Translations under genes and position numbers: made by a program | The notes under the pieces: generated by a model | What the model saw: the letters and a program-made list of their open reading frames with translations, nothing else | The model's database searches: none | What the model was told of the DNA's origin: nothing | DNA from: Mantamonas sphyraenae STR306 | Lineage: Eukaryota; Protista; CRuMs | DNA length: 64,000 bases | Direction of reading: 5' to 3' | Assembly (NCBI GenBank): GCA_026936335.1 | Contig: JAPMXV010000031.1 | Span: 186,001-250,000, forward strand | Shown here: positions 1 to 64,000 of the stretch, one piece after another | Numbering within the stretch: position 1 is the first letter of the stretch | How the letters are laid out: each line of letters begins with the position of its first letter

Positions 1-41
1 CGTGATTGCGTTTGCGTTTGTTGTTGTTGTTCGGAACTCAC

Positions 42-497
42 TGTTCCATCCTCGCGCCAAGTTCCTCGCGCTGGCCAAACACCTCTTCGCGGATTTCATT
101 GCGGAGTCGGTCTGTGATGCGCTCTGTCAGCCTGTCCAGCAGCTGTTGGTGGCAATTGAAATCAGTTGTGATGCGAGTCCCATGTCAGTGGGTGGTGGGT
201 TTTCGACGCAGCCGTTTCCCGCGTTCGACCTACCTCCTCAGGGCGCACAAGCGACGCTGACGACGACCCTGTCCCTGGTCGCTCGTCGTACGTGGATGAG
301 CCATAGCTACGTTCCTGGCCATGATTGAGACTGGTGCCGCTGTTGTTGTTATTGCTGCTGTACGCCTGCGGTTTGTACTCGCGCTGTTCCTGCGCCACTT
401 CCTCCAACACCTCCCGTCGCGTCTCCTCTGCCTCCCGCTGCTTCATCCACTGAGCCTGACGCGCCTTGAGCGCTGCGATTTTGGCCTCTCTGCTCAT
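42..497 (-). CDS. Coiled-coil protein, partial (continues off the left edge); either a separate gene or the C-terminal part of the 494..3279 gene
   Basis: MSREAKIAALKARQAQWMKQRE... exon, intron 143..233 (GTAGGT...CTGAC...CAG), then exon LLDRLTERITDRLRNEIREEVFGQREELGARME ending at a GTGAGT donor at 41. Its ATG overlaps the upstream TGA (ATGA, 494-497). Confidence 0.6.
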
Positions 498-3279
498 CGG
501 TTCAGGCTGTATGGGTTGGCGCTGCTCGTGGTCGAAGAAAAGCTGCTTCCGCTGCCGCTGCTGCTAGCACCGCCGTAGGTGCCAGACAACGTGTACAAGC
601 TGCTGCCACTGCTCCCACTGCTGCCACTGCTCCCACTGCTCCCACTGCTTCCACTCAGAGAGTACTTTGTCGGTGAATACCCGCGGTACTGAGGTGAGGC
701 AGTCGTTGGACGGTAGCGGTACGTCGATCCGCTGGCGCTGCTGACATACGACGGGGCTCGGCTGGAAGCAAACTGTCCTGCGCTGCTGCTTGTTGTCGTG
801 CTTCCTCTGCTGCTGCTGATGCTGCTGCTGCTGCTGCTTCCAGTGCGCAGGTAGGACGACGACGGGGACGGACCTGGAGACAACTTGGCACTGGCCATGC
901 GATATGAGGCAGCCGGGGACTGAACGGTGGCCAGACTGCTGCCACTGGTGCTACCACTGCGGTACTTGGCGACAAGCGCCTCGTAGTTGTACCCCGATGC
1001 TGCTGCGCCGCGCACAGAGCGCTGGGGCTGCTGTGGCTGGCATAGTGTCCGCTGGAGCCCGAGTAGGCACCGTATGACGAGCTGTAGTTGCCCATCGAGC
1101 CAGCGGACGTTCTGGAGGCGGTGGACGAGGGTGAGCCCAATCGAGCGTTGCTGCTGCTGCCGCTGCTGATGCTGCTGTGGCTTCCTCCCGACCCGTACTT
1201 GGCCAGGATTGCCTGCACGTTGACCGAAGACGAGCCTCCTGACGGCGTGTACCGGCTGCCTGCTGTGTTGCTGCTGCGGCTGCTGTACGCCGAAGAGGAC
1301 GACGGCGACGTCGACGACGGAAGGTACGATGCAAGGCGCGCCGAGTAGGCGCTTGATGGCGACGACGGAGACACGGACGAGTACGACGATGTCGAACCGT
1401 AGTTGCCACTGCCACTGCCACTGTTTCCGCTGTTGTACGGCATGCGGATGCCGTACTTGCTCTCGATGCGCCGTGCCACATCCGCTGGCGACGCGCTGCT
1501 GCTGCTGCTTCCTGTGCCGCTCGTCAATCGGTTCGGCGATCGGCTCGGGGACGATCCCACCCCGTACTTGGCCAAAAGCATGGCCGTGGACGGGTTGGCA
1601 TACTTGGAGCCAGATTCTCCGCTGCCTGCGCTGCCTCCGCCGCTGCTCTGTGTCTCTGGGGTGCGAGGCGCATACTTGGCCAGCAGCTCTTGTGTGCGCG
1701 CAGAAAGCTGCGGTTGCTCCACTCCGCTTGCGTCAGATGCGTCCTGGTCCCCAAACAGCTGCTTCTTGGGCATGTGAGAAGGCGAAGGCGTTGGAGACCC
1801 CGCTGCTGCACTTCCACTTGATGCTCCGCCGCCCTGCGTGTACTTTGCAATCAACGCTGCAGTCTCTTCGCTCACTTGCAGCGATCCCAACGATGCGCCT
1901 GGAGAAGAGCGCTTCTGCTGCTGCTGCTTGTCACTTCCGGGCCCTGCCGAGCTGCCTTTGCCCTCGGCAACGTTGTTGTTCTGGCTCGGACTTCCCGTCT
2001 GCACGTCCGTGCCTCCCCCTTGCTTCTCCTCTTCTTCCTCTTCCTCGCCACGGCTTGTGCTCTCGTTTGCTGGCCCACTGATGGGCGACACGTTCAGAGT
2101 GCTGTCCAGCCCGTCTTGCTTCCGGCTCCACCGGCCTTCCATGGCGTCGACGAGAACGCTGCTCGTTTGCTGCTCTCCTTTTCATGCTCTTCATCCTCCT
2201 CATCCTTCTCTGCGTCCACGGATGATTCGGCATTGTCGGCGCTGATACTGTTTGTGCTGCCTTTGGCTTTCTCTGCTGCAGACGCATCACTGCCTGCGTT
2301 TCCTGTGGTGTTGTTTCCGCTTTGTGTGTCACTGTTGTTTGTGTTTTCCTGCTGCTGCTTCGTCTGCGGTGTCTCCTCCTTGCCGTCTTCCTGCGTGCCG
2401 GTGAGGTTGCCAGCCGTGGTTGCTGCTCCGTCGTCGCTGCTCATCGTCAGGTCAATGTGGTGGCTAAAGTGCACTCGATGAGGGGTTTTGCTTGCTGCAA
2501 TCGGGGTTTCGATGGGTTCGCCGCTTGCGTTGATGTACGAAACTGCCGGGAGCGTCACGCGCGTGTCAACACCAGAGGGGAAATCCTGCTCGTCGCCGCG
2601 TGTCTCCCTGTGCTCCACTTACAGTCGAAATCGGGCGATCCAAAGTGTACGCTGGCCAGACTGTCTTCTGGCTTGGCTTCTGTGTGCGTTTTGTACGCGT
2701 GGGTGGCCCGGTCGCATGCGCGGCGGTGGCAAAGTTCGTGTCAGCGTGGGCGGGCGGAACAACGACGATTTCCACCGTCACCGAAAACGCACTGAGGAAC
2801 TTGGGTGTTTTGAGCGGTGTTCCCGTATCTGTGCTCGGATCAAACAGGACGTGTGCCTTTTCCGGGCTGTTTGTAATGCTGTGAAGCGTTCCGTTGTGGA
2901 AGATGGCCTCTGACTCTGCGTGGGGCCCCAGCGTGAAGCAAGCGTGTGGCGCGCGCCACAGAACCAAATCGACAAGGTCAGCCAGCCGCCTGCGTGTGTG
3001 TGCCGTGTGCGTCCTCGCCCACCCTCGGGCCTGCCACCCACCGTATCGGTCGTACTCCAGGTCTTGCAGTGCTGCACTGGCCTGGGCTTCGCTCAACGAG
3101 TAATCGCTGGTGTCGTAAAGGTCGCCGTACAGAAGAAGGGCGTCGAGATCTGCTCCAATGCCGCTGTCAACCAATGCCGAATCGTTGCCGCTGTAGTTTC
3201 CCGTCTGATCAAACGTTCCAATGAGCTGGTCCAGATCAGGCAAGTGTTCGATGTCGGCCGCACGGAACGGGTTTTGCAT
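494..3279 (-). CDS. Large Ser/Gly-rich intrinsically disordered protein with repeated (L/I/V)AKY motifs; two apparent -1 frame breaks
   Basis: ATG 3279 (MQNPFRAADI). Three GT-AG introns (GTGGGT, GTGCGT, GTAAGT donors) give a continuous frame ...DRYESEAIF...KFLKAKPEDSLASVHFGSPDFDFSYIN...MSSDD. This continues through ORFs 2094..2618, 655..2142 and 494..1015, joined by 1-nt shifts near 2111 and 1025. Confidence 0.55.
598..655 (-). repeat. Coding tandem 9-nt repeat encoding (SSG)n
   Basis: ctgctgccactgctcccactgctgccactgctcccactgctcccactgct on the + strand; reads SGSSGSSGSSGSSGSSGSS on the minus strand. Confidence 0.8.
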
Positions 3280-3499
3280 TGCTGCTGGCTTCGCGTTGCA
3301 GTCAGCCTGTCCATCCCAAGCCTGTGCCAACTTCTCACACGCAAAAGGACGCTGGGGTGGGCCCACCGGATCGTTGCGAGCCAACGTTCGACCCGATGTT
3401 GCGGAACTCCGGCAAGGAAGGCGAAGGAAGGCGATGAAAAGCCGGGTGTGTGTCCTGCGCGCCAGCAGCTCAAACACAACCACCACACACACACACACA

Positions 3500-4405
3500 A
3501 TGACCACCGAATGGGACGACGTGCAGAACAAGATCAACGGTGATGGTGACATTGAAATCACCACCGAACAGCTGGCTGAGCTTGTGGACAACACAGTGCA
3601 GGAGTACAACCCGCTGGAAACGGCGACCCTGGATGAGCTGGACGAGTACGAAGACGAAGAGGACGACGAAATCCTGCTGGAGTACCGCAGGCAGAGGATG
3701 GCCGAAATGGCCGAGGCCATGAAGAAGGCCAAGTTTGGCGAAATGATGGAAATCACTGAGCCCGAGTTCAAGAGCGAGGTCACAGAGGCTGGCGAAGACG
3801 TCAACGTGGTGGTGATGCTGTACAAAGATGGAATCCCTGCGTGCAAGCTGCTGGAGAAGCACCTGCGTGCCCTTGCTGCCAAGTTCCCGGCCACCAAGTT
3901 TGTGTCGGCACTCTCCTTCCGCATTATTCCCAACTACCCCGACTACAACCTGCCCACCCTCTTTGTGTACAAGAACGGCAAGGTCGCACACCAAGTTGTC
4001 GGCCTCGACGCCATCCACGGCATGAAGACAACCCAGGACGGTAAGTGCACAGCCTGCCAGGGCAAAAAGGAAGGTGCCAAAAGGAAGGGCCAAAAAGGAA
4101 GGCATCCGCTGGGAATTGGGCTCCTTCCTCTCCACAAACGCTCCGTCACTGACACCCCCTTGCCCACACGAATTCCGAAACTCCGTGCACGTGTGTATGT
4201 TCACCCTGTCATCGCAATGCCACGCCACCCTCCCGTCACCCCTCCTCTAATGTGTGTATGTGTGTGTGCAGATGTTGAGTGGAAACTCGCCACCCTCAAG
4301 GTCGTAGATAGCGACTTTATCGAGGATCCCCGCTTCGACGACGTGCAGACAGTTGGCTTTGGCAACCGCACGGGCTATGTGGGCGACATGTCGCTCAAAC
4401 TGTGA
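3500..4405 (+). CDS. PDCL3: Phosducin-like protein 2 class (PhLP2/VIAF), thioredoxin-fold CCT co-chaperone
   Basis: N-terminal TEWDD, acidic tract, YRRQRMAEM, AKFG, EVTEAG, LAAKFPATKFV, IPNYPDYNLPTLFVYKNG, DVEWKL. Intron 4041..4271 (GTAAGT...CAG). Confidence 0.88.
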   Translation: MTTEWDDVQNKINGDGDIEITTEQLAELVDNTVQEYNPLETATLDELDEYEDEEDDEILLEYRRQRMAEMAEAMKKAKFGEMMEITEPEFKSEVTEAGEDVNVVVMLYKDGIPACKLLEKHLRALAAKFPATKFVSALSFRIIPNYPDYNLPTLFVYKNGKVAHQVVGLDAIHGMKTTQDGKCTACQGKKEGAKRKGQKGRHPLGIGLLPLHKRSVTDTPLPTRIPKLRARVYVHPVIAMPRHPPVTPPLMCVCVCADVEWKLATLKVVDSDFIEDPRFDDVQTVGFGNRTGYVGDMSLKL

Positions 4406-4423
4406 CAACAAACGCTCGTTTCA

Positions 4424-5326
4424 TCATCCTTCCTCCAAACCTCGCTTCTGTTTGGCTTCCATCAACAGCTCGCCCGCCAAGCGTGTTGCCCAACCCACGT
4501 ATCGTGCTCCAGATTGCACATGCACAATGTCGACGAGTCCCATCTTGCCCACAGCCTCGTCAAACTGGTCCAGTTGAAACACGCTGCCGAGCATCACCGC
4601 CCCAAGCACAACACCGACCCCCCAGCCCCCGTGGGCAGAGTGGGATGTCCGTGTGATGTGTGTCAGCGTCTGGTTGGAACGTTTCCCGGTCCACGCACTC
4701 CTGGTACACACACTGCGCTGAACTCACCCTACCCACGCCTCCCCGTCGGCGTACGAATGCACCCCATGGCCAACGCAGTTGTTCTTCTCCCACTCCCCCT
4801 CGTATTGGTTGCCGTTGTGCCAAAGATATGTACTGCGACGGGTGTGTCAGCTCGGTCCCCTGTCTCGTTCGCGGGCCTCCGCAAAAACTCAGGACGCCCC
4901 TGCCTGCACTTACCCCGTGCGAGAACGCAGACCTTCATCAAACTCGCCGTAGTACAGGTCTCCTTCCCACCGGCCCGTGTCCCACGAGCTCAGACCCGTG
5001 CCTTGGATGCGGCCCTTGTTGTAGTGGAGCCCTTGCTCCACAAACCCCTCTGGATAGCGCCACTCCCCAGTGACAATCTCGTCGTTTTCCCAAATGCCCG
5101 TCACTGTGCGTTTGTTGGGGTACGTCATCGTTCCATACCCGTGCCGTTGGCCATTCCTGTTTGTTTGACCCGTGTACTCGCTTGTGTTGCTCTCCACGAG
5201 CTCGTCATCATCCAATGGTGCCAGGTCAAGGTCGATCAGCTTGCGTTTGTATCCATACGTCGATGTGTACTCCTGCTGACCCACCTCGCCCTTCTCTCGG
5301 CGCAAAACGGGACCCGTGTGCGGCAT
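4424..5326 (-). CDS. MORN-repeat protein
   Basis: YTGQTNRNGQRHGYGTMTYPN, YYGEFDEGLRSRTGTYLWHNGNQYEGEWEKNNCVGHGVHSYADG; two GT-AG introns. Confidence 0.75.
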
Positions 5327-5373
5327 CGGCTTGCCCGCGCCCGCGCACACCCAACCAAACGTCCCCACCTCGC

Positions 5374-6750
5374 ATGAGCTCCACCGTAGATTCCATTGCT
5401 TCTGAAACCACCCGTGAGCTCGAGTCCACAACACAGGCACAGCCCGTGGCGGACCACGAGCTCGACGACGACCTCGAACTCGACGACGACGACGTTCCCG
5501 ACCTCCTGCCGGTCTCCAAGGTGCCCATCACCCTCGTCACGGGCTTTCTCGGCGCAGGCAAGACCACATTTCTCAAACATGTGCTGCACGAGAAACACGG
5601 CATGCGCATTGCCGTCATCGTCAACGATTTCGGCCAAGTGGGCATCGAGAAAATGTCCGTGGTCAACGAGCAGGGCAGTCCCTACGACGACTGGATCGAG
5701 CTCTCCAACGGCTGCATCTGCTGTTCTGTCCGCGGTGACCTCGCCATGGCTCTCGAGGGCCTCGTCGACAAGAAGGGCCTCTTTGACAACATCATCATCG
5801 AAGCCACCGGCCTTGCCGACCCGTCCCCTCTCGTTCGCCAGTTCTGGTTCGACGACGGCCTCATGTCCGACCTCTATCTCGACGGCGTCATCACCTTTGT
5901 ATCTGCCAAGCACATTGGACGCCAACTCGACACCACGGGCTTCAAGGAGGCTTCGGAAGACTCAGCCGGAAAGTCCGCGAAGGCGGCCATCCACCGAGAC
6001 ACAGGCGTCAACGAGGCCCACCAGCAGGTGGCTCTTGCAGATCGACTCATCATCAACAAGGTGGATCTGGTCACAGAGGAGGAGATTGCAGCCATCCGCG
6101 CTCGCCTCGCCGAAATCAACCCCACCGCCAAGGTCTTTCTCACCGAGTACTCGCGTGTCGCCCTCGACGAGGTGCTTGACATTCACGCCTTTGACTTTGA
6201 CCACGCCTTTGACGTGTTTCCCCAGCTCAAGGAGAGTGGGGACGATGTCGGTGCAGAAAAAAGCAAGCAGGAGACGGAGAAACATCTGCACGAGCACTCA
6301 CACGACGCTGAGTCGTGCTCTCAATGCCAAGAGGCACAAGCCCAAACGTCGCAGACCATCGACATCGACAGTTCCACACACACGGGCCTCAAGGCACAGA
6401 ACATCTCTGCACATGGGGTGGTGGACATCGATGGCCTCCGCAAGTGGCTTGGCCTCCTCCTGTGGGAGAAGGGTGCTGCAGATGACATGTACCGATACAA
6501 GGGCCTCATGCACGGCTGGTTGGACGACGACGATCTGGAAGCCAAGGAGCTGACGGGCAAGGTCATGGGCACCCATGTCCTCCAAGGCGTCCACGAGCTC
6601 TTTGATGTTCAGTTTACTGGGTTGGTCGACACCACTCAGGACGACTCGAGCGAGGATTATCACAACCGCTTCCTCTTTATTGGCCGCAATCTCGAACGCT
6701 GGGACATTGAGAAGGGCATCCTGCAGTTTGTGTCGTCTCCAGAGCAATGA
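5374..6750 (+). CDS. ZNG1: CobW/COG0523 G3E GTPase zinc metallochaperone (CBWD/ZNG1-like)
   Basis: Walker A GFLGAGKTT, metal-binding GCICC (CxCC), IIIEATGLADP, NKVD, His-rich linker, C-terminal YRYKG...LQGVHELF...FIGRNL. Intronless. Confidence 0.9.
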   Translation: MSSTVDSIASETTRELESTTQAQPVADHELDDDLELDDDDVPDLLPVSKVPITLVTGFLGAGKTTFLKHVLHEKHGMRIAVIVNDFGQVGIEKMSVVNEQGSPYDDWIELSNGCICCSVRGDLAMALEGLVDKKGLFDNIIIEATGLADPSPLVRQFWFDDGLMSDLYLDGVITFVSAKHIGRQLDTTGFKEASEDSAGKSAKAAIHRDTGVNEAHQQVALADRLIINKVDLVTEEEIAAIRARLAEINPTAKVFLTEYSRVALDEVLDIHAFDFDHAFDVFPQLKESGDDVGAEKSKQETEKHLHEHSHDAESCSQCQEAQAQTSQTIDIDSSTHTGLKAQNISAHGVVDIDGLRKWLGLLLWEKGAADDMYRYKGLMHGWLDDDDLEAKELTGKVMGTHVLQGVHELFDVQFTGLVDTTQDDSSEDYHNRFLFIGRNLERWDIEKGILQFVSSPEQ

Positions 6751-6754
6751 AGGG

Positions 6755-8478
6755 TCATTCTCCACCATTCCCTCCACCATTGCCATTGCCACCTCCTCCG
6801 CCTCCACGCTTCTTGTTGTTGCGTCGCTTGCGGCTACGTTTGCTCTTCTGCGCCGAATCCTGTGCTTGCTGTGTGGCCTTGGTTGTGTCCCGTGGTGGCT
6901 GCTGCTGCTGCTGTTTCTCCTTCTTGGGTGTCTCCCCACCCTGCTGGCCAGCACCACCACCACCACCACCACCACCACCACCATTCCCTTCCCCTCCATT
7001 CTTGTTCTTGTTCTTCTTTTTGCGTCCCCCTCGCTTACGTCGCTTGCCCTTGCCGGATCCTTGTGAATCCACGGACGACAGCGAGTCCTGGCTGTTTGCT
7101 CGCCTCACCATGGGTGCCAGCTTGTCCACCATCACGGTCGTTGCATCCTCAGCCGTCACCCCTGTCGTTGTCGTGCTTGTACTTGTCGTGTTCGTCTCCT
7201 CCTCGGTCAGCTCTCGGCTTGAGTCCAAACCGTGTTCCGCCCAATATGCACCCACCGTGTCCACCGACGCCACACTTGTATCCAGCGCACTTTCATCATC
7301 CTCTCTTTCCTCCTGTTCCACCTCTACAGCCGCTGCAGGTGCCTCTTGCATCTCCTTCCGCACAGGAATGGGAGACACGCGTGCCTCCACCTCCTTCCTC
7401 TCTGCCTCGGCTTTGGCCTCGGCTGCCATGGCCGCTGCAAGCCCCTCTTCGCCCTCTCGCACCACCAGGTACATTGCTGGAAGGTAGAACATCGGAGACA
7501 CTTCCTTGGCTGTCTCTTTGGTCGTCTTGCCGTTTGCTTGGGTCTTTGCCACCACCTCTTCTTTCTTGGGCACCTGCTTCTGCTGACTCTGGCTGCCTTG
7601 CTTGTCCTTACCCTTACCCTTGCCCTTACTCTTGCCTTTGCCTTTGCCCTTGCCTTTGCCTTTGCCCTTTGCCTGATCCTGGTTCTTGCCACGATCTTTT
7701 CCTTATCGTCGCTGTTGGTCGAGGGTTGCCCTGCTGCCGGCTGTGGCTTGGTGGCGATGGCCAGGTAGTAAAGCGGAGCACGAGAGGCCATTGGATCCTC
7801 GCATTCGTAAAGAGACGTGCCATTCGGCGTGCTCTTGCTTTGCGTTGCCGTGTTGCCCTCGCCGGATTTCTCGCCCTTGTGGTGACGTCGCTCCAGATTG
7901 AGGCCACCTTCTCGCTGCGGCTTCTGCGGCGCACTGCGTGTGTCCACGCCTCCCTTGCGCTGCACAAAGGTTTCTTTCGCAGGCGCATTCTTGCTGCTGT
8001 CTGCCGTCGCATGCGTCTGTCCTGGCGCCGTGTTTTCCTTGGCCAGCCCGTTTTCATGTCGCCCGTCCCTCCCATTATCCGTTCGACCTCCGTCCTGCGC
8101 TTGGGGCCTGCCGACAGCCGACGAGCTTGCACCTTGATCCACAGAAGCATTGGTTGCGTCGTCGACTCCAGTCTGTTGGCCACTCTGCGCAGCCGTGGTC
8201 GTCTGTGGGCCTGCACTGGACGTGGAGGTTGTCTCCGGACCAGCCGCAGCTGCAGGGCCCCGCTGATCCGCGGCCTGCTCCACACCTGAATCGGTTGCCG
8301 TCCCGGTTGTGCCCTGTTCTGTGTCTGTGCTGTTCCTGGACCCATTGGATTCCCCAGAGATGCGTCCTGTGGCAGGCGCTTCTGCGGCAGCCGCCTGCCA
8401 TTGCCATGCCATGTACGCCACCGACGCCACCACCACTGCGACCCCTGTGTATGTTGCCACCTGTGACCAGTTTGCCAT
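6755..8478 (-). CDS. Hypothetical N-terminally membrane-anchored low-complexity protein; one apparent frame break near 7700
   Basis: MANWSQVATYTGVAVVVASVAYMAWQW signal-anchor. The 7324..8571 frame turns into RAKAKARAK, while the -1 frame (KDRGKNQDQAKGKGKG...) runs into ORF 6755..7573. Confidence 0.55.
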
Positions 8479-8559
8479 CCCTTCCCTGCAACGATGTGAT
8501 GCGTTGTTTGTTGGCTGCGTCATCGCGGCCAAACACCCCTCACCCCTCTTCTGCTGCTG

Positions 8560-11500
8560 ATGGACGCCCACGTCTCATCTTTGCTCGTGGCTTCCACCCC
8601 ACACAAAGTGCGCCACAGCCAGCTGCACCCTACAAAGCCCTGGCTGGCCACTGTCGACGAGGAGGGCTTGGTCAGCCTGTGGAACTACGAGGAGCAGTTG
8701 CAGCTCACTTCGTTCTCCCTCGCCGACGTCGATGGCAACGCCCTCGCCAAGCAGAAGGAGGCAAAGGAGCTGGCCAAAACCCTCGAGGCCAGACACGTGC
8801 CCGTTCCATTTGATGTTCCCGACGTCCACAAGAGTGAAAAGTGGGGCGACGTCGTGGCTGTGCTCTTCTTGGACAACCCCTCTCGTCTTTCGGGCCTTCA
8901 CACAGGCGTACGTCGTTCCTCTTTGCTTTCGTTCCCTCGGCGTGCACTCCCTGCGCGCCACTCCTTCGTGTCATGGCTAACTCGGTGCACCTTCCTCGCA
9001 ATGCCGCCCTGCTTCCTGCGCACAGCAAGCCGCGGCTTTGCACAATCACTATTCGCTTGCTGGCCAAGCCTCGTCGACTTTGCCTGCCCACGCAGGCTCA
9101 TACGACTCTGCGGCTGGCCCTCTGTCGCCAGGAACGCAATCTTCGTCATCCACGTCATCATCGTCGTCGTCGTCGAGTTCCGGGTCCGCCTCCTCAGACC
9201 TCTATGTCGCTGCAGGCAACTGGCTGCTCGTCGCTTGCCAACACCGCGTCCTTTGGCACGACTACATCACGGGACAACAACGTCACATGTGGCACGACGA
9301 CTTTGCGGCCAAAGATATCAGTTCTGTACAGGTGCTGCTGACCCAGCCCTGGGTCGCCTTTGGCTGTACGTTGGCGTTTGCCTGTTTCCTCTTCCTCCTG
9401 CCAATCCTCCGCTCACCTCGAAAACGCCCCTTACTCTCGTCACAGGCTCGGACGGCGCCATTCGTCTGTGGGATTGGAAACGCTGGACACTGGTGGGCAC
9501 ACTGTCGCGTGTACACACCAAGCCAGTGAGTGTGCTGCGCGTGGTGTTGCGAGACGGCGACGAACAGCTCGTGTCCGGTTGCACCGCAGGCACACTTGCA
9601 CGCTGGTCCATCAACCTGCAGGATTGCATTTGGAGTCAGCAAAAGGCCCACGGCAGCTCTTCGGACCTCGTGTGTCTGGACGTTCACCCGCACACGGGTA
9701 TGGTGCTCAGTGCCGCCGACGACCGCTCCCTCCACGTGTGGCACATGGGCAACTCTGCCCTGAGCCAACACAGCTCGACGCGCACCAGTACGTACTCTCT
9801 TTGCCTTTTTGTCCCTGCTTCTGCCTGTGCCGCCTTGTCCCCTGTAGCTGTTGCTGACCCTCGCACACTTGAACGCCTGCACCCCAACAGAGAAAGTGGC
9901 CAAGAATCGCCTTGCGGACATTGCCTTTTATCACGACCGGCGTCTGGGCATGGAGACGGCACTTGCGGTGGTGCTCAAGACATCCCAGCTTTATTTTATT
10001 GCCAATCTGGACGACGTGAGCGAGGACACCTGGCTCCCGCTGGTCGATTTGAAGGACCTGTTTGTGGCCGCACACATACGCGCACACACCAGCTCCAGCA
10101 CCAGCAGCGAGGAAGCGGCCGCCGTGGCACAGGAGGCGCAGGAGGCCTACAAGAGGCTCAAGGTGTACAGTCTGTGTGTGCACACGCGCCAGAACGACGT
10201 GTTTGCGGCCATGACCAATCTGGGGGTTTTTGTGGGACGCATGCACAGCAACGTGCACCTTGCGCGGAGTGCACATGCCATGACTCGTCTCAACCCCAAG
10301 ACCCCACTCACACGCACGGCCTATCTGTGCGGCAAATCGGGTCTGGGTGCGCTCACGTTTAGTGTGCTCCACAGCGACGGCACCACAAAGGTCAAGCAGA
10401 AGTACGAGGTTGTGGCTGGGTTCGACTCTTACACAGGGCCTGTGGAGGTGGGCTTGTCGCCCTCGGGCCGCTTCATGTCGGTGGTGTTTCCCATCAAGCA
10501 CCAGTACGTGGTGTATCGCATCAACTCGCACGGCACTGCAGCAGACATTGTCGACACAGGAATTGCGCAATCCATTGTGTGGTGTTCCTTCAAGGACACT
10601 GCAGCCATCCTGGTCCCCGACGAGGGTGTGCGCCCAGGCGAGCGAGGACCGGGCACTGTGCAGATCAAAGAGGCCGACCCGGGCGGCAACATCCTGGAAA
10701 CGACGCACTCGAGCATCGACATGCCTCGCAAGGCCTACAAACTGTTCGGTGGCCTGTTGCTGGGAGTTGCCTATCATCGTGGCGATGGCACGGGGGCCGG
10801 GTCGTCTTCGTCGTCGTCGTCGTCGTCTTCGTCGTCGGCTGCAGACGCTGGCGGAGGAGGCACCACGGATCGCGATGCAGTGTTTAACTTTCAGCTGATG
10901 GATTGGGAGTCGTGCAGCACGCTGGGGCCTGCTGTGCCTGAGCCTGTCGAAGTGTTTTGGGGTCCTTCGCAACTGTACTGCGTGATGGCGTACGCAAGCG
11001 AGTTGTGCGTGTACCGCCTCTCGCCACGCTTTGTGCTACAGTGTGCGTTGCCGTACGAAGCGCAGAGTGTGCTGTGCTTGCGCCACGCGTTGATTGTGGT
11101 GACGCGGACGGAGCTGCGGTGCATCTTTCTCACGTCCAGCAAGTCGCCACCCAGCGTGGCGTTGACCACACAGCCCAGTGTGGGCACCCAAACGGGCGAC
11201 GATCTGTTCCACACGCGCGCTCCAGGCACCCTGCAAGCCCTGGCTGTGATTGGCAGTGTGTTGTTTCTGCTGGACGCACACAACCGCGTGCATCACGTCT
11301 CCCTCAACCAACCCCTTGTGCGCTTCCGCTTCCTGGCTATGGAGGGAGCAGTTCAGGATGCGCTTGCGTGTGCACAGCGCATCTCCAAGCACCACCACAA
11401 CACATTGGCCGTCTTTCTCGACTCCCTTGGCTACCCCCTGGCTGCACTCAAGCTGCGCGGCATCAGCACCTGGCTCAAGGTACAAGTGGCCCTGCGCAAT

Positions 11501-12355
11501 CGCCTGTGTGCCGTGGCTCTCGACGCAGCGCTGGAGCTGAAGGAGGAGGCGGAGAGCACGCAACAGGCAAACTCCGGGTCTGTCACACGCACGGACACTC
11601 AGTACGACGCACGGGTGGCACGGTACCTGGAACCGCGCCAAGACGACGACAGTGTGTTCTCCGCAGAGCGTACGGCGTACCTGTACAGGCCCGTGTCCAT
11701 GGCGGCCGTGTTGCACGCCCTGGAGCTCATTGGCAGCATGGCGGAGAGCCTCATGGAGGAGGAGGTGGCAGCACGTGCGTACGAAGCCGGCGGCCATGTG
11801 CGAAGGCTGGCTTTGCTGTATGCACGCATGGCACAGGTGGACAAGCTGCGTACACTCGCTCAGGAGAGCAGTGTGCAGCGTGCCTTTGCTGCCTTGTGCC
11901 TTCTCAAGGTGGAGGACACGCCGGACAATGTCCAACTGTTGCTGGATGCGCTGACGAGTGAGGAAAGACACGCAGAGGCAATGGTGATAGCTCTGCAACA
12001 TGGACTGGTGGACAGGGCCCAGCTCATCCGCAAGGAGTGGAACACACACGTGGAACGCACCAACCGCCTTGGCAGCCAGGCCTCGCTGGCCATCAAAGAC
12101 ACCGACCGTGTGCCACAGGCCTTGCGACTGCGCGGCAAACGGGCCAAGGGGATGGCAGCCACACTTGGGGTCGATGTGGACGGCAGCGGCAGCACCCTCG
12201 GGGTGCCGGGCTCCTCCAGCGGAAGCGGACGCATACGTGCAGGCACATCTGCACGCAGGTCAGGACGTACGCGAGGCACCACCACAGTGGATATCAAGGC
12301 ACGCATGCGTTCGAGCACCCTCCTCAATTCCTTGGGACCGAAAAGCGGGCGGTGA
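8560..12355 (+). CDS. TSET/TPLATE complex WD40 scaffold subunit (TWD40-2/tstF/TTRAY-like)
   Basis: N-terminus LHPTKPWLATVDEEGLVSLWNYEEQ, then NWLLVACQHRVLWHDYITG and PWVAFGCSDGAIRLWD...EQLVSG, matching my recollection of plant TWD40-2 (HPTHPWLVTAD...VSVWNWEH...LVAFGSTDGVIR). Beta-propellers are followed by an alpha-solenoid. Three GTACGT...CAG introns (~8908-9025, ~9366-9446, ~9788-9890). Confidence 0.75.
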
Positions 12356-12389
12356 GTCGGCACGGCCAACCAAAAAGCGAATCCCAACC

Positions 12390-13296
12390 ATGAAGACCGT
12401 TATCATGACTCTTCTTGCTGCCTGCGTGCTTGTGGCTGTTGCCGCGCCGCCCAAGCCCATGTGGCCTTCTGCGTACAAAGCGTAGGTTGGGTGACGTGCG
12501 CCAAAGCCCTCGTTTTTTCCGGCCCCTCCCTTTCGTCGCCTCCCACAAGGCTCACACACAGCGAATCCACAGTGACTTCACCGTGGTCGTCGAGGGCCAC
12601 AGCCACGAGTTCACCGTGTCGGGCACCACCTACTACGACTACTCGCTGGTGCGTTTTTGCCGCTTCCTGGGTCTCCAAAAAGAGGGCTTTGGCGATTTTC
12701 CCGTTCCCGTTTCCGCAAGCGCGCATCATCTCTTTCCGCCGCCCTTGCGCTGCGTGTGGACATACTTGCGTGCACAGAACACCCGCAGCCGCTGCATGCG
12801 TCTTCCGTGCAGACGACACACACCTGCATTCCTGTTTAGACCCATGTCCAGTGCCGGGTGCCTCGCGTGTCCCTCCCGTCCACTGACACCCTCGTGTATT
12901 TTCCTCGCTCCACAGCAAGCCGACCGCTCCGACTTCCCGGACTTCCGTGAGCCGAACACCTACGACATTGTGCTGAACCTGTACGCCCAGAACAAGAGCT
13001 ACGAGTTCATCCAGAACGACAAGAGCTGTGTGGAGCGCAACCTGACGCGCCCCATGTTTGTGCCCGACTTCCACTGGTTCTCCTACCAGGGCCAGGCCGT
13101 CGTCAACGGCATCATCTGCGACCACTGGACGCACGACTCGGCCAACCAGCAGTACTGGGACGACTCGAGCAACCACCTGCCCGTGCAGTTCCAGAACGAG
13201 CACGAGACGTTCACCTACCGCAACTTTGAGACCGGACCCCAGGACCCGACCCTGTTCCGCAAGCCCTACGGCTCCAAGTGCACTCCCCGCCCGTAA
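12390..13296 (+). CDS. Secreted/lysosomal ependymin-related (EPDR/LolA-fold) lipid-binding protein
   Basis: Signal peptide MKTVIMTLLAACVLVAVA, PMWPSAY, GTTYYDY, YQGQAVVNGIICDHW, FETGPQDPTLFRKP..C; two introns. Confidence 0.6.
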
Positions 13297-13381
13297 AGTT
13301 CATCTTTGCGGTGCATGTGTGCGTTGGGAAAGGAATGCCAGAAGCAACAACAAAACTTGACGGATTTCCACCCCCCTCTTT

Positions 13382-15584
13382 TCATTCCCCGCTCCACACG
13401 CTCTTCTTGGCCGACTCGATGCGACTGAGCAGGGCCATGAGCGCCATGCGCACAGGCTCGCTGCAGTCGTAGTGACGAAGGGCAATGTCTTCGACGTCGA
13501 CGCCGTACAGACACAGGTAGTGGTGCAGTTCGAGCAGCTGCTCGGCCGTACGCACGTGGTTGACAAAGTCGGTAAACAGGCGGTTTACCTGTTGCGTAGT
13601 GAGCACACGCAGCCCCTCGATGGCTGAGTGCAGGCGGCGCACATGGCTGCCTACGTCGATGCCACTGACCTTGCGACGCCGTGTCATCACATCCTGCAGG
13701 TTGGAGGCAATCAAATAGCTGGTGGTGTCCTTCCATGCTGCGATGCGTGTGCTGTTTGCCTCCAGCAGACGCACCATGTCTGTCGAGCTCTGTGACGTGT
13801 ACTCTCTGCTGTGGAACGCCATGTCCACAATATGCTGTGCATACGAGCGGAACTGCTGTCGAATCCAGTATTCGTCGCAGCCAAGGTCCGCACCTTTGAT
13901 CACACGTCCAATGAACGTGCTGTCATGTGCATCGTGCTTGTTGCGTGCAAACGCAACGCTTGCCAGCATCGATGCAAAGTTCTGCTTCTTGGTCTGGTCT
14001 TCGGACAGCACCACCTTTTTGCTGTCAATGTCGCACAACACGTCCCACTGATCGTACTTATCCTCAAAGAACGGGTTTGTGGCGCCCACAATGAATCCCG
14101 GGCTGCGTATGGCACCCAATGTGTGTCAGCTTTGCCGGCTGCCTTGCGCCACGCCACCACCACCACCACCACCACCACCCCCACTTACATTCCGGAGAAG
14201 CTTAGATCATTGAGATTGACGCAAGGGAAGCAGCGGTTGCGCAGGATGCCGCTGATGCTGGGGGCAACGAGCAGGCAGCTGCTGAGGACAAACTTCGACA
14301 CCTCACCAGGCGAGATGTTGTGGCCCAGAAACATCACACGCTGTTCCAACAGGAGCGCATTAAAGATTTTCATCGTCTCTGTGCCAAACGTGTTGACAAT
14401 GAGGGACACCGAGGCCTGTGTGCGGGGGTGGGAGCCGGAGTGTGTCAGCAGTTTCGTTGATGTGTCTGCATGCCGTGGGCAAAACGTACATCGTCCACCT
14501 CGTCTGTGTGCATGGTGTATGGCACACGCATGGGAATGTCCAGCTTCTCCCATTTTGCATAGGTGACGTGGTCTTCCTCCCTGCGGTTGAGCAGGCACAT
14601 GGTGTCCATGTACTCCGGGTGTGCCGTCTTGAAGCGGTGGTACGTAGAAAAGTCCACATTGTTGATCGATTCGTACAGTGCCTTGATCACCTCCTCGCTC
14701 GGGTCCCGGTAGTACTTGTCCAGGGCAAACAAGAGCAATGGCTGGAGGGTCGTGTGTGTGTGTGTGTGTGTGTCTGTGTCAGCGTGGCACATGGGTCACT
14801 CGCTCACTCGCATCTGCTTGGAGTGCAAGGTGTGGCGGTGCACGCGAGGTGTGTATGAGCACTGACCTTGAGCACGTGGAAGAACGGGTGCGGTGTGCAC
14901 ACCGTGATGGCCTTGAGCACGGCCCCACGTTTGTCGCTGCTGTCCTTCTTGGCCCGCGACAGGTTGAGGCAATACAGGGAAGGGAGAGCGTCGATGCCAT
15001 CCAAGCTGTCGATGTCGCACATGGTGGAGCCGTTGGAGGACGCGGCGGCGGCTTCGGCCACCTGCTCGTCCAACGGCGGATTCACGCTGTACACACTCTG
15101 CTCTGCGGTCGGCAGTTGGTGAGACAGGGGAGGGTATGGTCCTCGATTGATAAGGAACACCGTCCAGTCCCATTCCTGGTGGTGGCATCCGTCCGGAAGC
15201 ATCTGGTAGGCCAGGTTGCTGTTTGCAAGATGGCGTGAGACTCGGAGTTTGCCAAAAAGGAGCCACAGCGTACACGGTGCTGCTGTGTACCCAATGCTCA
15301 TCTACGCCTCACACAACCTACTCTTCATCTAGTCCTGTCGGCTGAGGGTATTGATACTTGAGCACAGAGCCCGAGTCATTGTCAAACTCGGCCAGCAAGA
15401 CGTACACGCAGCTCGGGATCTTCTCCAGCTCCTCCAGCTCCTCCAACACGCTTTCGGGCAACTGTTCCTCCACAGAGGATGACGAAGAAGACAAAGACGA
15501 GGATGAGGACGCGCCACTGCCCTCAACCTTGCTGGATTGCTTGCTGATAACGATTTCGTCGTTTGCGGCTTCCTCCGTGCTCAT
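13382..15584 (-). CDS. Afi1/MesA family DENN-like polarity protein (Arf3-interacting protein 1-like)
   Basis: YVLLAEFDNDSGSVLKYQYP, MLPDGCHHQEWDWTVF, KRGAVLKAITVCTPHPFFHVLK, IFNALLLEQRVMFLG, PGFIVGATNPFFE...WDVLCDI; four GT-AG introns. Confidence 0.8.
14752..14774. repeat. (GT)n microsatellite in an Afi1-like gene intron
   Basis: gtgtgtgtg run. Confidence 0.85.
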
Positions 15585-15713
15585 TTGCGTTGTCTGGCAT
15601 GCCGCAGAGCCATCACCATCCCGGACACAAACCTGGTATTGAATATGCATGCATTCCCTGCAGCCATATGGATCATGGCCTGTGTGTTTCATTTCCGTTC
15701 CGTCGATCAATTT

Positions 15714-16939
15714 CTACGGCTCAATCTGGACCGCATCGCCGTTGATGCAAGTGAGCAAGTCGTTTCCTTCGATATAGGCCACGATGTTGTCGATGCACAG
15801 GTTGCCCATGTCGTTGCGGGCGGTGGTAGTGCCTGAGCCGATGTGCGGGGCCATCACGACGTTGTCCAGCTGCATCAGGCCTTCCTGGATCTCCGGTTCG
15901 TTCTCAAACACATCCAGTCCGGCACCTGCAATCACCTTGTTGCTCAGCGCATCCACCAGGGCCTTTTCATCCACCAGCGGGCCACGTCCGACGTTGATCA
16001 AAAACGCCGTCTCTTTCATGGTGCTGAGCTCCTGCTCGCCAATGAGATGGCGTGTGTCGTCGGTCAGAGGACACAGAAGCACCACAAAGTCCGACCTGGC
16101 CAGCAGCGTCTCCTTGTCAACAAATTCGGCGCCCAGCTCCTTGGCGTTTTCCTTCTCGCTGCGGCCGGTGTACAGGATGTCCATGTCAAAGCCTGTGGCA
16201 CGCTTGGCCACGGCAGAGCCAATGCGGCCCATGCCAATGATTCCCAGAGTCTTGCCGGCCACGGGAGCGCCAAGGAACAGCGTGGGAGACCACGCCGTTT
16301 TGGCGTCCCACTTGCCTCCACGCACGTATGCATCTGCCTCCACAATGCGTCGCGCAGACGACATGAGAAGCGACCATGTCAGATCAGCCGTGGCATCGGT
16401 GAGCACCTGTGTGCAGTGGCAATTGGTGTGTCAGAGGCAACAAATACCGACAAGAGCAAAAACGGGTTCACGCGCACACCAACCATCTCGACCGTGTCAG
16501 CGAGAACCCAGACACGAGATGGCATGTGAGGTATGGAAAAACGGGGTGGCATCAACTCACATCCGGGGTGTTGGTCACGTAAATGCCGGCCTCCGAGGCG
16601 TAGGAGACGTCGATGTTGTTTGTCCCAACGGCGTACTGCGCAATCATCTTGACGTTGGGCACCTGCTTGAGGACGTCGGCGTTCAGCTTGTCGGTGAGTT
16701 GAGACAGCACAATATCTGCGTTCTGCATGCCCTCCAACAGTTCTGCAGAGGTCCGTGTGAGTGTGCGGAGGATTGGCTGTGCGTCTACGATCATGCGCGT
16801 TGTGGCTGCTTCTCTCCCTCATACCTTCGGCAGACAGCACTCGGTCTTCGTCGTTCATGTGCAAGTCAGTCACCTGCTCGAGGCCGCGGATGCGGTCCAT
16901 GCATGCTTGAGGCAGACGGCGTGTCACAAAGAGGCGCAT
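15714..16939 (-). CDS. D-2-hydroxyacid dehydrogenase (glyoxylate/hydroxypyruvate reductase, GyaR/GRHPR family)
   Basis: LFVTRRLP, AVGTNNID, VTNTPDVLTDATADL, Rossmann GIIGMGRIG, INVGRGPLVDE, GLDVFENEP, PHIGS; two introns. Confidence 0.9.
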
Positions 16940-17088
16940 CTGGCGGATTGATTCGGGTGCTTTGCACGGGGCTCCTTGATTGCATCCATCATCATCATCA
17001 TCGCATGATCGCATGTGAACAATGCCAACATTGGACGCAATTCCCGGGGTGAACTCTGTGCGCTTGTTTGTCCATCCCAATTCATCGC

Positions 17089-18273
17089 ATGTCTCGTCGC
17101 AGCAGTCGTCGCAAGAGCACAACGACCACAACCGTGGTGCAGGAGGAGGCGACAGACAACGACGTCACCGTGATCACAGAAACCCAGGTGGTGGAAAACA
17201 CGGTGGAAGAAACGACCACGCCAGCAAAGGGCAAAGGCACGCAAAAAGGCGGCCGCAAACGCAAAAAGGTGAGCGATGAGGCGGCCACGAAACGTCAGCG
17301 TGCCGAAGACGACAAAGATGAGGACGTCAAGGCAGATGGGGCGAGTGCATCCACACCCAAGGCCAAGGGAAAGGGCAAGGCCAAAGGCAAGAAGGAAACA
17401 CCCAACAAGGCAAAGTCTCCGGCGCTGCAACGCGTCAACTCGATCGTCTGCGATTGGGATGGGATCGAGCCGTCGCCGCAGCACATCAAACTGGTCTCAT
17501 GGAACGTGGCGTCGCTTCGGCAGATTCTGGCCAAGGGCATTGTGCAAGAGTACGTGTCCAAAGAGCAGCCCGACGTCCTCTGCTTGCAGGAGACAAAGCT
17601 GAACGAAGGGATGACAGCGACCGAGATTGAGGAGCTCGGCTACCACGCGTGGTACTGCCACTGTGACATCAAGAAGGGCCATGCCGGTGTGGCCACTTTT
17701 GTGCGCAAGGACAGTGCTCTGAGTGTGCTGGAGACCTGTGAGGGTGTGCCGGGGGTCGAAACGGAGCATTCGGGACGCGTGCTGATCACTCGCTTTGCCG
17801 ACTTTACGCTGATCAATGCGTACGTGCAGAATAGCAGCCGTGGCTTGGTCAACCTGGAAAAGCGTCTCGCGTTTGATGCAGAGTTCCAGGCGTACCTGAA
17901 AAAGATCCAGGAGGAAGGGCAAGACGTGGTGCTGTGCGGCGACCTGAATGTCAGCCACCAGGAGATCGATCTGGCCAACCCAAAGTCCAACAAGCGCACA
18001 GCAGGCTTCACTCCACAGGAGCGCGAGTCGTTTGGTCGCATGCTGGAACTGGGGCTGGTGGACAGCCAGCGTGAGCTGAACCCCGACGTCGAGGGGCTTT
18101 ACACATGGCATTCCTTTCGCAACAACTGTTACGAAAAGAACGTGGGCTGGCGCCTGGACTACTGGATCTGCACAGCTTCCTTCTTCAAGGAGCACGTGCA
18201 GGATGTGATCATCCGGCGCGGCGTGCGTGGCTCGGATCACCTGCCGCTTGTCTGCCTGCTCGGTTCTGGGTGA
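17089..18273 (+). CDS. APEX1: AP endonuclease/exodeoxyribonuclease III (APE1 family)
   Basis: SWNV, VLCLQETK, CGDLNVSHQEIDLANPKSN, AGFTPQER, NVGWRLDY, GSDHLP; basic N-terminal extension. Confidence 0.9.
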   Translation: MSRRSSRRKSTTTTTVVQEEATDNDVTVITETQVVENTVEETTTPAKGKGTQKGGRKRKKVSDEAATKRQRAEDDKDEDVKADGASASTPKAKGKGKAKGKKETPNKAKSPALQRVNSIVCDWDGIEPSPQHIKLVSWNVASLRQILAKGIVQEYVSKEQPDVLCLQETKLNEGMTATEIEELGYHAWYCHCDIKKGHAGVATFVRKDSALSVLETCEGVPGVETEHSGRVLITRFADFTLINAYVQNSSRGLVNLEKRLAFDAEFQAYLKKIQEEGQDVVLCGDLNVSHQEIDLANPKSNKRTAGFTPQERESFGRMLELGLVDSQRELNPDVEGLYTWHSFRNNCYEKNVGWRLDYWICTASFFKEHVQDVIIRRGVRGSDHLPLVCLLGSG

Positions 18274-18375
18274 GTGTGTTGGGCAGAGTGTGAATGAGCG
18301 ACACTGCCGGGTTGCCAATGAAGGACTGGTGCGCTGCGGCATGCAGTGAAAATCCACTTGCAGCACTGCACAACC

Positions 18376-19647
18376 ATGCCAAACATCCGCACTATTGGCT
18401 TTGGAATCAGCCTCTCCACGTTGCTGACGGACGAGGAACGCGCACAGGGCATGAAATTGTTTGCACACAACAAGGAAGAGGTTGATTCAGAGCAGGTGTG
18501 CACCGAACGAGTGCAGAAAGCTCTGGCGGAGGCCAAGGCAGTGCTGGACACCCTGAGCGCTGTTGCCAAACTGACCGTGCAGACCACTCGTGTGCTCACC
18601 GAGTCCTATGAGCATTACTTTGCGGTGGAAGAGGGCCTGGAGGTGGTGTTGTTCCAGGCCCAGCAGCTGGATGCCATGTGTGCCGACCTGGAGGTGCATT
18701 TTATGAACATCGGCCCAGCCACCTCGGCTGCAGCCCTGGCCATGGTGGCCCCCATTGTGGAAAACACCAAACTGCTCACATGCTCGGCCCACCTGCTCAA
18801 TGAGCCCGAGGACGAGCTCACGTCGCTGCAGCTAGACTACAGCGTGGCCGAGGCGATGGCAGAGACCGTTCTGCGACTCGGGTCCAACACGGAGCAGGGC
18901 TTTGGCAATTTTCGCTTCTGCATGACTGCCAACTGCGCCCCAGGCATCCCTTTCTTCCCCGCAGGGTACCACGGCGTAGGCAGTGCGTCCACCCTCGCCC
19001 TGGGTCTGGAGTGTTCCGACATGGTCGTCGAGGCGCTGGGGGCGTCCGACGGCACTCTCGCCCATGCCAAACGGCTGCTGCGGGACTCCATGCAGAGTGT
19101 GTTTGGCGAGTTGGAAGAGAGCATGCTGGAGGCCCTGGAGAATGTCGACGGCGTGTCTCTGGCTGGCTTTGACGTGTCCATTGCACCCAGCACAAACGAA
19201 GCCGAGTCACTGGCCACCGCCTACGAGTCTCTGGGCCTCTTGGACAAGTTTGGACAAATGGGCACGCTGACCATCACTCAAATGCTCACCGATGTGCTGC
19301 GTCACCTTTCGCTGCAGACAGGACGAGTCGGCTACTCGGGCGTCATGTTGCCTCTCCTCGAGGACCACGGGTTGGCCAGACGGGCCTCCAACGCATCCTT
19401 GTCCATCTCACAGCTGCTTTTGTACAGCACCGTGTGTGGCATTGGCCTCGACTGCGTGCCAATCCCAGGCGACACCTCTGTGGCTCACTTGGCAAACATC
19501 TTTATGGATGTCGCCACACTGGCCTACCGCCTGGATAAGCCGCTGTCTGCACGTCTGTTTCCTGTCCAAGGAGCCGGAGTGGGCGACCTGGCCACGTTTG
19601 ACAGTCCGTATCTGGTCGACTGCGAGGTGTTGGACCCGTCGCGGTAA
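18376..19647 (+). CDS. DUF711/UPF0210 family (PFL-like fold) protein
   Basis: IRTI at the N-terminus, NFRFCMTAN..PGIPFFPAGYH, GYSGVMLPLLED, LLYSTVCGIGLDCVPIPGD, LDKPLSARLFPV. Intronless. Confidence 0.8.
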   Translation: MPNIRTIGFGISLSTLLTDEERAQGMKLFAHNKEEVDSEQVCTERVQKALAEAKAVLDTLSAVAKLTVQTTRVLTESYEHYFAVEEGLEVVLFQAQQLDAMCADLEVHFMNIGPATSAAALAMVAPIVENTKLLTCSAHLLNEPEDELTSLQLDYSVAEAMAETVLRLGSNTEQGFGNFRFCMTANCAPGIPFFPAGYHGVGSASTLALGLECSDMVVEALGASDGTLAHAKRLLRDSMQSVFGELEESMLEALENVDGVSLAGFDVSIAPSTNEAESLATAYESLGLLDKFGQMGTLTITQMLTDVLRHLSLQTGRVGYSGVMLPLLEDHGLARRASNASLSISQLLLYSTVCGIGLDCVPIPGDTSVAHLANIFMDVATLAYRLDKPLSARLFPVQGAGVGDLATFDSPYLVDCEVLDPSR

Positions 19648-19727
19648 ATTCGCCAAATCATCTGGCATTCCCTCGCCACCCAGCGTGCACACACGTATAC
19701 ACACCTGATCTTCACCTCTTCTTGACC

Positions 19728-21092
19728 ATGAGCATGTTTTCCAGCTGGTTTGTGGCTGAGGACGAGGATGACGGCCATGAGAACACTGGGGAATCGACGA
19801 CGTCGACGTCGTCCGGGAACTCAGGCCAAACGCTTTCTTCCTCGGGCAGCAGTGGTTTCGAAGCGACTCTGGAGGACATGCGTTCTAGTCTCACCGACCC
19901 CATCACCATGGAATTGTACGATGACCCTGTGGTGACATCGTGCGGCCACACGTTCTCGCGGGCAACACTGGAGTCGTGGCTGAGCAACCACGCCACCTGC
20001 CCATTGTGCAATGGCCCAAACCTCACCCTGGACGCTTGCAAACCCAACTATGCGTTGCGTGACGCACTGGTGACGCTGAGTTCCCTCGAGGCCAGCCTCA
20101 CGCGGTCGGCCGAAAGCCACAAACGCGTCCTGCACACGGTGAAGCAGTTGCAGGACGAAGTGCAGGAGCTGACCAACTCGCAGGCAAGCGGCGTTTCCTC
20201 CTCTTCGGGCAAGCGGCAGAGGAAGAAAAAGGCCAAGGACAGCGGCGTGCAGGTGATGGAGATGCGGCCCAGCCAACTCGAAGAGACTGCACGCGTCGTG
20301 GGGCTGGCCTATGCAGACACGCCACACTACCAGTACATCCTGGGCAGTGGCAGCGACTCGAAGAACGAAAAGAAGATCCGCTACATCAGCGAACGCGCGC
20401 TCACGTACGCGACGGAGCACGGCCGCGTCTTTGTGGCCACAGACGAGGACGGGGCCGTGCTCGGGGCCAGCCTGTGGAGCTCTCCCGTCAAACAACAGTT
20501 GGATGTGCTGTCCATGATCAAGGCTGGGTTGTTTGAGGCGCCATTCAACCTCGGATTGTCTGCGTTTTCGCGCTCCATGACACAGTTGAGCGCACACGAG
20601 AACGCGCACACACGCACTGTGGACATCCTGGAAGCCGGCGAGCACTGGAGCTTGTATCGTATTGGTGTGCGCCACGACGCACGTGGAAAGGGTGTGGGAC
20701 AGGCCCTGCTGCGGCCTGTGCTGCAGATTGCAGCAGACAGCAAACTGCCCGTGTTTGCCATCGCTCAGGATGGTGCCGTCGACTTTCTCCTCGCCTCTGG
20801 CTTCCATCGCTTGGAAATGTTTGATTCGCCCACGGATTTCTTCACGATGTGGGCTGAGCCATGGAAACTGAACTTGGAGGACGAGGACGAGGACGAGGAC
20901 GAGGTGCAGGAAGCCGGGGAAGTGCATGAGCAAGAGGAGCAAATCACAGTCACAGCGATCACCGTCAACCCAGAGATGGGTGACGATGGTGAACTGCATG
21001 CGTCGCGGCTCTACGCGCAGCCCTCTGCGAGGGGCAATGGCGACGACGGCGACGACGACGACGACGCAAAGAGTGTCGAATCGACAGGATGA
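19728..21092 (+). CDS. U-box/RING-like domain + coiled coil + GNAT acetyltransferase-fold fusion protein
   Basis: LTDPITMELYDDPVVTSCGHTFSRATLESWL...TCPLC...PNYALR. GNAT: AYADTP, GAVLGASLW, HWSLYRIGVRHDARGKGVGQALL. Confidence 0.75.
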   Translation: MSMFSSWFVAEDEDDGHENTGESTTSTSSGNSGQTLSSSGSSGFEATLEDMRSSLTDPITMELYDDPVVTSCGHTFSRATLESWLSNHATCPLCNGPNLTLDACKPNYALRDALVTLSSLEASLTRSAESHKRVLHTVKQLQDEVQELTNSQASGVSSSSGKRQRKKKAKDSGVQVMEMRPSQLEETARVVGLAYADTPHYQYILGSGSDSKNEKKIRYISERALTYATEHGRVFVATDEDGAVLGASLWSSPVKQQLDVLSMIKAGLFEAPFNLGLSAFSRSMTQLSAHENAHTRTVDILEAGEHWSLYRIGVRHDARGKGVGQALLRPVLQIAADSKLPVFAIAQDGAVDFLLASGFHRLEMFDSPTDFFTMWAEPWKLNLEDEDEDEDEVQEAGEVHEQEEQITVTAITVNPEMGDDGELHASRLYAQPSARGNGDDGDDDDDAKSVESTG

Positions 21093-21175
21093 CCCCATCA
21101 TTCCCAACAATGAAGAAAACAGTTGCCAGCACAGTGTTGCCCTGAAACACCCGTGCCCGTGCCCGTCTCCTACCA

Positions 21176-22153
21176 ATGTTTTCTCGGCAAAGCAGGGCGA
21201 TTGCGAATCGCGGAAGGGTAGTTCCGCGCCTGCATCAGCCTCGGAACCCGTGGGCTGTCGGTGTACATACAAGTGCCATGCCTCTGGGCAAAGACCCGCA
21301 AGGCAAAGCCAAGGAGGAGCTGAGTATGGAAGAACGGTTGCAACGCATCCGCTCCTCGGGCTTGCCCGAGGTCAAAGGAGCCTCCATGCTGGAGCGTGCC
21401 AATGACGAAATGGCCTGGGTGGGCCAGGGAAGCTCGTCAGGGGACAGCGACGCACACTCTGAGCTGACCTTTGTGTTTTTGGAAGGCGAGGCCGCGACGG
21501 GCAAGAGCTCGATCTGTTCGCGGCTTGCGCGAATGGGCTTTTGCACGGTCAAGGAGAACTACGTGGAGATGTGCAAGTCGATTGTTCCCTTTGAGGCGGC
21601 CAAGCACGTGGCTACCGTCAAGTGGCTGGCCAATGTGGTCGACCGCATGCTGCAGCACGTGGCCGAGCACAAGCAAGACGCCACGACGTTTCCCGAGAAC
21701 CTGGTCTTTTTCGACCGCTCCCCGCTCACGCCGTCCATCTACTGCTCCAACGACGAGGCTGCGCTGTACGTGTATGCCAGCAAGGTGATGCACGAAATCC
21801 AGCAGCACTTCCGCTGCCGCACGGTGTACTGCCACGCACCAGAGGAAATTGTCACGAAGCGCATTCTCGCTCGCTATGATCTCGGGAGCGCAGAGGAGAA
21901 GGCCACACGAGAACGGTTGGGCGAACTCGACGACGCCTACCGAGCAAACATCCTGGCCAAGTACGAACAGGTGCGTGACAACGCTGGCTTTGACCTTGAA
22001 CTGTTGACCATGGACACCAAACAGGCCACAGCCAAGCTCCTGCACATGCTCGGCGTCGGCTTTTCCCTCCCAAACACAAAGCGCACGGTGGAGCTCGAGT
22101 ATTCGGACCCTCGCTTCCGCCTTGACAAATACAACCTCGTGGTCGAGCGCTGA
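21176..22153 (+). CDS. P-loop nucleoside/nucleotide monophosphate kinase-like protein (dNK/TMK/AAA_28-like) with predicted mitochondrial presequence
   Basis: FVFLEGEAATGKSS Walker A, LVFFDRSP. Arg-rich N-terminus without acidic residues, MFSRQSRAIANRGRVVPRL. Confidence 0.65.
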   Translation: MFSRQSRAIANRGRVVPRLHQPRNPWAVGVHTSAMPLGKDPQGKAKEELSMEERLQRIRSSGLPEVKGASMLERANDEMAWVGQGSSSGDSDAHSELTFVFLEGEAATGKSSICSRLARMGFCTVKENYVEMCKSIVPFEAAKHVATVKWLANVVDRMLQHVAEHKQDATTFPENLVFFDRSPLTPSIYCSNDEAALYVYASKVMHEIQQHFRCRTVYCHAPEEIVTKRILARYDLGSAEEKATRERLGELDDAYRANILAKYEQVRDNAGFDLELLTMDTKQATAKLLHMLGVGFSLPNTKRTVELEYSDPRFRLDKYNLVVER

Positions 22154-22184
22154 CGCTCGACCAACCAGCCAAACCCTGCCCAAC

Positions 22185-24434
22185 ATGGATCTGCTGACCC
22201 ACGACTCCCAGGCGGAAGTCCGCAAGGTGGATCGGGTCCAGTTTGGCATGTTTTCGCCCGAACAGATTGTACGTATCGTGTTTTGCCCTGTCGCTCTCGT
22301 CGTGCTTTTGCCTGCTACAAGCGATCAGCCTCCTCCCTCTCTTCCCGCCACACTCCAGGCCTTTTGTCCGGCTGCCAGCTGCGCACAAGCCCTCCGCGTG
22401 TGTGCTCGTGCATACCAGCTGCTCGCAGACCATACCACACGCCGTTGGGCACAGGCAGTTTCCGTGTTCACAGCGTCTGAGTGGATCCAGCGCCGCTCGT
22501 TCGATGCTCGAGAGGACGTGTTTCTCGCGCGCATCAGACGCCCGTCGACGCTCCTGCACTCTCCATGGCTGTGGCGCCCCCTTGCCCTTGCCCATCCGTG
22601 CACAGGACCCATTCACAGCACGAGGTCACATGTGGCCCTGTACGCAGCTGCCTCCTGCCACCCTGCCACCAGCCCCTGTGCATGTTGTGCCGCGCGCCAA
22701 AACCACCAGACACATGCTTGCCATCCTGCCTCGGCGCCATTGGTCACGTCTCACCTTGCATATGTGCGACACACACCTCCCCACACACTTACACGACCCA
22801 CCCCCTTTGCCTTGGCCCGCTTCCAGACCGAGATGTCCGTGGCGCAAATCAAGCACTCCACCAGTTTCGAGGAAGGCTTCCCCAAGCGCGAGGGCCTCAT
22901 GGACCCGCGCATGGGCGCCGACAGGGAATATTTGTGCGAAACGTACGTGTGCCTCGTCCACTGCTTCATCCACTTCCCTCTCGCCTTCCACGTTCTGCCT
23001 CTGGGTGCAGCTTCCCGTCAAGCGATTTTCCCCTCCGGCTGCATCCGAATTCTCACACACAGCCCGGCGTTTTATGCACACCTGGCTTCGCTGCTCATGC
23101 CTCTCCTGCTCCTCCTTCTCCCCGCACCCACAGCTGCAAAGGCACGTACAGTTCCTGCCCGGGCCATTTCGGCCACATTGACCTGGCCAAGCCCGTCTTC
23201 CATCCCAAGATGATGAAGACGGTGCTCAAGATCCTGCGCTGCGTCTGCTTCCACTGCTCGCGTCTCAAGACCGACTACTCCGACCCCGAGTTCCAACGCG
23301 CTACCAAGATCACTCGTGCCTCGGCTCGCTTCAACCAGATGTACAAACACTGCGCAAAGGCAGATCTCTGCAAGAGCAGCGAACGCGAGAAGGACAACAT
23401 GGACCTTGCCGAGATGAACCCGCGTCAGGCCTGTGGCAACCCGCAGCCTCGTTTCCTCCAGGAGGGCCTTGTGTTTTACTATCAGTACAAGCAGGGCTCC
23501 CTCGAGGAGGGAGCGTCTTACAACAAGGAGCTCCTCACTCCCGAAAAGGTGTGTTACCATGCCCCGGGCCTTGTCTCATGTTTCCCCCTCATCCATCCAC
23601 ACTCATGCTCACACTCGCACCCGTGTCCACATCATCGTCCTTGCAGGTGCTCTCTGTGTTCAAGCGCATCTCCAACGAAGACATCATCTCGCTGGGTTTC
23701 AACCCGCAGCACTCGCGTCCCGAGTGGATGATCATGACTGTGTTCCCCGTGCCTCCGCCTCACGTGCGTCCTTCGGTGCCCTTTGGCGGTCTGCGTACAG
23801 AGGACGACCTCACCTTCAAGCTCACCGAAATCCTCAAAACAAACATCATTCTCAAGAAGCGCGAGCTCAGCGGCGCGCCCACACACGCCGTCGAAGAGTT
23901 TGCCCAGCTGCTGCAGTACCACGTGGCCACCTACATGGACAATGCCATGTCGGGCATCCCGGCAGCCGTCCACAAAACCTCGAACCGGCCCATCAAGAGC
24001 ATTTCCCAGCGTCTCAAGGGCAAAGAGGGACGCCTGCGAGGCAACCTCATGGGCAAGCGTGTCGACTTTTCCGCACGTACTGTCATTACGCCCGACCCTC
24101 TGCTCAGCATTGACGAAGTCGGCGTGCCTCGCTCCATCGCAAGCACGCTCACCTACCCTGAGATTGTGACTCCTTTCAACCTCGAAGAGATGAAGGAGCT
24201 TGTCAACGTCGGCCCAAGCGCACATCCTGGCGCACGCTTCATCATCCGCGACGACGGACGCCGCATCAACCTCGCCCGCGTCGCACGCCTCGAGGACGTG
24301 CACATTTCTCCGGGGTTCATCGTCGAGCGTCACATCCGCAACGGCGACTACATTGTCTTTAACCGCCAGCCAACACTGCACAAGATGAGTATGATGGGCC
24401 ACAAGGTCAAAGTGCTGGTACGTGTTGTGCGCTG

Positions 24435-24470
<36 letters not shown>

Positions 24471-27400
24471 CTTTGTGCCATCAGCAGCTAACCTCTTCCA
24501 CCCCCCCCCCCCTCTTTTCTCTTTCCCACAGCCGTACTCAACCTTCCGCCTCAACTTGTCGTGTACGTCACCGTACAATGCCGACTTTGACGGCGACGAG
24601 ATGAACCTGCACGTGCCGCAGACCATGGAGACGCGCGCAGAGGTGTCGCAGCTCATGCTGTCGCCCAACTTGATTGTGTCGCCGCAGAGCAACAAGCCGG
24701 TCATCGGTATCATCCAGGACACGCTGCTGGCCACGTTCCTGTTCACACGCCGCAACAACTTTATGGAGCGCGACGTGGTGTTCAACCTGATGATGTGGTT
24801 GCCTTCGTTTGACGGCACTCTGCCGCAGCCGGCCATCCTCAAGCCTGTGCCCATGTGGACAGGCAAGCAGATCTTCTCCATGCTGCTGCCCAACCTCAAC
24901 GTGCTGCACAAGAGCAAGTTCCACCCGGACAACGAAAAGTCGTGGATCTCACCGGGCGACTCACGGATCATCATCGACCGCGGCCAACTGATTGCAGGCA
25001 CACTGGACAAAGGTACCATGGGTAGCAGCGGCGGCGGTCTCGTGCATCTCATCTGGAAGGAACACGGTCCCAAGGCCACACGCAACTTTTTGAACAACTG
25101 CCAACGCGTGCTCAACAACTGGATGCTGGGCCACAGCTTCACCATTGGCATCGGCGACACTATCCCGGACGAGATCACGCGTAGGGACATCAACAACACC
25201 ATTGCCGACGCCAAGGAGAATGTGCAGATTCTCGTCGAGCATGCCCAGCAGGGCAAGCTCAACATCAAGCCTGGTGAGTCTGTGCTGGATGCGTTTGAGA
25301 AGGCCGTCAACAAGGAGTTGAACACGGCCGGTCAAAGCGCAGGCAAGAAGGCCGCCGATTCGCTTGACTACACCAACAACGTCAAGGTCACCGTCACGGC
25401 AGGCTCCAAGGGCTCCAACATCAACATCGCACAGATGCTCGCCTGTGTGGGCCAGCAGAACGTCGTCGGCAAGCGTATCCCGTACGGCTTCAAGAACCGC
25501 ACGCTGCCTCACTTTACGCAGGACGACCACGGCCCCGAGTCGCGCGGCTTTGTGGAAAACTCGTACCTCAAGGGCCTCACGCCGCAGGAGTTTTACTTCC
25601 ACGCAATGGGTGGACGAGAGGGACTGATCGATACGGCCGTCAAGACAGCCGAAACCGGATACATGCAGCGCCGTCTGGTGAAGGCCATGGAGGACGTGAT
25701 GATCAAGTACGACGGCACGGTGCGCAATTCGCTGGGTGCCCTCGTGCAGTTTGTGTACGGAGAGGACGGCATGGATGGCACGCAACCAGAGAACCAGTTT
25801 GTGGACTACGTCAAGCTCGACGGCGACGCGTTTGCACGCCGCTACAAGTTTGACGTCGACTCGCCTGCGCTGGACTCGGGCGACATGCTGCAGCCAGAGA
25901 TTGTGGAGCAGCTGCGCGAGAGCCCCGAGGACAGGGCGGCTCTGGACGAGGAGTTTGAGCGGCTGGTGGCAGACAGGCGCCTGCTGCGCACCGAGATCCT
26001 GGAGCCCGGCAACGACAAGGTGATTGTGCCGGTGCACCTGAAGCGTCTGATCACAAACGCACAACGCACATTCCAGGTGGACGAGCGTGCAGCGTCGGAT
26101 CTTCATCCGATGCACGTGCTGGAGGGTGTGGAAAAGATCAGCCAGCAGTTGCGCGTCGTGCACGGCCCGCTGGACGATCCGATCACGCGAGAGATGCAGG
26201 ACAACGCGTCGATGATGTTCAAGATGCTGGTGAGGGAGCACCTGTGCACACGCAAGGTGATTGGCGAGTACAAGCTGAACAGCAAGGCGTTTGACTGGCT
26301 GGTAGAGGAGATCCGTGCACGGTTTATGCAAAGCCAGGTGCAGCCGGGCGAAATGGTGGGCGCGCTGGCAGCGCAGTCGATTGGAGAGCCGGCGACGCAG
26401 ATGACGCTGAACACATTCCATTTCGCCGGCGTGAGTGCGAAGAACGTGACCCTCGGTGTGCCGCGTATCAAGGAAATCATCAACATCCTGCAGAACATCA
26501 AGGCGCGCTCGCTGTCTATTTTCCTGCAGGGCCTGGCCACCGACGATCGCGAGAGCGCCAAGGAGGTGCAGATCCACATGGAGCACACGTCGCTGAGCAA
26601 GCTGTGCAGCAGCACGCAGATCTACTACGATCCGGACCCGATGAACACGGTGGTGCACGAGGACCGCGAGTTTGTCGAGTCGTACTACGAGATGAACGAG
26701 ACGGCGGTGGTGTCGCCGTGGCTGCTGCGCATGGAGCTGGACAAGCAGGTGAAGATTGACAAGCGCCTGGACATGGCAGACATTGCGCAGAAGATTGCCG
26801 ATTTGTACGGCGACGACGTGCAGTGTGTGTTTTCGGACGACAACGCAGACAAGCTTGTGTTGCGTGTGCGCCTGAACGCGGAGGACGAGGGCAAGATGGC
26901 GGAGGACGGAGCAACGACCACGGACGAGGACATCAAGTTTTTGCGCTCGCTGGAGTCGGCCATGCTGAACACGGTGGATTTGCGTGGTGTGCCGGAGCTG
27001 GAGAAGGTGACGATGCACAAGGAGTCGTTCGACAGGCTGAACCCGGACACGGACGAGTTTGAGAAGAAGGAGGAATGGGTGCTGTACACAAAGGGGTCCA
27101 ACATGCTGACGGTGCTGAGCCACCATCCATCTGTGGACCACACGCGTACGGTGTCCAACCACATCCCCGAGGTGTGCGAGGTGCTGGGCATCGAGGCGGT
27201 ACGTGCGTCGATCCTGGCAGAAATCCGCGAGGTGCTCAAGGCGTACTCGCTGTACGTGAACTACCGCCATCTGAGCGTGCTGTGTGACGTGATGACGTAC
27301 CGCGGCCATCTGACAAGTGTGACGCGCCACGGTATCAACCGCGTGTCGAGCGGCCCCTTGATGCGTTCGTCCTTTGAGGAGACGGTGGACATCCTCATCG

Positions 27401-28269
27401 ACGCAGCCATGTATGCAGAGGATGACCCGCTGACAGGCGTGAGTGACAACCTCATCCTGGGCCAGATGGCGCCTCTGGGCACTGGTAGCTTCGACGTGCT
27501 GCTGGACGAGGAGAAGCTGGAGGGAGTGCAGACGTGGGGCGACAGCTGGGCGGCTGCTGGCGAAGGGTGGGGCATGCATGGCGCTGGAGGCATGAGTCCA
27601 GGCATGGTGATGACCCCGGAGTACCAACTCGCCACACCGGGCCAGTATGCAGGCATGAGCCCCGGAGGCGAGGACCTTGCGTTTTCTCCCGGGCCCAGTT
27701 TCTCGCCCGTCGCTAGTCCCTTTGGAGGCGACTGGCAGAAGAGCCCCAGCCAGGGCATGCCTTCTGGAAGTAGCAGCCCCAGCTTTTCGCCGAGCAGCCC
27801 GAGCTACTCGCCGACAAGTCCGAGTTACTCGCCGACCAGCCCGAGCTATTCCCCCACCAGCCCGAGTTACTCGCCAACCAGCCCGAGTTACTCGCCGACC
27901 AGCCCGAGCTATTCCCCCACAAGCCCGAGCTATTCGCCCACAAGCCCGAGCTATTCGCCGACCAGCCCGAGTTACTCTCCTACCAGTCCAAGCTATTCTC
28001 CCACAAGCCCCAGCTACTCGCCGACGAGCCCAAGCTACTCGCCGACCAGCCCCAGCTATTCGCCGACCAGCCCGAGCTACTCGCCGACGAGCCCAAGCTA
28101 TTCGCCTACCAGCCCCAGCTATTCGCCGACCAGCCCAAGCTATTCGCCGACCAGCCCAAGCTACTCTCCTACCAGCCCCAGCTATTCTCCCACGAGCCCG
28201 AGCTACTCTCCCACCAGCCCGAGCTACTCGCCCAGCAGCCCCAGCTACTCTCCTGGAGACAACAACTAA
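22185..28269 (+). CDS. RPB1: RNA polymerase II largest subunit
   Basis: VQFG, GLMDPRMG, CPGHFGHI, GNLMGKRVDFSART, catalytic YNADFDGDEMN, GEPATQMTLNTFH, CTD heptads. Four introns (~22269-22826, ~22943-23133, ~23549-23646, ~24418-24531). Confidence 0.98.
24435..24462. repeat. (GT)n microsatellite in RPB1 intron 4
   Basis: gtgtgtgtg run, followed by a poly-C tract near the acceptor. Confidence 0.85.
27784..28266 (+). repeat. RPB1 CTD heptad repeat array (21-nt unit)
   Basis: 20 consecutive perfect YSPTSPS (27805-28224), preceded by FSPSSPS and followed by YSPSSPS, YSPGDNN. Confidence 0.95.
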
Positions 28270-28360
28270 CACAAAAATCAAGCAATGAAATGAAGAGAGT
28301 GTTGTGGCAGCTTGGGTTTTGTTGTTGTTGTGAAACAGTGTGAAGTGTGCGATGCCGTGT

Positions 28361-30581
28361 TTAGAGCTCGTCGTGCTCCGGGGCATCGTCGCCCGCTGCG
28401 CCGGCTCCAGCGTCGGCGCCACCAGCGCCTCCGGCGCCGGCCTCGTACAGCTTGCTCATGAGCGGCTGGATCTCCTTGGAGACCTCCTCCTGCTTTTGGG
28501 CAAAGTCCTCGGCGCTGGCCTCGCTGGCGCCGTCGAGCCAGGTGAGGGCTTCCTGAACCTTGCCCTCGACCTCCTTGATCTCGTCTTCCGACAGCTTGCC
28601 CTCGACCTTGTCCTTGTCGCTCAGGGTGTTCTTCACCGTGTAGAGGTAGCTCTCGAGCGCGTTCCTCTTCTCCACACGCTCCTTGACCTTCTTGTCTTCC
28701 TCGGCAAAGCGCTCTCCATCCTCAACCATCTTCTTGATCTCCTCATCGCTGAGGCGACCCTTGTCGTTGGTAATCTTGATGGTTTCGCGCTTGTTGCTCT
28801 GCTTGTCCACGGCGCTGACGTGCAGGATGCCGTCGACGTCGATCTCAAAGGTCACCTCGATTTGCGGCTGACCGCGAGGAGCCGGGGCGATGCCGGTGAG
28901 GTCAAACTTGCCCAGCTCGTGGTTGTCCTTGGTCTGTGCGCGCTCACCCTCAAACACCTGGATGGTGACGGAGGGCTGGTTGTCCTGGTAGGTGGTGAAT
29001 GTCTGGGACTTCTTGGTGGGCACGACGGTGTTGCGCTCAATGAGCTTGGTCATGACGCCGCCCACGGTCTCGATACCGAGCGACAGGGGCGTGACGTCGA
29101 GGAGGACCACATCCTGTGTGTCCTGGTCGCCTGCAAGGACACCACCCTGGACGGCTGCACCGTAGGCGACAGCCTCGTCCGGGTTGATGCCGCGGTTGGG
29201 CTCCTTGCCGTTGAAAAAGTCCTTGAGCAGCTGCTGCACCTTGGGGATGCGCGTGGAGCCGCCGACGAGCACGACCTCGTCGATCTCGTTCTTGCTGAGC
29301 TCGGCGTCCTTGAGGACGGCGCTCACGGGCTTCATGGTCTTGCGGAAAAGGTCCATGTTGAGCTCCTCGAAGCGAGCGCGAGTGAGGGGCTGCGAGAAGT
29401 CTTCGCCCTCAAAGAAGGACTCGATCTCGATGACAGTCTGGTGCTGCGAACTGAGGGTGCGCTTGGCACGCTCGACGGCGCGACGCAGCTTCTGGACACT
29501 CTTCTTGTTGCCGCTGACGTCCTTGCCGGTCTTGCGCTTGTACAAGTTGATGAGGTGCTGCATGACGCGCTGGTCAAAGTCCTCGCCACCGAGATGGGTG
29601 TCGCCGTTGGTGGCCATGACCTCAAACACACCGTTGTCGATGGTGAGCACAGAGACGTCAAACGTACCTCCGCCCAGATCGTACACAAGGATGTTCTTCT
29701 CCTTGCCCTTCTTGTCCAGACCGTAGGCGATGGCTGCGGCCGTGGGCTCGTTGATGATGCGCAGGATGTTGAGGCCTGCAATCTTGCCGGCGTCCTTGGT
29801 GGCCTGGCGCTGAGCGTCGTTGAAGTAAGCGGGCACAGTGACCACGGCGTTCTTCACCGGCTGGCCCAGGTATGCCTCGGCAATCTCCTTCATCTTGCCC
29901 AGGACCATGGCCGAGATCTGCTCGGGCGAGAACGTCTCGTCCTTGCCCTTGACCTGCACCGTCACGTACGGCTTGCCGTCCTTGTTGGTAAGGCGGTACG
30001 GCAGCAGCTTGCGGTCGCGCGTCACAGTCTCATCGGTGAACCTGGGGAACGGAAGGAGGGAGGGAGGGTTCTTGGTTAGTCATCGTGTCTGCGGCCCGTA
30101 CTCTTGTCACCCTGGGTCTGGAAAGGAAAGACAAAAACTCACTTGCGGCCAATCAGGCGCTTGACGTCAAAGACGGTGTTGGTGGGGTTGGTGGCAGCCT
30201 GGTACTTGGCTGCGTCACCAATGAGTCGCTCCTTCTCGGTAAAGGCGACGTAGGACGGTGTGATACGGTTGCCCTGCTCGTTGGCGATGATTTCCACGCG
30301 GCCGTTCTGGTAGATACCAACACAGCTGTACGTGGTTCCCAAATCAATACCAATGACAGGGAACAGGTTCTCCTGCTTGGCTTGATCCTCTGCGGCGTGG
30401 ACACAGACAACCACGAGGAGAAACAGTGCGACTGTGGGAGGGCGGAGTGAAACACGCCGTCGTCGTGTCAGTTTCCGTTTTCCGCATTCCGCCTCTCACT
30501 TTGGCCCTCTCTGCGCGCCCGCAGGGGCCCGGCCATGCCGCTCTGTGCTCACGTACTATAGGAACTCGATGCGATCTTCAT
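28361..30581 (-). CDS. HSPA5: ER luminal Hsp70 (BiP/GRP78)
   Basis: Signal peptide [21 protein letters not shown] (spliced), [33 protein letters not shown]-terminal HDEL. Introns 30432-30556 and 30042-30142. Confidence 0.97.
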
Positions 30582-30660
30582 GACTCTGACGATGGACTGC
30601 GTACAAAGAGTGATGCTGTGTTTGTTGGCGAGTGTGTGGCCTGTTAGTTTTCTTTCCGGA

Positions 30661-30914
30661 GATGACGTCAACACACATGCGGCCCTCCACACACGCCCGT
30701 ACACGCGCACGTCTGCCCTCCATGCATCCTCGTGCCCTGCTGCACATTCTCTCCACACGTTGGCTTCATGGATCCCTCTGGCGACACGTCTGCATCTCTG
30801 TTCAACCTACACGAAGGGTTTTCGATTTCGTTGGTCGAGCTCGTGCGACGTCGCTCGCCGCTCTTGAACCATTCGCCCCGGCCCCAAATTTTTCCAGGAT
30901 CCTCCGACGTCATC
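30661..30914. promoter_or_regulatory. Putative bZIP/UPR element cluster in the BiP-SLC43 divergent promoter
   Basis: Six ACGT cores in ~250 bp, including GATGACGT on + (30661) and on - (30907-30914). Confidence 0.35.
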
Positions 30915-30962
30915 AACGAAGGATCCCGATGTTTCTCGAACCAACTGCACATCCACCACCCA

Positions 30963-32509
30963 ATGGGTGTGTGCACATGTGCACATTTCATGCGTGTGCA
31001 TCTCTTGCAGCGTGCACTCTCCTGGACGCCGCGGCTGCATCCAGAACAAGTCGCCAGGGCCCACGGATGCAGGTGCGCACATCGTGAGAACTTTCTCTCA
31101 TGCCTCTCACATGCGTAAACAACGTGTCTCACACCACCGCTTCTGTGTCCCACCGCTTGCAGACTGCCTCGGCCGAGGCGGAGCCAGCGGCGGATCGCCG
31201 TTTCCGCATTGTGCTCGTTTGCCACGCCCTGTTCTGCACCCTTCTCTCCTGCGGCATCATCTACGGCTTTGGCGCCTTGTCGTCCATCATGAGGCGTGAG
31301 GGCATTCTGTCGACGCTGTGTGGCCCCACCGCAAGCCAGGGGACGTGTGCAGAGCAAGAGGTGGCCTTTGCCTTTGCCTTTGTCCTCGCAGCAGGCGTCA
31401 CACAGTCCTCCATCCTCGTCCATGGCCCTCTTATGGACAAATTTGGTCTCAAACCCACACTGTTCCCGCTCACAACGTATCTTCCTGCCGTTCTGGGCTG
31501 TGCTCTCCTGCTCGTTTCCCAACAATCCGCTGCTGGCCTCACCATTGGCCTGTCCGTTCTGGTGGCAGGAGGACCTGCCTCGCAACTCTCTGTCCTCAAG
31601 TTTGCTTCCCTGTTTCCAGCCCACGAGGATGCCATTGTCGGCGCCAGTGTGCTGTGTGCCGGCGGCTCGTCGAGCGTTTTTCTTGCTGCCCAGGCCCTGC
31701 AGCTGTCCTGGACCCAGCTTTGGCTAATCTACGGCGCCCTGGCCATTGTACTGGCCATTTCGTCTGCCATTCTTCTGCGCAACGACCACCCTGTCCTCAA
31801 CCCGGTCCCTGTGGACACGGCGCAGCCCTCCGCCCCGTTGCACGCCGTCCTCGTGTCACCTCTCTTTCTCCGCTTCATGGTGTGGATGGTCGGTGTGCTT
31901 CTGTTTGCCCAGTTTCATCTCGGCACCCTCTCTGTCCGCCTCGTCCTCATGGGGCTCACCGCAGCCGACGCGTCGCTCCTCCTCACCGTGTTTGGCCTCG
32001 TTCTCGCCGTCTCTGGCTTTGTTGCGCCTCTGCATGGCCTTGTGGTACAACGATCGCCTCGTACAGCGTTTTCCGTGGTTAACTTCTGCAGTCTTGCCGC
32101 GTTGCTCGGCGCCATGTCCATGCTGCCCGACTTGCAGCTCCCATCCATCATTCTGGTGTGCATCGCACGCCACACCCTCTTCACAAGCGCCTTCAGCTAT
32201 GTGCAATCCAACTTTCCCAACAACCATCTGGGACGATTGACAGGCATTATGCTGGCCGGCTCGGCCGCAGTCACTACCGTCATCCAGCTTCTGTTGGTTC
32301 CGCTTGCCCTCGAGTGGGTCCAACCGCCTACATTTCTCTACGCAGACATTGTTGTGCTTGTCTTTCTTCTGTTTGCCTGTGTATATCCGTTCGTCACCGA
32401 TGTGGCAACTCCGTGGCGGCCGGCGGAGGCACCGGTCGTTGGCAAGACTACGCTCGTGGTCATCCCGTTGCAAGACAGCGTGGCAACGGTGAAAGAGGTG
32501 GAATCATGA
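30963..32509 (+). CDS. MFS transporter, SLC43/LAT3/FMP42 family
   Basis: CGIIYGFGALSSIMRREGILSTLC...CAEQE...GPLMDKFG, FPNNHLGRLTG, about 12 hydrophobic segments. Two short 5' introns give the N-terminus MACTLLDAAAAS; the start is tentative. Confidence 0.75.
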
Positions 32510-32544
32510 CAGAGGAACCGTGTTGTGATTTTCCACTCACCAAC

Positions 32545-35226
32545 TCAATGCAGCTTGCGCAGAAACGCTTGCGCTTCGTCGTCGTCCCGCCTGTGGTTCA
32601 ACACCTTGACAATCTCCCTGCGACTGGCCAGCTGTTGCTTGCCGTAATCCTCCACCAGCTCGCTGGTGCTGATCTGCACCAAACCCAGCAGCATTTGCAA
32701 CCTGTTGACGCTGGCGTTCATCTCATCCATGCCCAGACCGTGTTCCGTGTCGTCCACAGGGTCCCGTGCGTTGAAGAAGCACTCGATGATTTGCAGATCG
32801 TCCATGAGCAGCAGGGCGTCGTCTGCTTCAAAGCACCGCTCCGGACCGCCATCCAGGATGACGCGTTCGTAGGCGTGGCAAAATTCACGAAACACGGCAG
32901 CCGCCACCTCATCGCTCAGGTCACTGTCCACCAGCGAGTGGCTACCACACAAGGTGGCCATGATTGAGTCGAGCTCGTTCATCACCAGCATCACGGTGCA
33001 GTCGGCCACACTGGGCACATACAACTCCTCCATCATGAGGTCGCGCAACGAGTACCAGATCACACGCAAGGCAATGTAGTCCACCATGGTGTGCATGCAG
33101 TTCTGCATCTCCTGCACCATGCCTTCGCACGTCTTTTCCAGACCCGTTGTGTCCGCCATGGCCGGCAACGTGGACACAATCCGGTTGCGTTGCGACTCGA
33201 GCGATTCGACCACAAAGTGCATGTTGTTCAGGCGCAGCAGGAGCTCGTCCCACGTCTGGGCCTCCACACGCTGCAGCACCATCGGATCCAGCTCCACCAG
33301 GTGTTTGCTCGATCCTTTTGCCTTGTGCTTCAGATTCGACACCACGCGCTTCATTCGACCGGTCTTGATCTCCGGCAACGGCGGCTCCATTTCAAAGCGG
33401 CTGCGGCACACCTGTGTCACCGTCTTGCAGTACCGCACCGCGCTGCCAAACACGAGCTTGGTGAAGGCCTCGGCAAACGGCTGTGAGGCAAAGACGTTGT
33501 ACGACTCAAACACACCCACGCCCTGGGCCAGCAGCTGCATGAGGTCCACACACGATGGTGTGCGTGCCACATTGGCCGACAGCGGCTGCCATGTCTCCTG
33601 TGCAAAGAACTGCGGGATCATCGAATTCCACTCGCTGGACACCCTCTTGAGCCACCCTGCACACAGAGGGTTGTACACCTCCTGGAACGACAGATCCAGC
33701 GATTGTCCCCGTGGCAGCGCACTCTGGATCAGCCGCTCCACCGCTCCCAGCTCTTCAAAGATTTCCAGCGCCTCCTCGTCCAGCTCCGTGTACTGTGTCT
33801 CCAGCCGCTGGCCAATCTCGTTGTAGCAGCTCTTGAGAAGTACAGTCAGCACGATGGCTGGTCCGCTGGGAAATACGTCTGTGATCTGCCCGGTAAAGTA
33901 CTGGAGATTGAGATTGCCGTTGTGAGTGTTTTGCCCTTGCAGCTCTCTCTGCCTCTCTGCCCCCCTCTCTCTCTCTCACACACAAATCCATCACTGGCAA
34001 CATACGTCGAGTTCGACCTCAATCTCGTTCTTGAGGGTGCCTACAAAGTCGCGGACTCCCTGCGGGGTGTCCAGGGACGCACCCTGCAGGGCAGTCTGGT
34101 ACATCATGGCAATGGAGGACGGGAGGCTGGTGCGCAGTGACTCGAGCATACGTTCGTCGTGTTGACTGTGCTCCACGCCGCCGCATGCCGCGGAAAGAAT
34201 GTACACGGTTTGCGGAAACTGGTCGGGATTGAGCATGAATCGCTCCCTGTAGTCCTGGCACTGTTCCACACACGTGGCACGCACTCGTGCACGTAGTTGC
34301 TCGGCATAGTGGGCTGCCACCACGTTGTGCGACTCGTGTTGGTCGTTGATCTCGCCCATGTGCAGGAGCAGAGTGTCTCCCATGGTTTCGGTCTTTGTGC
34401 GTTCGATGCACCGGTGCACCGCATCACACCAGGCAATGGAGGCCAGGCTGGAGTCGATGCCGCACAGCTGGGCCACTGGGACCAGGCCAGAGCGCACTTC
34501 GTCTGCGTTGTACCCTAGATTGCCCTCGTCGTCGAAACAGGCCGCAAGGAGCTGGGTGTACACGCGCACATTGAGTGGGTAGGGCATGCAAACGGCCGCC
34601 TGCAGCGAGTTGAGCGAGCTGGTTTGCTCGCGTGTGTCCATGCGTCCCACGTAGCCGTCCTTGAGTTTGCGCAACTCGGTCAGAAACTCTTCCGAGGCCG
34701 GCTTGAGCTGGATGAGGGCGTTGAACATGGTGACGCAGTTGTTCAACAATGCCTGCACCTGTTGCGTGTTGGCTGCCTTGTTCATGAGGTCAAACACGAC
34801 GCCGTGGAGCAGCAGCGAGCACTGGAGTTGCAGCCACTCTTCCGCCTCGCCACTCTCCAGTTTGCCTGGCTGATAGGCGGCCAGCAGCAGCAATGGGTAA
34901 TGGAAGCTGTGTGTGGCCGTGTCGTCCATGGAGCCCAGCAGTGCTTGCTGTGTGCTGCTCACGTTGGCAGTGTCCAACACAAGGCCCTTGCTCAGCAGCG
35001 TGTGCACCTTGCTGCTGATGTTTAGGAAGGGTCGCACTGTGCGATACACAAACTCTTGCGTGTCATCCTGCGGCTTGTCCAATCCAATGAAGCCCGTGGC
35101 CTGCAGCAGCGTCTGGTACGCGGCTCGCTGTGCCTGGCTGCCCTCTGGCGTCAGCTGCAGCCACGACGGCAGGCTCTGCGCCATGGCGCTGTGCACGAAT
35201 GCGTACGCCTCTGCGTTCAGCGGCAT
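32545..35226 (-). CDS. Munc13-homology (MUN/DUF810, PATROL1-like) tethering protein
   Basis: PYPLNVRVYTQLLAACFD, QETWQP, LLLRLNNMHF, LYVPSV, YERVILDGGPERCF...DDLQIIECFF, VLNHRRDDDEAQAFLRK; one intron near 33890-34005. Confidence 0.75.
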
Positions 35227-35317
35227 GTCACCTTGCACCTGTCGGTTTGGCGTTTGTTGTTGGTCTGCGCCCGTGCGGGCACGCACATCGTTCCTTTAGC
35301 CCCCTTCGTCCCCAGGA

Positions 35318-36984
35318 ATGGCCAGCCACTACCGCACTGCCGCCTCAATTCTGGCCAAGCTGGAACACAAAAACGGCGCCGGCATTCGTTCACTGGTGTT
35401 TGATGCCCATGTCCAGAACAAGAAGCTCACCATGGCCCTGGTGAAGCAGACACAGAAGTGTGCGTGATGTGCTGCCCATCCCTTACATGGACTCCCCACC
35501 TCACACCCGTTCTGCCACGTGATCCATACACACACGCACACACAGACAAACCGGCCATAGAGGCGTTGGTGTGCGAGGCAGGCCTGGAAGAGAGGCGGAA
35601 AGGTGTAAAGCCAGTGCAGCTGTTCGATGTGATGGTGTACGACGTGCTGTTTGGAAAGGGCAAGCTGCAAGGCGGAGGCAAAGCAAAGCGAAAGGTGGCG
35701 GAATGCGTGGAGGCGCTGAGGGAGGCCATGGAGCACGTGGATGTGCAGGCGTTGGTCTCGGAGGGCGACGAGCATGCGTTGCCGCGCTATGCACGCGTCA
35801 ACCTGCTGCTCACGACCGTGGAGGGGACCATCGAGTGGCTGGAGGGCAAAGAGGAGTGGACACGTGTGGACGGCGTGGAGCAAGTCATTGCTGCAGCGGC
35901 ACAGGCGACGGAAAACAAGGCTGCGAACCGGATCTTTTGCCTGGACACACACCTGGACCACTTGCTTGTGTTCCCCCCGGGCACAGATCTGCACGACCAC
36001 CCGTTGGTGGAAAACGCGTGGCTCATTCTGCAGGACAAGGCCAGTTGCCTGCCTGCGGTTGTGCTTCAGCCACCGGCAGACACGGTCGTCCTGGATGCAT
36101 GTGCTGCTCCGGGCAACAAGACGAGCCATGTGAGCAGCCTCATGGCAAACACAGGACGTGTGTTGGCGTTTGACAAGTCTGCCCGCAGACTGGATTTGCT
36201 CAAGCGGCTGACGTCAAAAGCCGGAGCGGAGAACATCGAGGCTTTGTGTCAGGATTTCCTCACCGTCGACGTAAACTCACGGCCATACTGCGATGTCACT
36301 CATGTGGTGTGTGATCCATCCTGCTCGGGATCAGGGATGGTGGCCCACGACGAGTTGCAAGGGCAGCATGACAAGAAACGACTGCGGGCCTTGGCCAACT
36401 TTCAGTACCAGGTCGTCGCACACGCCATGACGTTGCCCAGTGTACAACGCATTGTGTACTCCACCTGCTCGGTGTATGAGGAGGAGAATGAGCAGGTTGT
36501 ACTGCGCCTGCTGCGAAGATGGGGCGGGCACTTTCGGCTCGTCCCGGCTACTCTGGCCGCCCCCTGGCCCCACCGAGGCCATCTGGTCAAAGGACTCACC
36601 AAACAGCAATCGGAGTGTTTGTTGCGCGCAGACATTCGTCGCGACGCCACAATTGGCTTCTTTGTGGCGTTGTTTGAGCGCAAGCCGGTCGCAAAGCGCC
36701 CGCGATCGCCTCCTCTTACAAGGAGCCCTGGACAAGACAGTGACGATGAGGACGAAGGGGAACTCGTGATCTCCACGGAAACCTCTACGGAGGACATCGA
36801 CAACACACATCACGGTGATAAAGAGGTCGATTCGTCGCAGGCAAGCAGCGCGGACCTGCCTGACACGCAAACAGCTTCAACACGGACACATGCTCCACGT
36901 ACGGACAATCGTGATGAGCTGCGGTCTGACAGTGCTGCAAAGAAGCGCAGGAAGCGTCGGAAGAAGGTGGCTCGGTTGAGGTGA
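35318..36984 (+). CDS. NSUN5: LSU rRNA m5C methyltransferase (NSUN5/Rcm1)
   Basis: LPRYARVN, LILQDKASCLPA, DACAAPGNKTSH, DPSCSGSG, VYSTCS...ENE, GFFVALFER; one intron after the MASHYRTAAS...TQK exon. Confidence 0.9.
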
Positions 36985-37619
36985 AAAAAAACGCGACAGG
37001 TTTTCGAAGCGTGCCGCCCTCGCTCGCAAACATCAAAATCATTCGCAAGTGAGTTCAAGACATGCACCGAGGAACACGCCCAGAGAGACCTATGCATCCA
37101 CATAAACGCAAGGGAGTGTGCTGCAAACCCTTTGCACATCTCCTTCTGCATGGACGGAGGGCGAGTTTGTCGCATTTGCAGAAGAACTTTCGCGGCCCAA
37201 ACGTTGCTTGTTCCATGGCCCGCATTTTGAGCAATCCGTGGTGTCCCTCGTGTTCACTTCGTGCATGTCGTTGTGTATTCACCACACAGTCAGCACACAC
37301 TGTTTGTTTTCCTCCCGCCTGTTTGTTCTGAAGCCAAGCAGCCTCGGCGGAACGACTGGGTGCAAAATCGGTTCCCTCCGTGCCTGCAGCTGCACTGCAA
37401 AAAGCCACCATCGTACATGGATCCACACCTCGTCCGTCACAGTGAAGATGTGCTCCACAGTCATCGCAAAGTCATCTGGAGGTGGTGATATGTGCATAGG
37501 GTGTACTCTGGGCCCGTATGGTGCTTGGAGAGGGCAGAGCACCAGAGAGATTTTTTTCCTTCGCTTTTTCTCGGGTTTGCAAACTCACCCGAACAAACCC
37601 ACCTTTTCTTTGCGCAGCA

Positions 37620-40600
37620 ATGGATGCTCGAAGAAACTCCACCGCAAGCAGTGGGGACTTCGATCTACAAGGAACTTCGATGGGCGCCGCCAAAGCCCAG
37701 GGGAAGCAGCAGATGTCCTTTGCCATCTCGGGCCACAGGAGTTGGCTGCGCCGGCTTTCCGGATTCCTCCAAGCAAGCAAGCAGTCGACTTTCCGCGTGG
37801 TGTTTCTCCTCATGAAGGTGGACAAGATCAACTTGACGCCTCTCCTGTACCTCTCGCTCCTGGTCGAGCACCTGCAGTTCTTGGTCTTCTTCCTGTCGCC
37901 ACAGCTCGTGCCCGCGGCGATGCAGGCCGATCCGTCCTACAAACCGCTGCGCGACCTCACGCTGGCCTTCAACGTGACCACCTTTCTTAGCAGTGCCGCC
38001 GATGTGTGGACGATGTACTGGTTTGTGGCTATTTGGATGATGACGATGGTCGTTCTTCTGGTCTACCTCGTCATTGCCGTCCACAGGGACGCCTACATCT
38101 TTGTCTGGGTGCTCAAGATCCTCCGGGTGTCTGTCGGCCTCACCTCCAGCGTCCTGTACCTTCCCTTTCTGCGTACGATGGTGATGTCCATATTTATGGC
38201 GCCCGCCACAGCGGGCTCTTCTGTGCTGGCCATTTTCTGCGTCTGCGTTCTTTTTGCCGTCGCCTCGGTGTCCAAGCTGATGTACTTTGAGACTTCTTAC
38301 AACAGTGCGGTTGCCACCGCTCGTTCACATGGCCGTGTGGACTTTGCCTGGATCCTGGTCAGGACGCTTCTGGTTCTTCTCTACCCCATTGTCAGCGCCC
38401 TTGCACTGCCGGCCCAAACCATGTCCATTGTCCTCGGCGTCGCCCTCATCCTCGTCTCTGTGCTCATGGTCGCCTTGCGCCTGTTCTTTCTCCCGTTCTA
38501 CATGCGTGCCACCAACGAGCTTGTGGTCAGCTTGGCCGCCGCGTTGGTCTGGTGCAGCGTCGTCAGTCTCGTGGCTGTCTTTGTGCCCACCATGGGCTTT
38601 GGCACAATCTCCATGATGCTTCTCATTGGCTCCCTGGCCACTGTGGCTTTGGCATGGGGTGGCACGCGTGTTTTCTTCAAGACGTACTTTCTCGACGCCC
38701 TGCGCACCCCGGTGCCCCAGATCGAGTGGGGTCCTAACGGCGACCTCGTCGTCTACGTGCAACACTCCCACAAGCAGAAAGCCAAGCTGCGCGAGCGTGA
38801 CTACGCTGCAGCAATCTCCAACACCGACGACGGCATCAAGAGGACGCCGGCGGTGCGAACGGGCTTCGATGCCCTGGACATCTCGCGCGACATGTCAGCC
38901 ACCCACAACACCGGAGGTTCTGGGGCCGCTGCAGGCGACGACGGCTCAGCCAATCTGCACGACAGCTCCGCGGGCGCTGGCAGTGGCAACGAGAGTGGCA
39001 CCGCGCAACAGCGGGTTGTGTCAAACCTGGTCAATCGCAACTTTGCGCGTCTGCACATCGAGGCCGGGCCTCGCTCCTCCGACATGGTGTACATCAACGG
39101 CAGTCCCTTGCGTCTGCTGTCGCCCATGCATGCGGAAGTGTTTGCACGTGTGCTGATGCACGATCGCAGCCGCGACGTCGTCCACAACGTGCGCAACTTT
39201 TTCGAGGCCGCCCTTCAGCTCTACCCGCGCAGTGGGCCTCTGATCCTTGCCTACGCACGCTTTCTGGAGAGCCAGGCCAGCAACAGCAAGGCGCAGCAGG
39301 ACGTGGTCGCTCTGTACGAGCGCATCGAACGCCTGGACGACCTCGCCTTTGACATCGAATTCTTCTGCTTTGCCGCCCTGCGGATCCGCAAACGCAAGTC
39401 TGTGGCCATGGCACTGGCGTCGGATGAGGAGGATGCTCGCGATATCGGCGTGGTTGCCCACCTCGAGTTGCAGCAGAATCTGAGTCGTGCGCGCAATTTC
39501 CACTTTCGCGCCCTCAAGCAGCTCCACTCCTTCTGGCAGATGCTGCTTGCCGACGAGGTGAACCTGCACCTGTTGCAAACCTGCATGCACCGCATCGTCA
39601 ACGCCCAGAAGTCGGCCAACGCTGCGTTCTCCGCCCTGTTGCAGCAGTATCCAAAGGCACCCAGCATCCTTAGAGCCTACGGTCGCTTTGTCAAGGAGGT
39701 GCGCAGCGACGCAGCGACGGCGCAAAACTTTCTGCGCCTGGCGGAGCAGTACGAACAACAGCAGCAGGCGCAGATGCGCACCAACTCGAGCAACATGGGC
39801 GAGGAGTTCTCCCAGCTCAAGGTCAAGACGATGATGACGCTGGCCGTCAACACCAGCGGCACCATCAAGGCAGCACGCAACCTAGGCCTGTTGGCATACA
39901 GCGAAGACGAGCTCATCGACACCAACCTGGGTGAGATCGTCCCGCACACTCCGGTTCTCGAAAACGCCATGGGACTGCTCAACATGGTCAAGGTGGGCTC
40001 CCAGGAGGTCATGGTCATGGATCGCAAGGACCAGGCTCTGTTGATGGAAGTCAACACAACCCATCTGCAGGTGGCAGCCGCCTCTGTCGACGTGCGCTCC
40101 TTCTTCCAGCAGCAGCAGCTGTTCAGCGTCAAGCTGTCCATCCACAAGGAGTGGCAGGAGCCCATTCTGTTTGCCACCATGCCCGTGGACAACCTGGACG
40201 CCGCCGATGACGACCGCGACGGCGACGTGCCGGACAGCCGGTCTCAAACCAGTGGCCTTGGCCGATCTGCATCAGCGTCCGCATTCTTGTTTGACGCCGC
40301 CCCGAAGTCCATTGTGGTCGGCATGACCAAAAACCTGCGCGCCATCCTCAAGCTGCGCATCAAAGACGTGTACGGGTGCAACCTGTCCGACCTGCTGGAG
40401 GACCAGGATGCCATGTACGACCGATCCGGCGCGCTGTTGAACTCCTCCTCCTCCACCTCATCCTCCTCCTCTGTCACGGGCAATGGCACCAGTGGCCCCG
40501 AGTCTCTGTCTGCGGTCATCCAACGCATGGCTCGCGACCTTAGCGGCAGTGGCAGCGGCAGCGGTGGCTTCAACAGCGTGTCACGCGGCGAGGTGGTGCC

Positions 40601-43600
40601 GCTGCGTCTCAAGACACGTGCAGGCTACGTGTCTGCCTCTGCACTGGTCAAAGCCATGCCATTGCAGAATCTGGCCATGATTCGCCTGGGCAAGATCGAA
40701 CGTGTGGTGCACCACACCAACGGCGGCTTTGCCAGCCCCAGCCGCTCTGGCGCCATCAGCCCTGCGTCTCACCGCTCTGTGCGCTCCGCCATGCGCAGGC
40801 GTGACTCGCTGGCGTCTTCCAGTCGCTTGCAATTCAGCACTCCGTACGGCCACGAGGGACGGGGCAGCGCAGGCCAAAGTCGCACGAGCAGCCCGCCTCG
40901 CATGCGTTCGCCTCCGCGTCGATCCCTGGACGACGGCGCAGTGCTCATGGAAACCCTGCATGAGCAGGAAAGCGAACACGCGATGGATCGGGAGCAGGAA
41001 CGTGTGGTGGAGCAGCAGTCGGAGCCAACCGAGCGTGCTGGTGCCAGGCGAACGGATGCACCTCAGAACGCACAGCGAGGCCAACGTAGCAACGGACGCC
41101 AGCGAAACCAGCGCAACAATGACACCACTTCAAGTACCAACAGCAACAGCAACAGCAACAGCAACAACAACAACAGCAACAGCAACACTGAGCAAGCAGA
41201 CGCCACCGCCACGACAGCAACCGCCACCTCCAACACCAACGAAGACGTGTCCCGCGGCACATTGTCACCCGTGGGTGTCTCTGGCTCCATGAGTGATGCC
41301 AGCGATGGCCTGTCGGACGGCGGCGCAGTATCCACAGGCGCAGGCGCAGGTGGCCCCATGGTCACTGCAGATCACCAATCGGCGGTCGTGTTGCAACAAG
41401 CCATCAAAACAATCACGTCTCGACCAGCCAACGCACGACGCGTCGCTGGTGGTGGTGGTGGCGGCGGAGGAGGAGGAGGATTGGCACGCGGCGCTCGCAA
41501 CAACAGCGAGGATTCGTCGCGACGAGTGTCCGATTCGTCGGGATCGGGTGACTCGTCGGGCCATTCGTCGGGATCGTCGGGCACCATGGGTGTGCGTCGA
41601 CGCATCAAGAACATGCGAGACAAGCTGAGTGACGAGTCGTCGGACAGCATGACATCGGGCAGCGTCAAACAGCTGCGCAGGGTTGTCTACGTCGTGTTGG
41701 CTCTCCTCTTTGTCTCTCTCGTCAGCAACTACGTGGCCCAGGAGTCATTCCTCTCCCAGGCCGAAAACAAGCTGGTCGCCGTCTCCGACGTTGGCCGCCT
41801 GCCCGTCATCGCCAGCGAGGCTGGCTACCAAGGTCAGCTTCTGGATCTTCGACTGCGCAAACTACGTCTCACCACTTTGTTGAACGATTACCGGACAGCC
41901 AACGCCACCTACGGGGCCAATTCCACGCAAGCCAGCACCATTGTCACGCGAATGCGATTGTGGACTCCGTTTGGTGAGGAGACGGACGTGTATGTCGTGG
42001 AAGTGAGTGCCCTTTTGTCGAACCGCGATTTTGACAACAACCGCAAGGCCATCGACGAACTGCGTGAGTTGTTCAACACCGTGCACAAGAAGACGGTGGT
42101 GAAGAACAGCGTCCTGAACAAGGCCGAAAACCTGCAGCTTCTGGCCATCGACCAGAACGTGGACATCAAGGTGGAAGCCACGGGACAAGAGGACAGGCGT
42201 GCCATGTCCTTGCGTGACATGGGCTTTGAGTTCACCGCTGGCCTGGACTTTATGAGCAGCCTCAACCTGACTGTTCAGGACACCCTGGGTGTGGACACCA
42301 TTGAGGAGTATGCACCATGCTACTTTGTGCTCAAGAACGCAGAGAACAACATGATTGCAGCATCCAAGAAGGCCATTGCCGTCGTGGAAAGCAGTGCACG
42401 CTCTGCCGCGGCTGAGGTGAATGTGATCAGTGGCACCACACTGTCCATTGCCGTGGTCGTGGTCGTGTGTCTCATGTGGCTGACCTTCCGTCCCGTTGTG
42501 ACCCACATTGCCATGGAGAACCACTTTACGCTCGAGACCTTCCTGGACATCCCTCGCCGGTCCATTGTGACCATGGTCAACCGCTACCGACGTCTCATCC
42601 TGGCCCTGGAGGAGGAAACACGCATGGTCGACGACGGCGACGGCGACGGCGGTGCCATGGACGAGGACGAGCTGTCGGTGGGCGAAGCCGCCGAACGCGC
42701 TTCGGTGGCCTTTTCCGAAACCAGCAAGTCACAGAAGAGCCAGGACAACGGCGAAAGGAAAAGCAAGGGACAAGGAAGCAGTGCCAGTGGCGGCGGCTCG
42801 GAACGCGATGGCAGCAGTTTGCACGACTCTTCGGCGGGAAGTGACACGGGCAGCACAGGAAAGAAGAAGCGCAAGAAGAAGAAGAGTGGACGCAGTCATC
42901 ACAGGCGTCTTGTGCAGGGACGTGGAGATGTGGTGACCAACAGCATGCACACACGCTACGTGGTTGCGTTTGTGGCCTTCTTGGCCATTGCCGTCACCTC
43001 GTTCCTCGTTGTGTCCGACTCTCAGACTCGCATGCAGGGCGTGCGGGCCATGATCAACAAGCTGGGCAGCACGCACGACCGCGCTTCGCAGGTGCCCCTT
43101 TTTGTCACCAAACTCGTCACCTCGCACACACGCGACCTCTACAATGTCAGCCACTCGCAATTGCTGACCACCAAACTCAACCTACGAGCACGTTACGCCG
43201 AGCTGTTGAAACTCAGCGACGAGGCAGGTCGAAGTGCGGCGATGGAGGCATTTTTCTTTGAGACAAATCTGTGTACGGTGTTCCAGTGCGACCACGAGGA
43301 CGAAACCAAGCTGGGGGCTTCTGGATTGCACAACCTTATGCGACAGTTCATGGACTTGACCGAAGACATTCTGGAGATCGATCGTAGCGTGAGAGTGTCG
43401 TTCCAAACACGAGGGGTCACGACGATTCTGCGTGTGTACGATGGCTTGGTGTGGCCTGCGCTGCGTCGGTTGGATCTCATGCTGCGCACAGAGGCACAGG
43501 CGTTGGAGGTGGAGGGTCGCAACGTAGGTCTGGCTCTCATGTTCTGCGGTATTCTTGTGCTGATTCTGGATCTGGTGCTCATCTTCACCCCGATGATGAC

Positions 43601-45656
43601 CGTGCTCAACTCGCAAGCCAAGCACGTGGAACACATGTTCCTCATGATCCCACTGGAAACCCTCATCCAATTGCCGCACGTGCTCAAACTCTTGGGCATC
43701 GATGTCATCGGGTTGCAAGGCGCATTGCCCAACGCCGCCACGGCCAAGGGCAAGGGCGACGGTGAAGGTGGCAAGGGCACGGGTGACGTCACACAAGATG
43801 CAGTCGACGCCTGGGTCAACGAACAGCTGGAGGTGGGCGAGGGTTCCTCGGGTGAGTCATCCGAGTCGAGTGTCAAGGATGTGGGCGTGATGGAAGTGGC
43901 AGCCGCAGCCACCGCGACAATGGGTGGTGGGAACCCAGATACTGCAGTCTTGGCTTCCACGGAAGCCAGGGCGTTGGTGGAGGCTGTCAAGGCGGCGGAG
44001 GAGGTGGTCGGGGAGGTGGAAGGCAGTGGAGAGGAGGCGGCGGAGGCGGAGGAGGCACGACAACAGGAGGTGATGGCTGTGGGCATGCAACTGTTGCGAG
44101 ACGAGTTGAATCTGGACGAGCGTACGACGATTGGCAACACGAGCCGCGGAAAGGAGGTGGAGAAGGTGGAGATGGCTACGCTGGGACAAGGGAGGGCCAC
44201 AAAGCAGCAGCAGCAGCAGTCGCTGGAACCCGAACACGCAATTGACGTGGCATCCGTCGACGGAAGCAGCGTGGGGAGCGACGAAAGCAGTGACAGCGAG
44301 TCCGTCACGTGGAACAAGCGACTGGGAGAGCTGGTGAGCGACTTTCACGGGCTGTTGTCCGATCATCCCAAGCGACTTGCGCTGATCATGCTGGTGATCA
44401 ACATGGCGTGGTGGACGGCGATGGTGTTTGTGACGCCTGTTGAGCGTGTGATGGCCGTGCAGAGTGTGGACTCCATCACAAAGGCAATCACGCTGGTGGG
44501 CGGTTCCTTTGTGAGTAGTCTCAGTGCGCTGGGTGTCATCCCTGCAACCATGCCTGAGGTGCTGCTTCTGGGAAGCACTCGCCTGGGAGTGGTGCGGGAC
44601 ATCAACCTGCTTGCACACGCCATTGTGTTGCCCGCAAGTGTCCTGTACGGCTACCTGATCGGGTTCAAGGTGGATTCGGATGTGGTTGTGGCGTCGTTGT
44701 TGCCTGGCCTGGTGGGTGCAGCCATCGGCACAATGCTGCCTGCCAACGAGTTGCTCGTGGTGGTAGTTGCCTCGGCTGTGGTGGGCTTCCTCCTGGGCCA
44801 GGTTGTTGCCCTGTACCTGCTCGATGTGGATCTGTCGCAGGAGACGTCGCGCATCGACACACGCACCCGCGTGGAGATAGCTGTGCTGGCTCTGGTGGGC
44901 GGTGTGGCCACCTCTGCGTTGGGCACTGGCATGGGTGCTTTTCTGTACCTGTACATGACGCTGTATTTGCAGATGAAACAAGGCATCGCTGTGAACACAG
45001 CGTTGTGTGCGTTTGCTGCCAACAGCTTGGTGGCGCTGGCTTTCCGTCTGCTCAGTCCGGTGCCGCTCAGTTCCGATCTTGTGGACGTGGCAGTGTTTTC
45101 TGCCCCTCTCACTGTGCTCGCTGGCAACTTGGGCATCTTTCTGGGCGAGATGGTCAGCGACCAGATCATCCATGGTGTGGTGCTGCTCTCGTCTTTGGTG
45201 TTCTTTGTCGTCTCGGTCGCCGTCGTGGCAAGCCAGGACTACTCCGTGTTTGTCACCATCATGCTGCTGATCAACACAGGTGTGCTCAGCTACCTGCTGG
45301 CTGTCGGAGGAAACATCAGGAGTTCAACCATCCTGCTCATCGAAACCAAGGAGGGCAAGGACTTCATGATGCGCGTGCAGCGCGAACGACGTCGCCTGAA
45401 GAAGAAGGCCAAGAAGGAAAGGATCCAGAAGCGTCTGCAGCGGCAGGAGCGCAGGGACAGGTTGCTGCGCAAGGCCGAACAGGCCCGGTTGGAGCACGAG
45501 CAGCAGCAAGCCAAGAACGGCGCTTCCTCGGGCGGCAAGCGCGTGCGCATCGACCGCGCGGCGGCGGACGACCACCAAAGTAACAGCAGTGGAGGCAATG
45601 GTGCACGTCCAAGACGTGCTCGTGTGGGCGGATTCACAACAGGGAACGCAGATTGA
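37620..45656 (+). CDS. Giant TmcB/TmcC-like polytopic PAS-domain sensor with C-terminal TauE/SafE-like membrane domain
   Basis: N-terminal multi-TM block (ARSHGRVD, LPFY); TPR-like FWQMLL...QYPKAPSILRAYGRF; two PAS-like segments; disordered linker; two TM-loop-TM modules ending FRPVV...FLDIP and FTPMM...FLMIP; then ~9-10 more TMs resembling TauE. Single 8-kb exon. Confidence 0.75.
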   Translation: MDARRNSTASSGDFDLQGTSMGAAKAQGKQQMSFAISGHRSWLRRLSGFLQASKQSTFRVVFLLMKVDKINLTPLLYLSLLVEHLQFLVFFLSPQLVPAAMQADPSYKPLRDLTLAFNVTTFLSSAADVWTMYWFVAIWMMTMVVLLVYLVIAVHRDAYIFVWVLKILRVSVGLTSSVLYLPFLRTMVMSIFMAPATAGSSVLAIFCVCVLFAVASVSKLMYFETSYNSAVATARSHGRVDFAWILVRTLLVLLYPIVSALALPAQTMSIVLGVALILVSVLMVALRLFFLPFYMRATNELVVSLAAALVWCSVVSLVAVFVPTMGFGTISMMLLIGSLATVALAWGGTRVFFKTYFLDALRTPVPQIEWGPNGDLVVYVQHSHKQKAKLRERDYAAAISNTDDGIKRTPAVRTGFDALDISRDMSATHNTGGSGAAAGDDGSANLHDSSAGAGSGNESGTAQQRVVSNLVNRNFARLHIEAGPRSSDMVYINGSPLRLLSPMHAEVFARVLMHDRSRDVVHNVRNFFEAALQLYPRSGPLILAYARFLESQASNSKAQQDVVALYERIERLDDLAFDIEFFCFAALRIRKRKSVAMALASDEEDARDIGVVAHLELQQNLSRARNFHFRALKQLHSFWQMLLADEVNLHLLQTCMHRIVNAQKSANAAFSALLQQYPKAPSILRAYGRFVKEVRSDAATAQNFLRLAEQYEQQQQAQMRTNSSNMGEEFSQLKVKTMMTLAVNTSGTIKAARNLGLLAYSEDELIDTNLGEIVPHTPVLENAMGLLNMVKVGSQEVMVMDRKDQALLMEVNTTHLQVAAASVDVRSFFQQQQLFSVKLSIHKEWQEPILFATMPVDNLDAADDDRDGDVPDSRSQTSGLGRSASASAFLFDAAPKSIVVGMTKNLRAILKLRIKDVYGCNLSDLLEDQDAMYDRSGALLNSSSSTSSSSSVTGNGTSGPESLSAVIQRMARDLSGSGSGSGGFNSVSRGEVVPLRLKTRAGYVSASALVKAMPLQNLAMIRLGKIERVVHHTNGGFASPSRSGAISPASHRSVRSAMRRRDSLASSSRLQFSTPYGHEGRGSAGQSRTSSPPRMRSPPRRSLDDGAVLMETLHEQESEHAMDREQERVVEQQSEPTERAGARRTDAPQNAQRGQRSNGRQRNQRNNDTTSSTNSNSNSNSNNNNSNSNTEQADATATTATATSNTNEDVSRGTLSPVGVSGSMSDASDGLSDGGAVSTGAGAGGPMVTADHQSAVVLQQAIKTITSRPANARRVAGGGGGGGGGGGLARGARNNSEDSSRRVSDSSGSGDSSGHSSGSSGTMGVRRRIKNMRDKLSDESSDSMTSGSVKQLRRVVYVVLALLFVSLVSNYVAQESFLSQAENKLVAVSDVGRLPVIASEAGYQGQLLDLRLRKLRLTTLLNDYRTANATYGANSTQASTIVTRMRLWTPFGEETDVYVVEVSALLSNRDFDNNRKAIDELRELFNTVHKKTVVKNSVLNKAENLQLLAIDQNVDIKVEATGQEDRRAMSLRDMGFEFTAGLDFMSSLNLTVQDTLGVDTIEEYAPCYFVLKNAENNMIAASKKAIAVVESSARSAAAEVNVISGTTLSIAVVVVVCLMWLTFRPVVTHIAMENHFTLETFLDIPRRSIVTMVNRYRRLILALEEETRMVDDGDGDGGAMDEDELSVGEAAERASVAFSETSKSQKSQDNGERKSKGQGSSASGGGSERDGSSLHDSSAGSDTGSTGKKKRKKKKSGRSHHRRLVQGRGDVVTNSMHTRYVVAFVAFLAIAVTSFLVVSDSQTRMQGVRAMINKLGSTHDRASQVPLFVTKLVTSHTRDLYNVSHSQLLTTKLNLRARYAELLKLSDEAGRSAAMEAFFFETNLCTVFQCDHEDETKLGASGLHNLMRQFMDLTEDILEIDRSVRVSFQTRGVTTILRVYDGLVWPALRRLDLMLRTEAQALEVEGRNVGLALMFCGILVLILDLVLIFTPMMTVLNSQAKHVEHMFLMIPLETLIQLPHVLKLLGIDVIGLQGALPNAATAKGKGDGEGGKGTGDVTQDAVDAWVNEQLEVGEGSSGESSESSVKDVGVMEVAAAATATMGGGNPDTAVLASTEARALVEAVKAAEEVVGEVEGSGEEAAEAEEARQQEVMAVGMQLLRDELNLDERTTIGNTSRGKEVEKVEMATLGQGRATKQQQQQSLEPEHAIDVASVDGSSVGSDESSDSESVTWNKRLGELVSDFHGLLSDHPKRLALIMLVINMAWWTAMVFVTPVERVMAVQSVDSITKAITLVGGSFVSSLSALGVIPATMPEVLLLGSTRLGVVRDINLLAHAIVLPASVLYGYLIGFKVDSDVVVASLLPGLVGAAIGTMLPANELLVVVVASAVVGFLLGQVVALYLLDVDLSQETSRIDTRTRVEIAVLALVGGVATSALGTGMGAFLYLYMTLYLQMKQGIAVNTALCAFAANSLVALAFRLLSPVPLSSDLVDVAVFSAPLTVLAGNLGIFLGEMVSDQIIHGVVLLSSLVFFVVSVAVVASQDYSVFVTIMLLINTGVLSYLLAVGGNIRSSTILLIETKEGKDFMMRVQRERRRLKKKAKKERIQKRLQRQERRDRLLRKAEQARLEHEQQQAKNGASSGGKRVRIDRAAADDHQSNSSGGNGARPRRARVGGFTTGNAD

Positions 45657-45696
45657 GCAGAGAGTTGCAGAGATTGAGGGAAGAGTTGGAAATTCA

Positions 45697-47106
45697 TCAA
45701 AAGTTTGCCTCGATTGCTTTGGCTTGTGCTTCTGTGAGCGTCTTTGGGAAAAGGACGGTAAACTCGACGTAGAGATCGCCCTTGTCAGAGGGATACTCGT
45801 GGTGAGGCATGCCCTCGCCCTCGACCTTGTGAATGAGGCCCGGTTTGGTGACGCCGTCGCGGTTGACAACCACCTCGTGGCCGTCCAGGTGACGGATGGT
45901 CTTGCTGAAGCCCAGGAGGGCTTCCTTGAGGGAGATGGTGCGACGAGTGTGCAGATCCACCGTGTTCTGGCGGGTAAACTGAGCGTGGGGCTCTGTGCGC
46001 AGCTTGAAGACAATGTCGCCTGCGTGTTCGTCGGGCGACTGGTCTCCCGCACCCTCGTAGCGGATTTCATGGTTGTCCGGCATGCCTCGTTCGATGTGCA
46101 CCACCAGCTTGTTTGTGCCTTCGCTCACCTTGTGGCCGTGGCACACGCTGCACTTGGTCTTGATCACGCGTCCTGTGCCGTGGCAATGGTCGCAGTGTGT
46201 TTGCATCTGCTGTACAAACCCAGGCATGCGCTGTGTCACAATGCGTACGCCCGAACCGCCGCACACGGGACACTTGGTCACCGCGTCCGGGTTGTCTGCT
46301 CCTGTGCCTCGGCACTTGGGACAAAGCACTTGTTTCTTGTGTTCAAACTTCACTTCCCGTCCATTGTACACGTCCTCAAGCGTGACCTGCAACGGAATCG
46401 TGGTTGTCGGCCCCTGCTTCTGCTGCTGCCGATGCCCTCCGCCTCCGCCTCCGCCAAAGTTGAACCCGAAGCTGTAAGGTGCGAGCAGCCAAGGTGGGTG
46501 CGATGTCCATCCGCGTGTATGTATGGATGTATGCATGGGTGTGCATGGTGATGTGTGTGTCAGCATAGGTCGGCGTGACGTACAGGGGCGGGTTTTTGTC
46601 ACGGGCGGAATCGTTCCGGCAACGTCATCTCGACGCGGTGCGTGCCCTCTCACCCCGCTGCGCACTGTTCCACACGCACTTTTCAAAGATGTTGAAGGGA
46701 TCCACGCCTCCTCCGCCTCCGTTCTGTTTCTTCAGTCCCTCCTCGCCGTACTGGTCGTAGATCTGGCGCTTCTTGTCGTCGGTGAGCACCTCGTACGCTG
46801 CGCGCATGTTTGCCGGGTCAGTAACGTCCCACCCGGTGCCGATGGTCCACTGCCGATGAGGTGCACCCCCCTCCCACACAACCTACCTGTGGCCAGCTTG
46901 GCAAAGATCTGCTTGGCCTTGGGGTCCTTGTTCTTGTCCGGGTGCCATTTGCGCGAAAGCGAGCGGTACGCACGCTTGATCTGCCGCTTGGTGGCATCAC
47001 GAGGCACGCCCAGAAGCTGGTAGTAATCCTCGTCCGCTGCCACCAAGTCCACAAGCACACTCAACGCCAAAACGCACAACAGGCCGGCGACGATTGCTGT
47101 CTTCAT
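45697..47106 (-). CDS. ER DnaJ/Hsp40 co-chaperone (ERdj3/DNAJB11/Scj1 type)
   Basis: Signal peptide, [11 protein letters not shown] (KWHPDKN), G/F region, four CxxCxG motifs, [15 protein letters not shown]; two introns. Confidence 0.9.
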
Positions 47107-47197
47107 CCCGCTTCCGAGTACTTGTTGTGCGAACTGCGCGCCAACGTGCCTACTGCTGCATTACTGTCCCCAATATTCCCTCCTCATTATCTCCTCG

Positions 47198-47220
47198 GCT
47201 CTCTCTCTCTCTCTCTCTCT
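47198..47220. repeat. (CT)n microsatellite, intergenic
   Basis: ctctctctct run between the APC7 stop and the DnaJ start. Confidence 0.85.
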
Positions 47221-47223
47221 CCC

Positions 47224-49089
47224 TCACCATTCATCACTGTCTGATCCGCTGGCACCCGAAACACCGCTTACGTCGCTGACGCCTGAAACGCCGCTGACCT
47301 CAGCCCCCGCCAGACTGGACTCGAGCATGTCCAGACCCTGGATGGCGGGTCCGTAGTTCGGATTGATGCCCAGGGCAAGTTGGTACAGTTCCAGGGCCTT
47401 GCTGTGGTTGTCCATCTGCTCGTGCAACTCGGCCATCTTTGTGTACACCATGTCTCGGTCGTGCCGCTCCAGCTCCTTCTGCAATAAATTCAGGGCGTCT
47501 TCGTATTTCTCCTCCATCACATCGAGTTGTACAAGGCCATTCAGGGCAAACCAGTTGCCTGCATCCAGCGTGAGCGCGTTGGTGAACGCTTTGCGTGCCT
47601 TTGGACGGCCCTCGGGGTTGTGTAGAAGCACAGTGCCAACCAATCCCAGAGTGCTTGCGTTCTTGGGTACCCTCTCCAAGGCCTCCTTTGCCACCTCCAG
47701 TGCCTCCTTGTAGTGTTGCACCTGGAGGTGCGCGTCGACCAGCCCGCGGTACACAGAGATGTGCTTACTCAGGCGCAGGGCCTTGCGGAAGGAGACCACA
47801 GCTGCGTTGACGTCCTGATTGCTCATGTGGAGGACGCCGTGAAGCACAAGCGTGACCACGTGGCCCGGATCCAAACTCAACGCACGTTCCAGGAACTGCA
47901 TGGCACGCGAGTTCCACCCACGCATTTCGCAGTACAGTGCAAACGCTGTCCAGGGTTCCGGCCTGTGCATGTCCACATTGATCAGATTGCGCGCCAGACG
48001 ATTCAGCTGCGCCTCGGAGCCGCACATCTTCAACACCACCGCGTAGTCGTCCATGTCGTCCACCACATTTTCATCCAGGGCCAACACTTGCTCGAAGCGC
48101 TGTTGGCCCGACTGCAGACGGAATTGAGAGACGTCGTTCTTGGCCTTGGCCAGCAACACGGGCACATTGGGACGGAAGCGGGCAAGCAGGGCATCGATGG
48201 CCACCTGTCCACGGTCTGGTCGACACTCCAGGCTGCTCTGGCTCACATGCATAAACGCCAACGCCAGCGTGCGTTCCTGCTGCTCAGGCTCAGCCTCAAT
48301 GTCCCCCAGCAACTCGGCAGCCTCGGGTGTTTCCTCGCTGCTCTTGTATGTCTGTGTCACCGCAGGCAAGGGCCAACCGAAGCGTTCACAGGTGTCTTGC
48401 ACACCCACACCCAGCTCCGTTAGAGCCAGCATCGCCTCCACGGCGTATGGGCACTCGCTCAACACGTCCATGTACGCCTGGATCGCACGCTTGTCATTCT
48501 GCACATCCACACTGCGGTACAGTGTGGCCAACTTCAGGTTCATGGACACCGAGCGAGAACGCAACGGGATGGATTCCAGCACACGCAGCGCCCCCTCGCG
48601 GTCCTCCAAGCCCAGGTGGCAATCCACCACCCGCATCTTCAGCTCCGCCTCTTTGCAAACCACCTCCTGTTCTCCGTCGCTGCTGCTGCGTGCCACCTTG
48701 TGAATCGTCAACGCTTGACGATAGTGGCTCTGAGTGAGTGAGTGAGTGAGTGGTGTGCTTGTGTGTCAGTGAATGGCGAGTGCGCGCCAAAAGCCCGCGC
48801 AAATCCGCTGCCTTTTCACACTGACCATGGCACGCTTGTACTCTTTGAGAGCAAGAAGTGCGTCACCGTACGCCACGAGAGCGTTGTGATGCAAGCAGAC
48901 GTCGAGAGCAATGGGGCCGGCAGAGTCTTGCAGACGGGAGCTCTTGCGCGTGGCGTGCGCGCCGTCGTCGTCGTTTGGATCGGCCATACCCAGCAGAAAC
49001 GCGCCCAGAGTGAGAGCAGATGCGTGCAGACTGTGTGTGTTGAGTTCACACACGCGTGCGTACAACTGCTGCGGATCGAGGTTGGTCAT
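47224..49089 (-). CDS. ANAPC7: Anaphase-promoting complex subunit 7 (TPR)
   Basis: YGDALLALKEYKRA, LESIPLRSRSVSMNLKLATLY, VLSECPYAVEA, MDDYA, RPEPW, TPR array; one intron. Confidence 0.8.
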
Positions 49090-49132
49090 GTGCGTGGATG
49101 GGGGTGCTGCGACGGCGCAGACACCACCGCGC

Positions 49133-50044
49133 ATGTTTCGTCACAGGCAGCACGTGGAGTTCGATGTGGACCTCACCTTCCACGAGGTGACCAACGTGGC
49201 ACTCAGCACGGGCGACTATCTGCTGCAGTGGAAACACCACGGCCTGCTGGAGCGGCACCAGTACACGGAGTTTGCGCACGTGCAGGACCACAGGCTGGTG
49301 TTTGAACACACGTACCCACGCTTCACCGTGGCCCTCGACGTGGATGACGACACGCTGGAGCTGCACTCACATGAGCTCCTGGTGGAACTCAAGCGCAAAA
49401 CAAACGAACACAGGTTGCAGGAATTGATCGGTGCCATGGAGCTCGACCTGGCCCTGTACGCCGACGGTGAGCTGCACTCTCTCAAGCGAGTGTTCCCCAA
49501 GGGCGAAACAAACGCCCTGCTTGTCTTTTCCCTGCGTGTGAAGCGTGTGGGCGGGCTGGAACTGTACAAATTGCCCGCACGGCCCTGGGAGGCCGAGGGA
49601 GACATGGATGAGGTTGAGGATGCGGCCGAGGACAATGGAGGGGATGAAAGTGGGTGGGAGGTGGTCGATGGCAACGAAGGCAGCGGTGTGGTGGTGGTGG
49701 TGGACGACAACGAGTCGGCAAAGACCGGGACGGACGCTGGAGGCTTGTCCCTGGGCATGCTAGACAAGTACGACGAGTATCAACAGGACAGGACAAAGCG
49801 ACGCAACACATTGGACAATGGCCTGGGTGACGCAGGCGTCGACGGTGGCCAGAGTCTGGCTGCAGGCGGGGACAGCGAGGGGAGGAAGGCCTCCTCCGAC
49901 CTTGCCTCCTTGTCACCCTCTTCAGGCGTCGCAGCCTCGGGCAGGAACGCAAGGAACAAAAAGTCGTCGCTGAGCAAAGCGTCTGCGCAGTCGCTGGTGG
50001 AGGCATTGTTGGCTGAAGACGAGTGGGAGGAGGGGAAGCAATGA
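49133..50044 (+). CDS. NT-type C2 domain protein (EEIG1/EHBP1/FAM102-like)
   Basis: EFDVDLTFHEVTNV...LLQWK, VQDHRLVFE, LIGAMELDLALYA, TNALLVFSL; disordered tail. Confidence 0.7.
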   Translation: MFRHRQHVEFDVDLTFHEVTNVALSTGDYLLQWKHHGLLERHQYTEFAHVQDHRLVFEHTYPRFTVALDVDDDTLELHSHELLVELKRKTNEHRLQELIGAMELDLALYADGELHSLKRVFPKGETNALLVFSLRVKRVGGLELYKLPARPWEAEGDMDEVEDAAEDNGGDESGWEVVDGNEGSGVVVVVDDNESAKTGTDAGGLSLGMLDKYDEYQQDRTKRRNTLDNGLGDAGVDGGQSLAAGGDSEGRKASSDLASLSPSSGVAASGRNARNKKSSLSKASAQSLVEALLAEDEWEEGKQ

Positions 50045-50067
50045 AAGCATCTGTGCTGTTCTGCTCT

Positions 50068-50739
50068 TCACTCGACGCGGCTGCGCTTGGTGTCACCAGC
50101 TCCGTCGTCGTCTTGACTGTTTGCAGCATCATCCGCCTGTGTTTGCTCGTCCGTTTCTTCCTCATCCGCCTCGTCTCGTTTCCGCTTGTGTGCACGGGAG
50201 CCCTGTGGCGCCGTCGAGCTTTGCTGGGTGCTCTCGAGATCCAGCTGGACGACGGCAGGCTGCTCGGCGGCGGCCTGGTCGCGCTTGCGAACCACAATGC
50301 GCATTTGCGACGTGTGGCGAACCTTGCTTTGTACAGAGAGGTTGTCCTGGAGCGGCACGAGGTCGTCGACGAGAGTCACTGTGCTGGTGGTGGGGCGAAG
50401 TTCAAGCGCACCCAGCGACTGAGAGGCCAGACGGAGGCTCAGCTGCACGGCCTTGTCAATGGCCGGCCCCATGGCATACAATACGACCTCTTTGTACTTT
50501 GTATGGTCCAACACCTTGCGTACGCGTTTGTACAACACCGCAGGGGCACTCGACGTCGTCACGTACAGCTCGTTCTGCCGTGTCGCCTTGCGGTCGGCCA
50601 CACGCTTGCGCACAGCATCTGTGGACGTGCCACAACAGACGAATGAGCACAGAGAGGGGCAACGTGCAAACAAAGTCAGTGCTGCGTGGGTATCCATGGA
50701 TTCGAGGGGAAAGGGGAGAAACGCACAGCGACGACCCAT
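50068..50739 (-). CDS. POP7: RNase P/MRP subunit p20 (Alba fold)
   Basis: Spliced MGRRYAVRKR..., NELYVTT, VVLYAMGPAIDKAVQLSL, TSTVTLVDDLVP. Confidence 0.8.
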   Translation of the reverse strand: MGRRCAFLPFPLESMDTHAALTLFARCPSLCSFVCCGTSTDAVRKRVADRKATRQNELYVTTSSAPAVLYKRVRKVLDHTKYKEVVLYAMGPAIDKAVQLSLRLASQSLGALELRPTTSTVTLVDDLVPLQDNLSVQSKVRHTSQMRIVVRKRDQAAAEQPAVVQLDLESTQQSSTAPQGSRAHKRKRDEADEEETDEQTQADDAANSQDDDGAGDTKRSRVE

Positions 50740-50795
50740 GAGCTGCCAGCCAAATTGTCTTTTACCTCTGGATGTCTGCGCGCAACCGCCTCACA

Positions 50796-51111
50796 ATGGG
50801 CTCCCTGTTTCGCAGCATGTATAGCAAGGGCCGCGAGACAGACCCCTTTGTGTTGGAGTACAGGAGACGTCGCAATCTGCGGCTTGTGGCAGAGCGCAAG
50901 CAGAACGCACAGGTACTTGGCTCCAACTTGCGCCCTGTGCAGGCCCCTGGCATCGACTAGCGGTCTATTTCCATGTGAAAACACTCACACGTGGCCCTAT
51001 CCATACATCCATGCACATACACAGCTCTACAAACAGGAGATGGAGACGTGGGAAGCGCTGCAGTTTCTCCAGGCCGAAGAGGAAGCTGCGTTTGGCGACG
51101 GAGAGAGGTAG
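50796..51111 (+). CDS. Spliced 67-aa microprotein of unknown function
   Basis: Exon 1 50796-50912 and exon 2 51025-51111, joined by a phase-0 GT...CTCAC...CAG intron: MGSLFRSMYSKGRETDPFVLEYRRRRNLRLVAERKQNAQLYKQEMETWEALQFLQAEEEAAFGDGER. Confidence 0.5.
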
Positions 51112-51193
51112 TCGCATGCTGTAGAGGGCATCCACGTGTGCCTGCGTTTTGTGAGTCCAAGCCAACAAACAGTGGAAGCCGGCAAAAAACACT

Positions 51194-53668
51194 TCATTTC
51201 GCAACCAGCCGCTGCACTTGCTCAATCTTCCTGTCGAGCTGGTTCATCTGCTCCTCCTCACGCCTGTCCATTTCGCTGACCACTTGCAGCTTGCGCTCCA
51301 TGGCGTCCAGCGAGTGGTGGCCCCCCTTGCGCGAGCTGCCTGCGGCACCGCCAAACAACTTGGCCATCTTTTCGGCCTTGATGTTGGCCTGCATCTTGTT
51401 CCACAGCCTGAGCAGACGCTGGGCAATGGCTTCGGGCACTTCGTCGCCCAGAGTCTCGCGCAGCTCGGCGATGCTCAAGGTGCCCTCCTTGGTCGAGAGT
51501 GCACTGCTCTCGATGTACTTGAGGAGATCGGCGTCCGACAGGTTGGAAGCATCCGACTTTTTGATGCCCTTCCAGATGCTGTTGAGGCCCATCTTGAGCT
51601 GCTCGCGCAGCGTCTTTCCGCCGAGAAGTGCGTGCTGGATTTTGTATGCGTCGTTGATGATGGCCAAGAACATGTTGACCAGGGCAAAGTAGACCAGAAT
51701 GATAAAGACGAGAAAGAACATGGGCCCCAGCACACGGTTGGCCCTGTGGATCTCCTCGTAGTCAAACTCGCCGAGGATGATCTGGAAGCAGGTCATGAAA
51801 GAGCCGCCAAAGTCCTTGAAGCTGGACACGGTGGGACCAAACACCACGTGTCCCATGGAAGCGAAGCCGAGAAAGACAATGGAAAAGAAGATCATGAAGG
51901 CCAGGAGGTCGCCCGAGGCCCGGCCGAGAGTGTCCCACAGCAGCGTCATCGTTTTGCTGATCTGCAGGAACTTGAAGCTCTTGAAAAAGGTGAGGAGGAC
52001 GTTGAAGCTCTGTAGGTTGAAGATCTGCACGTAGTCGTTGGCCAGGCTCTCGAGGTTGACGTACTGCAGGGAATTGAGGTCGACGCTGCTGCGGAGCGGA
52101 TTGATCATGTAGGCCACATTCATAAAGACGGCACACCAGAACACAGAGAGATTGAGCACATCGATGACGTTCCACGGATCGGCAAAGTAGCCCCAACGCT
52201 TCTCGCGCCACTCGGAGTACTCGCCGTACACAAAGTACACCAGGAACCCGACGAGGATGACCTCGACGCCCAGGCGAACGTAGTCGCGCGTGTCTTGGTA
52301 CGGTTCGAGCTTGAAGATCTTGAACGACCACCAAGGGAGCATGTAGCCGGCGGGGGTGATCTCTGTCATCAGGGTGGCCAGCGCAAGGTGGTTCAAGTTG
52401 CCGTTGTAGATGTTGACCGTAACAAACACAACGCGTGTCTGCTTGTCGATGTACAGTCTGCTCTTCATGTCCTGGATGGCTGCCGAAACCTGTGTGCGGT
52501 TGCCCTGCGGGATGTCTACCACAAAGCCTCCTCCGTCGTAGTATGACGACGTGGCACGGCTGTACTCGCCCGGAATGCCCGTCTCTGCCTCAGTGGCATG
52601 CTTGAAACCGCGGTAGGTGGCGGTGTCCTTGTTCTCGGCCGTGTACAAGCCGTAGCAGAGATCGTTGCCGAGCACCTTCTTCATGTCCGCCGACACCGTG
52701 CAGCTGCGGTCGGTCACTCGAAGCTGGCGGAAGCGCACGCCTCCCACCAAGCGGTTGTAGTGGTAGACGTAACCGTCCTCCTGGGCGGTGTACGGGTCGC
52801 CGTTGTACCAGTGGTCGCGTGTGATGGCCTCCAGGAACGGCCCTTCCACCCACTGCCACCACTCTTCCAGGGATCCGATTGCGTCGTAGTTCTTGTACAC
52901 GTGTGAAAACACAGGCGGGAATGATTCCTTGATAAAGGCGTCCTGTGAACGCGGTGTGCGGTGTGTGTTTGGCGAGAGGGCGGCGCGAGAAGGTGTTAGC
53001 CGCAGATTGTGTGTGTGCGTGCGTGCTCGCTCTTCGGCCTGCTGCAGGCGCTGTGTGGGGACATGTGCACGCCGATATCTCGAGAAGGATGGGCAGGTGT
53101 GTACCACACGGCGAGGCGGAGTGCAGAGGTGTGTTGTGCGGTTCAACGTACATGCATGGCGTGTTCGATCTCCCAGCTTCCACCGACGTTGCGAGCCAAG
53201 AAGAGCGAAGTGAGAAACACGCCCATAAACATCTGCATGGGCCCGGCGTGTGTGGGGGAACAATACCCAAGGCACCGTGTGTGAGCTTGACACCACGCGT
53301 GGGTAGTGTGGTGGATCCACGTGCAAAGGGTGGGGCTGCTGCTTGTGTGGCAGAGGCGGATCCGCGAGCTGAATTCTGGAAACTTGGCGGGGTGGGAAAT
53401 CACGCCGGGGATGGAACGGGGAACGTACCAGATAGAACACAAGGTTGACGACCTTTTCCTTGATGCGTTTCTTCTGTTCCAGGTGCTTCTTCATCATTTC
53501 GATGTCCACAGACATGCCTTGGGCTGTTTGCAGTTGCCGTGACAACCAAGGATGTCAGTTGCGCGCTCACACTCGCTCACGTGGCTTTGGCAATGTGAAC
53601 CTACCTGTGGACATACGCTGTCCACCCCGTGTGCTTCTACCGAGCACAGAGTCGGATGCACCTCTCAT
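51194..53668 (-). CDS. PKD2: Polycystin-2 (TRPP) cation channel
   Basis: NRLVGGVRFRQLRVTDRSC, YDGGGFVVD, YIDKQTRVVF...YNGN, YFADPWNVID, pore FQIILGEFDY, NRVLGP, NMFLAIINDAY; three introns; start codon tentative. Confidence 0.9.
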
Positions 53669-53864
53669 GCTTGCCGGGGGGGGGTGGGGTGGGGCGTGGG
53701 GAGAGAGGACGGGACGTGTTGAGCTGGGTGAGGCAGTGCACGGCTCTTGGATCTGGATGACGCTCGTTTGGTTGCACGCAGATGGATGGGAGAAGGACAG
53801 AGAAGGTGCAAAGTGGAATGAGTGTGGCAATGCGCCGCCGGGGCCAAGGAAAACCCCAACGACG

Positions 53865-56800
53865 ATGACGGCCCGCGTGCACACCAGCGTGTCGATCGAA
53901 CCGGGGGTGGACACGTACGGGCCTGGGTCGGCCAAAGAACTGAGTTTGGACAGCATTGTGCCGAGGGTGGCGGACCAAGGCCTGGTGGTGGGCGAGTATC
54001 GCGTGCGTCGCGTGCCGTCGCCGCAAACCCTGGAGTATCCGTTCTTTGTCCAGCTGGACGGGCGCCCAGACGACGCTGCCATGGACAAGGACGGCGAGCG
54101 AGGCCACGAGGAGGAAGGTGAAGAGGAGGCGGATGCAGACCTGTCTAGCAGACGCGTCCATCTGGAGGTGATGGGATCCGGAGCAAACGGATTGTAGGTT
54201 GCCGATTCCGGTTCCGGCGGCGGCGGCGTTGCGACCCACCTGTCTTGCGCTGACACTTGTTTTTGAATTGCCTCCCGCGTAGTGTTTCCCCGGGCGTGCG
54301 TGCGAGCGATGGCCTGCCTGTGGCTGTCAAAGTGTGCAGTGCGTCGTCTGCGGCAGCGCTGAACGAGGTGGCGTTGCTCAGCGACTTGCACCACAGCAAC
54401 ATCATACGCTTGTATCACACCTACGTCTACGACGACTACCTCTTTCTGGTGTTCGAGCGAGGCGTGAAGGACATGTTTGATGTCGTCAGTAGGTTGTGTG
54501 AGAGCCGCCTGTGGGAGCGCGTGGACGTCGTGCAGTCATCCAGTCGCGAGTTCACGGAAACGGCCATTTGCTGACACTCGCAACAACGCGACGCACACAG
54601 AGTATCTCCTTGAAAATGATATGGAGTTGACGCTACGCCAAACACAGGGATTCTTTGGCCAACTTGTGGCGGGCATTCGGCACTGTCACGAGCACAACGT
54701 GGCGCATCTGGATCTGAAGCTGGAGAACGTTGTGATTGGCGACAACGGCGATTGGAACCAGCTGAAGCTGATCGATTTCGGACACGCGTGGAAGGAAGAG
54801 GGCAACGGATGTACAGATTATAACCGTGGCACAGTGCGTATGCTTGCGCCCGAGGTGCACTTTGGGCGGATGCAGCAGCAGCAGCAGCAGCAAGCAGGTG
54901 AGAACGCACCGCCACTGCATGCCTACAACCCGTTTCCGGCAGACGTTTGGCTGCTGGGCCAAATGTTGCATCTGCTGGTGGCACAAGACTACGTGTTTGC
55001 GTCGGACCGCAGCACGTGCACTCAGTTCCAGCGGCTGTTGCAGGGCAAAGCGCTGCAGATGGACGGCAAGCTGGAAGAACGATACCCGGGGGTCACGTCC
55101 CTGCTTCAGGGATGCCTAAAACTGAGGCCCGAAGACCGCATGAGCCTAAGCGACATCCAGGCACACGTGTTCTTTACAGACCGGCCGGACATGGAGGAGG
55201 AGGCCGAGGCCAGCGAAAGTGAAGGCGAAAGCGAAAGCGAAAGCGAAAGCGAGTGGGAAACGGACGACAGCGTGGACGAGGAGGGGGATAGAGACGCAGG
55301 GTTGGACGACAGGCTGGGCGCGCATAGCAGGCGCACGTCTGGACAGGGACAGCATGTGGATGAGCCAAGGCGAGAGTCGAAGCGCAGCCCAGCTGTGGCT
55401 GTGCCCACCAACGCAGGGGCTGGAGGGAAGATGCAACAGCCCACAAAGTACGTGTTGGAAGGGCAGAGAAACGCAGAGGAGGAGAACGATCTGCACATTT
55501 GCATCGATCTGCCCTTGCACGGCCAGCAGTCTGCGATTGCCACGGGACTGGAGCACAGCGGCATGGTGCAAAACTCGCACCAGTATCATCACAGGAGGCA
55601 GCAGGAGCAGGAGCATCGGCATCGGCGTCAGCATCAGCATCAGCATCAGCGCGTGCATGCACGTCAGGAGGACGATGCAATGGAGTTCAACTTTGAGTTT
55701 GGGTTTGACGAAGACACCCAGAGCGGGATGGGCGGCCATGGAGGTGTCACGGATGACGATGATGACACGGATGACGACGACAACGAGCAGAAGGAGACGC
55801 GCCTGCGTCGTCAGTGGTTGCGTTCGCTGAGCGATGTGGCACAACAACCGCAGGCCCAGCAACAACGGCCGCGTGGACAGGCTACAGGGCGTGACGATGG
55901 TGAACATCAGAGCAAACAACGCTGGAGCGAGTTGGGTAGCCGAGTGGGCCGTCTGGACGGGCGTCCCGAGGAGGAGGAGGACGAAGAGGATCCGCTGTGG
56001 AGCGGAGCGACGGTGCGTTTCACGCCGGGCTCCTCTGGATCACCGTTCTCCTTTGAACGGCAGTCGGCGCTGCACAACTACAGCTGGCATGGCAACGAAG
56101 ACGCTCACCTGTTTGTGAGCCCACCCAGCTCCATGGGCAAGGCCGGAGGGCGTGGAAGGAGCACGGGCAAGGATCGCGATCGCAGGCCGAAGGGCGCCGC
56201 CGCCGACAACGACAGCAGCAACGACAACAACGAAGACAACAACATGGACGAATGGTCGCAACAGCTGTCGCTGTCGGGCAAACGGCGCCTTGTGTTTGGA
56301 TGGGATGAGGAGGAGGGCGAGGAGGCAGGTATCAGCAGCCCGAACAACGGCAACGGCCACGGCCACGGCCACGGACAAGGGGTGGACAGACTGCTGGCTT
56401 TCCAGGAGCAACAGGCACACAACAGTAACTTTTTCTACACGTCATCGTGTTGTGTGGAGAGCACGGTGGAGCACGTGCGTTCGAGTCTGACGGAGATTGC
56501 CTGTGCCATGGACACGGGCACCAAGCTGGAAGTCAGCTCCGACTTTGATCCCGAAGGATTCTTTCTCATCGGTTCCGTGTGCCGCCCCAGTCCCGACCTG
56601 TCCATGTACATGATGCAGATGCAGCACGCGTTGTACGCAGATGCTGCGCAGGACGAGGGCTACGGGTACGGGGATGAGGACGGGGACAGCTTTGCTCTTG
56701 ACGAAATGAGCGAGGATTTGATGTTTGGAGAGGAGGACGAGCCCAGCAGAGACAGTTTGGCTTCCGAGGCGTCGTCTTCTTCGTCGTCATTGCAGCACAT

Positions 56801-56969
56801 CTCGGCAGCCGCCGTGGCGGTAGTGGAGATGGAGCTGCTTGCTACGTTTCTGATCCGTCTCCTGGCTTCGCCATCGGGCCATGTGGTAGTGGATTGGGTT
56901 GCGCTGCACGGCGATCCGTTTGACCAGTTGACGCTCTTTGCCCTGCTCAAGGCGCGCTGTGCGATGTGA
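53865..56969 (+). CDS. CAMK-group Ser/Thr protein kinase (non-RD) with long disordered insert and C-terminal KA1-like domain
   Basis: MGSGANGFV, VAVK, HSNIIRL, AHLDLKLEN, LIDFG, GTVRMLAPE, ADVW, RPEDR; C-terminal VVVDWVALHGDPFD; two introns. Confidence 0.8.
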
Positions 56970-57045
56970 GATGCTGGGAGCAATGAAAGCAAGGGAGAAG
57001 GATGATGGAAGAAAAGTGTAATTGGTTTGATGGTTGGGCTCCACC

Positions 57046-58378
57046 TCACTTGGCGATGACCTCCGAGTCGTCGCCTGGTCCGTGTCCCGCCTTTTGCTTG
57101 TTCCACACGTACTCGTCGTCCTCGTCGAGCCACTCCTCACCCTCGATGTCAAGTTTGCTCATGACGTTCATGAGGCACTCGCCACACTCGAGCTCGATGG
57201 CGTTGGTTCGTTCGTGGGAGAGAAATTCGTTGGACCAGCGGTTGGCCAGGACGATGGCCATGCCCGAGGCACGCACCTTGCCCTTGGAGCTCTTGGCCAG
57301 ATGCAACAGTTGAAACGTTTCCATTTCCAACGACTTTGCGTCCGGATACTCGTCGTGGATGTAGCTCACCAGGTCCTCGTTGGCGTCGTAGAACGTCTCG
57401 TCAATGCGTCCCTGGCTGCTGTAGAACGAGTCTGCCGTGATGTTGAGTCCCGTCACCACGTTCGTTTCATGCTCTTCCATGTACTCAATGATCTTCTGGT
57501 TGATCTCCGGATCGCCGGCGACGGGCTTGCTGAACAGGTACGGGGCAGCGTCGTCGGGCAGGACGTAGCTCTCATCCACGTCGTCGCCCGTAAAATAGTC
57601 GTAGTTGCGACGCACAGACAGCGCTGCCTCTGCCAGCACCACGTTGCCGATGGCCAGCTCGTCTCCCTTGCGAGGGGTCCCGCACGTGCCAAGGCGGACC
57701 AGCACAATGCCGGCATCCTTCGGCACCAGCGCACACGCCTCGCGCACCGCAAAATCGGCCATGGCCATGCCCATTCCGATGGCCAGTAGCGACAGCGGTT
57801 TCTGTGGGCCGTGTACGTGTGCGTGTGAGATGGAAAGGAGCCAAAGAACCGTTTTTTCGCTTTTTGGGGCTGATTGTGCGTGCACAGCAAGAGGGAAGGC
57901 AGAGGTGTGCGTGTATATGGGCAGGCAACCACAACAATAGGTGGAACGGGTGGCCAGGACAAAAGGGATGGGGACGATTGGAGGGTGCGACGGGAGTTGG
58001 GGGCCAACGTACGCCGTTCATGAGCCCCGTGTAGACAGTGAAGCCGCGGGACGAGGTGCGAATGTACAACTGGTCCGGGTTGTCAAAGAACTTGCTGATG
58101 CGCGTGCATCGACCTTTGTCGCCACACGTGATGATTCGATTGGCCAGTTCTCCCTTCTTGAGACCCAGGTGATATACGCGACCCTGGGCGTCCTTGGGGA
58201 AGTTTGCGTCGGAGACGTCGCCCAGAGTTTTGCCATGCACGAGCACCGCCTGGGACAAGGAACGCTTATAGTGCGCTTTCATGTGCGGGGCCCCAACAAA
58301 GCCCTTGTCTACAGCGGTGGTGGTCGTGGTGGAGTCCTGCTGTTTGGTGTCGGTTTCGTTTGACTGATTGGTGGACAT
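57046..58378 (-). CDS. Uridine/purine nucleoside phosphorylase (PNP_UDP_1)
   Basis: GRVYHLGL, RIITCGD..R, SSRGFTVYTG, IGMG, VRLGTCG, DSFYSSQGR, LEMETF; one intron. Confidence 0.88.
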
Positions 58379-58423
58379 GTCGTGTTTTCGCCTTTTTGTG
58401 TTGCGTGCGTGCGTGCGGGCGTA

Positions 58424-60163
58424 TCATGCTTCATTGTCATCTAGAAGTTGGTGGTGGGAGTGGGCACGTTGGTCTTGCTTCCCATGGAAGAGCGAGGCGA
58501 GGCCGCCTGCGGAGAGGCCGACGAGGCCGCCGATGAGGGTGAACCAGGGCCAGGCAATGGAGGCGCCCGCATCGGCGGCAAAGGAGTCGCGCCAATGCCA
58601 CGAGGAGCCATTAAAGACGAGACCAAACACGGCGACGGCGAGGACAACGAGGGAGGCAAGCATGCCGATGATGGCATCACGCTGGGTGGCTGCTGGGAGG
58701 AGCATGCCAAGGAGGAAGGCAGAGAGAAGGATGCCGTAGGTGAAGGTGGCAATGGACAACCCAATGACCACAACGGGTGTGTTGTCGTCGTTGAACAGGG
58801 TGCTGGCCATGACCACAAGCAGCACACAGAACAGTACGGTGAACAGTTTGGGGAAAAACAGACCCACCGATGGCGACGACAGGTCCTCCTCGTCCTCACG
58901 GGCTGGGTTGCTGTTGTTGTTGTTGCTGCCGTTGCCATCGCCGTTGCGTGGCTGTTCGTCGTGGAGAGCGACCGCTTGGTTGCGTTGACGTCCACAGGCG
59001 GGCAGGGCATCGGCCATGGCACCACAGCAGGCCTCGAGACGGTGTGCAAGCGGACTCTCATCCCAGCGGAGGAGACGCATGAGGTCAGACGTGGTGCTGG
59101 AGGCGAGGGCAGTGAGGGAGCCACTGAGGGTGGACATGGAGGAAGCGAGAATGGAGGCAATCATCAGGCCCGCCAGACCCGTGGGCATCACATTGACCAC
59201 AAACATGGGAAACACCTCATCGGCACGGGAGAGACCCAATGCAGCCGGGGTGGCGCCCTTGTAGTAAACCCAGAGCAGGGAGCCAACCCAGAGAAAGAGG
59301 GCAAACTGGGAGAGGACGAGGAAACCCGACACGACCAGTGCAATCTGGGCGTCACGAAGACGGGGACAGGACAAAAGTCGCTGAACAATGATTTGGTCGG
59401 TGCCATGGCTGGCGAGGGTGAATGCAGCTCCGCCGAGGACACCGGCAAGGAAACCATAGGGGTTGACGAGCCAGGCGCTGAAGGAGGGCGCCGAAAGCAG
59501 GGCCAAATCGACCACTTGCAGCTTGTTGGCATCCAGAAGCAATTGGGTGGCATTGGAGGGCACGAGAGATATGAGCACTCCCAAGGCAGAGACGCTGCCG
59601 GCGACATAGACGCAGATTTGAACGACGTCGGAGTAGATGACGGCGCGGACGCCACCGACAAGAGTGTAGCCAAGTGTGAGCAGGGCCACAAGGGAAATGG
59701 ATACGGAAAAGGGCAGATCCTTGAGGATGAGACCGAGCGGGATGGCGGTGGCGTAGAGGCGAACCGAATCGGCGAGGAGGCGGGTGATGATGAACAGGAG
59801 GGAGGTGAGGACACGTGTGGCGGCGCCGAAGCGGCTCTGGAGGAAGGCATAGACGGTAAAGTCGTGTCCGTTGACGTAGGCCGGCAGCATGTACAGAGCG
59901 ACGAGGGTGCGACCGACAATGTACCCAAAGGTGATTTGAAGGAAGGTCCAGGAGCCCAGGTAGGCCACGGCAGGGGTGCCCACAATGGTGAGGGTGGACG
60001 TTTCCGTGGCAGCAATGGAAAGGGACACCGCTTTCCAGGAGACCATGCTTGCGCCAACAAAGTAGTCCTTCTGGTTGCGGTTGTTGCCTCCTGCACGCAC
60101 GGCAATCCAGGTCACACCCAGCATGTACAGGACAATGATGATGGGGTCGAGCCACGTCAACAT
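58424..60163 (-). CDS. Sodium:solute symporter (SSS/SLC5), bacterial-like
   Basis: DYFVG, SIAATETSTLTIVGTP, AFLQSRFG, GGVRAVIYSDVVQ, ASHGTDQIIVQRLL, ASSMSTLSGSL, AWPWFTLIG. Intronless. Confidence 0.88.
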   Translation of the reverse strand: MLTWLDPIIIVLYMLGVTWIAVRAGGNNRNQKDYFVGASMVSWKAVSLSIAATETSTLTIVGTPAVAYLGSWTFLQITFGYIVGRTLVALYMLPAYVNGHDFTVYAFLQSRFGAATRVLTSLLFIITRLLADSVRLYATAIPLGLILKDLPFSVSISLVALLTLGYTLVGGVRAVIYSDVVQICVYVAGSVSALGVLISLVPSNATQLLLDANKLQVVDLALLSAPSFSAWLVNPYGFLAGVLGGAAFTLASHGTDQIIVQRLLSCPRLRDAQIALVVSGFLVLSQFALFLWVGSLLWVYYKGATPAALGLSRADEVFPMFVVNVMPTGLAGLMIASILASSMSTLSGSLTALASSTTSDLMRLLRWDESPLAHRLEACCGAMADALPACGRQRNQAVALHDEQPRNGDGNGSNNNNSNPAREDEEDLSSPSVGLFFPKLFTVLFCVLLVVMASTLFNDDNTPVVVIGLSIATFTYGILLSAFLLGMLLPAATQRDAIIGMLASLVVLAVAVFGLVFNGSSWHWRDSFAADAGASIAWPWFTLIGGLVGLSAGGLASLFHGKQDQRAHSHHQLLDDNEA

Positions 60164-60365
60164 GGGTTGGAACGGGGCGAGGAGGAGTGGTTGGTGTGGG
60201 AAAGGGGGAGTGGGGTGGAGGGAACGCGGGTGTGCAAAGGTGTGTTGTTCGGCTTGGTCTGCAAAGCGCAGCATCACGAGCGTTGGGTGCATGGCAAAAC
60301 GAGGGACATGGACATGGAAATGGAAGGAGATTGTAGAAGGAAGGAGGGTGATTCTAATGAGCGCT

Positions 60366-61068
60366 TTAGTTGACGAGGTTTGTCTTGAAGGCAACGCAGG
60401 CGATCTCGTTGTTGTTGGAATCCTGAAGGGACAGCTGGCCAGAGTAGGCACCGGGGGGCGTACCGGCAGGGATGAGGACGTCGTGCTTAAGGTCCTGCGC
60501 ACCGGGCTGCACGGGGCACTTGAAGGACTCCGGGTCGAACTTGCAGATGTCGCCCGTGAGGTCCAGGATCTTGACGCCAACATAGCTGATCTGGAAGTGG
60601 GCAGTGCCACCAGTAACGGTCTCGCCTGGAGGACGTAACAAAGGGGAGGGTGGCAGTGTGAGCGTCGCAACGGGGCGAAAGATGGCCCAAAAAACGGCGG
60701 CGCGTGGATGCCCGCAACAGCGGCAAAAACGGGCACGTACTCAGCTGGCCGATGACCTCGGCGGTCACCTTTTGGCCAATCACAGGCGGGTTCGGGGTCA
60801 GGTTGATCTGGGTGATGTTGAGCGAGTCCTGTGTGCGGTTGTGTGTGTGTGAGTGTGAGTGAGTTTGGTGAGCCTTGTGGCCCTCTCTCCACCAGCAACT
60901 GTTGCGCCCCTGCAGCTGAGGCAGGGAGGACAATCGGGACTGTGGCGGTTGGGCGACGCTGTTGCAAGGATCACCTACCGTGGACTTGCCGCAGTTTGTG
61001 TAGGGAAAGTCGGCCATGGTGCCGGCCACGAGGGCCAGGAGCGCGAGCAGGACAAAAGCTTTTGCCAT
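60366..61068 (-). CDS. ML-domain lipid-transfer protein (NPC2/PG-PI transfer protein)
   Basis: Signal peptide, YTNCG, INLTPNPPVIG, DIC...CPVQPG, IPAGTPPGAY, EIACV; two introns. Confidence 0.85.
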
Positions 61069-61185
61069 GGTTGGTTTTTGGGTTGTTCACGTTGGGTGCA
61101 TTGGGGCGATGGCCATCGAAGGATAGTGATTGGTGGAAGGCGGTGGAGGGTGGGGGGGGGGGGAGAGGGAGGAAGGGGCAACTGG

Positions 61186-62345
61186 ATGAGGAGGAACAAC
61201 GTGTGTGTGACGCACCTAGGTGGTGCGGGACACGGGATTTCACACACACACACACACCGCATCTGCAGATTCGCAACATCCTGGTCATGTCTGGCTCCGG
61301 GATGGTGCTGTATGCCAAAGAGTTTGTGAATGTGATCGAACAGGTGAGTGGCGTGTGTGTGTGTGGGGTTGGGAGCGGCGCAGAGGAAAAGGGCAAAGCC
61401 ATCAACCCAGAACCCAGCTGACTCTGTGTGTTTTCGCACGCTGCCACAGCCTCGCATGACGGGCAATCTGATCACAGCCATCATCTCATTCTCCATCGAC
61501 GCAGCAGGCATCCCGATTTCGTACATCGAGCTGACAAATGTGGCTGTGACGATGGTGAAGGACGCAAACACGGAAGTCACCGTGGCCCTGTTCCACGACG
61601 TTTACGACGTAAGTGCCGGACCGGTGTATCGGGAGAGAGCACAGAGAGAACAGCACGAGCAGCACCAGCACCCACACACACACATGGACACTCTGGATGA
61701 TGGTTGTGGGTTTGGAATGGAGGGAGCACGGACTGACGCACGCTGAACAGGGCCACGTGTTTGGGCATCTGCTGGCGTCGGAGATCTTGTCTGCGTTCCT
61801 GGACGAATTCAAGCGGGAGCTGAGCGCGCTGAGCACACGCGTGTACGACCGCTTCCACAACAAGATTGGGGAGGCCATCCGAAGCAGCATCCGACCTGTG
61901 CTGATCGACCTGCAGAAAACAAAGGCTGTGAAACTGGCGCTGTTTGTGACACACGACTCGCAGGCCTACTCGGGCTCTGATTCAATGGACCACCTCAGCG
62001 TGGTGGCCAACCTCCAAGCCCTGCTGTCCTTCTCCTCAGACATCATGCTGGCCAAGGACGACTCGCCAGTGACCGTCGCCCTGCGCGGTTCCAAAACACT
62101 TGTCTTTATGTATGTGCTGGAGCTCGGCACGCTTCTCGTCACCTTTCGCAAGAGCGCCAATGTCAAGAAGGCTCAGGGGAGCATCGACAACGCCGTGTCG
62201 CTGTTGGAAAAGGGTAAGCAAGGAGACTGTGGGGTGTCACGACGTGCCATGGGTGCCCTTTTTTTGCTCACACCACTCTCATGTCTGCAACACAGTGTGC
62301 AACCTCATTGGAAATCTGGACAACAGACACATGTCGTTGAGGTGA
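61186..62345 (+). CDS. Uncharacterised longin-like + Roadblock/LAMTOR-like domain protein
   Basis: Five exons (61186-61200, 61269-61343, 61450-61608, 61751-62213, 62296-62345) with in-phase GT-AG introns. IRNILVMSGSGMVLYAKEF is longin-like; VKLALFVTHD...LLVTFRKSANV is Roadblock-like. Confidence 0.6.
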
Positions 62346-62412
62346 CAGAAAGGGGGGGAGGCGTGGGGGGTTGGAACGCGGGACGAGAGGCGATCAAATG
62401 ATTTGGTTTTGT

Positions 62413-62721
62413 TCAAAATCCTGGCGCGTTGGTCTCTTCCGCCTGCGTCCATGCGCTGTGGTCCAGCTCGGCGGCCGCCTGTGCCTTCTCTTCGTGCAGG
62501 GCGAGCTCACACTCCACTCGCTGCTTCTCCTGTTCGTTGTAGGCAAAGATGGAGCTCATAAAGGGCGTATAAATCATGGTGACGTGCTTCTCCAGGGCGC
62601 GGAAATCCGCGTTCAGCTTGGCCGTCTGGGCACTCAGGTCTTCCACCAGAAAGTTGGTCTGGTGCAGGTTGGTTGCCAAGCCTCCATAGGCATCCAACAC
62701 GTCCAGCTGCAGATCGTTCAT
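62413..62721 (-). CDS. DAD3: DASH/Dam1 kinetochore complex subunit Dad3-like
   Basis: LQLDVLDAYGGLATNL...VEDLS...DFRALEKHVTMIYTPFMSSIF follows the Dad3 pattern LEQEVLDEY..LA.N...L.DL...LR.LE.K..LV.T.LK.SVY; 102 aa. Confidence 0.65.
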   Translation of the reverse strand: MNDLQLDVLDAYGGLATNLHQTNFLVEDLSAQTAKLNADFRALEKHVTMIYTPFMSSIFAYNEQEKQRVECELALHEEKAQAAAELDHSAWTQAEETNAPGF

Positions 62722-62959
62722 CGTCTCGTGGGCGTGTGTGTGTGTGTTGTGGGTTTTTGGGTTGGCTTGACGGGTGGCCGTTTGCCGTTCAAACTGCGAG
62801 TTTTGGCGCGAAAAATCGGTTTGAGGTTTTCGGGTTTGGCATGCTGCTGCATGTGGCCGTTGCTCCACACACACGGCCTCACGTACGACGACTGCATTGT
62901 GGGAAAACACAGCCATTGGGGGATCTGAATTGTGCTTGGGTGCTGCATTTCCGGTCTGC

Positions 62960-63856
62960 TCACAATGATTCGCTCTCGTTTTCCATCATGGTGGCCTCCT
63001 CGACAAGTTGGATGGCCTTGCGGATAAACTTGGTCTGTTGTGTGTCTGTGAGCGAGGTGGCACGGTTGGACGAGCGAACCAGGGCCAGGATCTGGTCGAC
63101 GACGTCCTGTTGCTGGTTGAGGAGGCCGGCACTCTCTGCTATCTCGTCGTTGAGCTGCTTCATGACAATGGGCACGACCACAGAGGCGGTCCAACGCACC
63201 ATGGCCTCCAACTCCTCGGGTTCCAGGTGCTGTTGGGCAGGCACGGTTGCGGCAAGGTCCGAGGCAATGGATTGGAGGTTGGACGAGGACAACCCAGCCA
63301 CAAGGCTGTCCGACACATCACTGCCCTTCCTCGCCAGCATCGTCGATGCGTCGTCATTGCTACGGTCCCCACTGCTTGCGCTTGCGCCGCTGTTGTTGTT
63401 GTTGTTGTTGCTGCTGCTGTTGTTGTTGGCAATGTACACCACCGAGGCAACAGAGGAGGTGGAGGATGCGGAGGAGGCTGAGGATGACGAGGAGTTGGCG
63501 CTGGAGGGCAACGAAGCACTTTCGCGGTTGCCCACCATGAGTGCTTCCATCATCTGCACAGTGGCCAGTTCGTCCAGGACCGCACGTGCCACACGTTGCA
63601 CAAGCCAGCCCTGTTGCAACCCAGCCACCTGTGGCAGGTCACTCTCGTTCTCCTGTGCCGCCAGCTGAAGCAACAGCGCATGCATATCGCCCTCCCTCTG
63701 CGCCCTCCATGCCTGAAACTCATCCAACAGAGCCTCGGCCTGTGCCACACTCGTCGTCGCCGTGTGGTTGTTGTCGTTTTGCTTCCTTCGCTCTGTGCGC
63801 ACCATCCACGCACGCACGGCTCCCTCCACACGCCTCTGCACCCACGTCACAGCCAT
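62960..63856 (-). CDS. Hypothetical helical protein with Ser/Asn low-complexity linker
   Basis: Open frame MAVTWVQRRVEG...ENESESL with coding-like composition, flanked by CA/CT-rich non-coding DNA; no family recognised. Confidence 0.55.
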   Translation of the reverse strand: MAVTWVQRRVEGAVRAWMVRTERRKQNDNNHTATTSVAQAEALLDEFQAWRAQREGDMHALLLQLAAQENESDLPQVAGLQQGWLVQRVARAVLDELATVQMMEALMVGNRESASLPSSANSSSSSASSASSTSSVASVVYIANNNSSSNNNNNNSGASASSGDRSNDDASTMLARKGSDVSDSLVAGLSSSNLQSIASDLAATVPAQQHLEPEELEAMVRWTASVVVPIVMKQLNDEIAESAGLLNQQQDVVDQILALVRSSNRATSLTDTQQTKFIRKAIQLVEEATMMENESESL

Positions 63857-64000
63857 TGATAAATACTCTGTGTCATGAAATGTGAAGGGTGAGTGTGATT
63901 GGGTGTGAGTGTGAGTGTGAGAGTGTGCCTGCGCGTGAGAGTCCATATTCTTCCAAAACGACGTTTTGCTTCTCTCTTTGTGCTCTCTCTCGCACTCTGT

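Follow-up and report, generated by a model that had tools for sequence, protein, structure and literature searches.

One reading frame of Mantamonas sphyraenae couples a TmcB-like membrane sensor with TPR and PAS regions to a degenerate TSUP (TauE/SafE) domain

Why would a membrane receptor of the TmcB type end in a domain that resembles a transporter? The question is raised by a giant open reading frame of Mantamonas sphyraenae (genome of 25.06 Mb in 78 contigs), located in the window analysed here, a continuous stretch of 64,000 nucleotides. TmcB-like receptors, which are found widely in protists, and eukaryotic TSUP/TauE proteins, equally widespread, are both almost uncharacterised. TauE/SafE proteins, or TSUP proteins, are standalone permeases of 8–10 transmembrane (TM) helices that carry small anions such as sulfite and sulfonates, and the family is PF01925 in Pfam and TC 2.A.102 in the transporter classification. 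To our knowledge, Dictyostelium TmcB is known solely as a regulator of cAMP signalling, and we know of no solution to either the structure or the mechanism of a TSUP protein. An original prediction, made from the letters alone, held that a single frame here couples a membrane sensor of the TmcB type, with its TPR and PAS regions, to a TSUP (TauE/SafE) domain that has degenerated, and this view is supported by the analysis described below.

The frame, which had been put at about 2,680 aa from position 37620, is indeed uninterrupted, and extends to 2712 aa when counted from the first ATG at 37518. The probability of 2712 open codons arising by chance is ~2e-20. Throughout its length the frame has coding-type GC3 and zero stops, against 0–9 stops per 100 codons in the other frames. 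GC3 is 0.59 over codons 1–100 versus 0.64–0.85 (mostly 0.7–0.85) downstream, and because of this low value the true start may be Met35, at 37620. By its reading frame, 37518–45656 constitutes a single intact M. sphyraenae gene, whose predicted protein is about 2700 aa long and contains about 22 TM helices. Its blocks follow one another in the order 8-TM block, TmcB-type TPR, PAS-A/PAS-B, disordered linker, two TM-loop-TM modules, acidic linker, TauE/TSUP domain and basic tail, and every segment that had been listed was found in its place by hydropathy, Pfam, AlphaFold2 (AF2) or composition:

37518..45656, forward strand: whole open reading frame, 2712 aa plus stop, counted from the first ATG
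37620, forward strand: alternative start at Met35, in the same frame as the ATG at 37518 and used as the start in the original prediction
37842..38654, forward strand, aa 109-379: N-terminal block of 8 predicted TM helices (hydropathy)
39135..39827, forward strand, aa 540-770: cytosolic all-helical TPR region (AF2 helices at model residues 2-230)
39423-39770, forward strand, aa 636-751: Pfam TPR_TmcB (PF25474), E 1.1e-24, 87.2 bits, cut-off 27
39831..40178, forward strand, aa 772-887: PAS-A fold, strands and helices (residues 233-348 of AF2 model m91fc0c283f38; Foldseek)
40311..40712, forward strand, aa 932-1065: PAS-B fold with two low-complexity inserts (AF2 model and Foldseek)
40713..41654, forward strand, aa 1066-1379: low-complexity linker, 50% S/T/G/N/Q
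41682..42617, forward strand, aa 1389-1700: module 1, with TM9, a loop of ~228 aa, TM10 and an Arg-rich juxtamembrane segment (hydropathy, conservation)
42960..43667, forward strand, aa 1815-2050: module 2, with TM11, a loop of ~170 aa, TM12 and a conserved juxtamembrane segment (hydropathy, conservation)
43668..44357, forward strand, aa 2051-2280: acidic linker between the receptor part and the TauE block, 43 D/E versus 17 K/R
44367..45302, forward strand, aa 2284-2595: TauE/SafE (TSUP) domain of 10 TM helices (Pfam, phmmer, AF2, hhalign)
44490-45185, forward strand: Pfam PF01925 match, inside the TauE/TSUP domain
45303..45653, forward strand, aa 2596-2712: post-TM motif and, after it, a basic helical tail, 32 K/R versus 14 D/E

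The receptor part begins with the 8-TM block, which according to the conservation profile is kept in all paralogues. (A TauE-like identity for this block was considered and ruled out, the probability against TauE in hhalign being 0.2%.) The helical region picked out by eye as TPR-like corresponds to the TPR_TmcB match, and the two PAS-like segments that follow are both supported by the AF2 fold and Foldseek, though not by Pfam, which found no PAS domain in the 2712-aa protein. The TPR-PAS model, built from 10 sequences, is moderately confident (pLDDT 72.8). In Foldseek it had 98 matches to structures at E ≤ 1e-3, all of them tandem-PAS proteins (best E 6e-7), and the look-alike clusters of this region in the structure atlas hold TPR_TmcB plus PAS/PAS_9 (score 0.96); the TPR-PAS sequence compared with the PDB by sequence returned noise only. 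The low-complexity linker that separates the PAS pair from the loop modules is poorly conserved, with an occupancy of 0.3–0.6 and an identity of 0.05–0.12 among paralogues.

Both TM-large loop-TM modules were present as claimed. In module 1 the TM pair is formed by aa 1389-1407 and 1636-1654 (hydropathy), and the Arg-rich juxtamembrane segment is highly conserved (identity 0.53 at aa 1651-1700); in module 2 the pair is formed by aa 1815-1833 and 2005-2023 (hydropathy), and the loop carries two cysteines conserved in most family members. The two modules are weakly similar to each other over their TM and juxtamembrane parts (hhalign probability 51%, E 1.6e-4). The module 1 loop probably faces outside. 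Because of TM parity and the positive-inside rule, we infer more generally that the N-terminus, the TPR/PAS region, the linkers and the tail are cytosolic and that both large loops face outward. No cyclase, kinase or any further Pfam domain was found at E ≤ 1 in the 2712-aa protein, in agreement with the predicted lack of a cyclase or kinase motif.

Is the C-terminal block truly a TauE domain? The call had been made by eye for a block of some 9–10 TM helices; 10 are found, and the proposed profile and structure checks both returned a match to TauE. The alternative, in which a generic hydrophobic multi-TM block resembles TauE by chance, draws on the low identity to TauE proteins (19–28%) and on the PF01925 score of the whole 2712-aa protein, which at 29.2 bits falls below the gathering cut-off of 32.6. 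However, when the block is excised (44280-45380) it scores 37.3 bits (E 3.1e-9), above that cut-off, and PF01925 also matches seven of nine family members scored individually (E ≤ 0.1). Among 1.84 billion representatives, phmmer with the block found 33 matches, and all 24 that were scanned with Pfam are TauE, with alignments that span the domain and a motif register common to the block and the TauE proteins. The predicted fold points the same way: the AF2 model of the block (pLDDT 91, pTM 0.88, from an input alignment that contained genuine TauE proteins and so is biased toward the TauE fold) matches TauE models with TM 0.72/0.87 over 294 aa at an rmsd of 2.8, and in the atlas it is matched best by a cluster of which 99% is PF01925. 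The protein's other TM block, at the N-terminus, lacks any such signal, and on all these grounds chance can practically be discounted as the source of the resemblance. The two 4-TM halves of the domain align with each other in a subfamily alignment that includes the domain of the window (hhalign 79%, E 1.5e-5, 87 columns), and this internal repeat signal is lost with the fused sequences alone (probability 1%). The block gave no match to the PDB by sequence, the model gave none in Foldseek at E ≤ 1e-3, and neither search turned up a solved TSUP structure for comparison. Beyond the last TM helix lies a conserved, family-specific motif (alignment), and the tail, basic as predicted, includes a long helix at AF2 model residues 320-366.

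The fusion is not confined to this locus. Of the 11 TmcB-like genes of M. sphyraenae, ten have the C-terminal TauE block, and the block order is the same in all large paralogues. In M. plastica, three transcript isoforms, all complete Trinity ORFs, have PF25474 plus PF01925. Two environmental eukaryotic gene fragments, both truncated, also carry the fusion: P0008, on a Tara Oceans contig, aligns collinearly with 578 aa of a paralogue, in a match that leads from module 2 across the linker into TauE (E 9e-32), and in P0002, which is truncated 5', what remains of module 2 precedes TauE. The Tara gene, like the two-ORF paralogues C61 and C57, was analysed piece by piece, unjoined. (The Tara gene has short GT..AG introns.) In trees, the 12 fused domains group in a single clade, apart from 24 standalone TauE proteins (SH-aLRT 99), with a support of 96/97 in the more careful tree. 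The genomic, transcript and environmental sequences thus confirm a real fusion of single origin with at least 10 copies in the M. sphyraenae genome. M. sphyraenae also has about 10 standalone TauE genes, of which C71 (L003) belongs to the subfamily of the fused domain; an origin of the fused domain as a recent copy of C71 was rejected, the two not being sister groups in the trees. Word-index protein searches, of which one used the TauE region, one TPR-PAS and one a profile from TPR to module 2, returned nothing or the M. plastica protein only (these searches limit the number of candidates and need shared 5-mers, and their blanks say little), and scans of JGI metagenomes with the TPR-PAS profile and the group A C-block profile gave no confirmed locus. 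The architecture had been put forward as undescribed, and no description of a TmcB-TauE fusion was found in the literature on TmcB and eukaryotic TauE/TSUP proteins.

The acidic linker, its charge bias borne out by composition, is the place where two genes might have been read as one. A TmcB-like receptor gene might be followed by a separate TauE gene in the same frame, or an internal promoter might add a standalone TauE protein; the 230 codons of the linker would be open by chance with a probability of about 2%, which is small, though not negligible at a single locus, and one family member, C18 (1233 aa), has the TmcB-like layout without the C-terminal block and stops after module 2. On the other hand, ten loci hold the frame across linkers that differ in length and sequence. 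The linker is variable among paralogues, yet has the composition of coding DNA (GC1-3 = 0.69/0.44/0.74, with its GC3 of 0.74 to be set against an overall GC of 0.53 in the upstream spacer) and has 0 stops in the frame of the gene versus 4 and 5 in the others. The M. plastica ORFs cover both parts, the Tara fragment runs on across the junction, and there is no conserved Met-initiated standalone form, all of which makes two transcription units highly improbable.

What has become of the transporter domain since it was captured? In the nearest subfamily, the signature of repeat 1 is G-S-F..A-G..G-G-G..A-F-P and A-R-D-F-S, and that of repeat 2 is G-G..T-S..G-x-G-x-D and T-P-T-S..M-A-x-N-S. Of 62 conserved columns, the window domain keeps 22 and the group B paralogues 11–19, versus 47–61 in standalone proteins, and because of these counts canonical transport may be lost in the Mantamonas domain. 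The GGG signature of repeat 1 had been reported as lost, and the motif alignment shows that the whole GGG...AFP motif is gone, as are the Asp in GxGxD and the Pro in TPTS. The domain in the window retains the R-D pair, GG..TS..G.G, and, in repeat 2, the Thr and the Asn, and so does group A. The two environmental fused copies keep 42/53 and 45/59 of the canonical TSUP columns, and since these fused relatives retain the canonical TauE signature, the degeneration is, on this comparison, secondary and specific to Mantamonas. In the core of the C-block, the paralogue pair C15/C19 differs by 11 synonymous codons versus one non-synonymous codon (P = 3e-6). By these residue and codon counts, the Mantamonas TSUP domain has lost about two-thirds of the conserved residues of its subfamily and still evolves under purifying selection.

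What, then, does the protein do? It could be a signal-regulated permease with the TSUP domain as its output, a reading that we favour tentatively and hold at a little short of even confidence. A cue would be detected by the outward loops, by the cytosolic PAS pair or by both, and relayed through the linker and the conserved juxtamembrane segments to the TSUP domain, which would transport a small anion or an organosulfur-type solute; on this view the altered signature in Mantamonas would reflect a changed substrate or gating and not a loss of function. Such an output is plausible because most canonical TSUP columns are intact in the environmental fusions, because the nearest standalone subfamily includes cNMP-binding-TauE(-FHA) fusions, and because an enzymatic output domain is absent. 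Alternatively, the fusion could be real and its TSUP domain non-transporting, serving as a ligand-sensing "transceptor" or as a structural, oligomerising or targeting scaffold, with signalling to partners via PAS/TPR. The column counts speak for such a role, the surviving residues being mainly glycines and packing residues, as do the vanished internal repeat signal, the constraint that persists on the block (which must be doing something) and the TPR regions, which are typically partner-binding surfaces. However, the near-canonical environmental relatives make the ancestral fusion look transport-competent, the residues retained in group A count against a loss of transport, and a sensor would lack a downstream signalling domain for its output; a non-transporting domain is a possibility to be taken seriously, but a somewhat doubtful one. 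Returning to the permease, it may be speculated, as a rather unlikely extension, that TmcB-TSUP proteins form an unrecognised class of eukaryotic receptor-permeases of single origin, in which an extracellular-loop/PAS sensor and a TSUP-type anion permease are directly coupled, the one gating the other in either direction. Such a class would be canonical in uncultured marine eukaryotes, and the Mantamonas expansion would consist of fast-evolving, mostly subtelomeric environmental sensors. If this were true, the output that has long been missing for TmcB-like receptors would be membrane transport.

A conserved fusion of single origin gives TmcB-like receptors and TSUP proteins each a functional partner, and opens experiments on whether the C-terminal block carries a solute and whether such transport is controlled by the PAS domains or by the loops facing outward. 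Mantamonas itself is not genetically tractable. The family also offers a case of a canonical transporter domain remodelled under continued selection after its capture by a receptor, in a deep-branching CRuMs lineage that is relevant to reconstructing early eukaryotic signalling.

How does this arrangement compare with known systems? In the account cited in PMC12750705, Dictyostelium TmcB is a cAMP-pathway regulator in sexual development (Muramoto et al. 2005). The M. sphyraenae protein shares with Dictyostelium TmcB/TmcC ("tiny macrocysts") and the PF25474 family the TPR_TmcB domain, PAS after TPR, a multi-pass topology and the lack of a recognisable enzymatic output; it apparently differs in its added C-terminal TSUP/TauE domain, and is nearly twice as long. 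With standalone TauE/SafE proteins it has in common the profile match, the motif register, the two-fold internal repeat and the predicted fold, whereas its domain sits behind a receptor of about 2250 aa, has about two-thirds of the conserved residues replaced and is followed by a post-TM motif and basic tail of its own. The metagenomic cNMP-binding-TauE(-FHA) proteins P0006 and P0025 likewise combine a regulatory domain, cytosolic and ligand-binding, with a TSUP domain from that subfamily, but they are only 495–635 aa long, have an N-terminal sensor of another type and a canonical TSUP signature, and their TSUP domains fall outside the fused clade in the trees. Bacterial CbrA combines an SLC5-like transporter domain with PAS and a histidine kinase, and Snf3/Rgt2, Ssy1 and Pho84 are transceptors of yeast. 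The likeness to these is a functional analogy only, a transporter fold and signalling modules being united in one protein; the transporter family in the window is unrelated, the domain order differs and the kinase is absent. The sole solved structure that shares the fold of the block model is the undecaprenyl-pyrophosphate phosphatase BacA/UppP (PDB 5oon), an enzyme outside the TSUP family with 11% identity and no profile match, which superimposes on the model with a VIA-align Z of 14.7 and an rmsd of 3.6 over 244/270 residues (next match Z 8.2) and with a Foldseek TM of 0.45/0.57.

The joining of a TmcB-like receptor to a TauE/SafE (TSUP) domain in a single protein is a real and recurrent domain architecture, for which a literature search, in keeping with the original prediction, found no published description. 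What is new is the combination, since both component kinds are already known. Among the public protein sets searched, full-length proteins with TPR_TmcB (PF25474) and TauE (PF01925) occur in Mantamonas only, and two environmental relatives are known only as truncated fragments.

The gene (window 37518-45656, forward strand) is one open frame of 2712 codons, with a chance probability of ~2e-20 at the stop triplet frequency of 1.7% found across the window. A single uninterrupted ORF had been proposed, starting at 37620, which is Met35 of the same frame, and each of the blocks then assigned to it is correct to within a few codons. GC3 is 0.64-0.85 from codon 101 onward, and the upstream spacer has an overall GC of 0.53; because GC3 is only 0.59 over codons 1-100, the true start may be 37620. 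The five other frames over the gene have 0-9 stops per 100 codons, and no family match was found for the long antisense ORFs within it. The assembly comprises 25,061,354 bases in 78 contigs, with ~59% GC in the window, in line with the genome published for Mantamonas sphyraenae, a member of the CRuMs supergroup: 25.06 Mb, 78 primary contigs and 59.19% GC (PMC10492846). On either side lie unrelated housekeeping genes without a functional link to the fusion gene:

35458-36984, forward strand: NSUN5-type rRNA methyltransferase, upstream neighbour
45697-46686, reverse strand: DnaJ with CXXCXGXG zinc finger, convergent downstream neighbour
47224-48711, reverse strand: TPR protein, downstream neighbour

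Could the frame nevertheless represent two separate genes? This is unlikely. The linker at aa 2051-2280 has a coding-type composition (GC1-3 of 0.69/0.44/0.74) and 0 stops, as against 4 and 5 in the other frames. The M. sphyraenae genome contains eleven TmcB-like genes, eight of them single giant ORFs with the blocks in identical order; the C-block (the 10-TM TauE block) is present in ten, and the linkers vary in length and sequence. In two genes, on contigs C61 and C57, the same blocks are split over two adjoining ORFs with a frame break (the pieces were analysed separately), which may reflect an intron, a frameshift or a pseudogene. At both loci (C61, L037 649-6287; C57, L038 3425-8840) the TPR/PAS ORF slightly overlaps the ORF for the modules and C-block, in a different frame. 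The eleventh protein, C18 (1233 aa), ends after module 2 and lacks the C-block. The most similar public protein comes from M. plastica, a congener of M. sphyraenae, in which three Trinity isoforms (2177-2404 aa, annotated as complete ORFs) combine PF25474 and PF01925 and provide transcript-level support for the fusion.

Hydropathy predicts 22 membrane spans in the whole protein:

aa 109-379: 8 TM spans of the first block
aa 1389-1407 and 1636-1654: TM pair of module 1
aa 1815-1833 and 2005-2023: TM pair of module 2
aa 2287-2595: 10 TM spans of the last block

The N-terminal two thirds carry TPR_TmcB at aa 636-751 (87.2 bits, cut-off 27), the Pfam domain that defines the TmcB/TmcC-like family, and so belong to that family. 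Two PAS domains had also been predicted; Pfam detects no PAS in the 2712-aa protein, but structure comparison does. An AF2 model of aa 540-1085 (pLDDT 72.8, ten input sequences) places two alpha/beta modules, aa 772-887 and aa 932-1065, behind a helical TPR part, and every one of its 98 Foldseek matches in the PDB at E<=1e-3 is a tandem PAS-A/PAS-B, including AHR-ARNT, PERIOD, DosP, PpsR and HIF-2a-ARNT. Similarly, language-model look-alikes of this region fall in clusters with TPR_TmcB and PAS or PAS_9. With eight TMs in the first block, the TPR/PAS region would lie on the N-terminus side of the membrane. Judging from TM parity, Arg/Lys-rich segments (preceding TM9 and TM11, and following TM10 and the last TM), two loop-2 cysteines conserved in most family members and the N-x-S/T sites of loop 1, the two large loops probably face outward, with all else, including both ends of the TauE block, cytosolic. 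The linkers are of low complexity, the one preceding TauE being acidic (43 D/E vs 17 K/R), and the C-terminal tail is basic (32 K/R vs 14 D/E). The cytosolic segments directly after TM10 and TM12 (window 42555-42617 and 43590-43667) rank with the best-conserved regions of the family, the two 50-aa windows enclosing them having identities of 0.53 and 0.45. They resemble each other weakly, match no known family, and are candidate signal-relay helices.

The last block, originally aligned with TauE by eye, is a divergent TSUP member, and a chance match to TauE is very improbable. Its Pfam score is 29.2 bits in the whole protein and 37.3 bits, above the cut-off of 32.6, when window 44280-45380 is excised. 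With the 367-aa block as query, phmmer found only 33 matches at E<=1e-3 among 1.84 billion representatives; all 24 that were scanned with Pfam are TauE proteins, the alignments cover the domain, and the motifs are in register. The AF2 model of the excised segment (m4e491d985a4d) has a pLDDT of 91 and a pTM of 0.88, with the caveat that TauE proteins were among its 32 input sequences. Of the ESM Atlas models, it best matches a cluster with 99% PF01925 content (query TM 0.72, target TM 0.87; rmsd 2.8 over 294 residues). The first half of the domain can be aligned with the second (hhalign 79%, E 1.5e-5), in agreement with the 4+4 repeat of TSUP. No solved TSUP structure was found in the PDB copy searched; the sole solved chain with the fold of the model is the lipid phosphatase BacA/UppP (5oon; Z 14.7, 244 residues; next match Z 8.2).

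The metagenomic proteins P0008 and P0002 were at first read as standalone TauE proteins; both are fragments of fused genes, with module-2 sequence before TauE. P0008 comes from a Tara Oceans contig (10.6 kb, 46% GC), on whose plus strand the last part of module 1 is followed, after a short GT..AG intron, by module 2, a linker and TauE with a 60-nt intron. Over 578 aa P0008 is collinear with one of the paralogues (23% identity, E 9e-32). P0002, from a JGI metagenome, has lost its 5' end at the contig end and retains a module-2 remnant (E 7e-9), then the C-block (E 1e-42). A branch with SH-aLRT 99 in a 36-domain tree divides the fused domains, ten from Mantamonas and two environmental, from 24 standalone ones; in an earlier, careful tree the support was 96/97 for P0002 together with eight fused domains. 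C71, a standalone M. sphyraenae gene of the same TauE subfamily, is not sister to the fused domains. These relationships are most simply explained by a single ancient event that joined a TmcB-like receptor to a canonical TSUP permease, after which the family expanded and diverged in Mantamonas.

How far has the domain diverged? Conservation was scored over 62 signature columns that are >=75% identical among 24 standalone relatives:

Standalone proteins: 47-61 of 62 columns kept
Group A (window, its closest paralogues C59 and C15, M. plastica): 22-26 of 62
Window domain: 22 of 62
Group B paralogues: 11-19 of 62

The degeneracy noted originally, with loss of the repeat-1 GGG, is thus borne out: the G-G-G...A-F-P stretch is missing, as are the GxGxD Asp and the T-P-T-S Pro, and the R-D pair, the GG..TS..G.G motif, the repeat-2 Thr and Asn and most glycines are retained. 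The environmental fused domains hold the canonical signature, at 42/53 (P0008) and 45/59 columns; the window keeps 21/53 over P0008's columns. In the C-block core of C15 and C19, the codon differences are 11 synonymous and 1 non-synonymous (S 249, N 714 sites; P = 3e-6 under neutrality), and selection therefore maintains the block in this pair; the window copy has no comparably close paralogue.

What might the fusion protein do? As predicted, Pfam finds no kinase or cyclase, nor any other catalytic output, in the 2712 aa, and of all the modules only TSUP has a known activity type. Its closest fused relatives look transport-competent from their sequences, and the same TSUP subfamily is also found behind cNMP-binding domains. 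On these grounds a signal-regulated permease, with the TSUP domain as its output, is tentatively favoured. The main rival, that the remodelled TSUP domain has become a sensor or a scaffold, is a possibility of somewhat lower standing. Two metagenomic proteins, P0006 and P0025, carry a cyclic-nucleotide-binding domain N-terminal to TSUP/TauE (P0025 also a C-terminal FHA) and possibly represent a class of second-messenger-regulated TSUP permeases.

Nine of the eleven TmcB-like genes (C59, C15, two on C19, C53, C56, C37, C61 and C18) lie <=32 kb from a contig end (binomial P ~2e-5, ~20% of the genome being that close to an end); the interior ones are C57 and the window copy, on a 465,753-bp contig. 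Most contigs run from telomere to telomere (PMC10492846), and the distribution suggests that these receptors form a repertoire that is subtelomeric and evolves fast. The paralogue pair of C15 and C19 (L033, C15:328513-335853; L034, C19:254080-261078) is a mosaic in which long, near-identical blocks (dS 0.03-0.05) alternate with old ones (dS 0.7-2.1), the latter in PAS-B, in the linkers and in the stretch preceding the C-block. The pattern is suggestive of gene conversion, or of patchy recombination, between the ends of chromosomes. The two genes on C19 (254080-267470) stand tail to tail, their stop codons 12 bp apart, and on the Tara contig (L040, 2-7795) a second TmcB-like gene is likewise tail to tail with the P0008 gene.
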